Origin: Dimorphilus gyrociliatus
Taxonomy: Eukaryota; Animalia; Annelida
Reading direction: 5' to 3'
Assembly: GCA_904063045.1 (NCBI GenBank)
Contig: CAJFCJ010000006.1
Span: 2,098,946 to 2,162,945 of the forward strand
DNA length: 64,000 bases
Shown here: in pieces, positions 1 through 64,000 of the stretch
How the letters are laid out: each line of letters opens with the position of its first letter
Numbering within the stretch: the first letter of the stretch is position 1
Translations under genes and position numbers: made by a program
Notes under the pieces: model-generated
Database searches by the model: none
Told to the model about the DNA's origin: nothing
What the model saw: only the letters and a program-made list of their open reading frames with translations

Positions 1-1
1 A

Positions 2-2284
2 TACGAGATAGAAAGGAAATCTGATAGTGTACATTCTTGTTCTCATTGTCCCTATGAGACAAAAAGAATTAAATGCTTTAAGAAGCATGTTAAAAAGCAT
101 GGTCCTTATGCTTGTCTCTACTGCAAATATACAGCAAAAAATGAAACATCTTTAGTTCAGCATTCCCTTGAGGCTCATGGGTCGAATGGGGGCCGAACTA
201 TGCTATCCGACGATAGTGATTCTTCGGACAGCAGCGACGGTGGCATCGACGATACGAAGACACCTGTGGCAGACTCTCAACCTAAACAACTTTCCAATGA
301 ATCTTCGACGTCGAAAACACATGAATGTGCTTTATGCGAATACGCAACACCATACAAAGCACAGTTAGCCCGTCATGTGGAAAAGGAACACGGTGAAAAA
401 CCAGCCATGATAGCCTGTCCTCATTGCGATAAGACTTTCCAGAAAGAATCAGCTCTTAAACGGCACTCAAAATGCCACTCAACAGAGACGCCTTTTTCAT
501 GCACTATTTGTGAAAAATCGTTTAGAACCATGTCGGCTTTAAACAAACATTTTTCAACGCACAAAAATGACTCAAATAGGGCTCAAGAAGAAGTAAGACC
601 AAAGGCACCAAAAACCAAGGCAGCTTTGAAACACTTTGATGCTTCAGTCTATGAATTTGATAGTGGCGGTGAGGAAAAGAATAAGGTTCAAATACCCAAC
701 ATTCCTCTAAGTGATTCAGACGGTGAAGATGAAACGTTTTCTCCCAATCGATTCACGAAGAGTTCACCAAAAAGAAAAAAGAAAGAGGAGACATCTAAAT
801 CTAAAGGACGGTCAGGTAGAGGGAGAAATAACTCAAAGAAAGTATACTACGACGAGGATGAAGAGGATGAATTCACGGAAGTCTTGCCTCAAAAGAAAAG
901 GAAAATGATACCCTCACCAATAATACCTCCAGCAATGGAGGAAATGGAAGAAAACCAAGAAGAAAATGATGTAGTAGAAATGGAACCAGAAAATAGAGAT
1001 GACAGTAGCAAGTCGTCATCTGATGAAAGTGATTCGGATTCGTCTGCAGATGAACAACAAGAAACTATGACTGAAACTGATCGAACGAGGGCAGAAGAAG
1101 CTCAAATTGTGCAAGACGACGCATCTTCCTATGCTCACTCGCTTGCAGACCTTGAGCCTCCACCTGCTCCAAGACCAAGAACACCCGAGCAATCTGATGA
1201 AGAATTGGACGAAGGTGTTCGAAATGGTAGAGAAGCACATACTAGCCTTGATTCGGGTATGGCAGATATGCAACCAGCAAGCACTGCACCCTTAGAGCAA
1301 ATGCAACAGCAAATTGACAACATACCCGGCTCTGTTCCCCCGGCTAGCCATGATAGCGCCATCTCTCACGCCTCCAGCGAACATAGGAGGGATTCATATA
1401 AAGAACCAATGAGTCATGAATATGCTGGAACCGATGCTCACACACCAAGAGACGTCTCGGTAATAATGCATTCTGATGAGGGGAAAAATCCACCACCACT
1501 AGCACATAGGTCACCGGCAAGTGCGGGACCCCCGTCTGTTCAAGGTCCGCCTTCGGTTCAGCGTCCACCGTCCGTTCAGGGTCCCCCCTCTGTGCCACCT
1601 CCACCCACGCAGGTTCAACAAGGTCCACCTTCGAATCCTCCTCAATCCGCCCCGGACGCAACCCGCTCCGTAAGCGGTCTCACGCCGTCCGAACGCGATT
1701 TTCTTGGCCAATACCTACAGCCGACGAATGTCGATCAACTTCCTTATCATCAACCATCTTTATCGAAACCTCCACAATTAGACCTGTTGACACCTAGGGG
1801 TAGCGGACCCTCTTCCTGCTCTCTACCAACAAGCTTACCCCCGTCCTTGCAGACCGGCTACACGTCGGATCCACTGTTTAGCCAACCTACTCCAGGGCAT
1901 TGGGATCCGTCGTTATACGCAAGAAGCGGCTATGGTGGTTATTTAGGAGCGGGCACCACAGCTCCTACAGCGCATGATTTCCTGAGACCTCCACATGCCG
2001 CTCCTGTTCAGCATCATTTGACGCCTGGATTGGATAAATACTACTATCACACCCCTCCCTACAGTAATTCGGCCGCCGCCGCTGCCATGGTACAACAGCA
2101 AGCGGATTACGCTAGGGCTCTATACACCCACCAAACAGCCGCTTATGGCCTCAACAAGTTTGCTCCTCCAGGTCGGGACTATTTGGGTACCGGGAGTAGA
2201 CAAGTTCCCGGGCCCGGTGATGACACTTATAGGCATAATATGTCCATGTATGGTAATATGATGCTGAATAGGTATTTTCAGTGA
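2..2284 (+). CDS. Multi-C2H2 zinc-finger protein with acidic and Pro/Gln/Tyr-rich C-terminal regions, 5' partial
   Basis: The frame is open from base 2, upstream of the ORF-track start, and adds two fingers (CSHC..HVKKH, CLYC..HSLEAH) to three in the 200..2284 ORF (CALC..HVEKEH, CPHC..HSKCH, CTIC..HFSTH). Basic NLS-like stretch PKRKKKEE. No orthologue recognised. Confidence 0.85.
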   Translation, partial: YEIERKSDSVHSCSHCPYETKRIKCFKKHVKKHGPYACLYCKYTAKNETSLVQHSLEAHGSNGGRTMLSDDSDSSDSSDGGIDDTKTPVADSQPKQLSNESSTSKTHECALCEYATPYKAQLARHVEKEHGEKPAMIACPHCDKTFQKESALKRHSKCHSTETPFSCTICEKSFRTMSALNKHFSTHKNDSNRAQEEVRPKAPKTKAALKHFDASVYEFDSGGEEKNKVQIPNIPLSDSDGEDETFSPNRFTKSSPKRKKKEETSKSKGRSGRGRNNSKKVYYDEDEEDEFTEVLPQKKRKMIPSPIIPPAMEEMEENQEENDVVEMEPENRDDSSKSSSDESDSDSSADEQQETMTETDRTRAEEAQIVQDDASSYAHSLADLEPPPAPRPRTPEQSDEELDEGVRNGREAHTSLDSGMADMQPASTAPLEQMQQQIDNIPGSVPPASHDSAISHASSEHRRDSYKEPMSHEYAGTDAHTPRDVSVIMHSDEGKNPPPLAHRSPASAGPPSVQGPPSVQRPPSVQGPPSVPPPPTQVQQGPPSNPPQSAPDATRSVSGLTPSERDFLGQYLQPTNVDQLPYHQPSLSKPPQLDLLTPRGSGPSSCSLPTSLPPSLQTGYTSDPLFSQPTPGHWDPSLYARSGYGGYLGAGTTAPTAHDFLRPPHAAPVQHHLTPGLDKYYYHTPPYSNSAAAAAMVQQQADYARALYTHQTAAYGLNKFAPPGRDYLGTGSRQVPGPGDDTYRHNMSMYGNMMLNRYFQ
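1526..1597 (+). repeat. Four tandem 18-nt coding repeats (G/R)PPSV(Q/P)
   Basis: GGACCCCCGTCTGTTCAA / GGTCCGCCTTCGGTTCAG / CGTCCACCGTCCGTTCAG / GGTCCCCCCTCTGTGCCA; third positions differ while the peptide is conserved. Confidence 0.85.
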
Positions 2285-2569
2285 ACGATTTTTAATCTTG
2301 CAAAAAACATATGAAGAGAAGAATAACGAAATTTTTTCATGATGCATCGGGATTTTATTTTTAATTAATTCTTTTTCTTTTATCTCTTTGTACATATCGA
2401 TTTATTTTCTATATTAACATTATTTTTCTGCTAAACAATTAATGCGGTTATCGTGTTTTTGTAGAAGCGTTTGTTAATGCAGTGCGATATCTTGTTGCTG
2501 ACTTGTAAATAATGTTTTTTTCCAGATGCTGTTTGTTTTTTTATTGCAATAATGGCCTAATCTTGTTTG

Positions 2570-3020
2570 CATACATACATATATACATATATTGGTATAT
2601 ACATATATATATATATATCTGTGTATACAAGCAATTAGTGGCTAATATATACCCACATTTGTCAATATACATATTTATATACTTTTATATGGATATACTA
2701 TGTATATGATAAATATATATAAATATATATTTATATATGTACATATTTATATCCATATATGCACATTTAAATAGATAATATATGTATAAATAAAAATATA
2801 CTCACCAATTGGTATGTATATTTATTTATATATAGTGCTTTTTTTCCGTATATAGTTTTTTTAGTCAAGAAATATTTTGTTGTGTTTTAGACTGGTTAGG
2901 TTGTGATGTGCAATGAATATCTATTGACATATATATATTTATATATTTATATTTTAAAATATATATTTATATATATGTATTGATATATATATATATTATA
3001 AAAGATATATATAAATATAT
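2570..3020. repeat. TA-rich low-complexity tract downstream of the zinc-finger gene
   Basis: Degenerate (TA)n/(TACATA)n runs; the ORFs here are compositional artefacts. Confidence 0.7.
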
Positions 3021-4511
3021 GCATATATACTTTTCGTGTTTACAAGAATAAATGTAATAATACAGTTTATGTGTTTGCAATAATTAACAGAAAAATGACT
3101 ACTTATTATTATTTTCATTGAACTAAGTGTTTTATTGAAAACCGAAGTGCAACAGTGTTGAAAATAATTAATTTCATTTATTGCCAAGTGCCCATCTTAC
3201 AACATATTTTCATAATAGAACAACATTGCTCTTCGGGTTCCTTGTGAAATTCTTGATGTAAATTTACCCTAAATCGAAATTTATCGAATTATATATAGCA
3301 AGTAAGAAGTAGGTGATTGTCACTAGGGGTCCGAAGAAAAAATGCTTACGATAAATAAGAAAAATGTCATATTTTTATAGTCGCTAAAGGGAGCAAGTTT
3401 TAAATTAACCAATTGGTATATTTATGTTAAAGATTACCTAAAGCAGTTGGGAAATGGTTGTAATTAAGGCTTGTTTGTAATATGTTGAAAAAATAGGTAA
3501 GCAGTTGTTCAAACAATAATAGACTGGCATAAAAAACTACATCTCTGTTCCTAGTAGGAAAATTTTTCTCTATTTCTGAGAGGAATTATTGATAAATGCC
3601 TAAATAGGGAACTGTAACTTAAGTACATGTGCTATACCGGATTATTCTCTAGAAGTCATTCTCTAGATATTGTTTCGTAGAGAAATAATTTTATAGTTGA
3701 TATTAAATGTTTAAATATGTCTAATAATAGTTTAAATCTCTAGTGAAAATTTACCTTATATCTATTTCTTTTTCGATATACTTTTTAATTTATTCGTAAA
3801 TTCTCTCGTAAATATCAGTCATTTTTTTTTTCTATTTCAAGTATGCTATGTCGTGATTCTACTGTGTATAGTTCTGGATTCTCGGAATACTATCAAGTAG
3901 ATCTAGACAGGTGGGGCTCCTTATAATTTTCTTGGCCATTTCTTACTCTTCTCAATTTACCATTAGCGTACATTTCGTCAAACCAGCTGTATACTTTATC
4001 AAGCTCTTCTGAAAGATTTCACCTTATTGCTTTAAGAACCTAGAAAATGACTGCTAGAAATTGACTCTCCTAGTTAGTGTACTTTTACATAATGTACAGT
4101 AACAATATAGCTATGTAGTGTGATCCATGTTAAGATATAAATATCAAAGTATATATTGAAGAGAGGATAAATAGAGGACACGTCATTAATTCTGTGATTT
4201 TTAAATTGTAAGATGTGAAGAAGTATTATTCGAACCCCTAGATAGTAAATGTCATCTATACAATTTCTATATACTATATATATATACTGTATATATAGAA
4301 GTACATACAAATATACAAAGAAGCAACGTAAGACGATCAGTAACCGAAGCGCCGTCTGCGAAAAAACAACAAAACGATTTTTTTCATTTTTGTGCTAGTT
4401 ATTATTATTCCATCTGCATACAACACTCAAGATAATTTTTTGACACTGCACTAGGGAATAACTCATAATGGATATTTAATAATAACATGCAGAAAAATGT
4501 GAAACGGTCGC

Positions 4512-4753
4512 TTACTGCTCAGCCAGGCCAGCGATATCTCCAGTTGAGGCGACAACGAGCATTTTTTTCGGGGCCTTATCAGTTTTCGGTACCCGAATAA
4601 CTCGAAGTGTATTAGTATGACCCGAACCTTGACGCCATCCAGTAACGATAACAACCGTTGATCCACCCTTAACTGCACCTAATTTCCATCCGTGCTCTAC
4701 TGCCCAAGTAATTCGTGAGTCCATATCTTCTACCCATTCAGGATTTCGAAGTT
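4512..4753 (-). CDS. PK: Pyruvate kinase alternative last exon B (distal)
   Basis: Acceptor ...TTAAATTAG|AA is phase 1. Encodes [16 protein letters not shown]...[19 protein letters not shown] with the canonical GWRxGSG loop; ATTAAA at 4475-4480. Confidence 0.92.
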
Positions 4754-7700
4754 CTAATTTAAGAAGAAACACAATAAGATTAAAGACATAAATTTTATCA
4801 ATATCAACTCAACTATACAAAAGTTATATCAATTTGATAATTAAATAGCTAATAATTTCTCTTTATACTTTTACACCAAAACAATAACCTAATAGAATAT
4901 TATATATTTTCAATCAACCTTTCCTATAATATTAATTAATAATAAGACTATTGCTCTAAGGAATTTCAATAGAAACTTAGTCTATTAAAAGCTTTATAGG
5001 AGTATTTATTAGTAATATTCTCATTAAACAATAATTTCTAGATGGTATTATAATACAAATACAAGGTTCAACTTAATTCTAAATACTAAAGCTTTGATTA
5101 ATTTAATAATAAGTTAAGTAGTAATTTAGATTATGAATAAAAAAGAATAAAATTAACCCAAGTTAACTAGATTATACTACCATAAATATTATTTTTCAGG
5201 CATATGCTTTGAAATATCAGTCAATAGTACGTCCTTGAATGTAATTATACGACATGTATTGGTAAAACCTGATCCCGCATTATTTCCAGTTACCAAGATA
5301 AGATGTGCACTTTTAGCCTCATCTGATAAACGATTTGGTAAAAATTGCCTATATTCTGCAAATTCTAACGCCAAAGCTAAACGTTTGTCTACTTCATTTT
5401 CCCAATCGATTCTATTCGACGCTAGATTTATATAGATTAGGAGATATTTGAAAAATTTATGAATCGTTCTCTTCAAGAAGAGAAAGTGGAAAGGAAGAGA
5501 ACGATCTTCAATCTTTAACCTAGTATTCTCTTAAATATATCCCTAAATTGACAAATGATGTAAATCTCTTTCGACCTAATTTAACATTGTCGAAAGGAAG
5601 CGATGAGAGTAAAACTAGGCGATTGGTTGTCGTATCTTATATACCTGATCAAGTTTTTGTTTCGTTTTTTTTTTACTTACCTGTGTAATGAATTGGGAAA
5701 ATTCCACGATATAAATGTAGCTGTCTGGCTACGCGATCGTCTCTTGTTACAGCTATTATCGGACATCTAGGTCTGTAAGCAGCTAACAGTTGTGCAGAAC
5801 GTCCAGTTGATGTGATTACGACAATGCAACTTGCTAAACAATTAACACTGGCTTCGACGGCCGACAAAGCAGTTGTGTGAGTAATATCAGTTGGTCTCGG
5901 AGTTAACTGTCTTAGCTCTTCAAACAACTGCTTATGATAAACAGCGGCTTCCGCCTCTCTTGCAATATTATGCATAGTACGAACTGATTCCAAAGGATAT
6001 GCACCCTTTGCCGTCTCCCCAGACAACATTACACAATCAGCTCCATCCAAAATTGCGTTTGCAACGTCTGAACTCTCAGCTCTGGTGGGTCTTGGCTTTT
6101 TAACCATAGATTCCAACATTTGAGTTGCACAAATAACTGGTTTACCAGCTCTGTTACACCTTCCAATCATCATTTTTTGGGCGAGGAACACTTTCTCCGT
6201 TGGGATTTCAATACCTAATTAAATAGAAAAGAATTTTTATTTCTATTAACATACTATATCACGTATAAGAATTTTTTATCAATTTAGAATGTTAAGAATA
6301 AAATAATATACTATTTGACGTTGATATAATTATTAAAGATTTTCTTTTTTTTTCTTTTTTATATGATTATGGTATATTATTTGTTAATTTTTTTCCTACC
6401 TAAATCTCCTCTAGCAACCATTATACCGTCGGCTTGTTCTAGAATTTCTTCGAATCTCTTTACACCTTCATGATTTTCGATTTTGGCAATAATTTTAATG
6501 TGTTTTCCCCGATCTCCTAGAATCTTACGAATTTCTCTGATACCGTTACCAGATCTTATGAATGAAGCGAAAATCATATCAACATTTTGTTCAACACCAA
6601 AGAGTAAGTCCTTCTTGTCCTTTTCAGATACAGGTGGAAGATCGACTGGTGTTCCTGGAAGATTGCATCCTTTTTTCGATCCCAGTAAGCCACCATTTTC
6701 AATTCTACAGGTTAATGACTTGTCATCCTTACTAATAACTTTCAAAGACATTAAACCATCGTCGATATAAATATAACGGTCCTCTTCAAGTACTGACGTT
6801 ATATTCTCATAATCGACATAGAGTATATTCTCATCACCGATTTCTGCGTAAGCTTTATCTGTAGTTAAGATAATCGTTTCTCCCTCTTTTAACTCAATTT
6901 CAGCTGTTGGGCCTCCCTTCAGTAGACCTGTTCTAATTTCAGGTCCTTTAGTGTCTAGAGCAATAGCGACAGTACGATCGCGTATCTGATAATAAAAATA
7001 ATTTCTTTTAATTAAACAATTAAAAATAACAAAAAGAGAATATCGACTAAGATTTCTTGAAAATACTTAGTTCAATAATAGAGAGAAAGCTTTTAAAGTC
7101 TTATCTATGTAAGGCATTCCTTAATCAAATATCAAGTTAATTTCTAGCGATAAATATAGACCATTTATGAAAATTCATTATACAATAATACAAAAAATAT
7201 CAAGATCTAACGAAAATTTTAAGCAATTGTGATATTTATTATCTACAGTTTTTAATATAAAGCCCGTATCTGTTAGAGTGTAATATACCTTTCGTAATTT
7301 TGTTTACTTTTTATTGTTTTTTTTTGTTTGTTTGTTTTTGTGAGATATTTAAAGAATCCGTTTCATAAAACTGTTCTTATTGTAAAAAAAATTTACTATA
7401 ATTCATTAGCTTTAATGTAGGTTAATAATAATAAGGAATACTCTCTTTAACAGTCTAACCTCATTATTAGCTTTTCGGACATTCTCGATGGTGCCGCGAT
7501 GATAATCGTAGTCTCCATGCGAAAAATTCATTCGAGCGATGTTCATTCCTGCTCTAATCATCTCTTTTAGCATTTCAACGCTTCTACATGCAGGGCCAAT
7601 AGTACAGATAACTCCGCTCATTCGTTGTACATGAGGTGCTGAATCAATGTCCAATTCACACATAGATTCCAAATGAGTTGATGCATAAGCTGCAATAAGT

Positions 7701-8090
7701 TGGTGTTCCAGAGAACCTTCCGTCGCAAAGGTTATTCCACTCGACCATGATGGTACATGCAAAAGACCCTGTAAAAGAAGTTCTAATTGAGTATTGCTAA
7801 AAATAGATCAGCAGAATGGGTGTGCATAATCAAATAAAATGCTTCGTTTTCAGTCCACACAATGTTATTCAAAGTGTTTGATAACTTGAGATTCCAGGAT
7901 TAATCCCAGATTATCTGTTGGTTGTATCTTTTATTAATTTCTTAACCTGTTGTTCACATTCTCCTTCGCCTAGAGAATGACCAATTGTATTCCTTAGATC
8001 AGTACTTGACCCTCTCGGAGATGGGGGAATATTAAGAATTGGCGTAACATTTAATCTATCCTTCTGTTTTCTACTTGTCGCCGGATTCAT
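4512..8090 (-). CDS. PK: Pyruvate kinase, multi-exon: 8090-7947, 7768-7460, 6985-6400, 6214-5681, then either 5421-5189 or 4753-4512
   Basis: Hallmark motifs [82 protein letters not shown]. All junctions are GT-AG with matching phases. The 48-codon first exon (MNPATSRK...) is less certain. Confidence 0.97.
5189..5421 (-). CDS. PK: Pyruvate kinase alternative last exon A (proximal)
   Basis: Acceptor ...AAATCTAG|CG is phase 1, matching donor ACA G|GTAAGT at 5681/5680. Encodes [16 protein letters not shown]...[20 protein letters not shown], homologous to the PK C-domain end. Confidence 0.85.
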
Positions 8091-8376
8091 ATTTCTAATC
8101 AGGTAAGCTTTAGCCTAAAAGCTGCTAAAAACCGACACTAACTGGTAGTCTTATCGAAAACGACTGGCCTAAAATGGATGCAGGTCGCATTTGGTATTTG
8201 ACTGTGCGCATCATACGATATATATTTTTGCCGTTCGAAAGATTTGTATAGTAAGAATAAACGTATTTACACAGCTTTTGCTCTTACTCTGTTATCGTGT
8301 CATAACAATATGAGACTAAATTGAGCTTCTAATGTTGAACATTTACGTAATTATAAAATTTATTTAGTAACTTAGA

Positions 8377-9264
8377 CTAACAATTACATGTTTGGGGGTA
8401 ATTTTCCATTTGGATTCCCTCTTTGACAAATTTGGATGGATTTTTGGTGGTGGGATCTACAAAAATGTATCACATTAATAAAGTATTAGAAAGTAACCTA
8501 CACTGGAACTGGACGATCCACCAGGTTTTCCTCCTATCATTTGAGCCATAGCTAGAATAAAAAAAATATATAATTATAGAGATTTAATTATTAATTTACA
8601 AATTCTGCAATGTAAAGAGTATTCAAGGTCAGACGGTGTGTTAGTAAAGTCAATACTCTTTTGCAAATATATTCCAGACAGGATAAAAATATCTGATACT
8701 AAAAATAACACTTATTAAACTTGACTTTAAAAGTCTCATTTGATTTAATTGATTTTTTTTTTAAGAAATTTTTATTGTCGTTTTTCTATAGTGTGATAAT
8801 TTCTTGAGCAATTTTTTTATTAATATTTTTTTTACTTGCATAAAAATAATAATTAATAAAATTATTTATAATATTTAATCAATACATGCATAACCTAAAA
8901 GAGTGTATTTTTTATTAAGATAAAATTCTTGCATTATTCGTAAAAATGACTCATTATCGCCCAATGGAATATATTTTTTGCTCTACTTTAAGAGATGGTA
9001 ATGTTTTGAATATTCTCTTACGAAAGGAAAAGTAGATAACAAAGAAACTTTAGCACCAATATTATCAAATAAGCGTACCTTATCGGCCTGTTTTGGGTCA
9101 AATTGGTTCAATGTTACTTGCAAAGTCGATAAAAGGACAATTAGACAAACGTTCACTGTATCTGAGAAAGCAGAAAATTTTTCAGACGCGCCATCTATCT
9201 CCACAGCTTGTTTTATCTATATCCAAATCTAAAATTACGCAATAATCTTACTCACTTTTTCCAT
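8377..9264 (-). CDS. Unrecognised spliced ORF (orfX), up to ~155 aa, ending ...ENYPQTCNC*
   Basis: Candidate exons 9264-9256, 9216-9079, 8982-8895, 8698-8600, 8551-8498, 8456-8377 join through GT-AG sites in consistent phases (0,0,1,1,1) with no stop; AATAAA just after the stop. The 5' exons are uncertain (39-nt first intron). Confidence 0.55.
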
Positions 9265-9387
9265 AGATATTGCACAATTCTTTTGTATTGTTTTTAAAAT
9301 AGTTATTTATATATTAATTAACTTTTGTTTATATTAAATTATTTCAATATTTAAATGTTAAGCAATTTAAAAAATATTCCTATTCAT

Positions 9388-10120
9388 TCATTCCTTTGAT
9401 TCGAAAAGTTTGTCAAGCTCTTCTTCCAATTGGTGATTTGTTCCCCTTAAACCTTCGACAACTAAGCTTGCCCATTTAAAATATTCGCTAACTCTCTTCG
9501 GATTCCAACCTGACGGTGTTGCCCTATTTAAATCTCGAAGATTGTACAGCTTGTCAGCTAATTTAACCAGTTTTGCTTCTTTGCTCTTTTTTGGAGCATT
9601 TTCAATTTGAAGTCGCTTTCTTTCACTCTTTGGCAGATGTTTATCATCCGTAACTTCAGCTACTATTCCTATTAATGAGAAAAAAGAGAGGATTGATTTG
9701 AATAAGATTAATTTTCTGATTTTCTATGATTTTCCCACCTGCAACCTTATCTCCGAACTTTTCTTTAATCTCTTCTATTGTTGTATCAGTATCTTCAACG
9801 GTATCGTGCAGAATTGCCGCCTAAATTAGGTATTTATCAACTTAGCTTAGAATTAAAGACATTTTTTTTAGATAATTATTAAAATTATTATATTTACCTG
9901 AAGAACGCTAAGGTCGTTCACTTTTCCTTCTTCTGTTAGAATCCTTGCTACTCCTAAAGTAGATAATCTTTATTAAGACTGGAAAGATAATTAGATAATT
10001 ATGTAACCAACCAATAGGATGATTTATATAAGGAGTCTTTTCAGGATCTTTACGTCTTTGAGCTTTATGCTTTATAGCAGCAAAATTTACAGTTTCTACC
10101 AAGAGTGATAGATCTCCCAT
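9388..10120 (-). CDS. HDDC3: HD-domain (p)ppGpp hydrolase / NADPH phosphatase MESH1
   Basis: Four exons: [25 protein letters not shown]|VARILTEE...VLQ|[12 protein letters not shown]...|[43 protein letters not shown]. Confidence 0.95.
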
Positions 10121-10724
10121 TACTTTTCGGCTACCCTTCAACATTAAATGTTCGAACAGGAAGTGTTGAAACACAGTGGTGACCTCATTGATTATTTGTA
10201 AAATTAGAGAATTTTATATCTTGAATACTTAATTAAGACTGAATGAAAGCAATTTAAACACCAGAATAAAGACATTGCCATATTAATAGAAAGTTTATAC
10301 TAAAACTTTTTTTGATTTTTCATTATATTGAACATACCAAAGGTCGATAATAGGTAGTTTACACACGAAATACTTATTATAAACAATAACAACAATTTTG
10401 CTAAATTGCAATGTAAATCAAATGGCAAAAAATGATTTGTAAAGAAAATTATCGAATCATTAATGTTATTATGTAAATTGATTAATGCACTATTCGACCA
10501 ATTTCTCAATTGCGATATCAAATGTGGCGTCCTCTAGTGTATATTGTGAAATTTTTTCGATTTCAAGTTGGAATGATTAAGAGTTTCCAATGGTAGTGTG
10601 CAATTTCTTTATGTTAATGACAAGAATATACATATATAAAGAGTAAAAGATTGTAAGTTTTAATTTAAGACTAGCTATTGCAACACCTTCATCAACCTAT
10701 ATCTATTTGCTAAAACCAAAGCCT

Positions 10725-11577
10725 ATGGGACAAAAGAGTTCAAAACAGTTTAACAGTGAAGAGTTAAATACAGAATTGTTGCAGGAGATGAAAGAAAATA
10801 CACATTTCAAATCGAAAGAGATAAAAGAATGGCATGATAAATTTAAGAAAGATTTTCCATCTGGAATAATTAAGAGACACGAATTTAGGAAAATATATAT
10901 GGAATTAACCAATAAGGTTTGTAATTTAAATATGAAACAATCTTATCATCAAATAATATTTTGACTTAGTATGCTTCGTTTGTTATTACTTCTTTTATAC
11001 TGTATGTATATATTAATATACATATATACAGTATATATATCAAATAACTTCTGCAGTTGTTACTTCCTTATAGAAAATTATGAATGATGATGATAGATAA
11101 ATAGCTCGTGAAACATTAATAACTATTTATTATGACTATTTCATTAATAAAGTAAAATTCCTAATAGATTATAATGCTAAACTAATTTTCTTTCTTATTA
11201 TCTAGAAAAGCGAAGAGCTGGCTGATTATGTTTTTGACGCTTACGATCAAGATAAAAATGGTGTCATAGACTTTAAAGAGTTTATGATTACTTTAAGTAT
11301 TACATGCCGCGGTGATATAAAGGAAAAGCTTAAATGGGTATTCGATATGTACGATACAGACGGCAGCAGTTACTTAAGTAAAAGCGAAGTTATCAAAGTT
11401 TTAGAAGTCATCTTTAGAATGAAAGGAAATGATAGAGTTGAAGCAACAGCTTTTCTTCAAACTGTCGATATATTCAAAAAATTAGATAAAGATAAGGATG
11501 GCTACATTACCAAAGAGGAATTTTGCCGTATTGCCACAAGAGAAAGAGAAATAATTAACATTTTAAATGCTATTTAA
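10725..11577 (+). CDS. Neuronal calcium sensor family EF-hand protein (neurocalcin/hippocalcin/NCS-like)
   Basis: Exons 10725-10916 and 11206-11577 (phase 0). MGQKSS myristoylation motif; EF loops DQDKNGVIDFKE, DTDGSSYLSKSE, DKDKDGYITKEE; EKLKWVFDMYD. Confidence 0.92.
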
Positions 11578-11922
11578 ACCATAACATTTCTTTGCTAACC
11601 CTTCCATCCCCACTGCCCTCCCCTCCAACACGTCTCGGTGATATGTATAAATTTAAAAACTGTTAGTTTGATAGAATTTATGTTTATTGAATAAACGCTT
11701 TAAGAGAGAGAAAATCAATTGTTTTTGGCCCATTTCTTGGAAATTTTTAAAAATTCAACTTCCTTTTAGGAAGTAAAATAATTAATAATTGAAAGGAAAT
11801 GAAAGGTTGAAAATTAATTATTAAATATTTTCTTTAGATGTTGTAAAGAAATTGATTTGAAAATTTTTTTATTCTTTTTTAAATTGAGACATAAATTTAT
11901 TTAATGGCAATTAAATATTTAA

Positions 11923-13548
11923 TTATTTCTTCTTTGCTTTCAAATCTGAACAAATAGCCAGAATACTTTCAATCATTTCAATTCGAACAATTCCGGCTTG
12001 TAGAAATTCTTTTCTAGAGTTCATTTGTTCAGTTGCATTACAATTTTGTATTTCTAATTGATAATGAGCTTTTGCCAAATCGATAGACTTTTCTAAGGGT
12101 TTTAAAAAGTTCTTTTCCACGTAGTCTGCTTTTTCTATTATTCCAGTCTCATTTCTTTTGTCAACTGATATAAGATATCTAAACAAAGATAAGGCGTCCA
12201 AAAGAAATTCAGCATTGTCCAGTATATCTTTTTCAACGTTGAAAAGAAATATATCATTGAATAGTTTGTCCAAATGCTCTCCTTTTAAATATTCGTTCTC
12301 CTTTTTAAAAGTCATATTTTCTTGTAGACTATTCTTTAATAATATAATCCCGTAGCCTTTAACTGCTTGGTGACTATGATTAATAATTCTTTCGAAGAAG
12401 ATGTATTTGCTTTCGTTCGATAAGACTTTAATGAGCTCTGGCACTATTTTGGATGCATACCTTCTCAAATCTATATTGGGACACCTTAATAGGATCTGAT
12501 AGATAGCTTCCAGTGTCTTATTAAGCTTTTTAATTCCTTGATAAGACGTAGAATCTTCTTGCATTGTCGAAAACATGTGTATAGCAATATTAATGCCTTT
12601 TTTAACTATAATTTCACTAGTATCCTTCAATAGTCTAATAGATGAATTCAAAAAAGAGCCTGTTACAAAATCAGCCCTATAAATGAGGGGTATTGCTAAA
12701 TTTACGCCTTCTATTGTCGCTAAAAATGGAATCATAGAAATTCCTATCTCTGGAATAGGTTCTTCGACGTCTAATAAATCAGTATCCATATTCTCTAAAT
12801 CATTTGTATTTAATGATGATCTTTGATGCTCTATTTGTTTCTTTCGAAACATAATGAACTGATTCCTATCCTCTAACTTCTCAATTGTACTAATAGCATC
12901 TCTAGAACAGCAAGAAAGAATATCGCCTAGCTTCTGATAGATTTTGATGAGAGAATCATCAGACAATGTGACATCAATATTCGATAGAGGATGTGCCAAA
13001 ACTTTAACAACAAACAAAAGTATCTCCTCCAATTGTTTATTATTTTTGTCCCGATACTCCTTTGTACTGGCATCAGTTACTGCAATTTGTCGAGCGAAAG
13101 GATAGACGAAATCCAAAGCTATATTTAATCTTTCAAAAATTCTATGTAAATCCTGGTCTTTATCACCAATTGTTATTGATTTAATATGAGCATTTAGGAC
13201 ACTAAGCACTAAACCAAGAGAATAACCCTTCTTAGATGATAAATTATCAAGACATTTAGATATTGGTTTTAACAAAAGCTTAAATCGAAAGTCGCATATA
13301 AATTTGTCGAACTGTTCCATAAATACAATCAGTAAATCTTTTGCAGATGTAGCTACTTCGGTTATGGTGAGCATTACGTGTTCGATACATTTACTCCTAG
13401 CTTCGCTTTCTTCTGATAATAATTCACATAATTGGGGTATAAAATCCCAATATTGTTGTTTAAGGTTAGATCGAATAGAATTAATCGTTAATAATTCTTC
13501 CAAGTCACTCAAATTTCCCTCTTTTATTAGATTAATTAATTCTGTCAT
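11923..13548 (-). CDS. GLMN: Glomulin (cullin-RING/RBX1 inhibitor), single coding exon
   Basis: 541-codon frame from ATG 13548. C-terminal motifs ALSLFRYLISVDKRNETGI and NFLKPLEKSIDLAKAHYQLEI match glomulin; QAVKGYGIILLKN also fits. Confidence 0.85.
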   Translation of the reverse strand: MTELINLIKEGNLSDLEELLTINSIRSNLKQQYWDFIPQLCELLSEESEARSKCIEHVMLTITEVATSAKDLLIVFMEQFDKFICDFRFKLLLKPISKCLDNLSSKKGYSLGLVLSVLNAHIKSITIGDKDQDLHRIFERLNIALDFVYPFARQIAVTDASTKEYRDKNNKQLEEILLFVVKVLAHPLSNIDVTLSDDSLIKIYQKLGDILSCCSRDAISTIEKLEDRNQFIMFRKKQIEHQRSSLNTNDLENMDTDLLDVEEPIPEIGISMIPFLATIEGVNLAIPLIYRADFVTGSFLNSSIRLLKDTSEIIVKKGINIAIHMFSTMQEDSTSYQGIKKLNKTLEAIYQILLRCPNIDLRRYASKIVPELIKVLSNESKYIFFERIINHSHQAVKGYGIILLKNSLQENMTFKKENEYLKGEHLDKLFNDIFLFNVEKDILDNAEFLLDALSLFRYLISVDKRNETGIIEKADYVEKNFLKPLEKSIDLAKAHYQLEIQNCNATEQMNSRKEFLQAGIVRIEMIESILAICSDLKAKKK

Positions 13549-14021
13549 CCTGCAATACAAAATAATAATTGAACGTGTGCTTTCGAATGTTATTTTCTTA
13601 AATCTTAAACCGGGGTTCAAAAATAACGGAAAAAAGAAGTTGCAGCCGCAATCCAAACTAAAAAATAACCTAAATTAATTGTGAAATGCCTCAGAGTAAT
13701 ATTAATCTGCTCAATTTGAAATAATAAGAGATATATAGCTTTCGAGTAGTCAGAGTTTTGTCAGTAACGATAATAGGTTGCACTGCGCGGTTTCGTTTGG
13801 AAAAGCAGAATATTTTGCCGCATACTAGATATGTACCAAGATAATGATGAGTAATGTGTAGACTTTCTAGTGGCCATTTTGGAAATTCTGTAAAAGTATA
13901 AATAGTCTTGTGGCTGGCCCTACGTTTACTGTATGTTTGTTGTCGAGTATTTCTACTGCAGAGAATAAAAGGCGGTGAAGGTCTTTATCGCATGCTGCTT
14001 ATTATATGAAGAGTAGAAAAT

Positions 14022-17000
14022 ATGGCAAATGTTACAGGCACACTAGCACATATATCTAACAACCTTTCGGCCATCGAACTGAGCATCGTAAGCAATTGTT
14101 TTGTTATTTACATGAAAAACTGACTTCAAAGCTATTGATTTCATGGTAAAAATCTAGATGTCCCCCTTTTTGGTCGCTAAATAGTTATTGATCTCAAAGA
14201 TTAGTTTATGTAAAAGCTGTTAAACGCATACTTTGAATATTTAACCTAACAGCAATTTTTCTAGAATACTAATTCAAGTATACTTCCTTACAGAATATTT
14301 TTGTCAGTATTGGAATTGGTGCATTTACATTATTTTTAATCACTTATTACTGCCTAAGTCGGAAAGTTAAGGTGCAAATTGTTCACGAAGGTTTACGTAT
14401 ACCCCGTCTCTCAGTGTCAACTCGTCCAACAAAACCTCGATTTCGCAAGAGGGATAAAGTTTTATTTTACGGGCGAAAGGTTCTACGAAAAGTGAAGAAC
14501 ACAGTAGCAGAGGAGCATCATAAACGTGCTAGAACCGTAATCAACAAGTTAGCCAAGCGACTCCTCAAGCCACATCAATCTAAAGAGCATGAAATTTTGA
14601 ATTTACAAAGGCCTCCGCCTTCATTTTTCGGTGATGATGACTTTAGTCAAGTGGGACCTAATTCCGATTCATCCGGAGTTCCTCCTGAGTTACTATATCT
14701 GCTACGATCTGTGAGAGTGTTGGGTCATTTCGAAAAACCTCTTTTCCTTGAATTATGTCGCCATGTAAAAACTATATCGCTTTTAGCATCCCAAAAAATA
14801 GAATATTTGCATCCTGATATATATATTGTGCAGAGTGGAAAATTAAGAATACTAATTACAGATACAGATGGCTGTGAGCATTCTGTCAAAGATACTGAAC
14901 CTGGTCAGAGTGTTCATAGTTTGTTGAGTCTTTTAGATGCATTACTGGGGCATACAGTGACAGCAAAGATAAATGTTAGCGCGGTTGCTATAACTGACAC
15001 GATTGTTTTCCATATTCCAGCTTCAGCTTTCGCTGATATACTTATGGGATTTCCTGAATCTCTAGTTAGAGTAGTTCAAGTGATGATGTTGAGATTACAA
15101 AGAGTAACTTATGGTGTATTGCATAATCAATTAGCTCTGACAGCCGAATTAACCCAAAACGATCAAGCAGTAAGTCACGATTTAGAAGAAGAAAGAAAGA
15201 AAAATAAAAAGATGTCCTTGAGGAGAACTTCTCATCCTCCTGAAGCCACACCTTCCGATTTTGAGGTAGCTATGGAGACAGCTCGTGTGGAAAGTATTCA
15301 AGGTCCAGCGTCACCAAGTAAAGTCAGGAGTAGAAGTCATCATCCGATTCATTCTCAAAGTATCACACCACAAACCGCAGAAATGCATATGGCAAGGGTG
15401 TTAGGAGTAGACGATGAAAACTTGCTAGCTGGTAGAGTTCACATAAGGAAGATTCAGCCTGGAGAAGAATTGCTCAGGCAAGGAGAAACAGATTGCTTTT
15501 TGGGGGTTGTGCTTGTTGGAACTCTTCACGTTCTTCAAAAAGAACCAGATTCAGGAAACGAAATACATATTCATTACTTAAGAACTGGTGAATTAATAGG
15601 CTCTCTCGCCGTGTTGACTGGTGAACCTTCCTTATTCACCATACGAAATAAGCTTCATACTGAAAATGAAGTACTCGTCGGAGTACTCTTGAAGGCTCAT
15701 TTTTATTCTATTATGCGTGAAAGACCAAAAGTTGTCTTACATTCTGCTCTAGCAGTGGCAAGAAGAATGTCATCTTTCGTCAGACATATAGATTTTGCTT
15801 TAGATTGGGATTGCATTGAATCGGGTCACAGATTATTCGCATCAGGAGATCCAGCTGACAGTATTTATTTAATACTGAGTGGACGTTTAAGAGGTGTTAC
15901 AGAAAAGAAACATGGTGAATCAGTTGTCTTAGGAGAGTATGGTAGAGGAGAAGTTGTTGGTGCTCTTGAGGTTCTAACCCATCATCCTAGGCAGTCCGGC
16001 CTGATGGCTGTAAGAGATACTGAAGTGGCCAGAGTACCCTCGGATTTGCTGACATATATTAAGAGGCGCTATCCTCTGGTGGTTTCAAGGCTTATTCACT
16101 TATTAGGACGCAAGATGTTTTCTTCCAATCCAACCTTTCCCTCCACTCTTCATCACCAACCGACGAATATAGCAACCGTTGCTGTGTTGCCTGCTGCTTC
16201 CAATGTACCCTTATCAAACTTTTGTCTTGAGCTCGAACATGCTCTGTCCGCAATTGGATCAACTTTGAGACTAACTTCCGAATGTATTCAAAATCGATTA
16301 GGGACCGCTGCCCTAGATCCTGTAAACTACTTGAGATTAGCTTCCTGGCTAGGTCAACAAGAAGACAATCACAAAATTGTCATTTATCAGTGCGATTCGA
16401 AAATGAGTGCATGGACTACACGCTGTATACGGCAAGCAGACGTAATATTAATTGTTGCTTTATACTCTTCAACACCCACTGTTGGCGATTTGGAGATGAA
16501 AGTTGACAATATGAGCGTCAGAGCTCATAAAGAATTAGTTCTGCTGCATGCCGAAGACTCGCCAGATTTGCCTAATAATACAGCAGCATGGCTTAATGCG
16601 CGTGGATGGTGTACAGCACATCATCACGTTCGCTGTCCTTCTAGAGTATTAAAAAACTATTCATCATCGAAATTAAATGCAATATATCGAAGACTTTTTG
16701 ATAAAAGTCCTGACAAGCTAAGTGACTGTTCCCGATTGGCTAGATTACTGACAGGAACTAGTGTCGGGTTAGTTTTAGGCGGAGGTGGTGCTAGAGGTTT
16801 AGCTCACGTTGGACTTCTTAAAGCCCTATGTGAAGCCGGTGTTCCCATTGACATGGTGGGTGGAACTAGTATTGGTGCTCTTATGGGAGCTCTTTGGTGT
16901 CTGCATACCGATGTCACAAAATTTACTCAAGCTGCAAGAGAATGGTCAAAATCTATGACATCTAAACCGAAATTACTGTATGACTTGACTTATCCTGCGA

Positions 17001-18102
17001 CTGCTTTAATGACAGGATCAGTTTTTAATACTGGTTTGTAGACGATATTATTTAAACGACTAAATTATACTTAGCTTTTTTCAGGTATTAAAAGCGTTAT
17101 ACCTGAAGATAAGTCCATAGAAGATCTTTGGATACCATATTTTACAATAACAACTGATGTTACTGCCTCTGTACAAAGGATGCACACTTCAGGTTCATTA
17201 TGGCGATATGTTAGGGCATCTATGTCTTTAGCTGGATATTTGCCTCCCTTGTGTGATCCAGTAGATGGACATCTATTATTAGATGGTGGATATGTGAATA
17301 ACGTACCTGCCGATGCAATGAAACAACTGGGTGCTGAAACTGTAATAGCAGTTGATGTAGGCTCGGAAGATAATAATGACTTGGCAAATTATGGTGACGA
17401 ATTATCTGGATGGTGGGCTCTTTGGCAAAGAATAAGGGGCAGCCGCTGTATTCTTAATATGGCTGAGCTGCAGTCTCGTTTAGCATACGTTTCTTGTGTT
17501 AGACAATTAGAGCAAGTAAAGAGTGGCAGTATGCCTGGTGTTCATTACGTGAGACCACCAATTAATAGGTAATTTAACAATTATTATGGTCATTTTTTTC
17601 AAATTCTTTAATAACTTTTAGATATTCTACCCTACAATTTGGTTCTTTTGATGAAATTTTCGATGTTGGCTACGCTCATGGAAAGGCGCTGTTTCACACC
17701 AGCCTCATAGATGAACTCTTCCGTAGAGAGTTTCAGCCGTTCTCTGCTGTATCTCAGAATACTATCTCGCCAAAAGAAGAAGACTTTATTGATCTGGCAG
17801 AACTGATATCTAAAATTGATGAACCTTATAGAGTACCGTCTACAGCAAGTCTTTTGAGTCTTGCTCCTTCTGAGAGTTGTTCGGAAGATGAATGTAGTTT
17901 GATAGCCGAAGAGGAGAGAAACTCTGAAACAGATACCGGTTTTCATGCTTCCGATCATGCTGACGAAAATGACGAACTTCGAACTCCTCCTGAAGGGGAT
18001 CCGAGTCCAGAAGAAATGACTACAGTAACTTCAATGACCGGCTCTTTAATATCGACATCTGATTCAACTATGCTACGACAAAGGCAGGTAGATGGTACAT
18101 AA
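14022..18102 (+). CDS. PNPLA6/7: Neuropathy target esterase / swiss cheese (patatin-like phospholipase with three cNMP-binding domains)
   Basis: Exons 14022-14087, 14294-17033, 17085-~17568, ~17621-18102. N-terminal TM helix, [16 protein letters not shown], three CNB domains, GGGARG, GTSIG nucleophile, DGGY catalytic Asp. Confidence 0.96.
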
Positions 18103-18609
18103 AGACTAAAGTTATGATAAATCGAATTTGGCTTTATTTTTCTCGTCAAGAATTGATATATTTAACTGCTTTAGCATGGAAGCGAAAGTGTTGCCAAGAT
18201 GTTTCTAAAAGAGGATAAATAGTCAAAAATGTGAAAAAATATAAATTGAATACATTCTTATATTTTGACGAAAGAGTAATAAATTATCCCTTCGTTGTAT
18301 CCAATTTAGAGAAACGGTAGATTTTCCCTCCAAAATTTCCGGAAGTCATTAATTCGTTAATCTTCCGGTTACAAACGTTTACCTTATTGCATTTATCAAG
18401 TCTCTTTCAATATCTCCTTAATAGTTTTCGCAAAGACAAGGTAATAATTATTTTAACATCATCATTGATAATACATTAATAAAGCTCTTTAAGTTACTAT
18501 TACAGAGCAAAATTTGTTGAATACGTTTAAATTATAAATTATTTTCGTGCGGCTTTTTCATTTCGTAATAATTGTCAAATGCTTAAACATTTTTAAACAG
18601 CAGAGAAAA

Positions 18610-19323
18610 ATGAATGGAGAAAACGATATGGTATATCCGAGTATAGCTCAGCTATCAGATGATGACTTATTCAAATGCTTGAGAACTGCAGGTTTTAATA
18701 TTGGACCGGTTATTGGTTAGTTGTGATGTGGGCGATGATATTTGCAAATATAACTTAACCGTCGTTTTATTTGCAGAAACAACAAGATTTGTGTATGAAA
18801 AGAAACTGACGTCCTACTTGATTAAAGAAAAAGCAGGAGATGATGTTGTTATAAATCCTTCTGCGTAAGTATCCACGACTACTAAAGAGCAGATCTTCTA
18901 CTAAACAATAAATGTACACTTTACAGGGTGCTCTCTTGGTGTGCGTCAAACTCAAGGTAAGTTAGTCAATCAAAACTCGCATATTGGTAATACTAAATGA
19001 ATATTTATCTATCTGACAGTCCTATAAAAGAACAAATTGAGACGTCAACCATACGCCAAAGGAAGACTTCTCCACAACCCTCCCCACAAAGATCTGAAGG
19101 GCCAGACGAAGATGCCCAAATGTATGGGGAAGAAAGTGTCAGTTTTCCATCAGCAGATTTACCTGAAACACCAAGCCCCAAAAAGCCAGTCATCGCTTCG
19201 CCTACATCCAGAAAATCCAGTTTTGCAACCAAAATGATAATTTTTGTCATAGTTGCAATTATGGTATTCGTTGGCCTATTAATTTTAAATATGGAATCTG
19301 CTCATTCGGAACCTGAATTTTGA
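18610..19323 (+). CDS. LEM-domain inner nuclear membrane protein (emerin/LAP2beta-like)
   Basis: Exons 18610-18715, 18777-18864, 18927-18956, ~19018-19323. LEM motif LSDDDLFKCLRTAGFNIGPVIETTRFVYEKKL; C-terminal TM helix MIIFVIVAIMVFVGLLIL. Confidence 0.85.
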
Positions 19324-19727
19324 AAACTAAAAAATGTGTTGAAAAACAATAATCTAAAATGATTGTATGTGTTTTTCATAATATTTTTAAATATCTTGAA
19401 AAGAACAACTCATTAAAGTTTGATTTTAAAACAAAAGCTTTCAACTATGAAAATACAATGAAAATTTATCCAACTATAGATATTTTTTCAAATAGGAGAT
19501 TTTAATTATTCAATTATTTAAATTAACATTAAACGATTAATTAACTAGTCATAATTTACTACAAAATGAATAAAACTCAATGAAACGTTTCATTCTGGAT
19601 GAAGAAATGTTTGTTGGTTTTTTTTAAAGCTGAACGATAAAAGACACAATTGAAAAAACATAAGGAGAAAGTGAAAAAAAGTCAGAGTTGTCTTCTTTTT
19701 TGTTTAATATCAATACCGGATTTTCGA

Positions 19728-22700
19728 CTAAAATGGAGAGTCCGCAGCACTCTGTTATTAATAATATTACAATTATAAATTGTATTTAATTATCTTGTTG
19801 GTATTTACCAAGTTAGATTCGAGATTAATTAATCTCTTTCTTGTATCAGCAAGATCTAGTTCTCTTGAAGATAATTCATTCTTGAGTGTATTTATTTCGT
19901 AATTCTTACGCTTAATCTTCTCTTCTACAGCCTTTTTCCTCTTCTCTTTCTGTTTGTTTAATTATTTCATTGGAAGAATAAAGGATAAGATGGGATAAGA
20001 GGGGCTTTTTATATTAATTACTAACCTTTCCTCTATAATCCGGAGGTTCGCAATTATGTTTCGGCCATCCGTTTTGTGATCCATCTTTCTTCTCCAAGTG
20101 GAACGTCTAAGAAAAAGATGGAAGAGGATGAAAAATTTTGAATTATTTGCAAATAATTAAGGAACAAACCTTCTTTTGTTTAATAGCAGAATTTAGTCGT
20201 TTTTCTTGTTCTAGTCTCTCTCTTGTTCTGTGTAGAGATTCTCTTAAGTATTCACTCTCTTCAGTTCTTGTACGAATATCTTTTGAAAGCGAATCAACCT
20301 GGGCTGTTTTAGACGAAGCTATAGTTTCTGCATTTCTTAGTTTGGATAAATCATTTTCGTAGCCTTGCAAAAGTTCATCCTTTCGTAAAAGTCTTTCCTT
20401 TAACACTTTAATACGGCTAGTAACTACTTCGCAAGCTCTCTCCCTTTCTTGTTGAAGACGCTGCCTCTCCTCTTTTGAAAGGTGACTCATTGATCGTAAA
20501 CCACCAATTTCATCCAACTCTAATGAGGATGCAACCCCTCGGAGTAGTGTCAGGTAAGTAGTTTCGCTAGCTTCTAAACTTTGTAGCGTTTCTCTATGCG
20601 CTGACCTCTCTAGGTCGGAGGCAGCTTGCATTTGTGGGGTAGGAGCAGCGATACCTCGTGCCCTATTCACCTGAGAAGCTAGAGTACTTGTATCAATTGT
20701 GGCTTCTGCTGGTTGACCAGCTCGCATTTCAGCCAGTTCTTTTTTGAGCATAACAACTTGTTGAAGAGCTTGATCATGAGTTGGAACTAGTGAAAATTTC
20801 AATTTAGCATTGTTAGATTAGCAAAAGGTTGAGAGGATTAGCAAACTTACTATTTGGACGAACTTGTTCTAAAGCCTTTATTCGGGCTCTTAATTCGGCT
20901 AGGGCTTCACGTTGTCTAACGATAGTCTGTTCGTGTCTTTCTCCTCTGCATTGAGCTCCAAGAGCGGAAAGGTGTTGAGAGATTTTTCCCTCTTCCTCAA
21001 TACTTTCTTTAGTTTTAGTAATGTGTTCTTTTTCAACTGCCAGCTTATCTTTCAACTGTACAATTTCATTTTGTTTGTCATTGTTGATAGTCTTAAACTT
21101 GGATAAGGCCGATTTACTCTTGGCCAATTCTCCTCTTAGATCATTAATATCGCTTGCTTGTTTGTCTATGATTTTTGACAATTGAACCATTTGCTGACGG
21201 AGTTGTATTAACTCAGATTCACTCTCCGTAACCTTTGACTTGTTCTTTTCCATCTCTCTCTTGTATTCTTCACTGAATTCTCCTAATTATTCAAGAGAAG
21301 AATGATTAATAAATTACAAGATATTCAGGCAAAATCGAAGTTATATTAAAAATATAATTTCTTTAGGATTAAGCTTTATCGATTAAGTATACCTTTTATA
21401 TCGGATAATCTTGCTTCAGAACTTGCCAAATCTCTTCTTAAACCCAGAACAATCTGTTGTTGATCGGTTAGTTGTTTCTTATATTCAGCGTTTTCCCTAA
21501 AATATTAAAGAGTATTAGAGTTGACTAGATATATAATAAATTGACAAATAACATACTTTCTTAAGCCGATAACTAATTGTTCCAATGATGAAAAATCAGT
21601 TGCCTGCTTCTGGATAACAACTTTAGGTTTTGGAGGTTCGACTGGCGGCCTATAAGTGGCTTTTGTTCTTAATTCCGTAACAGTTTGCTTATGCTGTTGC
21701 AGTTCAAGTTGCAATTGTTTTTTTGATTCTAAAGATTTTTTCAATTTCTCCTCCAATTGACAAATTGTTAGAGAATGTTGGCGAATTTGTTCCTTATAAG
21801 ATCCTATTGTTGATTCTAGCTTCTGTTCTCCTGTATTTTGTTCAATTCTGAATTTTTCTAGTTCTTCTAGTTTTTCGGTCTTTGAAATATCTAATTCTTT
21901 CATTAATTCGATCTTATTCGTTTCTAGGACTGATACTTTAGAATATAATTGTTCAGCTTCCTCTTTAATCGTTGAAATTTGTTGATTTTTCTCAGATATT
22001 CCCAATTTTAATTGTTCAATTATAATCTCCTTTTCAGCAAATTTAGCTGCATTATCGGCTGTCATGCTAGCGAGTTTTTCCTTCTGTTCATCAATGAATT
22101 GTTCGAATTTTTGTTCAAACTGCTCTTTATATGATATTTCTTTCCTTTCCAACTCTAATTTATTCACTTCAGTCATCTCTGTTCGAGTTTCTTCTATTCT
22201 CTTTTTCATTTCCTCTAGGTGTTTAGTTTCAATTTCATCTAATCTTGTTTGTAGACGTTCCTTATCGACTCTGGCAGCTTCCCAAGTGTCGCTTAGACTG
22301 ACTATATGCTTTGCGTGAGCTATATATTAGAAAAAAAAGAGAGAACAACAATTAACCTCAATCAAGTTAACTATATAAAGACTATAACTTACAATCTTCA
22401 GATATTCTAGTATTTATTCCACAAACTTCCAAGCTAGATTCAATATCTCCTTGCCAATCGGAAACAGTCTGGAGAAGATTTATAACTTCTTCTTTTATCC
22501 CTTTAAGTTCATCACAAACACTTATGGTCTTTAATAATTCGATTCTATTCTTGATATTATTCGAAAGTACTCCTTTACTTTTCAGATGTTCCTAAATGAT
22601 TTCAATATTTAGAAAAAAAAATCAACATCTTAAAACAAAATAGTAATTTTTTTGTTGTTGCTTTTTTCATCCTCAAAGTATAGAAAAAGAGGAGAATAGA

Positions 22701-24031
22701 AAAAAAAAGGAAACGGAAAGAGACAAAAATATAATACGTTTATAAATTTCTACGATTTTTCTTATTTCTTTATATTTCAATGTATAAGAAATATTAATAA
22801 TAAATTGTAATAAATAAACTAAAAGTTCTTTTTTTTTTAATACAAAACTTATGAATAATGAGAAATAAAAGCAAACAATTAAAAACATTTATTGTCAGTT
22901 TGTTTGTTTATTTATTTGTTTGTTTTGTTTGTTTCGTTTAATTTACTTTCATTTCTCTATCACTTTTTATTGTATTTTTGTTTTTTCTACTAAAAGGAAA
23001 AGTAATAAAAATAATAAAAATAGAAGATCGAATCAGCTTAGCGTGCGCGAAGAATGACGAATGAATATACATAAATAAATTAATATACAGTATATATATA
23101 TATATATACAGTATACATATATATAACTATATATATATACATATGTATACGTAAAAAAAGAAAAGAAAGAGAAAGAAAGAAAGAGAGTCATTAAGATCTT
23201 CTTTAAGCATAACAAAAGTTTTTGTTTGTATTACAGATCTAACAAAGATATTGCATAATGATAAGAGTCCAATAAAAAAAGTATCTCTCAACGATTCTGT
23301 TTCAGAGAGAGACAGAGGGTAACCGAGTTTATATCTCTACGTGTTTAACTGCAAAGAGGCCAACCAATTTTTGAAGACCCGCCCAATATTTTTGGTCCTG
23401 TGGGCGTGGCCTATTTCTTTGAAGCCCCGCCCTGTAAAATAGACCAAACGGGCGTGTCACTTAGGTAATATTTTGTTCATCTTATATAAATGATTTTTGC
23501 ATAGCTTTATTTTTGTTCTAAAGTGAATTTATCCCATTATATAGAAATAAGCACTTGTTTGAATGTGTTTACTTCAAAAGCTGATTAATTCAACCTTTGC
23601 AATAAGATATCCGATTATTGCAAAGGCTAATACTACTCATATTATTTTAGCTTTAGGTCACAAGGAGTTACTTCCATTTTTTTTTCTATTTTTACCTTTC
23701 TTATAACTGATTAAAAAAAATAGGGTTCTCTCTAGGGATCACGTGACCAAAAACTAAAAATAAGGAGCATATAAGGGTCTTTCTAGCGATTAAAATATTT
23801 CTAGGATTTCACTTTTAATTAAAAAAAAATGTTTATAAAAAATGAAAATAAATGATATGATTATTAAGAAATTTTGTCTACATACCGTTGTCTCGGCTAA
23901 AGAAGATCTAATTTTCCTTGCAGAATCGGCTTCTACCTTCTTAGATGTTGCATGCGATGATAATTGCTCTTTCTGATCAGTTATCTTTTTAGTCAAATCA
24001 GTTCTTTCGTCGATCAGCTATATAAATTTAT

Positions 24032-24063
<32 letters not shown>

Positions 24064-27000
24064 AAAGTAAAGTTATTTTTATACGCTTTCAACTTTTTTC
24101 CTTTTTATCTTACCTTTTTCAATGTTTCCATTAAAGCATCATCTGAAATTTCATCGCTTGGAGCTCTAATTCCAGGTGTTGAGAATGTAACTTGAACTAC
24201 TCGATTTCTAAATCTGTCTAGTTTTTTCTTTAAATTCTCCAAATCAATTCGTGTTTGCCTCTCTGCTCTTTCCATATCGGCAAATTTTGAATTGGACTTT
24301 TCTACCTCCAATTGGAATTTTCTTTGTTTCTATAAATAGATTTTAAATTAACAACCCCCGTTATATGACGTTATATTATATTATTACATCTATTTCTTCC
24401 TGGAGAGCAGTCTTTGTTTTTTCAATCTCAGATTTTAAATCGTTATTTAGAGTCATTTGATCCTGTAAATGGGACTCCGTGTCCTTGAATTTCTATATTA
24501 ATATAAAGAAAATTATATCCCATAATAAGGATTATAGATCGTAAACTATAAATATAAAATAGGCTTTTCTAACCTGTCTCAGTAGAGCTAGCTCCTTATC
24601 CTTATTGTCCTGTTCGTCGATAACCTTCCTATCCTCAGTGACTTTTTGATACTAGATTGTTAAGATAAATAGTTTATTTTATAAGCCCAATAGTTTTTTT
24701 TATTAAAAAACTATAATCAATACTAAAAAGATGTTTGTTCTATTTGTTTGTCTGTCTGTTTGTTTGTTTGTGTTTGTCAAAAAGATATTGTAAAAATTAT
24801 GTACATATATATATATATAACATTTGATATATTAGTATTACTTGTTACTAAATAGGTGAGGACATTAAAGGTATGTGGATGAATGAATAGGGGAAGGGAA
24901 GGAGTGGAATTGGTAGTGTTAAAAATATAAACATTGAATAGTATTTTGTGGATAAATCAAAGATTAAAAGTAGTCTTCCTAAAAAAAAGAGACAGTTTTC
25001 TGAACAAAAATGGCTGATTATAAAAAAATTGACAAAAATTGTAAAAAGCGTGCAAAAAAGACAGAGAGAGAGAGAGAGAGATGAAAATTAGATGGGATTA
25101 GATATTTATTTAAATTATTTTGCTGTTAATTATCTGATATTTTCAAAGGGGAATTTTGTCAAAAAAAAAAAGAAGAATCTTGATCCAATGTTTGATTTGA
25201 ACTGGTTGAAATAATGATGTTTCTTACCTCAAGAGTCTGAACCTGGATGGACATCATCGGACATTTCACAGCAAACAATAACATGTATGGAAAAGTTGTA
25301 AGCATTGCATTTAATTAATTTTATCATGCAAAAACAACAAAATAAACAAAAGAACTAGGAAAGTGCACATAATTTTGTTCTACTGTTATTTTGTTTGTTT
25401 GTTTTGTTATTCTCTGTAGAACAAAATAAGTAAAGCAACTTTTCAAAAAGTTTGTTAAACAATTTGATTGAAAAGACAAACTTTTACATTTATATTAATA
25501 ACTATAAAATATAGTTTAGTAGGTTAATTGGCCTTTTTATATTTACAGCGCATAGATTACAAACCTTGCTTTGCATGGCATTTAATTGTCCCTCCTTTTC
25601 CTTGTTTTCAGCTCTTAGATTTTCTACTTCTCTAGCTAAACGACTTATTGATGTATCTTTTGCAGTCATATCTTTTTGAATTTGAGATAGGACGCTATTT
25701 GTTAAATTCTTTTCCTTTCTTATTCTTTCAATCTCTGATTGTAGTCGAGATATCTCGAGAACTTTTTCATTGTATTCCTGCTTCGATATTGCTCCATTTT
25801 CGCTTTCGGATGAGCTTAACTGTTGAATTCGATCTCTGAGACGAGTTATCTGAAGAAAGTGTTGAAAGAGTTGTAAATTTATAATCAATTATTCAATAAA
25901 TATATAGTTTTACTTCGTCCTCTTTCAGAGCGATAGCGTTTTCCAGTTGAGAAACTTTATTGTTTAGGTCGTTATCAGTTGAGACAACTGTTGTAGATTT
26001 TATCTGAGCATCTCTTAACTTTGACTGGAGATCAACTATTTCATTTTTTAGTTGTCGGACTGTATTCTCCCTTCTAGTCAATTCTACTTCTGTAATTGTC
26101 AATCGTTTGACGTCATTTTGCAATTGAATAATCAATTGTTCCTTAGCGTTGAGTTGGTCTTGAAGATTCTGTTGTATGGCTTGCGCAGAAGGACGAGATG
26201 TAGGTCCTGGTCCTATCCAGCCGTTTGTTCTTTCCTGGCTTGCTTTCGTCCTTTGAATTACGTTGGAAGCGCTTGCAGGTCTTTGTCGAAGGTTTGGCGG
26301 ACGAGGTAAAGGAATTTGTTGACTCGTCGTCCAGGTTGTTGAATGAGTGGCAACAGCATTGTCTAGAGTGGGAAGACCCCTAGCCGAATCTGTTTGCATA
26401 GGCCTATGAGGATAGGGAGCCTCTTCTATAACAGTTATCGGTTGATTCCAAGCAGTCCTCTGTCTAACAGGCGGATACGCAACCTAAGAAAAAAAGGCCT
26501 ATTTGAAAAATCGAATCTTACTGAATAGTTATAATGTCTATAAAGCAAGTGTTAACTAACGAAAGGTTTTGATAAGAGCAACCAAAAAATGCTGCTCTTT
26601 CTAAATATGCTAAACAAAAAGAGGGCCACTCCCATTCAAAAGGGTACAAATTGAATAATAAAAGAATAAGAGCCTCTTCTTAATAGCAGCGTCAGAGTAA
26701 ATTTGAAAGTGATATTGACCTTGCAAACTATTAGATATTTTAAATTCTTCTGAAAATATAATCTGTCTCTCACTCTCACTTTTACTCTTCGTCTTCCTCA
26801 GGAGATTATCTTAATGAGGATTAAACAGGAATTATCAACTATATGGATACATTTTTTTAAAACATATATTACTATACAAAGTACACTCGGGCAATTGCCG
26901 ATTGTATCTGTGAATGAGTAGGAAGTTTAATAAAAATATGGCAAAAATAATCTTTTAAGTAATAGGCATGCCATGATTATCTTATATACTAAACTTTCAA

Positions 27001-27677
27001 AACGTAAAGTACTGTTGAAAATTCACCCGGGAAAAATGAATCCATAATAGTTTTTTGTATGATTGAAGATAATGAAATGTATAGCCTAGAAATGACTACA
27101 TTTAAGTATTGGACAGATATAAATCGATTAAAATATATATATATATATATATATATATAATAAATAGCTCATATATGCTCTTAATTTGCGTTTTATAGGC
27201 TAAATATATTGAGGTACTATACCGGAATCCAAGTCTGAAGCTAGAAATGAAGTCAAATTTTTAAATATATCAGCCTACTAGGAAACTAATTTAAATTACT
27301 TTGGAATCATATTCGACTTCTAGTTCGTACGCTTCTCCGTTAAAGCCGAAGCGAATGATATCGCTAGGAGCCAATCTCACAGCCGCGTTCTGAATTCTGC
27401 AGTCGTTCACATAAGTCCCTTGAGCAGTATTTAAATCTTGGAGAACGAAACAATCTTCTGAATCGCTAAATTCAATTATGGCATGTTGTTGATCAGTTCC
27501 AGGTGTCTGTTGAAAAAATTATTTCAAATTTAGAAATTGTTTCTTCCATATCAACATTCTATTATTTTGTAAGGTTACTACCGCAACAACAAGATCACAG
27601 CCTTCCCTGCCGACGGTTGTTATCTTCGGTCCTAACTGAAAGACACCTCTGTCTTCGCACTTCAAGTATCCTCTCAT
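19728..27677 (-). CDS. FHAD1: Forkhead-associated domain-containing protein 1 (N-terminal FHA, long coiled coil), many exons
   Basis: N-terminus MRGYLKCEDRGVFQLGPKITTVGREGCDL|TPGTDQQHAIIEFS..CFVLQDLNTAQGTYVNDCRIQNAAVRLAPSDIIRFG matches the FHAD1 FHA domain. Coiled-coil exons match ORFs at 25893, 25502, 24105, 23790, 21505, 20813 and 20143; LGAQCRGERHEQ.I.RQREALAELRARIK. The last exon is approximate. Confidence 0.88.
23371..23465. promoter_or_regulatory. GC-box cluster inside the large FHAD1 intron
   Basis: CCCGCCC 23378-23384, GGGCGTGG 23402-23409, CCCCGCCC 23425-23432, GGGCGTGT 23450-23457 in otherwise AT-rich DNA. Confidence 0.5.
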
Positions 27678-27814
27678 AGTTCAATCATTCAATCTAAGAT
27701 TGATTTAAAAAGATTTTCCACTTTAATAATTGATAAGTAGCCCGGTAAAGTTTGTAGATTAAACTATTTCTTAGGCCAACGCATGCGTGTGGGCGCCTAA
27801 CAACAAAACACTCA

Positions 27815-27823
27815 CATGGCAAC
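27815..27823 (-). promoter_or_regulatory. RFX X-box half site upstream of FHAD1
   Basis: GTTGCCATG on the minus strand, ~140 nt upstream of the FHAD1 ATG in the divergent FHAD1/SRM promoter. Confidence 0.5.
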
Positions 27824-28001
27824 GACGCTACGACTTTCGTAAAAATGATAAATAAAATGAAAGCAGTTCATTAAGATTAATTATTCTAAAGTGTTTTTTT
27901 AATTTTAAGCTAAAATCATTTAAAATTTATTAGAGATTAATAAAATTTAATTACGAAACACTTCTCAACCCTGAAGGAGCCCACGTGCTATTTTTGAAAA
28001 G

Positions 28002-29361
<1,360 letters not shown>

Positions 29362-29554
29362 ATCTTGATGCTGAATTATCGTTCAAGGGACGGCATAGTG
29401 ACTATGATTTAAGATAATTACTCTTTATGTTTCATAATTGTCTTAAAAAATATAAAAAATGAAAATAAAAATAAATTTATGTTTTACATGATAACGTAAT
29501 TAAAAGCTTCCAAGCAATGTAATTCTCAGCTATCTCCAAAGTCTTTTCAAAAGG

Positions 29555-30340
29555 CTACCTGTTAGAATTAGGTTTTTCGTCTCCAGATGCAGAGTCTGAC
29601 CTAAGAATAAAAAAAAAAACAACTTTACTCTTTCAATTCGTCAGGTACTGTATATTTATGAATAATCAGAATATTCTTGTAAAATTGAGACCTAGAACTA
29701 GGGTGACTAATGACAATTATTGAAAAAAATAAAATGTAAATGAAAACTGCAGCAATTTCTTCTTCATTTTCTCAGTATCAAGGTGACAACACGGACTTAC
29801 TTTTCATTTTCCTCAGAACCGAATATTCGTAGTCGAGCTTCCTTATATTCTTGCTCTCGCTGTTCAACACTCTTCCATGTTGATGGTGTTTTTTGAGTCA
29901 AATTTGTTTCATTCTTCGGTCGTTCCTCGGGAGATCTTCTTAATATTCTTACTTGAGGTGTATATTGGGTTCTGTCTGTATCTTCTCTTAATATTCTATT
30001 GATAATATAATTTTTAATTATAGACTCTTCATTATAAGAAAAATGAAAAAAAATACATACGTTGGTTTTGTGGATTCTTTCCTAGCTTTAATATTAACAG
30101 AAGTGAAATTTGGCTTTGTATTATTCAATTTATTCTGTAATTCCTGTTTGAATCGGATGAATCGGTAAGATAGGAGGAAAAAATGCAATTAATCACATAC
30201 AAATTTACAAAAGTATTCTTTTATTTAATAGAAAAATATTATATAAATCAATAGAAACGTTAATATGATAAGAAAAAAATTAAACTAACGTCATTTACGT
30301 CTAAATCTTCCCAACTTTCGACTTCATGATTTTCCGCCAT
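29555..30340 (-). CDS. SZRD1: SUZ-domain protein, SZRD1-like
   Basis: Four exons: MAENHEVESWEDLD|...|PQVRILRR...KSVEQREQEYKEARLRIFGS (SUZ motif)|SDSASGDEKPNSNR*. Confidence 0.75.
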
Positions 30341-30800
30341 ATTGCTCAGCTTTGCTCGAACTTCAAGATAGTATACTTCAGTACATTATATTTTATTGAC
30401 GTAATAAACCTATTGCAATCTGAATATAAAATTTACAATCGAATCAACAAAATTTTTTAGAAATATTTATACTGAACATTTATGCAAAACTTGAAAGTGT
30501 AGTTTAATTATAAGTTTATTACATTCATAAATTGCTTCTACACTAAAATCAATATCAATCTTTAATGTGACATTGTCAAGTTATAGACGTTTCTTTCGAA
30601 TTTTCCTACGAATTTTCCTTCAACTATCAACAATTCTGCTAAAATAGGATTACTTGCCTCCTGATTTCAGTATCTTGTACATAGTATTCTCTCACTTATG
30701 AATTAGTCATGTGACCATAAATTTTTTTTTTATTCCGTATAGCCTCATTTATAGGTAAAAAGGTGGAGGGAACAGGTAACCGGACTAATAGAAATTGGTT

Positions 30801-31945
30801 ATGGCGTCTGAATTGAGTGACGGAGCGACAGAAACTAACATGTCTGAACTAACTGACGAAACTTTGGGTCGTGATAATCCGGCTTTTGCTGGAGCAACCC
30901 TCCAAATTGAAGATCCCGAAAAGACCAGTGATGATCCAGTCCCAGATGTTGAATTTAAAGGTACAAACTTTGAAAGAAATATACCAAGCCGAATGAGCAC
31001 CATATCAACAACGTCCAGTCGATCTAGTCGAACATCTATGAAGAGTGTAAAATATCCTGAGCATACAAAGAAAGATTATTTTTGCAAACGAGATGGAACT
31101 TTCGAGAAGGCCCAAGAACATTGTCTAACTGCCGTTGTCAACCCTCAAATCGATGGAAAGTTTATATCAAGTTGGTTGCTAACTGAAATTGATCACTGGG
31201 ACAACGAATCTGAACGAATTGTACTCTTATGCGAAGAGTCTATTTTAATCACCCGATATGATTTTGTTAAATTGGAAGCGTTAGGTAAATTTTTTACAAC
31301 CCTTTATAGGATTTACATAAAAATAGATATTCGAATAAATTATTATTCAGCACATGAAGTTGAATCACCAACATAAGTTTTTTTTTTAATCCTAACTTCA
31401 GTGCTTGTTTAAGCTACTTGTCGAAATTTAATGATTTTCTTTTCAAACTATAGACGCTAAACGTATTATGTTGGCTCATATCAAAAAAATTCAAGTCGGT
31501 GACCTCACTTATCCTCCAAGTAGTTGGATGCCAGCAAGAAATCATGGTGGTGTACGAATAATCTGGAATGAGAACGCGCAACCTTCATTCGCCCAAAGAT
31601 GGAATCCGTTTTGTAAAACTATTCCCTACGTAACATTAATTCATCATCCACTAATATACCACGATAAAGAAGAAGAGACTCTCTACTATAATGTTGATGA
31701 ATTTTTTGAAAGTCTCATAGACGCCGCTAATAAAAGTTTCAAGGTAAATAAAACACTTATTGAATGGTTAACATGAATATAAATAAACCCTTTTTAAATA
31801 ATTAAAATAGGGACAAAATAGCGGATCGTTTGTTCAAGTTGAAGAATCTCCAATAATGATTGAATGCTATACTGGATTAACATCAGTAATCTTTAATCAA
31901 AGTCATTTGGGATTCTCAAGAGAGCGTGGAGGAGTAAGCTTCTAA
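30801..31945 (+). CDS. TPRG1L: Tumor protein p63-regulated gene 1-like protein (hSac2 domain)
   Basis: WLLTEIDHWDNESERIVLL, RWNPFCKTIPYVTLIHHP, C-terminal GLTSVIFNQSHLGFSRERGGVSF; three exons. Confidence 0.88.
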
Positions 31946-32009
31946 GTTTCTTCGTTGTAAAATAATGATATAATTTATACAGTATATACATATATCTGCA
32001 TGTATGTTA

Positions 32010-32068
32010 ATACTATTACTATTACTATTACTATTACTACTAATACTACTACTTCTACTACAACTACT
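32010..32068. repeat. (TTACTA)n/(CTA)n microsatellite
   Basis: Direct reading; it explains the poly-Leu ORF 32004..32213. Confidence 0.9.
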
Positions 32069-32568
32069 CTTATACATAATTAATATGGAGAGAAATATTT
32101 CTTTTCTCTATACAATGCTGCATAAAATTGTTTTGTTCATTTTCTTTCAAAATGTCTGTGTTTGCTGTGATATGATAAATGAAGATCTGCTAAATGGAGT
32201 TAATTCTCACTAGTTACTTAATGTGATATCATTAACACAATATTTTATGCAAAATATTAAATAAAATAAAATATTAAAAAGTGATAATCATTACGCTCGC
32301 TGTTTAATTTTGTTTGTTCTTCTTTAAGTTAACAATTGTTCCACCACTGTCTCTCCACCATTTGTTTGGTTTAGGCGGTTTATTCAAATTATATTTTAAA
32401 TAAATCAATTGCTTATATGGAACTGAGATTTAAAAATATATATTTATATAATGTTCATTTTAGTAGGGTGTAGAAGGTTTTTGATTAAAAATAAGAGAAA
32501 AAATTGGTCACCAAACCCCCTGCGCCTAAAAAAATCCCCCGTCTCTCCCCAAATACAACGCCCTTTGA

Positions 32569-32576
32569 TGACGTCA
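32569..32576. promoter_or_regulatory. CRE/ATF palindrome upstream of EFHD2
   Basis: TGACGTCA (extended ATGACGTCAT) ~190 nt upstream of ATG 32762. Confidence 0.5.
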
Positions 32577-32761
32577 TCTTGGCCTTTGGAAACCCAGTGT
32601 AAAATAGGCGTACTACATATATTCTGACTCATAGTTGGAAAGGCCAAACAGGAAGAAAGATAGTTTTCGGTTGTTTAGCAAAAAATCTTGTTATAATCCT
32701 TTAGCAGCTAAGTATTTGTTGCTGTATATTTGATACATTCTAACCTATAAACGGCGAAGAA

Positions 32762-34220
32762 ATGGCGGACAATGAACTGGCTGTAAAATTGCAAAGAAGA
32801 AATGAAATTAATGAAGGAGAAAGGGCTGTTGAAATATCATCTTCGACTGTTTTTAATCCTTACACAGAATTTCCAGAGTTTTCTAGAAAGCAAATAAAGC
32901 ATTTTGAATATCTCTTTAAGAAGTAAGTAATCAAATTATTTAATAGACCAATTTAATGAATACTTAATAAGGTGATACGAAATTTTACTTTTCCTGATTG
33001 ATAAGAGGAATTGGATTACAAATTCAAGCGATTTTTGATAGAATCTTAATTATTATCATTTTTTTTCTTCATAATTAAAACAGATATTTGTTTGGATATT
33101 AAAAAAAAATATTATAAAAGCTAATATTTTAATATAACAAAAAGAAAGAATTGTTCTTTTATACTGCTATTGAAATGGATAAGAATTTACATTATTCCCT
33201 ACAATGATTCAATGATATAAATTATTCATTAACTCTATATTGTTTAGGTATAAACATCTTATTGATTATATATTATATTCTATCTTTCCCTTGATAAAAT
33301 ATAATCAAGGATTCACAGCCAAATACTTATTTTCCACACTTTAAACTCATTCTGCTTTTCGGTTTTATTAATAGATTCGTATCTATTTGTAAGACCTATG
33401 ACCTTTTTTTTTTACAACTTATTTTCATAGGCTTATACACCTTATTTAAATATTATATACTTTAGGTGATGGTTCTATAGGTCTGCTATAATACAAACTT
33501 TTTCGATAGCCAAAAGATGTCGCTTCTAGTGCTAAGTTGATTCTGTTTTAGTTTTTACTGTATAAGAACAATATGAATATATATTACAAATATTCAAGGG
33601 AATATTTATTTTGATATTTATTAAAATAAACAAATAGATTTGACGTCTCCAAAGACAAGTTCATAGATTTTGAAGAGATGAAGCGTCTCATGGAGCATAT
33701 TGGAGCACCGCAAACTCATTTGGCTCTTAAGGCAATGATAAAGGAGATCGACGAGGATCATGATAATAAAGTTAATTTTCGCGAGGTATATGCCAAATAA
33801 TAAATTAAAAGTGAATTATAAATGATATTAACCATTATTAGATTTCGAATGATTTTATACTTCTTTGTTTAAAAAACAGTTCCTGCTAATCTTTAGAAAA
33901 GCAGCCTCCGGAGAATTTGATAGTGGTAGTGCTTTTTATGAAATTTATAATAACCTGAGTGAGATCGACGTCGATAAGGAGGGTGTTACGGGTGCAAAGG
34001 GTTTTTTTGAGGCCAAGGTTTCTATTTTTCAAAGACAATATTCACAATTAAAATGCTACTAGATTTATATTTATTTGTCAATTAGATAAAAGAGCAGGCA
34101 AAAGCTAATAAATTCGAAGCAGAAATAAAAGAGGAACAAGAGGAAAAGAAGAGATTGGAAGAAGAGAAGAAACAAAGAAGGGCTGAATTTAAGGCTAAAG
34201 CTAACCTCTTTAAATCATAA
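32762..34220 (+). CDS. EFHD2: EF-hand domain protein D (swiprosin)
   Basis: Four exons: VFNPYTEFPEFSRKQIK, GAPQTHLALKAMIKEIDED, FLLIFRKAASGE, SEIDVDKEGVTGAKGFFEAK, C-terminal coiled coil. Confidence 0.95.
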
Positions 34221-35684
34221 AATTAATTATTGAAGTGCTTATTGAAATAGTTGAAATAAATAATGTACTTTCAACTTCCTACTATTCCATTTTGCAATAA
34301 GATCCGAAATAATCCAATTTTAATACATAAAGACTTTATTTTTATCAGTCAAGTTTTCGGTGCAAATGACATTCATATATAAATCTATATAGTGTATTTT
34401 AGTTAACCAGTTAATACAATATTGTATGACGTTTTCTGTGACAGTTTGTTTTTTAAATAACAATGTAAAAAGTTTCGTTTTTCGACAGGAAAAAAGAAAA
34501 AAAAGATAGAAATGTATTTGTTAATTAATAGGGAGATATTTTTTAATTAGACAAAATATTTTCAGTTTATTACATTACATAGTACTTTCATTCCTCTCTC
34601 TCTCTCTCTCTCTCTTTAGTTTGTCTTTTAAAGATGAGAAATACTCAAAGTGGAATGTTTATCATTTTTGAGTAAAAAAGTGTAAGAAAAAAGAAAACAA
34701 ATCTGCCTTTTGTTCCTACTAGAGAAATGTCCACCTTATTGGAATTTTTATTTGTCGGAATATTTCCTACGACGTAGCGTTTTTGGAAAAAATTCGTCAT
34801 TGTAATTTCCATTATGGACGTTTCTCTAGAAGAATATTTGTTAAAATCGTAATTGTATTTTAACGTCAGCTGCTAGGCTGTCTTTGCTGTACAGTTGTCT
34901 CTGAATTCTAAGAGAGAAGAATAATTGTCTAGTATTGTACTTATTATATTTGCTAAATAATTTACCTCGAAGGAAGTTGGTTGATGGGTTGTAAAACCAC
35001 TACCAACACCACCACCACTTCTAGCCAACTGTCAGTAAGACTTGACGTTTTCCTCCTCGTGTTGTTCATATTTCGGAGGCTTGTCTTGGCCGTTACCGCA
35101 GCAAATTGATCTTATTTTGTCGACGACATACGTACAACCTGAAGCATCCAATACATAAATAGGATATTAGCACAGAAAAAGATAGAATAGCAACCTTTTA
35201 TTATTAATCAGCACATAATTGAAGAATAGCTTCTGAAACTGGCAGTAAATATGCCCTAATCAGAAATAATAATTAGAAAATTATATGGTTTTTTTTTCCA
35301 AGTTGATAATTTAGGACATTGAAATGTCACTCGATTTATGCAATGCAGAAAACACCAACAATGTATTTACGTTTAAGGATTTTTATTCTAATAGACTGGC
35401 CTAACGTTCAAGTTTCGATTCTTTAATTCTATAAAGAATTTGGAACCCAGGTCCAGATTATAATTATCAGTCGATATTACTCAGGTCACGTATTTGAACT
35501 TGAACAGGTTCATAGTTATTCTTCTTACTTAAAAACATGTTCAATACTAATTTTAACTCGAAAAATTAGAAAGTATTTGATAATTTAACGATAGTACCAT
35601 ATTACACTATAACAATATCAATCATTAGCAAATGTACCATGTCATTGACCAATTTTCTTGATTTGGTAATATTCTTAAAAAACT

Positions 35685-35698
35685 ATTTCTATGGCAAC
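35685..35698 (-). promoter_or_regulatory. X-box-like (RFX) motif
   Basis: GTTGCCATAGAAAT on the minus strand, close to GTTGCCATGGCAAC. Confidence 0.45.
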
Positions 35699-35770
35699 CA
35701 ATTACTAACAAGCGGAACTGTACGAATGATAGTTGTAGATATTTAGCATGCATAAGTTCAATAGAGAGAA

Positions 35771-35801
<31 letters not shown>

Positions 35802-36147
35802 TACAGAGAGACAGAAAGGTGATTGTTGATTTGAAGTAAACAAATTTTATAAAGAAAATGATACAATATCAAATGGATAAAAACGTATTAAAGTAACAGA
35901 AAAAGGTACCTTATTAGCTTTATAGAGAAAAAAAAGGGTGAAGAGAGAAATGAAAAAATATATATTAAAGTGAAAAAATGTTTATTTGATGTTCTTTTAA
36001 CAAAATATTAATTATTATAATAAATTATTAATTGCCTATAAATGTAGTTCATAGATGTAAATTAAACGTTTTTATTATTATTGTTATAATGCGTTTATAA
36101 GTATAAATATATATTTATATAATGAAAAGTTTAGTTTAACTTGAATA

Positions 36148-36323
36148 TGACGTCAAATGAAAGTTTTTATTAGAATTCTTTGTTTTTAGGGAAAGATGGC
36201 TTTATAAAAAAAAGTTATTAAATGCTTCTGATTGGAGATTTTAATCTACTTGATTGGCTTATTCGATGAAATTATCATGTTAGATTGCATTTCCTGCTTT
36301 TAAAAGGAATTTTTGTGACGTCA
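36148..36323 (+). promoter_or_regulatory. Guanylate cyclase promoter with two CRE palindromes and two inverted CCAAT boxes
   Basis: TGACGTCA at 36148-36155 and 36316-36323; ATTGG at 36231-36235 and 36253-36257; ATG at 36489. Confidence 0.5.
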
Positions 36324-36488
36324 TAGGAGTCTCAACAGGGCATCTAATAGATGAGAAGACATGGGCGGCTTGTTCTGATGTAGACTGCGACTTTTTGCAG
36401 TCGACAACGGGTTTTACATTCGTTTAGTGCTCACGATATATCTTACACTGAAAAAGATATATATAATCATTGAATAAATGGTGTTATT

Positions 36489-38886
<2,398 letters not shown>

Positions 38887-41882
38887 TCCATCAATTTTCT
38901 ATTGGTCCTTTCCGAATTCCAAGAAATAACTTTTATCCAAAATTAAATTTATTCCTTCCAATTTACATGAAATATTTCCTGTTCAAACCTTATCTTTTCA
39001 TTCCATTCCACTTATCATAATTTTCTTTAAAAACGCAAACTCTAGCATTCTAATTTAGTTAGAATACGAGAAAGGAAAGAGAGTATAATGAAAAGGGAAA
39101 ACTTTTCTTGTTTTATCTTATTTCAATCTTTGTAATATATATATATATATATATATAGTTTTTACAGTATGTTCCATATAAACTGCATTTTAAATGATCA
39201 TATACTGCAAATGTAAACAATACAGTTTACATCATTCACTATTTAAATAAACACTTCTTAAATTAATCTTTCAGTTTTTTTTTTGCACGTATTGACCTTG
39301 ATTAATAAGGGAAAAAAGATCACTTTTTTAGCCTTGTAATGTTTCATCTTTCTTTTCTATTCGACACAAATAACTTCCTGCTACTTTTTCCTGTTTATAG
39401 ATTTATCTTTGTTCTTTATCTATATTTATGTTTATATTGATAAATTCTATGTATTTTTGGCCTACTTTCCCATGTTATATCGTAATATATCTTGTAAGGA
39501 TAAGAGGCTAATAAATTCTTATATATGGGTTAAATTTCTCTTTTAACTGCGCCATCTAGTATGGAAAGTGGATAGGGATTTGTTGCCAAAGGCTCTTATT
39601 GAGAAATCTGTTATATCTATTTCCAACTGGAAATATTAGAAATTTTTATTACCAATGGTTGATATCAAATCATTTCTAGCCACTTGCTTTACATCGGTAT
39701 GAACTTCTTAATAGTAGTCAATAGATGGCGCCGTTGTGATTTTCCTGAAATCTGGCGCCCCCAAGTGTCTAAGAGACTGTGCCATTAAATGTAGCTAACA
39801 AACCACCCGTACATAAAAATGTTCGGAAACAGAAGATAAAAATCAGACAAGCACACGGCGAATTATAGGGGAGCCTTGAAGCGTAAAGCAACTAGCTCGT
39901 TACCCCCCTTATCTTATCTGACCTTCTCTACAAAAATGCCAAATTTCCCCTTTCTATCGTGTCTGAAAAAAGTCAAAAGTATCTAGAGGAGACGCCGACG
40001 TCGCCAGGTGCAACGCGCATATTCTCGCGCAGCAAAGACAAACAAAGCACATGTATATGATATTAATACAAAACGATAGACACTCGGCATGTAGCGTTCT
40101 AGACACGTGACGCTTTAGACGCTTTGTTTGAGCGTTTGATGAGCGTTCGTTCGTTCGTACCTTGCGTGCTGTTCTGCTCGATTGCGTTCGATAGGAAGCG
40201 AATTTTCGATCGGTTTGAAATGCGAAGTTTTCCCTCCGACCTATGACCCGTAGACGCAAAATCACGTGACCTGAAAAATTTGTCAGTAATTTCACCTTGA
40301 ATTGTACGCGAAAAACATATGACAAAACCAATAAAAAGCGTTGTGCGTAAATTGGCATATGTATATATGCCTAAGTGAGTGTCTATGTGTGTGTGTGCCT
40401 GCGTGTGTGAGTCTGTGTTGGAAAAACGAGTGGAGGGGAGGAGGAGAGTAGCGGAATTGGGGGGAGGGGGTCGTAGAATAGATAGGGAAGGGAAGAGAAG
40501 CGGGAGAGGGAGAAACAGAGAGAGGAGAGAGAGAGAGGAAAAAAAGAGAAAGAAAGACATAAAGAGCCAGTCAAAAAAAAAAACGAAACAGTAGTGGCGT
40601 TTCTTTCTGTCATATAATAGTTAAAAATCTCGTGACAAACACGAGAAACATTCCGGGTCTTCTCATCTTTCATACAGCTTTAAAAAATTCGGTAACATTT
40701 ATAATTAGAAAGAAAATGTTTAAATGTCTAAAGAAAAGGAATGTTTAAAATAGGCCTATTAAAATCATATTTATTATCCCAAGCTTACTTATACGAATTT
40801 TGAACAGATGAGAAAATAGAATTATAGCTGAAGTAGCATAAAACTCTAGTTTTTAGAATCCAGGGACCTAAAATTATAATAATAGAATAAAGTTTTGGAT
40901 TTATTCAGTTTATATTAAAATATTAAAAGTATTGCTAGTAATTTTACATTCAACAATAAAGGAAATATCATTGAATATAAGTATGAACAATATACGAGAG
41001 ATCACGTGAACGGAAATGCAATAATCAACAATTAGATTGAAATTGAAATATGATTTGTAAGATGAGAGAATTATTAGTTGAAATTTGAAATACGTTCTCG
41101 TTGCTCAAAGAATTTCATCCCCTAAGGTCATATGATGGAGAAACAAACAGTTATTATACCAATTTCTTCTTCTTGTGTAACGCCTTCATTCTGAAATGGG
41201 AAGTTCTTACCTTGGGGAACTATTAATCAAAGGTAGACGCCCCCATCTATGTACCTGTATTGATTAGCCGTTATATAATACGGTTATAGCCAATAAACTT
41301 ATAATTGATTAGAATGAAAGTTAAAAATGCGTAAAATCACATGATCAACAACAGGCATGCATAGAGTTCTTTGAAGTGATAACAAACTATACAAGCTCCT
41401 GATAAAATGGGTAATTTGTTTTACAAAAGCTTCAGAGAGAGGATTTCTTAAAGAAAAAAAGGAAAAGAAGAAAGATTGGAAGAATTTATCCTATCTCATG
41501 ATATATATCATTTCATTGAGCCAGTTTTCCTGTATATAAATTTATACCTCAGTACATAAATTTATATACTCTATTTATATTTATATTATAAATTTTACAA
41601 TGTTTTTATCTTTATTCTATAAAAATTTTGCACTGAAAATAAAAGAAGAAAGACAAAAAACGAAAATAGCAACAAAAAAAAAAAAAACGACATATTCCTT
41701 TTTTTCGTTCGATCTTTTTCTTTCCTTTTTTTCTTATCAAAATTTTTAATCAAATTTTGTTTTTTAAAAAAAAAACATATTCTAATATTTTAGAATTATA
41801 ATTAAGTTAATATTATTGCTTGTTTTTTTATGTAGAAATTGTTTGCTTTTTTTATTGGATTAGATAGATAGATAGATAGATG

Positions 41883-41913
<31 letters not shown>

Positions 41914-44284
41914 CGTGAAAGAAAATAGTCTGATATACTGATTAAATATGACAAAACAGAAGAATTTTTGCACTTGAAAATTACAAAAAGAAAAAACAGA
42001 ACAGTTGCAATTAAAAATTATGAATATTAATTATGTAGTTTAAATATGATTTTATATCATAAATCTCTATTCTCTATTGTTAAGTTTTTCCTCTAATTTA
42101 TCTTTCATTCTTTCTATTCTATTTTTTTCCATTTCAATATCTTTTTCATTTTTTTTTTCTTAAAATTCAATTAATATCATTTTTTTTGTTGCTAATTTAG
42201 ATATTTATTATATGTTGTTGTCTGTCACGAATGTGTAGCAGTTTGTATAACTTTTTTTCGATACTTTTTATTCTTTTTTTAGCATTTAATGACCAAAATA
42301 TTAAAAGATAAAAGGAGAGTTTAGTTTTGTTTTGTTAGCTTGACTTTAACCGATGTCATTGTTTTAAAAAAAAATTCTCTTTATAGTTTGTCAATTAAAA
42401 GGAGTATGTATACAGATATGTTTATCTATATGTATTTATTAGTATATACATACTTTACTGGATAAGAGACTTGGGCCTAAAAGGTTAAGTTGAAACTTAG
42501 GGTATAAAAGAATATTGTATTATTTTGGAGAGATATATAGAAAGATGGATTTTATTTTCTCATATAAATTCATAATATTCAAAAGTCTATATACATAGTT
42601 TATGTTAAAAATATTGTTTAGCGGCTTCTGAAAGCCGATGTAATCGAGAAGTAGACATTTATTGACAATGTCTTAAGAAGGTTGCAATAAATATCTGTCT
42701 TTTTTATGGCTTACATAACAGAACAGGAAGGAAAAGAATAAATTTGTGTCTGACACACACTCACACGCACACACACACACTCTCTATCTATCTATCTATC
42801 TATCTTTCTCTGTATCATTTGATCCAGTTTTTTTAAATAATCAATTTAAATAACATAAAGTAAACAATGTTTGACAAAAGTTGAATATTTTCTGAACTGT
42901 TAAATATGCTTTAGAAATGTAAGTATAAATGAATATACTAAACTGTTTTAATGAGAAATTAGAGAAAACATAAGACAAGTACGAAGAGTGCACTCTTCAA
43001 ACAAAACGATTCAATAATAATCACGAATATACAACCCGAGTTTTAAACGTATTTATCATGTATTATTCTATATATATATATATAAGTTTTATCCTTTTTC
43101 TCTTGTAACATATATATTGTGAGTATCTATGTAGGAATGTATTGTCTAACTATACAAATTTAAGAGCGAGATAATTAGGTCACAAAAGAGACGCCTGCCT
43201 CCAAAAGGGTGTGGTTCGTATTGTTATGAAGTAATTGGACGCATTCCATTGTTCAGTCAAGTCTATTTGTCGCTCTTTAGAATCACCGATACCTCTCTTC
43301 TAAACGCGTATCTCCTCTTCTTGATTTCATTCATTACTAATTAAGGTCACAGGTAAATTTTTTCAATGCGCAGAATTTATATACGTTACTGCTGTAGTCT
43401 ATGAAACGCGATAAAAGGTGATGGAAGGCTATTAGAGAAGAGCATTAAAAATAAAAGAGATTCGATGTAATAGATGCAATACAAAGATTAATCTTTGAAT
43501 CGATCGCTCTCATTCCGGTCATTATACCCACTTACGTAGCGTTACCTGTTGAGTAAATTCTCGTGTTCATCTATCTCTATCATAAAGCTAAGTTATTTTT
43601 AATAATTCCATCATCCATTAACAGATATTTTATATTTATACATAGATTCGTTCATACGTCTAATCCCTTACTAGAATATAGCTTAATTCATTAGATATTA
43701 TAGATATAATTTAATCTTCTACTCATTAAAATATGCTTATCGTCTCTGTAACAAAAAAAGAGTCATCAGCAGAGTTTTTTTTCTGTTAAAAAACATAAGA
43801 ATATTACTTAGCAAATTGAGGAAATAAAAGTTTTTTTCCTCTTTGGTCTCGTAAAAAATTATCAAATAATCCTTTTTTTTTTTTGAAGTATTATCGAATC
43901 TATCTAATTTAGCCTAGAGGAAAACACACAGAACACGGACAGAGAGACAGAGAGGCGAAAACGTATTGAATATTTAAAAGCGTATAAATTATGTCTAGTT
44001 AGAGTAAGCTGCCTTTTTCAAGTATAGCGTTTTAAAAGAGAAAGTAGTAATTTTTTTTTATTGCATGTGAAATAATTACATTCAAGGGAAAGATAATGTT
44101 AAATCTTTAGAAAAAAATGGTGGGTCATACACCAAATACTAAAGAATTATTAAGTGTTATTGTTGTACACGTACAATAGATTGTGCATGCATCAAATTTT
44201 TTCCAAAGGTGTCTACAACTATGTGACTAATTATTAGATTTATTTAATTAGACACTAATGAACTTTTTCGTTCCTTTTATTCCC

Positions 44285-44316
<32 letters not shown>

Positions 44317-46973
44317 CATCCTCTCTTTTTCTTCTTTTATTAATTTATAAATGTAGAACAAGCTAAAATGAAAAATTTTGTTTTCTGTCTCTTTTTTTTT
44401 GGCCGATTAAAAATTTTGTACGCAAATAAAGATTAAATTACTGAAAATCTCTTTACGATACTTAAATAACAGATTTTCTCCTTTTTTTTATCATAAAACT
44501 TTCTTTCCAATCTTATCTAGTCTTCAAATTAAATTACGGCTATAAATTTGATTAATAGCTGTGGTTAATTTACGTTAGAGGTTTAGAAGCCTAAGAACAG
44601 TTTATTTTTTTAATGGCGATATTAATTGTCATCATCGTAGGATAGGTATATAACGAGGAAGAAGAAGAAGAAGAAGAGAGAGAGAGTAGAAAGAAAGAAG
44701 TAATAAAAACGCTCTTACAGAGTAAATGTACCTTTTGACCTTAAATGTATAATATTTTAAGGAAAAACAATTATAAAAATTTTTATAAGGGAAAGGTTAA
44801 GAATTTTTGCGTATTTATATGAAAAGTATATATTGGAACGTATGTTGTTCAGCCTGGTTTCAATTTCGAAAAAGTGTAGGAAGATAAGGTCATCTTACAC
44901 TGTATTTATACACACAAGATCGTAAATCATACATAAGAAGCGTATGTGTTTGTTTTCTTTTTTATTTTCGCTTATTCTTTTCACCATTAACATCAACTCT
45001 CTCACTCTCTCTCTCTGTCTCTTCTCCTAATCTTCTTACTTCTCCTCCTCCTTTTTTTTCTTCTCTACTTTGAACAACACAATAAAAAAAAGAAAATGAC
45101 ACTTTTTACTTTACACTCTCTTATTAATTATCACCATAAGAAAAAAAACTATCTTTTTAACGAACCATGTAATACTCTCTTAAAGACGTTTTAATTAACG
45201 TTTATTTGTCTTAGTACTAGTTCAAAAGATGAAACAAAAATATTAATGAACTGTTTTACAGTCAAACTGTTTTAACATGAAAAGAAAAAAAATTTTAATT
45301 GCAGCGCGATGTAAAATTTTTAACAACTAAAAAGAAAATACATGACTAATGCAGTATAGATGAAGAGCGTCAAACTTTTTTCTTTTCTTATTTTTACGTT
45401 TTTAAAGCAAGTGCGCGTGATTAGGCGGGTGGGTTAAAGAGTGAGAAGAAGATAAGAGAATATAGGTACATAAACACATATACACACACAAACACACATG
45501 CATATATATATGTATATATGTATGCATGCACACACGCATACATTCACGCATACATAAACGGATAGGGAGCGAGAGAGAGAGAGAGAAAGAGAAATACCTA
45601 TCTACATATTAGATACATTTAATATACAGTATACTGTATATATATAATTTAAAAAACAATGAAAAAATTTGAATTTATTTATATTTGTTTTGATTTCACC
45701 ACCATCGCACTGTCCTATCACCTCATCTCTCCGCCTACACCTTTGAACGAATTAGAATAGAGACAAATAAACAAACAGACAGAGAGAAAGAATAAGAGAA
45801 ATAATTATTTAAATATAAATTCTTTTTTTTTATTAAAGAAAAATCACACAAAGGAGAAAATTTTGATTTTAAAGTGTTAAAAGAAATAGGAACAATATGA
45901 TATATTTACCATATACTTTATTTGTTCCAAACTATGGCATTCATTATCTTAAAACATGAAAAGTAATAGTACAATGTGTGATTAAAGATTTCATAAACGT
46001 TTATTATATATTATTTTATGTACTTTTAATAATAATAAGCGTATGTTTTATTACTAGCTTATAGGTGTATACTTTTCCACTGTGTGTCCTTAATAAAAGG
46101 AATAATTATATACGTATGAAACTATACGAGACACGTGTTATTAGACACAGTTTTACAGATGAATAAGTGTAAAACAAATAAAATAATAAGGTAAAATAAT
46201 CTTTCATTATCAAACTTAATAACTCTCTGAGTGATAGTATATCCACAGCATGCAGATAATTAATATACTATGCAATAAGTAGGCTATTAAACAAAGAACC
46301 TACAATAGTCCGGTTTTTAGTTCGAAAAAGAAAAGTGGATTAGCTTTCTCGGCTGGATAATCCTCTAATCGCTTGTCATCCGATTAGTCGTGACCGCCGT
46401 CACACTGAGCGTAAATTCTCCTAACTCCTAACCATCTCACCCCAAAACCCTATGGGGTAATAAGCGGGGGGAAGAAGTAGGGGCTATATTGACGTTGAAT
46501 GGAAAAAAAGAAAAGGGCAAAAGGACAAATCAAAAAAAAGGCGGTCGACTTTTACGCGTAGGAAACAATTCTTTATTTTCTTAGTTTTTTTTTGTTCTCT
46601 TTGGTTTCTATTCTTTTCAATATGTGTCTAGAATTCTGGCTCCATCCGTCTCTCTGTCTCTCTTCTGTACGTCTATTTTCGATATTCTGCTCTCTGTTCT
46701 CTTGTTCTGGTTGTAGTTTGTGTATGTTTGATTTTTTTTGAATTACTTTCTTTATCTCTCGTGAAAAAAGATAATTTGAGGGAAATTACAAAAAAAAGTT
46801 CTTTCTCCTCTCCAAAATCTTGCCGTTTGTTTATAGCGTTTCGTTTTCTCTCTTTTTTTTACGTTTGAGAACCGTACAGGTGAAGGTGGTTGAAGAAAGA
46901 AAGGAGAAAATGACTCTAATTTTTTCTCCACCATTCACAGCCGATAATTAATTAGCGATAATTAGCCAGAAAA

Positions 46974-47647
46974 ATGCATATGGATTTGGTGAGCATTGAT
47001 TTTATCGCTAGCGGCGGGAATGAAATGGGCGTGAAATATTGGGTGGACAACGACCGTCTGTCATGGAACGTGAGGGTTATAATCTAAAAACCCTAGTTTA
47101 TCTATTAAGCATTGTACGCTTTTAGCAAAAGAGTAATAATAAATTGATAATAGTACAAAAAGAAAACGCGTGGTGTTTTGTATACACACGTAGCGTCGCT
47201 CTTTTAGACGCTGTAGACCACACCCGAACTCGTGATCCGGTACAGCTCCGCCTACTTATTAGTCGGTTCGGAAATTGACTTAAAAAACGTATGTAACCGT
47301 CACCATTTTATTCGAGAAAATTATGTGCAATTTTTTCTCAGACGTCTAATTGCAAGGCGAACAGCCACCAAGCTCACCTTTCCAAAAACGAATGTTCCCT
47401 TTGATTTTCAAACGTAATCGTACATATAGCCTTGCTTTATATGTAATTATCCGCGTACTAATTTTCTCAAATACATTTACACAGATCTATGTGTGGGAGC
47501 ACACACATATACAGTATATATATATACGTATACATAAATTCATATATATTTAAACCAAGCATTATTCAACTTAATACCTATAAACGAAAGAGACAGATAG
47601 AGAATTTAAATAGAAATAAAGAAAATAAAAAAAAAGAAAATGCGCGT

Positions 47648-47687
<40 letters not shown>

Positions 47688-50501
47688 TCTGTCCCTTGTC
47701 TCCTTCGGCTATTGTTTAATCTTAGTCAATGCTCACATTTCAAAACAAACAGTTCATGCTGCTTGAAAACTGAGAGGCCTAAATCGTGTTGGAAAATGTT
47801 TTTTTTACGTCGTTTTGTATTTACGTGAACATAATCAATCTTTTCCCTGCGGAGAGTGCTTATACTAGTACTTAAAAATTTTCATTTTTAATGGTTATAT
47901 TAAGAATTCTATTGTTATCATTGTAATGAAGAAATCTTATTAAAAAATCCTCATAAAAAGTTAAGGTCTAGAAATAGAGGTATTTTTTCTGTTATTCTAT
48001 TTATAGATAGGATATACTTTATACATATATATTATCAATATATATTTAATCATTCATTCAATTGACTAAAGATAAACCATCCTATACCTAAACTTAAGTC
48101 GTGACCACAGAGAGTCAGATGTTTTTACATAAATACTTTTGGTCTAGCTGAGTAATAAAGTTAAGCATATGATGCCTGAATACTGTCTTAAAAGGTTCCT
48201 ATTCAAAATAGACCAATAGCCGCAGACTTCTATCATTCCTCAATTATTAATCATGATATCTATTTTATGGTCTATTATTGGAACTTAATGATAAATACCA
48301 TACTTTTACTCAAAATCATTCAAATTCAAAAGAAAAATTTAATGAATGGAAAATCTACAATATACTTTTCCTATTCTTCGCTTAAGGGAAATAATGCGCA
48401 GCCCCTCCCCCACTCCCACCTTATTAATAATTCAAAGGGGGAAATATATCAGTATAAACAGTATAGTACAAAATGTAAAAAGTTAAAAACAAAGCCGTAC
48501 ACTTTAGAATGTAGGTTATACATTTAGTGAAAATAAGGCAAGAGGGCAAAAGAGGGATAACTTTACGGTCATCGTCTTACACTCGATTAGAGATAGTTTC
48601 TCCTTACCTCAAGAAAGTGACGTCCAGCTGGGATTTTGTTACATTTTTATAGAAAACTAATTAGTATACTATTATACGGTTACAGTGTACTTTTTTTTTT
48701 AGTTTACATAGGATTAATTTTAATCCTACGACCTCGGCTATCACTTTCAACAATGGTACTTTATACTATAGTATATGAAAATGTACAACAAGATGGATTT
48801 TTAGTTAAAGTTTTTTTTTTATAAAAACAAAAAATGAAAAAAAAACAAAGAAACAAAAAAAAACACTTCATTATTCTACTCTCTAATTAAATAATTTTTT
48901 TATTATATATAAAAATTCTCTAGTTTGCAATTTTTATCTCTCTCTCTCTCTCTTTCTCTCTCTCCCCTTCTTTTCTCCATGAATAAGAAAAAAACAGAGA
49001 GAAAAAGGTAAAGATAGAGAAAAATCGTTAGAGTCAAGATCACAAGATAAATAAAATCCTTTTGTTAGAATATAAAAGATTCTTCTTTTTTTTATTTCTT
49101 CTCTGATTTTTCTTCATTTTTATTTGAAGAAATGGAAAAATATTTTATGAATGAAGGCCTATGTTACTATAGATTATTGCTATTCTGTTACATATTATTC
49201 AGCACGTAATAAATCTCGTAATAGTTGTAAAAGTTAGGATATCCCCCTATCCTATTTTCAGCGTAAGAGTCATCCTCAGTGATGACGAATTTTTCCTAGT
49301 TTCTTGAGATATGATAAACAGGGAGGTCCGCCCCCTCACGAAATTCCTGGAGTCGCCCCTAAAAATAGAATAATATAAGACAGCGCCGTCTATGTGTCCT
49401 GTCCAAAATTTTTTTCGCGATTAAAATTTACGGGCTTATATAGCCTTCTATTTTTAGTGAAGAATAGCCTGATGACGTAAACGTATTCTAAATAGGAAAT
49501 CTTAAAATATGAATAATTTATATCAACCAAAGTTTTTCTAAATTTACGATCCTTATGCAAGAAATATTACTTTAGTATTCTTCCTTTTAGATTCGGGTAT
49601 ATTTTTTTGCTTACAAACATCTTGCTGGCACGTGACTCAGCCTGGCCAGTTGTTTAAACAGTAGAAAACTTTTCGGTTTTATCTCCCGAATAGGCCTCCA
49701 GCAGGCTGGTTCCTATCTATCCTATTTTCGTTTATTTTTAAAAAGACCTTGTGACAAACGTGACGGTACACAGATTGCTCGATAGGGGTAAAAGTTGGGT
49801 TTACTCTATTATATTGATTGTATAGCCATTAGAATGGGAAAAGGTTGAATTATACGCACAAAAATATAGAATGTTCATAAACATCCTGAGAGAAATTTTC
49901 TTGATCTTTTCAAAAATAATGAATGTTATATATTAAACAATTTCAATGGTTTTCTTATTAAAAATGATTTGTTTATCGCATTTAAATATTCATTTATTAA
50001 TTAGCTTCTATTGTAATATTAGCAGTTATTTATTGTTTTTCTATGAGTAGGCCTATGGATTTTCAAGTAAATCTTCTAGAAGGACAATAGTCGTATTTAC
50101 TCTAGTCTATACTGAAAAATGCTCGAAAGGTGCTTTATATATATAAGGCTCTATTTTTAGAACATGAGAATTTGGCCAATCAGAATCATTGTAGGATTAT
50201 ATTGCCCGTCAAATACTGCAACAGTTCGCATCCACTAGACACTTTCTGTTGGAACGCGGTAGCGAAATGATCGATTCCATACTCAATAATTATTCGCAAA
50301 CTCCAGTTTTACCGGAGGATGAGGCTATGAACGTAAGTTATATAATTTTTAATTATATACATGAAAGTTATCAATGCTATTGCTGTCTATACATATCAAC
50401 AATTCCTAATCGATTTATACAAACATATACTAGTTATAATATGGAAAGATATATAGAGATAGGTAGATAGGGAGTAAGAAAGCTAGAGAAATAGTGAGAG
50501 A

Positions 50502-50541
<40 letters not shown>

Positions 50542-51824
50542 AGCAAAGAGATAGACAGAACAAACTTATTATCAACCACTCTTTTCTTATCAGAATCGAT
50601 ATTACTAGAGTCGGACCTACAAAATAAAATTATAATTGGGTTTTCTTTTATGTTTATAAAGTATTCTTCTTTCAATTAAAGATTTTCTTTGCGTCATATA
50701 GAATTCTACTATTTGCTCTAGTCGCAATGCGAAGAATATATAATTTTTCTTCTATTTTTTTGGAATAACTCTACTATTTAAATAGTAATAGCTTAGTATT
50801 CTTCTCTTTCTCCTCCTTTCTCTTTCTCATCCTTTATGTTTTTACGAATTAACTGCCTTGCCTCTTCTCTTCGATATGCTTCTTAGGCCACCATGAATTT
50901 TATTTTCTATTTTTCCTCCCTTTATTCCTTTATATAAAGAGAGCTTAGAAGAGATAACAATTCTTATATTTGATTTGATATTTTATTTGAAATGCGCATG
51001 CGTTAAATGAGCCCAATTGTGAAATTATGGCAGGTGGTCGACCGGTCCCTTCTTTGATATTTTTACGCACGTATAGACATATGTATACACTTAGATACAA
51101 TTCATAAAATCATAATAAGACATGGAATTTTTATACGGATATTTAGCTTCTACAGTTGCAAGTAATATTTTCCACTTATCGCTCATTTATCACCTTACAG
51201 AACTTGTGGAAGGACGTGGAAAATTTGCTATATGAACAAAACCCAGCTATAACAGCTAATCCTACACCACCAATTAGTCCTCAACCAGATTTAGATCTCG
51301 ATTTTCTTCTCAACTTTTCAATGGAACCTGAAAGGAACTCGACCTCAAGTTCAACAACCGATTTACCTGATTTTGGTTCGGCTTTCGTCGATATACCCGA
51401 TATAAAGGAAGAGTTTCCTCACGTTCCGCCCCCGTATCCCGTTTTTTATCCTAACCAGGAATATTATTACCCGATACCTCCAATGAATAGTATGGTCACA
51501 CCACCTTCTTCGCCCGAAGAACCCAAGAAACGAGGTCGAAGGAGTTGGGGGAGAAAACGTCAAACTACGCACTCTTGCACTTATTCTGGGTGTACTAAAA
51601 CCTATACGAAATCATCGCATCTCAAAGCGCATCTTCGGACACACACAGGAGAAAAACCTTATCATTGCACTTGGAAAGGTTGCGGCTGGAAGTTCGCCAG
51701 GTCAGATGAACTTACAAGGCACTTCCGTAAACATACAGGAGATAGACCGTTTGCATGCCACCTATGCGACAGAGCTTTCTCTAGGAGTGATCATCTGTCA
51801 TTGCATATGAAGAGGCACATGTAA
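46974..51824 (+). CDS. KLF2/4: Kruppel-like factor of the KLF1/2/4 subfamily, ~258 aa
   Basis: [10 protein letters not shown] followed by three KLF fingers ([55 protein letters not shown]); VTPPSSP and PPPY motifs. Exons 51201-51824 and 50195-50332 are in phase 0; the first coding exon 46974-46988 (MHMDL|GTGAGC) is inferred. Confidence 0.93.
49359..50160. promoter_or_regulatory. Three perfect MEF2 sites in KLF intron 1
   Basis: CTAAAAATAG 49359-49368, CTATTTTTAG 49448-49457, CTATTTTTAG 50151-50160. Confidence 0.6.
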
Positions 51825-52549
51825 TTTTTTTCCTAAAAGACAAAAAAAACACAACCAAGAAAGACAAAGAAAAAAATAATGAAAAAAATCAACCAATCTA
51901 AAGACATGTGAAATATGAAATTATAACTAAAAAACAAAAAAGAACGTCAAGAAAAATATAAAAATACGAAAGAAAAGAATTCGAAAAACAATCTTATTTT
52001 TTTCGTATTTGTGACTTAAATATGTTCCAAAATGTGAAGAAAAAAAAAATTGCGTTCGTCTCCTCCTGCAGCCGCGGACACTGCCCGAATGTATACATTT
52101 TTTTGTACAGACCCAATGTCGTTCGTAAGGAATGTGCATGTATAAAAATTTAAATAGATGTTCAAAAAAAAAAGACCACACGAAAAAAAAAAAAGAAAAA
52201 AAGACAAAGTGAAAGGAAATCGTATTTTTTTTTTTTTTTTTTTTTAATTGATGAATGTCTAGTTAATATTTTATACATAAATTATTTTATGTTTTATTAG
52301 GTGCTTTTGTGCAATAAGCACTAGTCAAAAAAAACTTCGTAAATATATTTTCTTCGTAATATGCCATATTAAATACTTTATTAATTTATTCATATTTTAA
52401 TATTTTCTATATATTAAAAAGAAAATAACGAATATCTGTAGTATTTAATTAATTTCTCTCTTTTGTATTTATTAGATCGATTAAGAGAAGAAGAGGAAAG
52501 TTAATTGTTGTTTTTCTTCTCTTCGCAAATGACACATTTTCTTTTTTGT

Positions 52550-52675
52550 CGGATGAGCGGGGAGGGGGGAAAGGACGGGGGAGGGGAGTGGGGAGACGCC
52601 AGTAACGCTTTAAAGCGTCCGCGCAGCGCGCCTTCAACGCACCGGTGACCTACTTGAGTGACGCCGGCGTCGAAA
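52550..52675. promoter_or_regulatory. GC-rich Sp/KLF-type element between KLF and TRPV
   Basis: GGGGAGGGG-type runs and CpG-rich sequence in AT-rich surroundings; no ORF. Confidence 0.4.
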
Positions 52676-52754
52676 AAATTTTGTTCTCATTTCTATTTGT
52701 AATGTCACATTTTTTTCTCTTTTCTCTTTTTATAAGCCTTTTTCTACTTTCTTT

Positions 52755-52791
<37 letters not shown>

Positions 52792-54335
52792 ATCTAGCTA
52801 TATATCTGTCTCTGTCTTTTATTTAAATATTCGCATCTATTCCTAGCAATGTTTTGTACTATTCATGAATATTAAATTATACAAATTACATAGATACACT
52901 TATTTATGTAAATAGTGAATAGTAGTATTCTTGAACACTATTACAAGATAATCTATAATAATATAAACATACGTCTCTTAAAATTAGTTGCTTCTTTAAC
53001 CTAGAAAGCAGTATTTCATTGGTAAATATAAGTCTATTTTGAACGAGATAACAGATTTTCAAGTTAAATTTAGCCGTATTCTCGATCTATTTGTGGTGTA
53101 TTTTCTCAAATTCAATCGTATTAATAACCAACAGAGTTTTTTATTGAGCGCTATCAAGTTCCTTCTCATATTAATATTATTATTATGTTTCATTCTGGAT
53201 TACTAGGCGGCGCTACTACCCGAGAAGGGAGAGAGACAGAAGGAGAAAGAAAAAAGCTACACTGTGATGAAATTCTCTTGCATCTTATATTGACGATAGA
53301 TGGCGGACGCAGTCGGAATATGAAAAAAAAACTAAATAAATATAATATCATATTAAACAGAGCGAGACACGGCTTTTTTTATTGACGAATAAAAAGAAAT
53401 CTTAATAAATAGAATATGTATCTCTCTGAACCTTAAGGACAAACGCACTAGGTCAAGGAACTTTCTTCTCTCCTTGCTTTATATCATTGACTTGATATTA
53501 AAGACATTGCATGAAATATGATTTTGCAATTGGGTTATTGAGTATAAAAGAGGGCATTCGTCCTTTGTATATTTATATACTTAAGAAAATGAATCTTTAT
53601 ATCCTTTGAAGAGGGACGGAAAAATGTACAAATTTATATAGTTCTCATTTTTTATTCTTTTTTTCCCTTTAAGTAATTTTCCATGATATTTACACGAATA
53701 ACAGTAAGATCGTGAATAAATTTGAGCAGCGTTTACCCAAGATTATAAGGATTACATAAGAAAAAAAAGTTTAGAATAACGAAGAAAAAAATATCGGCAT
53801 TTCTTTTCCTCTAACTGAATCCTAATTCAAGGGATAAGACTGGACTAGAAGAAGGGAGGAGACTAGTCCTTACTTTCACGTCACGTTCTACTAGGACGAA
53901 GAAAAGACAAGATCTATATGTAAGGGATTTTTCTCTTTATTTGTATTCAGATATATAGATCAAAATCGTCGATTATTTTTCATTAATAATGTTAGAAGTT
54001 AAAAATATTTAGTCGGTAGATGGCGCTCTGACAGAGGATTGAATTGATTTAACAGGACGCCTATTGAATTTGATAGAAGTAGGCGTCATTTTAATGAACA
54101 GTATTTTCTGAAAGTAGAAATTTAGAAATTTTCGATAACTATTAAATTATGCTCCATGTTTAAAAAAAAAAGCGTGGTTTAATATCTATAGAAGCTTATC
54201 ACTGTTTATTAAAGCTATTGAAGAAAGCAACCTATTTGTGCATCTTAGAAACGGCGTCGGCGGCGTCGATTATGATAATTACAGCAACTCGGTCACGTGA
54301 CAGTTGGTAAGCGCGCCTTCGTTCGTTCAGGCCGA

Positions 54336-57300
54336 ATGAGAAGGAAATTTGACTGCATGGATCGGCGAAAGTCGAAATTAGCCGATCCGGACCGCTTGTG
54401 GAAGTTGGAAAATGCAGAAATTGAGGAGAATGCCCTTTACAAATATCTCAATAATCAAAATGGTGGTAAATTAATTGATTGTTATTCCGAAGGCGGAGAG
54501 GAAGCCATAGAAAAAATGATCTCTTCCGAAATTGAACCTTTCCTCTACAATGGAGGAAAAGGTAAAATTTTAACGAAATTGGAATTTGTCCAGTGGAGGA
54601 ATAGGTGTTCCGCAAAGAGACAAGGGCAAACTCTCATAGATACACGATCTGAGGAGGAAGTTTTGAACGAATTTCAAGATTCTTTTGAAACACATCTGGC
54701 CTGTTGGGATATAAACAAAAGAGGTGTTCTCGGAGAGACAGCCCTACATATATGCTGTCTTCACGACACGCCAATTCACTTTGAACTAGCTAAAATATTG
54801 GTTAGACTTTATCCAAAAATGGTTCTAGATGTATACGAAGGCAAGGAATACTATGGACAAAGCGCTCTACACTTGGCTGTCGTATCTGGGAATCTTGATA
54901 TGGTAAAGTTATTGGTTGAAAATGGTGCTATGATAAACCAACGCGCTTCCGGTCCGTTCTTCCTTCCGGAGGACGTTAAGCGTCAAAAGAAGACGATCTC
55001 CACTTCGAATTACGCAGGATACGCTTATTTCGGGGAATACGCTCTAGCGTTTGCAGCCTGCTTCGGCAGGGAAGATATCTACGATTATCTTGCAGAAAAG
55101 GGGGCCGATCCAAATTTGAAGGATACTCTTGGCAATTGCGTTCTTCATATGCTTGTCATCAGTAATCAACTTGTAAGTCCTTACTGATACTTTCTCATAC
55201 TTGGATAAACCTCGCAGTTTATCCGAAATAACCTTAATCATTTCGATACGGCTAGCACGATATTCTTTTAATCTAGCTCATCTATTCCGTTAAGAGTTCC
55301 CCGCTTCGGCGGAAAAAAATAATAAATCGAAGTAAATATCGACTGTTTGCGGCGTTACTAAAGTAACGCCTGTAAACAAGTAAAAGCTTTCATAGGCCTA
55401 ACATTTTGATGAAATGAATTGAATGATCGTTTTTAAATACTTGACTATTTTGTTTTGTTTTGTTTCTGTTTAATGAAAGGTTTTGTTCGTGTTTCACAGG
55501 GTATGTATAGTTATGCTGTAAGACATCCGAAAAAGAAGGCGCGCGTCGAAATATCGAATGAAGCAAATTTGACGCCGTTAACACTTGCATCGAAGTTGGG
55601 TCGAAATGAAATTTTTAAGGAGATTATCGAATTGCAGAGCGTCGTAAGTATTGAACGTTAAACGCCGTTAATTGGATCAGAATGTCAATATTTGCCAAAT
55701 CTGATACGTAGAATGGGTCTTTGTAATTTATTGCGTTTATATTTATCAATATCATGTCGTTTTTTAAAGCGTCTCTTTCCTGTTTACAGGAAATTTGGAG
55801 ATATAGTAATATCACCTGCTCCACTTATCCGTTAGCTACTTTAGATACTATAGGGCAGGAAGGGAAGACGAGTGAGTAAACGAAATGATTTAAAGTAAAA
55901 TTGCTATCAAAAGCTTGACTGAATATATAAATAATCAATTTAGACTGGAGTTCGGCCCTAATGTACATAACTGATGGTGAGACTGAAGAACATTTAGAAA
56001 TGCTAGAGGGAGGCGTTATTAAGCAGCTTCTAGATGAAAAGTGGAAGACGTATGCAAGGCGGAGATTTTTCGAGCGTCTGGTGCTAGCTGTCCTACATCT
56101 GATCTGCCTAAGCGTCGCCATTTATACTCGTCCTGGTACCGATCTACTAGGTCCAATCGATAAGATAAACATTGTAAGTCATTTAGCTGGGAAGCATGAG
56201 TGTTTCCACTATCGTCACTTATCCCTCTTTTTCCTCTCTTATTTCTTTTGTCGATTATTGTAAGCGTTAAACAACTTGTATACATATTTCTCAATGCTCC
56301 ACGTGCAGTATCTTATCTTTGTTGTTATTGATACTGTAAACTTCCTTCCTAGCTCCGATAAATTTATTCGCTCATAGTGACCCTCTAATATAACTCAAAA
56401 CTAGAGAATTACTAGACAAAAGATAAAAGATAAAGATATCGATCAAGACGTTCGTTTAATTTACTTATAACCCCCGCTATTTTTTCCAGGTTCGTTATAT
56501 AGCTGAGATTATATCTACTCTAAACTGTTTCATTAACCTGGCCATGTACTACGATGAAGTGAAATCGCAAGGGATTGTTGAGTTCTTTAAAAATCAAACG
56601 TCGGCCCCAGCCAAAATGATATTTAATATATCATGTGCTCTAATCCTCTCTTGTGTACCCATGAGATTCCTAAGGCTGGAAGGAGTAGAAGTGGTTTTGT
56701 TGGCCATAGCGGCACCGTGTGCCTGGGTCCATCTACTCTTTTTTGCTAGGTAAGTTAATTATGATGGTCAATTTAAACGCCTCTATACTGTTTCCCTCTA
56801 TCATTCTATTACTAAATATATATATATTACATATCTTTTACCTCTAAACTATGCCTTGATCGTTCAATGTTGTACAATAAAATAAGAGAATACGTTTTAA
56901 TTTTTTACAGGGGAGTGTCCCTACTTGGTCCATTCGTCATTATGATTTATAAAATGTGCGCGTCTGATATGGTGCGATTTATATTCATCTTCGGTGTCTT
57001 CCTCATCCAATTCTCCCAAGGTGATTAAAATCTCTCTTAATCAATGTTTTTAAATTTTATTGATTTATTCTTATTATTTTTCTTTCTCTAAACGCATTTA
57101 TTAATTAGTTTTCGTTATAATTTCATCACAAAATCAATAGAGAAAAGTCACTTAAATGTAATTTCAATTTTTAACCTTTAAAAACTAATTAATAATTTAA
57201 TTATAGGATTATAAATGTTGCGTGTTTACTTGTGTTTGTTTATGCATATTTATTGCATTTGTAGTAAGTATGCAAATTAGAATATCTTATATATTACTTA

Positions 57301-57817
57301 AAAGTAATGACATTCTAACATTTAAATTGTTTTTCTCTTGTGTTGAAACCCAAGCTCTATTTCTAAAGATTATCAATAATTATATTAAACTACTTTTATC
57401 ATATGTAATTTTTAGCTGTAAAACTTAATTATTTAGCTTATAATTAACTATGTTAACGCTAATTATCATATATGTTTATACTAACAATGGTTTCGAATAT
57501 AAGAAATGCTTTATTAGCAATTGTTTAATATCATATGATTACTTTTTTGTTATGTATAATGTATAATTTTATCCAATAAGATAGTTCAATCATTTAAAAG
57601 AAAAATTTAAAATATTTAACAAAAGAGAAAATAGGATATAATTATTAAATAGTTCTCTTTTTTTCATTATAGTTGTTCTAGTTCTAGTGGGATAACATTA
57701 TAGAATTTATATGTTTTGCTTTGGTTAATTAATGGTTGAATGAGTTTTACAAGTGATTATAATTAATCAATGTTTTCTCTTAGGTTAAACTTGCCTATCT
57801 AGTGTTTTTTTATCTGA

Positions 57818-57853
<36 letters not shown>

Positions 57854-58814
57854 ATCTATCCATCTCTCACTCTTCATCTCCTTTACCTCACCCGCTCCTC
57901 CTCCTCCTCCGAATATTTTTCGCCCCTCCCATTCTTCATTTTTCTTCCTTTTAGAGTCTATCAACCAACTGGGCCTTGCGTTACGATGTTCTATAAAATG
58001 TTTTTTGGAGATATTAGAAAATTCGCTAGTATTTATATCATTTTCCTTCTCGGATTTACTCCAGGTGCACTTATTTTACTTATTTATATACCTATGACAT
58101 TTTTAATTCTCTTGTGTCTTTTGTTTCTCTTTTTTTTTTAAAAAAAAGAGAATTAAATGAAAATGTCCATCGCATTTCTTTTTGCACATATTTAATTATT
58201 TAATAGTTTTAGATTTAGTATTTATTTTTTGTTTTATGCTAGGTCTTTACTAAACTGATTAAATATCGATTACCTACATTTTTTATGATTCTAAGTAATT
58301 GACTTCCCTAGGTTTCTTCTTCCTTTTTAAGGATATTGAAGATCCAAATATTACAACCTTTAAAACGATTTTTGGTACATTAATGCAGTTGTTCCAAATG
58401 ACTTTGGGTGAATTCAAGGTCAGTTTTATTTTCTTATCATTATTCTGTTTAGTTTTTTTTTCTCTCGGCAGTAAAAGTTTATCAATTTTTCATTCGAACT
58501 TTTAAAAAAAAGAAGAAAAAACAGCAAGAAAATTAAATAAATAATAAAAAAAAAACACTAAAAGAAAACAGTTAATAGAAAGAGGAAACAATGAAAAATT
58601 GTTAAATAGCCGTCACCTAACACATTTTTGATAGGTGTCGCTTTTTACCAAACCGTGTATTTCCATTAACAATTTACTTTTGTTTATTTTTTGTAAATAT
58701 TATTTTTAATAAGTTCTTTACAGCGTAAATAAAAAAATTGTTAGAATTGGAAATTCAAGTGTTTGGGTGTTGAATTAAATGAAAAAAAAGTAACTGTTTA
58801 TATGTTATATACTG

Positions 58815-58864
<50 letters not shown>

Positions 58865-59950
58865 ATGTACAAATATACACCCACATTCATACATATATCA
58901 ATGTATTTAATTCTTTTTATAATAACTTAAAAAATGTCGTGAAAAACTAAAAGATGTTAAAAGAATCTTTACAAGTTCGATTAAAACGACAAAACATTCA
59001 TTTCGAACATAAAAATTTTTCAATATGTTTATTTATTTATTTTTCTACCCGTTTTTTTTTTGCCTTTAATTTTTTTTATCCCTTTTGTTTCTTCGAGAAA
59101 AAAAATCAAAAGAAATGTAAGAACAATAATCTCCCTTCCTTTAGAAAAACTTTAGGCCTAGATTATTAAACAGACTTCACAATTAATGATCGAAGATCAA
59201 TCAACGCACCCAAACACTTAAATTTGCCAATACTGCTATTATATACCGACTACCAATCGATATAATTTAGTAACTAATTATCTTAGTTGCCAGTCACGTG
59301 ATTTTTAAATTTGCATATTCGAGCAGACTTCGAAAGGAGAATTAATTAAGGTGACGCCAGAAAGACTTTTTAAGTTGTTTTTGTTGCTACTTTTTGTCTT
59401 GTTTTTATTTTTTATCATTTCCCTTTGTTATTTATACTATTTTTTTATTGTTTAGTTTTTTATATGCTATATATACTGTATCATTTTCCAATATTTCGAA
59501 ACAAACTATCACACACAACTCTTTAATTATTCTGCTTTGGTCTATAAACACAATCTAGGCCTATGTAAATAATAAGGAAGGAGTTTCTGGCCATTTTTAA
59601 TTAATAGATATTAGAAAAAGAAAACAAATAGGATAGGATAGATAGGCAGATAGATAGAATTTTTTGAATGTTAATCTATTCATAACTATTCTCAACTGTT
59701 AAAGAGCATTACTAATTTGTAATTAGATAATAAATACCCGTATTTATATATAAATATATATATTTTTGTTTTTCCAATATTTATGAATCGGGGGGAGACT
59801 CGTTCAATTATTTTAATTTAATATTTGTAGGACAGCCATTAGAAGTTTCTAGCAACACGTTTCTTTACAAACATTATCTCTCTTTTTATGGATATATGTA
59901 AAGTCATTAGTCGCTGTTTACAATAATTTACAAGTATTGTATAAAAAGGA

Positions 59951-60019
<69 letters not shown>

Positions 60020-61366
60020 GAGAGAAGGAGATAAAGAGAAATAAATAAAGAATGTTATTGAAAAAACTGTTAGATCTAGCTATTGGACCATTTTTAGTCC
60101 AATGTAATCAAGAAATCGATAATTTTCTGTGTAAAGAGAATTATTCAATTTCTTTTTTTGTCTTGAGGAGTTTTCTTTAGTATTTTTTTCATTCCTTCTC
60201 TATTTTTAGGAGAAGGAAGATAAAGCAGTTTTTTTTGACAGAGAGATACGAATTTTTTCTTCCAATTTCATCAATAATTTTTTATTATTTTTTTCCTCTT
60301 CTTCGGCAAAAATTTTGTGGAGTTTGATCTATTTTTTGCACAGAACAAACAAACAAACAAACAAACAAGCAAACAAACAAAACATACAATGAAAATGCCA
60401 AAAAAAAAATAACTAAAGATAAAAAAGAGATAATAAAACTTTATCAGTTTTTATGTCTTCTTAATTATGTGACATAAAATAATTAGAAATCTCTAATTGG
60501 TTCATATTCGCTCTTTACTATTCATAAAATAATTAACTTTATTATTATAATTATTAATGATAAGTTTGTTTATAAAAAAAATACAGTATGAAGATTTTGA
60601 TGCGACCCGAATGCCAATTCTAACAAAGATTGTGTTTGCTGTGTTCGCCATCTTGGTTCCAATTCTTCTACTTAACATGCTTATTGCTATGATGGGTAAT
60701 ACGTATCAGATGATCATTAGTAGATCTGAGAAGGAATGGACAAGGCAATGGGCAAAGATAATGATTGTTATTGAGAGAACATTTGATGCAAAAAGACTAA
60801 TGAAATACCAAGAAGAGTACTCAGTTGCTTTTCAGGCTGGAGGAGAGAATGCCAGAGGTTTGATGGTAATAAAAGCATCAAATAAAACTAAGGCTAGGCA
60901 ACGGAAAGGAGCAATAGCGAACTGGAAGAAAATGGTCTATATGGTCAAAAAACTGCTGAAGGAGGCTAAGCAAACGGGCAATCCCCCTGCTTTCGCTCTG
61001 TCAAGGAAAAAGTCCACATTGAACAAGATTATGTTAGAAGAACCACCTGCATTGGATATGGATAACTCTGGTTTATTGGGAGCTATGGCCCAGCTGGCGT
61101 GGGAAAAAGACATAGATCTAGCTCCAATATCAGGAGGTGAAAGTGATTCCAAAAAAAGAAAACAATCGACATCGGGTTCCGACTGTCCAACATCAATTGC
61201 CCAACAACTCTTGAATGATGAGGAATTGAAAAATCCTCACCCTCGACCACCATCTGGTAAGTCGTTGGCCAAGAGGTCTTCCAAAGTGACGCCCGAAAAC
61301 TCGGTTAGCCCGTCACCTGATTCCGGCGTCTCTAAGTCATCAAAACGTAGTGCAAGGACGTTTTGA
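54336..61366 (+). CDS. iav/osm-9: TRPV channel, Inactive/OSM-9 subfamily
   Basis: Ankyrin repeats ([31 protein letters not shown]), [18 protein letters not shown], pore FQMTLGEF, S6/TRP box [27 protein letters not shown], and [24 protein letters not shown] typical of Iav. Confidence 0.95.
56911..57020 (+). CDS. iav/osm-9: TRPV S4-S5 linker/S5 exon, variant A (110 nt)
   Basis: ttttttacag|G...CAAG|gtgatt; encodes (R)[36 protein letters not shown](G). Confidence 0.9.
57955..58064 (+). CDS. iav/osm-9: TRPV S4-S5 linker/S5 exon, variant B (110 nt)
   Basis: ttccttttag|A...CCAG|gtgcac; encodes (R)[36 protein letters not shown](G); same length and phases as A. Confidence 0.82.
59953..60019. repeat. 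(GA)n microsatellite, the longest of many GA/CT tracts in the window
   Basis: Direct reading; similar tracts near 24033, 37340, 41880, 44290, 47648, 50495, 52758, 57822 and 63975. Confidence 0.95.
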
Positions 61367-63150
61367 TCAGTGAGCACCAGACTAATAGTTTACTTGAACT
61401 TTTATTTATATTAAGAAAGAATATACAGTATATAAATATATATATATATATATTGTCGATGTAACGCTATCTGCAGGCACTTCATTAAATTTTCAAGCTT
61501 TAATCGCATGCAAAAAAAATAAATCTTCGTCTCTTCTAAAGAAAAAAAAACTAAGGAAACAGAATACACACCTCATTCTAATTGCTTTTCTATTCTTAAT
61601 CCTATTCCATTCTATTCTCATCATTGTTACGGAAACGAACGGTGAACATTTTTCTTTATAATTAAAATTTTCTTTTACCATTATCATCATTAATGTCAGG
61701 TCACTGCCACAAGCTTTTCATCATTATCTTCATACCAATATTGTCTATGATTTTGTCATCCTATCCATTCTTTTTTTAATTGAGAATTAAAATAAAACCA
61801 AAACGAAAACAATATTGGCATCAATTTAATTAATTATTAATAAAGCTTTTAAAATTCATTTATAATGACTATTTACCTAAATTTATTCAAGGGAGCAAAG
61901 TCTACAAAAAACAAAACTGCTATATTTACCATATACCTATCATTAATTATGCATATCTCATTACTCTTCGTTAATTATTCATTAACCTAATTTAACTATT
62001 AATAGAGTTTGTATTAAACGTAAACAAATTTATGTAAAATGAAACATTCGACTTTTCATGTTTTGCTGAATTGATTGAAAGTTGTTTGCTATTTGCCTAA
62101 AGTCATATTTATAAATTGAAGACTGCTTTTAGAAAGTTCTTAGTTATATAGACGTATAAAATATAGATCGGGCAATCTTCTTTAAAAAGCTTAGATTGTT
62201 CGCTAAGCGGTCATTTGCTAAAAAGCTTTTAATATAGGCAGCTTTAAAAAACGTTCTTTCAACAAGACAGTCAAGACTAGAGAGTATTTTGATTTTCTTT
62301 TTCTTTTAAAAAAAAAATCAATCTATTTCCATTTACTTTTTCCTTATCATATTGCAAAATGTCATATATCTTCCTTTTTTTATTTCCCCGTTATCAGTAA
62401 TAATTTAAAACAATGGAATATGTTACCTTACTTTTTATACCTATAAAGTTGTTAAACCCATCAAAAGGAATAAAATTATAGATATACTATATACGTATAT
62501 ACTAGCATACATATAATTTCTAAGAACTTGTATCGTTTCTGAAATATTGAAAAATGATATATCATTAGCTATCTAAATTTATTTTATCTCCCCCCTTCCC
62601 AATCCTATGTTTTTGCATTCGATATTTTTTACATTGTTGTTGACTATTGACCCAAAGTTTCCCTAGGTGAACGTTTTTATTGATAAAAAAAATAACAATA
62701 ATTACTGCTAAGTGTGAATAGCGACACCTTCCTACATTCTAGTAAGTATTTATTGAATATTCAATTTTTTTTTTGTTTATTGGAATATTATTTTCTTTTT
62801 ATATTTATATTTATATTAATATATTACTATATACAGTTTATATCCAATCTTTTATGCAACGTAAACAAATATACATAGTTTTGTTTCCAATGTGAAAGAT
62901 GCCAACTAATTATTATAGGGAAAAAAAGTTATACAAAAGAGTTTATCTTCTTTCGTTGTACTCCCTCTATCGGGTAAATAAATCACCCACCTGTCGACCA
63001 TCTTGGCGATATATAATTTCTGCTAATAGACACTGCAAACAAAGCACGAACCGATCGACCGTTGCTTCCTTGACAACCGGCTTTGGCGTATACACAAAAA
63101 AGAACATATTTCCACTTTGTTCTCGCTTTTATGTAAATAATGAACGAATT

Positions 63151-63937
63151 ATGGGTATGAACAAGGTGGACATTGTCGGAACTTGGGTAAGTAGAACCGC
63201 TTTAGCTTAATTTAATTAATACTCTGATCACCTTAATTAACACTAAGTATTCTCTTCAATTTCCTCTCTAGTATCCGACCAGCTTTCATGGCCATGCTCG
63301 GAACAAGACCAGATATGACTTTCAAATTGATTACAGACAAAGAGCCAAACCAGAACCACCTCTGAAGTTTCTTAGTAGGTCTAGACAGAATATTAGTAAG
63401 CATCCATTTTCTCAACACGACAATCGGCATTCGTTTCTCTCCGATGCTTTATACTTTGAAGAGGGACTTGGTCGAAGGAGAATAGATAACTCAACATGTA
63501 AATCTGAGGTAGACTTATTAGATTGGAAACCTGTAAAGACAGACTTTTCAAGGCAGTCATCTGAATATAAGTTTGCTTATTCTGGAAAACCGGTTGTAAA
63601 TCGTTTAGTTAATGATTTAAAGAGACCAAAAACAGCCAACTTTAAACCCTTTTCAACATCTTACTCATCTGTACATGGAAATTGTACTTGGTTTCGCAAT
63701 GAACCTATCAGGAAGCCCAACGACGGTGATACAATAACCAACAGAAGGAGACGAGCTGTATCTGCCCATCCCCATTTAGACACAGTGGCAGCATGCCTAT
63801 CTTGGACTTCGTCCGAATTTGTACCAAAACCTCCGTCGTACAAAAGATGTAGTATACCTGCTGCTACTCAGACAACGATGCCTCCAACCGAAAAAGAACC
63901 GGTATCGCTTGAACCAGCAAAAGCTCGGACAGTTTGA
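63151..63937 (+). CDS. HDNR-motif protein, C3orf84/TEX36-like, ~233 aa
   Basis: Exon 63151-63186 (MGMNKVDIVGTW|GTAAGT) plus exon 63272-63937 (222 codons including stop): YPTSFHGH...YRQRAKPEPPLKFLSR...HPFSQHDNRHSF...EEGLGRRR; family assigned from recalled C3orf84 similarity. Confidence 0.8.
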
Positions 63938-64000
63938 AAAACTTGCAAAACATTTTTATTTTTACTTAATAACTCTCTCTCTCTCTCTCTTTCCCTCTCT

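Follow-up and report, generated by a model that had tools for sequence, protein, structure and literature searches.

A duplicated last coding exon under purifying selection in the pyruvate kinase gene of the annelid Dimorphilus gyrociliatus

In vertebrates, the choice between the PKM1 and PKM2 exons figures in textbooks as a control point of metabolism, and it is usually regarded as a vertebrate feature. The two isoforms arise from mutually exclusive exons 9 and 10 of PKM and differ in a homologous segment that touches both the FBP site and the subunit interface. More generally, substitution isoforms derived from tandem exon duplication are encoded by adjacent, homologous exons that match in phase, are similar in length and are both under purifying selection; the pairs collected in surveys are reportedly, for the most part, ancient, internal and mutually exclusive exons of vertebrates. 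Among the listed titles and abstracts of a literature search, none dealt with an invertebrate pyruvate kinase whose last exon is duplicated or alternative.

In this work, we have analyzed a 64,000-nt stretch of the Dimorphilus gyrociliatus genome (hereafter the window), whose minus strand carries a complete pyruvate kinase (PK) gene with two versions of its last coding exon, a divergent exon A and a canonical exon B. Like PKM1/M2, this gene has a tandem-duplicated, same-phase exon within the allosteric C domain of one PK gene, and like the isoforms attributed to tandem exon duplication, the pair is homologous, neighbouring and equal in phase, with both copies under purifying selection. There are also differences. 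The window gene duplicates its last exon, which corresponds to PKM residues ~476-531 and includes W482, R489, the loop 514-522 and the last strands, whereas the segment encoded by PKM exons 9 and 10 carries K433. Each copy in the window has its own stop, so that the predicted choice is between C-termini; and, unlike the surveyed vertebrate pairs, this one is terminal and apparently young or lineage-restricted. We consider it likely that the locus is a single PK gene with a tandem duplication of the last coding exon, in which splicing from the donor at 5681 would choose either A or B.

The splice sites of the gene were read directly from the sequence, and the resulting features are collected in Table 1. 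Pfam places PF00224 on the three coding exons from the barrel start to exon 3 and PF02887 on the end of exon 3 and again on exon B, so that the barrel and the alpha/beta C domain of a pyruvate kinase lie in one polypeptide (E-values down to 6e-49 for PF00224, 1.7e-20 for PF02887 in exon 3 and 1.9e-8 in exon B). The model is also collinear with P0083, a 572-aa protein whose spliced mRNA contig (L015) comes from a related lineage, and it was this collinearity that exposed the start-codon exon and a probable 5'UTR exon. The domain matches and the collinearity together bear out the pyruvate kinase identity proposed in the first-pass annotation. Exon 3 ends in phase 1 (...CAT TAC ACA G/gtaagt, with the donor GT at 5680-5679). 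The same annotation had placed two duplicated last exons behind this donor, each with a matching phase-1 acceptor and its own stop, and all of its coordinates hold: A and B are adjacent, share the splice phase and have intact reading frames.

Table 1. Features of the pyruvate kinase gene and its two last coding exons in the window (positions of the whole stretch)
Feature	Position	Strand	Evidence
Probable 5'UTR exon (extent approximate)	9079..9117	-	97% match to L015 bases 1-39
Start-codon exon, encodes MAQMIGGKPGGSSSSS	8502..8551	-	ATG 8549-8547; acceptor AG 8553-8552; donor GT 8501-8500; matches start of L015/P0083
Coding exon, PK barrel start, 103 codons	7460..7768	-	PF00224 1.1e-20; matches L015 bases 99-398
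Coding exon, PK barrel and B domain	6400..6985	-	PF00224 6e-49; splice sites read; matches L015
Coding exon 3, barrel end and first half of C (allosteric) domain	5681..6214	-	PF00224 6e-39; PF02887 1.7e-20
Conserved intronic patch, ~70 nt, upstream of exon A	5514..5583	-	77% identity to L001 3537-3606
Exon A, divergent duplicate of last coding exon	5189..5421	-	acceptor AG 5423-5422; stop 5191-5189; homology to exon B
Exon B, canonical last coding exon	4512..4753	-	acceptor AG 4755-4754; stop 4514-4512; PF02887; PKM alignment
3'UTR after exon B	4290..4511	-	~97% identity to L001; also in L015

The two acceptors read AG/C at 5421 and AG/A at 4753. Counting the split first codon, exon A encodes 77 residues and exon B 80, the latter including a 24-aa C-terminal tail. 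The two peptides are homologous by BLASTP (31% identity, E 1e-8, one 7-residue gap), which confirms that the second exon is a duplicate, and no further copy of either was found in the 64,000-nt window. Exon B is the canonical version, as had been proposed: in addition to its match to Pfam PK_C, its alignment to human PKM covers residues 481-531 and is followed by 24 extra residues. The canonical lophotrochozoan and annelid PKs that we compared (P0082-P0091, Helobdella, Paralvinella) match exon B and all upstream exons of the window gene, including the extension after RV..VP that is common to many annelid PKs. Exon A by itself has no Pfam match at E<=0.1, but every one of its phmmer alignments to solved PKs (E 1e-3 to 0.4) spans the homologous residues. 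In the best of these solved-structure alignments (E 1e-3), W6 and R13 of the exon A peptide, numbered without the split first codon, align to PKM W482 and R489, and N46-N47-A48 align to W515-R516-P517; the GSGFTNT motif is retained. The W-x6-R pair and the GSG-TNT motif that the first-pass annotation saw in exon A are thus in the sequence, and so are the changed loop and the 7-aa insertion that it described. The position of the first of the two asparagines is occupied by Trp in 31 of 33 invertebrate PK fragments returned by a word search with exon 3, with an adjacent basic residue in 29 of the 33, and the spacer, 23-24 residues long in all 33 fragments, measures 30 in exon A. The acceptor of exon A has a poorer pyrimidine tract than that of exon B in both lineages in which we could compare them (judged by eye), a difference that fits a regulated or minor exon.

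The last exon would encode the helix that bears W482 and R489, the FBP lid together with the loop and the strand that precede it, and the final strand, whose pairing partner lies on the other side of the C-C interface. We take W482, R489 and the loop 514-522 to be the FBP pocket, as in PKM2 structures. Joining the donor at 5681 to the distal acceptor at 4753 gives the canonical 572-aa enzyme, whereas the proximal and weaker-looking acceptor at 5421 would yield an enzyme of 569 aa whose last 77 residues differ. This predicted isoform A would keep the GSGFTNT turn as well as the W and R that contact phosphate, lose the W-R pair of the lid, carry seven additional residues in the loop ahead of the penultimate strand and exchange the annelid-type tail for a different one of 16 residues. 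Because the equivalents of W482 and R489 are kept while the W515-R516 pair is lost and the loop is lengthened, the A form would most likely be activated by FBP less strongly or not at all, or differ in tetramer contacts or stability. The two forms would make a natural 'loop-swap' pair for studying the part that the 514-522 lid and the C-terminal strands play in FBP activation and in the stability of the tetramer.

The word search with exon 3 found a 166-aa genomic ORF (P0001) that is 99% identical to it, on contigs of a sister lineage (L001-L004, L013, L014) from six runs in two studies; these contigs look like unspliced DNA and are identical wherever they overlap L001. Between the window and L001, exon 3 has 86% nucleotide identity with no gaps and 99% amino-acid identity. 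Exon A is kept in L001 at 3741-3979 with its AG acceptor, the same phase and an open frame; there is no indel across the first 67 codons, and the stop comes two codons later than in the window. It forms an island of identity of 0.74-0.88 within flanks of 0.14-0.5, in an intron that is otherwise unalignable, and the residues kept in both lineages are those that define the PK fold, W-x6-R and TG...GxGFTNT.

We estimated selection on this single species pair by the method of Nei and Gojobori (NG86), with binomial P values. For exon A, dN is 0.152 and dS 1.01 (omega 0.15, P 1.5e-6), which is close to exon B as a whole (dN 0.110, dS 0.855, omega 0.13, P 2.8e-8); both copies are thus under purifying selection in this pair. 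Within exon B, the 55-codon core is the more constrained part (dN 0.059, dS 1.007, omega 0.06, P 4.8e-9) and the 24-codon tail the less constrained (dN 0.239, dS 0.572, omega 0.42, P 0.10), while exon 3 hardly changes at the protein level (dN 0.005, dS 1.207, omega 0.004, P 1.4e-42). The differences in exon A fall 14, 7 and 31 on codon positions 1, 2 and 3. Over the ungapped core, the predicted frame has an omega of 0.12 and no stops; four of the five other frames have omega >1 and 8-10 stop-containing codons, and the antisense frame that shares wobble positions with exon A has an omega of 0.23 and two stop-containing codons. Permuting the substituted columns 2000 times never gave an omega as low as the observed one. 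Neutral dN/dS in exon A, which the first-pass annotation had named beforehand as an observation that would overturn its reading, is rejected for this species pair, with an omega of 0.12-0.15 at P ~1e-6 that is specific to the frame. The comparison shows exon A to be protein-coding sequence under purifying selection in two lineages and makes a strong evolutionary case that the exon is functional. The duplication predates the split of the window and L001 lineages (dS ~1). The locus also illustrates cleanly that a single contig from a sister lineage can be enough to tell a selected exon from a relic.

In both lineages, exon A is free of in-frame Met codons until its last few residues. With no start codon of its own, exon A requires joining to an upstream coding exon in phase 1 to be translated, and the donor of exon 3 offers such a junction; we infer exon 3 to be its upstream partner. 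Exon A very likely gives a second form of the enzyme, one that is probably minor or conditionally used. Direct evidence from transcripts concerns the other form: the junction of exon 3 to exon B (donor 5681 to 4753) is present in the spliced contig of the related lineage (L015/P0083), in support of the use of exon B that the first-pass annotation had predicted. This Dimorphilus-like mRNA contig is the sole transcript found from these lineages, and that it is of the B form counts against the preferred reading, as do the failure of exon A alone to reach the Pfam PK_C threshold and the fact that selection was estimated from a single species pair.

The searches for the A form were negative. A word search with exon A in a collection of 5.8 billion proteins, which holds hardly any transcripts of these lineages, found no A-form protein at 42-133 aa; the same collection gave none at 94-297 aa when the end of exon 3 was included, and none at 185-588 aa. 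An exhaustive search of 1.84 billion representatives found no relatives of exon A; its single match (P0081) is a translated tandem repeat and was set aside. Scanning the JGI metagenomes with an exon A alignment yielded nothing that was confirmed. Exact look-ups were made of small ORFs that an ORF caller could place on A-form mRNAs: the 70-aa ORF of exon B and an antisense ORF in the window's 3'UTR returned no record, and the sister-lineage ORF led only to unspliced contigs with the same sequence as L001. With so few transcripts of these lineages in the collection, the absence of A-form sequences is weak evidence and argues at most against A as the dominant isoform.

Granted that exon A is coding and used, its transcripts might still share one poly(A) site with those of exon B, either because transcripts spliced at the proximal acceptor extend through exon B to its conserved 3'UTR or because exon A is a cassette spliced to exon B. 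This possibility, a sub-case of the two-exon splice choice that differs from it only at the 3' end, is one that we think somewhat unlikely. The flank after exon A shows no conservation between the window and L001, as compared with ~97% for the UTR after exon B, and a GT lies past the exon A stop in both lineages (8 nt in the window, 35 nt in L001), inside a shared 10-mer. However, a shared 10-mer also arises in 427 of 2000 shuffles and lacks significance, and we have dropped the conserved donor that a cassette would use. An AATAAA or ATTAAA lies 84-284 nt past the exon A stop in both lineages, as expected if exon A had a 3' end of its own, although such poly(A) signals may be chance in DNA this AT-rich.

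Over ~225 nt, the 3'UTR after exon B is ~97% identical between the window and L001 (4920-5145) although the dS of the gene is ~1; it is more conserved than the coding exons and is found in a third lineage as well (L015 1770-1891). Rfam assigns it to no family (the only match, mir-297, is at E 0.17), it shows no excess folding energy (z -0.3), and its conservation probably reflects dense binding sites for proteins or miRNAs.

The intron between exon 3 and exon A is unaligned between the window and L001 except for the ~70-nt patch listed in Table 1, whose core is TAAATTAGGTC...ATTTACA..ATTTGTCAATTTA. A conserved intronic patch upstream of an exon is typical of regulated exons, and we regard this one as a candidate splicing-control element. 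A second arrangement did not survive comparison: a 35-nt, 77% complementary pair (4787-4821 and 5427-5461) lies just upstream of the acceptors of exons B and A and would loop out exon A, but it is not mirrored in L001 and is probably chance in AT-rich DNA.

Such signs of RNA-level constraint lend some weight to the idea that exon A is conserved for a reason other than its protein, as an RNA element in splicing or 3'-end formation or as a poison exon that lowers PK output: a conserved intronic patch lies nearby, the ultra-conserved 3'UTR of exon B points to heavy constraint on the RNA of this gene, and the in-frame stop of an included exon could serve as a switch. Nevertheless, substitutions that gather at third positions and amino acids that are conserved in one frame only are a signature of translation rather than of an RNA element, and the residues kept are exactly those that define the PK fold, so that we think a non-protein role very improbable. 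That exon A is instead a dead duplicate, a pseudo-exon never translated whose open frame is left over, is a view for which one could cite the lack of an A-form transcript or protein in our searches, a divergence too great for Pfam PK_C and the loss of the near-invariant Trp of the FBP loop, but to which we give hardly any credence, as neutral sequence at dS ~1 would not retain 67 codons free of indels and stops together with an AG acceptor and its phase, the low omega is significant, unmatched in permutation and specific to the predicted frame, and exon A stands as an island of conservation within an unalignable intron.

We return, then, to the two coding last exons and to how widely they are found. 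The duplicated exon that the first-pass annotation proposed to look for in related genomes is present in the sister lineage (L001) and absent from four other lophotrochozoan PK loci (L005, L006, L011, L012), each of which has a single last exon of the B type and, unlike the window gene, no second one up to 10 kb downstream. In a fifth locus (L007), no last exon at all was found within 10 kb, and three more (L008-L010) are too short to serve as a close outgroup. The Dimorphilus-like sequence stands alone among annelids in a PK tree. One candidate outgroup, L011/P0082, looked close at its N-terminus, but it groups with the PK of the leech Helobdella in the tree. Among the loci sampled, which include no close outgroup, the exon A duplication is seen only in the window's worm lineage and its sister lineage and is apparently young or lineage-restricted. 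That it arose independently of PKM1/M2, as had been suggested, is made reasonable by the different exon involved and by its absence from the four other lophotrochozoan loci.

A fuller version of that suggestion is that this annelid lineage has independently evolved a switch in the style of PKM1/M2, with an A isoform that would be FBP-independent or differently regulated in particular tissues, in particular stages or in the dwarf male. We put this forward tentatively and think it somewhat unlikely in so complete a form. If true, it would be a second, convergent animal route to splicing-controlled regulation of glycolysis. Such a second case would show that control of glycolytic flux at the level of splicing has evolved repeatedly through duplicated pieces of the allosteric domain, here with a different part of the same FBP pocket being swapped.

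Several further observations concern the relatives of the window gene. In public runs, the window's animal has at least two other related lineages, with coding identities of 81-86% to the window and 86-92% to one another; the sister-lineage contigs (L001, with L002-L004, L013 and L014) and L015 suggest a species complex that would be useful for selection tests across this genome. In the leech-like relative (L011), an extra intron interrupts the sequence that corresponds to the last exon (10596-10667 and 10909-11013), and several introns elsewhere were read through in frame by the ORF caller. Finally, the C-termini of many annelid-type PKs (P0082, P0084, P0087, P0091, P0002, P0005) run 25-40 residues past the usual RV..VP end and have in common a basic K-K-[IV]-x-[IV]-[VL]-S stretch, often with FF at the end; the 24-aa tail of exon B is a short version of this extension.

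Follow-up and report, generated by a model that had tools for sequence, protein, structure and literature searches.

The 64-kb window analysed here, i.e. the entire stretch of Dimorphilus gyrociliatus DNA to which all positions refer, harbours a TRPV channel gene whose predicted product measures 851 amino acids with either of two alternative copies, A and B, of one internal exon (Table 1). The gene was modelled by combining a tblastn search with the Littorina ortholog and an exhaustive search of splice sites and reading frames, and three junctions of this model (56173>56490, 56749>56911, and 57020>58312) were found in transcript contigs. Past constant exon 7, a loose end runs on into 60581 (TATGAAGATTTTGAT...).

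Table 1. Coordinates of the predicted Inactive-type TRPV gene, its exons, and the elements around the tandem copies A and B.
Feature	Position	Strand	Description
Inactive-type TRPV gene	54336..61366	+	851 aa; same length with either alternative exon
Exon 1	54336-55172	+	Pfam Ank_2/Ank match
Exon 2	55500-55643	+	
Exon 3	55790-55871	+	
Exon 4	55944-56173	+	
Constant exon S2-S4	56490..56749	+	3' end ...LLFFA + AG (bases 1-2 of an Arg codon); junctions in RNA runs X3 and X1
Exon A	56911..57020	+	110 nt, (R)36 residues(G); S4-S5 linker + S5; form present in RNA
Intron between A and B	57021..57954	+	934 nt, 24% G+C
Pyrimidine tract	57805..57954	+	adjoins 5' end of exon B; 85% pyrimidine over 150 nt
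Exon B	57955..58064	+	110 nt, (R)36 residues(G); predicted alternative S4-S5 linker + S5; intact
Constant exon 7	58312..58418	+	107 nt, starts (G); end of S5 to pore helix; junction 57020>58312
Last exon	60581-61366	+	Pfam Ion_trans match

Judged from its sequence, the gene most likely encodes a TRPV subunit of the Inactive/OSM-9 type. The Pfam match in exon 1 corresponds to the N-terminal ankyrin repeat domain of TRPV proteins, while that in the last exon denotes the six-transmembrane domain, with S6 and the TRP helix (…EKEW…QWA…). Among PDB entries, Inactive was the top match for every constant exon tested, namely exon 1 (212.9 bits, compared to 179.6 for Nanchung and 96 for TRPV6), the S2-S4 exon (36.6 vs 17.7 bits for Nanchung), and the last exon (128.8 vs 57 bits). 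The gene product is 43-57% identical to Iav-type representatives, with Iav and Nan being compared by best match, exon by exon.

Anatomy and constraint of the tandem exons

The original prediction described two exons of 110 nt that share their phase, have GT-AG sites, are free of stops, and agree at 13 of 36 amino acids, all of which we reproduced from the sequence. Either exon has a single open frame and is bounded by intact AG/GT sites (A, ...ttttttacAG/GTgatt; B, ...ccttttAG/GTgcac). Amino acid identity amounts to 15/38 when the split boundary codons are counted, and 53 of the 110 nucleotides are identical in register. Because 110 nt is not a multiple of three, the frame is kept only with exactly one copy, A or B, and hence the pair behaves as mutually exclusive exons. 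This frame rule, which had likewise been proposed, was borne out by in-silico splicing: inclusion of A or B alone resulted in one open frame through the normal stop, whereas the order A+B ran into a stop in exon 7, B+A into one inside A, and omission of both into a stop six codons past FFAR.

In alignments with solved TRPV channels, both copies cover one and the same stretch (residues 677-711 of Nan, 515-549 of Iav, and 560-592 of TRPV1), namely the S4-S5 linker plus S5, in agreement with the claim that the exons swap the gating module of an Inactive/OSM-9 TRPV. In this gating linker and S5, the two predicted subunits differ at 23 of 36 residues. At the sequence level, A and B are confirmed as a homologous, frame-compatible exon pair of the mutually exclusive type.

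Exon B is likewise not decayed but under constraint, as indicated by its profile score, its intact open reading frame and AG/GT sites, and its exon-like G+C content. When a family profile for the S4-S5/S5 segment, built from 47 homologous segments, was scanned over all six frames of the window, A scored 59.0 bits and B 50.9 bits; the best other match reached 7.5 bits, which places B far beyond chance. The G+C content of B is 34.5%, compared to 21-24% in the flanking introns. B resembles the canonical orthologous exons about as closely as A does (17-20 vs 19-21 of 36 residues), and A is identical to the annotated Owenia exon at 22/36 positions. The suggestion that both copies are under selection agrees with the profile score of B and with the presence of the pair in five other lophotrochozoan genomes.

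Exon use in RNA and the sequence around exon B

In bulk RNA, A is the default form. In transcript contigs of two of the four RNA runs (X3 and X1), A directly follows the upstream exon and leads into exon 7, with both of the respective junctions present and B skipped. In X3, which carries the transcript at a word depth of 158, A lies within a contig of 2437 nt that passes through it unbroken. Exon B occurred in no transcript contig and had zero depth over the four runs; as these runs consist of assembled contigs, and assemblers pop bubbles of equal length and can drop minor equal-length variants, its absence is weak evidence. Of the products foreseen by the original prediction, the A-only form was recovered in two runs and the B form in none. 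We infer that B is a minor, regulated form whose use is confined to few cells or conditions.

The long CT/CCT tract that had been noticed ahead of B stood up to closer inspection: none of 6385 sliding 150-nt windows on the plus strand reached the pyrimidine content of the 150 nt before B, which include (CT)14 at 57821-57848 and CCT repeats near 57893-57910. As a side observation, the 64 kb contain as many as 16 (CT)n tracts, a common type of microsatellite in this genome, so the tract before B may be partly incidental. Besides, an inverted-repeat scan of 56700-58360 for docking/selector RNA pairing returned nothing convincing; its candidates were A/T-rich, low-complexity pairs of 70-88% complementarity and were rejected.

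The exon pair in other lophotrochozoans

The original prediction had proposed a search for the duplicated exon in other annelid iav genes, and a tandem 110-nt pair was indeed present in Owenia. Tandem 110-nt pairs with AG/GT sites were also found in Lingula, Littorina, a scallop, and Mytilus edulis. In addition, RefSeq holds isoforms of equal length that differ in the S4-S5/S5 segment alone for Lingula anatina (XP_013388391.1 and XP_013388393.1, X1/X2), Mytilus trossulus (XP_063430505.1 and XP_063430515.1), Mya arenaria (XP_052781744.1 and XP_052781748.1), Pecten maximus (XP_033744456.1 and XP_033744457.1), and another scallop. Like the Dimorphilus exons, these pairs reside in the orthologous gene and concern the same exon, with the same length of 110 nt, phase, and tandem layout. 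However, both forms are modelled in these species, whereas annotation or RNA shows the first copy alone in Dimorphilus and Owenia. In molluscs and Lingula, it is the first copy that has diverged, unlike in Dimorphilus, where A and B are about equidistant from the canonical sequence. As far as we found, the RefSeq isoform pairs are automatic annotations and have not been described in papers.

With another annelid, molluscs, and a brachiopod sharing it, the pair arrangement spans three phyla and, by this comparison of genomes, is old. Certain relatives (Biomphalaria, Batillaria, Helobdella) have a single copy, which means that the second one is dispensable in some lineages. Annotation gaps were also encountered, with the B-type copy missing in Owenia and the first copy in Littorina; in Owenia, Littorina, and Dimorphilus alike, one copy is absent from the public gene model. 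In two maximum-likelihood trees of 36 columns, the positions of A, B, and the Owenia copies conflict, and given this conflict we claim no one-to-one orthology of the exon copies between phyla. One of the exon trees joins the two Owenia copies to each other, and recurrent duplication or gene conversion of exon copies is possible. A search for exon B in JGI metagenomes, as a source of relatives' DNA, with an exact 35-mer and a degenerate back-translation of the core gave no match. The Iav-type gene of Owenia further contains a separate cluster of three tandem S1 exons, which was lost in Dimorphilus.

Interpretation and significance of the exon swap

We consider it probable that the Iav-type gene of Dimorphilus carries an old, mutually exclusive exon pair, with A as the default and B as a regulated minor form. 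One internal exon of this Iav/OSM-9-type gene, which reaches from the end of S4 across the S4-S5 linker through most of S5, exists as a tandem pair, and the inclusion of one copy per transcript would give rise to two 851-aa subunits that differ in their gating linker and S5. A polypyrimidine-tract-binding repressor on the 150-nt CU-rich tract may hold B off. It is through the S4-S5 linker and S5 that movements of the sensor-like S1-S4 bundle reach the pore, and these segments also form the domain-swapped contact with the neighbouring subunit. The swap would most likely alter the coupling of S1-S4 to the pore as well as the packing against the neighbour, be it a Nanchung-type subunit or a further copy of the same subunit, rather than ligand binding. 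An altered sensitivity to ligands such as nicotinamide had originally been suggested, yet a direct effect on binding is unsupported, since the solved Nan-Iav structure places both nicotinamide and afidopyropen on the ankyrin domain of Nan, where this subunit meets Iav on the cytoplasmic side, and not in the membrane pocket (PMC12808645).

Alternatively, B might be an unused relic in Dimorphilus, i.e. an ancestor had a working pair, while the miniaturised worm makes A only and B has not yet decayed. We regard this as unlikely, even though it would fit with transcript contigs that contain A only, with the compacted Dimorphilus genome that lacks the separate S1 exon cluster of Owenia, and with the loss of one copy in other lophotrochozoans. 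The DNA of A and B is near saturation (53/110), yet the frame of B is open in DNA of 30% G+C, and B retains both splice sites, the base composition of an exon, and a family-profile score of 50.9 bits. Unused sequence would, moreover, be expected to be deleted from a compact genome, and the missing B counts for little in contigs that drop minor variants of equal length.

It is far less plausible that a single locus supplies both heteromer partners, with A leading to a Nanchung/OCR-like and B to an Inactive-like subunit. A does share a 10-letter stretch with some Nanchung-like representatives and adjoins such representatives in one of the two trees, with weak support (89/57); the other tree, however, groups it with the Iav exon of Owenia (93/94). 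For both exons, Nanchung is a slightly better match (A, 23.3 bits, against 21.2 for Inactive; B, 27.6 against 21.0 bits), with B leaning more towards Nanchung, and trees of 36 residues are unstable, so that the original assignment of A as Nan-like and B as Iav-like is unsupported. The rest of the protein is of the Iav type, including the ankyrin domain and the C-terminus that define Nan-Iav interfaces (PMC12808645). Finally, no support was found for an assembly artefact that placed a collapsed paralogue or haplotype in the intron as B, and we reject this reading as next to impossible, because A and B are 48% identical in DNA, hence not haplotypes, and the same tandem layout, exon length, and phases recur in the genomes of five other species, each assembled independently.

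An old mutually exclusive pair would have well-known counterparts. Such exons occur in ion channels like insect para NaV (c/d, k/l), vertebrate NaV (5N/5A), CaV1.2 (8/8a), and the BK/slo cassettes, where they tune gating, with measured differences in function and in their use by tissue or stage. As with A and B, tandem duplicates of equal length exchange a single transmembrane or linker module in a six-transmembrane subunit; A and B, in contrast, belong to the TRPV branch, with A known from sequence and transcript contigs and B from sequence. Within the TRP family, exons described as mutually exclusive include the second and third exons of Bactrocera TRPL (PMC6137742) and the first exons of Pieris Pyrexia and TRPM (PMC7143563). 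These alter N-terminal residues or start codons, whereas A and B alter the transmembrane gating module of a TRPV. A full-text literature search for mutually exclusive exons in TRPV, Nan, or Iav returned no paper on this arrangement, its matches being N-terminal alternative exons in other TRP genes. The original statement that no described TRPV was known to have this arrangement consequently holds within the searchable papers, whereas public annotation already contains the RefSeq isoform pairs. Mutually exclusive ion-channel exons are thus a known kind, and the A/B arrangement itself is already in public annotation.

In summary, by providing two versions of a gating module in an otherwise identical subunit, the gene offers a natural chimera for experiments on TRPV gating as well as on heteromer assembly with Nanchung-type partners. 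The isoforms have been sitting in the automatic annotations of several species without anyone's comment. Provided that the two forms are indeed cell-specific, A and B could mark subtypes of sensory cells in both annelids and molluscs. More tentatively, and as a conjecture that we do not yet favour, the TRPV channels of lophotrochozoans may be assemblies of exchangeable membrane modules, such as the S4-S5/S5 pair and, in Owenia, the three S1 exons of the Iav-type gene, so that one heteromeric sensory channel would come in many combinations of gating and pore across different sensory cells. If true, modular exons would diversify a mechano- and chemosensory TRP channel, a system that would be absent from ecdysozoans and vertebrates.

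The gene and its alternative sixth exon

In a gene model that combines a tblastn search, using an ortholog as query, with an exhaustive splice-site and frame search, the TRPV gene comprises eight coding exons, with A or B as the sixth, and encodes a product of 851 aa with either. All constant exons tested matched Inactive above Nanchung (ankyrin exon, 212.9 bits to solved insect Inactive vs 179.6; S2-S4 exon, 36.6 vs 17.7; last exon, 128.8 vs 57), so that, judged by sequence similarity, the gene is an Inactive/OSM-9-type TRPV. About 2.5 kb upstream of its start and on the same strand, an open frame (51147-51821) ends in three KLF/Sp-type C2H2 zinc fingers (…[29 protein letters not shown]…).

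The exon upstream of the pair ends at 56749 on the forward strand (...TTT TTT GCT AG, then gtaagt), and the sole open frame in both A and B is the one continuing its ...LLFFA(R); the exon at 58312 begins GT TTC TTC TTC..., translated as (G)FFFLFKD. In register, A and B share 13/36 internal residues and 53/110 bases. When spliced in silico, A alone or B alone left the frame open to the normal stop at 61366, while A followed by B led to a stop in exon 7, the reverse order to a stop inside A, and omission of both to a stop six codons past FFAR, the end of the S2-S4 exon. Owing to the 110-nt exon length, A and B are thus mutually exclusive at the protein level, and the original prediction described the pair correctly in all checkable details.

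Exons of the TRPV gene in the window, tandem copies of the sixth exon at loci of other species, and S1 exons of Owenia
Feature	Sequence	Position	Strand	Remark
Coding exon 1	window	54336-55172	+	ankyrin repeats
Coding exon 2	window	55500-55643	+	
Coding exon 3	window	55790-55871	+	
Coding exon 4	window	55944-56173	+	S1 fused to this exon
Coding exon 5	window	56490-56749	+	S2-S4
Coding exon 6, A	window	56911-57020	+	110 nt, AG before, GT after
Coding exon 6, B	window	57955-58064	+	110 nt, AG before, GT after
Coding exon 7	window	58312-58418	+	
Coding exon 8 (last)	window	60581-61366	+	end of ion-transport domain
First copy	Lingula anatina, L006	15750-15859		
Second copy	Lingula anatina, L006	16599-16708		
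First copy	Littorina saxatilis, L002	28275-28384		
Second copy	Littorina saxatilis, L002	30404-30513		
First copy	a scallop, L007	45569-45678		
Second copy	a scallop, L007	47240-47349		
First copy	Mytilus edulis, L008	33815-33924		
Second copy	Mytilus edulis, L008	37002-37111		
First copy	Owenia fusiformis (annelid), L009	34007-34116		
Second copy	Owenia fusiformis (annelid), L009	37452-37561		
S1 exon, first	Owenia fusiformis, L009	30131-30247		
S1 exon, second	Owenia fusiformis, L009	30747-30866		
S1 exon, third	Owenia fusiformis, L009	31906-32049		unannotated

The pair in other lophotrochozoans

Genomic loci of representatives were scanned with a profile of the matching 36 residues from 47 representative homologs. 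This revealed tandem pairs in five further genomes, every copy being exactly 110 nt long with AG/GT sites; only one copy was found at the loci of Biomphalaria, Batillaria and Helobdella. Public gene models omit the first copy of Littorina saxatilis and the second of Owenia, both of which are intact 110-nt exons. Equal-length RefSeq isoforms differing in the A/B segment alone exist for Lingula, two Mytilus species (among them M. trossulus, isoforms X1/X2), Mya arenaria, Pecten maximus and a second scallop. Between Lingula isoforms X1 and X2, 124/141 residues around the segment are identical, and every difference lies within it. We conclude that the tandem arrangement is common to three phyla.

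Two further observations concern individual loci. Batillaria attramentaria KAK7475681.1 (L003:10134-10241) has EDVLLMGWS where ...FFAR is conserved ahead of the S4-S5 exon; this gene model is probably incomplete or mis-spliced. The Owenia Iav-type gene has three tandem homologous S1 exons (L009:30131-32049); products CAH1784043.1 and CAH1784044.1 differ only in using the first or the second, and the third is the most similar to the Dimorphilus S1, which has no duplicate in the window and is joined to the preceding exon.

Of the two copies in molluscs and Lingula, the divergent one comes first (12-17/36 identical to anything else), and the second copies are canonical (23-29/36 among themselves). 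Dimorphilus A is identical to the first, annotated exon of Owenia at 22/36 residues; B and the second Owenia exon both begin with Y/F-Q-x-T-G and end in proline, yet match at only 16/36 residues overall. Two trees, each of 36 columns, conflict on the placement of A and the Owenia copies: one joins A with the first Owenia exon and unites the mollusc first copies, whereas the other pairs the Owenia copies and sets A weakly beside Nanchung-like sequences. The pair may owe its origin to a single ancestral duplication, to a duplication with later gene conversion, or to several separate duplications.

Integrity of exon B and transcript evidence

Decay of B fits poorly with its sequence. Across all six frames of the window, the profile gave A 59.0 bits and B 50.9 bits, with the next best score at 7.5 bits. 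Compared with the canonical orthologs of this exon in molluscs and Lingula, B is identical at 17-20/36 residues and A, about equally close, at 19-21/36; the G+C content of B is 34.5% vs 21-24% in the adjoining introns. As A and B are almost saturated in DNA, the duplication is old, and frame, splice sites and family pattern would not survive free drift for that long in 30% G+C DNA. Elsewhere in the window (14273-18099) lies a neuropathy-target-esterase/PNPLA6-7 gene, whose exon 14273-17038 is 100% identical to D. gyrociliatus DgyrCDS4682. Its product is 90% identical to Logan contig protein P0377; public runs therefore include nucleic acid (DNA or RNA) from a close relative, which could be used to test exon B for selection.

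Assembled contigs of four RNA runs were compared over 55900-58450. Run X3, from the same organism, contained all sampled ankyrin-exon words and 22% of the genomic-stretch words; near-identical sequence also occurs in marine metatranscriptomes. A 2437-nt X3 contig (word depth 158) carries junctions 56173>56490, 56749>56911 and 57020>58312 and continues into the last exon, and a 243-nt contig of run X1 carries the latter two. B was in none of the contigs of the four runs. Since assemblers resolve an equal-length A/B bubble toward the deeper path, A is the main form in RNA, and the absence of B from contigs is compatible with its use. Of the last exon, the X3 transcript contig includes only the first 28 nt (58418/60581); the break, close to where the S6 exon begins, could be an assembly-graph branch (variant or repeat). 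Other X3 contigs (depth 105-144) cover two short stretches of the A-B intron (57534-57705; loose ends 57559 and 57664) before passing into unrelated sequence, a pattern suggestive of a dispersed repeat, or of sequence common to other loci, rather than of a retained intron.

As to how the choice is made, the A-B intron, flanked by GT-AG exons, is 934 nt and too long for steric exclusion; a search for competing RNA pairing at the locus gave no convincing case. The 150 nt before B, with (CT)14 and CCT repeats, are 85% pyrimidine and the most pyrimidine-rich such stretch of the window, though CT/AG microsatellites are frequent (16 in 64 kb). Polypyrimidine-tract-binding repressors would bind sequence of this type, and a repressor residing there would fit with B being silent in most cells.

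Novelty and likely function

In NaV, CaV and BK channels, the exchange of membrane modules by mutually exclusive exons is classic. Full-text literature searches returned nothing on such exons in TRPV, Nanchung or Inactive, and the papers retrieved on TRP genes report N-terminal alternative exons only. The arrangement is real, conserved and apparently undescribed in papers, with isoforms already present in the automatic annotation of several species. The pair represents no new principle, and Dimorphilus B is a candidate isoform.

A and B align to identical positions in solved TRPVs (Nanchung 677-711, Inactive 515-549, TRPV1 560-592), a segment that takes in the S4-S5 linker together with the end of S4 and most of S5. 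By analogy with solved family structures, it would couple S1-S4 to the pore and pack against the adjacent subunit. The original prediction regarded A as Nan-like and B as Iav-like. However, Nanchung slightly outscores Inactive for both exons, more so for B; A matches Nanchung-like representatives at 21/36 residues, as it does canonical Iav exons, and elsewhere the subunit, with its Nan-Iav interface domains, is of Iav type. The proposal that the swap alters nicotinamide sensitivity via a membrane pocket is likewise weakened, as in the Nan-Iav structure nicotinamide and afidopyropen bind to the ankyrin domain of Nanchung, where it meets Inactive on the cytoplasmic side (PMC12808645). The likeliest effect of exchanging A for B would be altered gating or partner packing.
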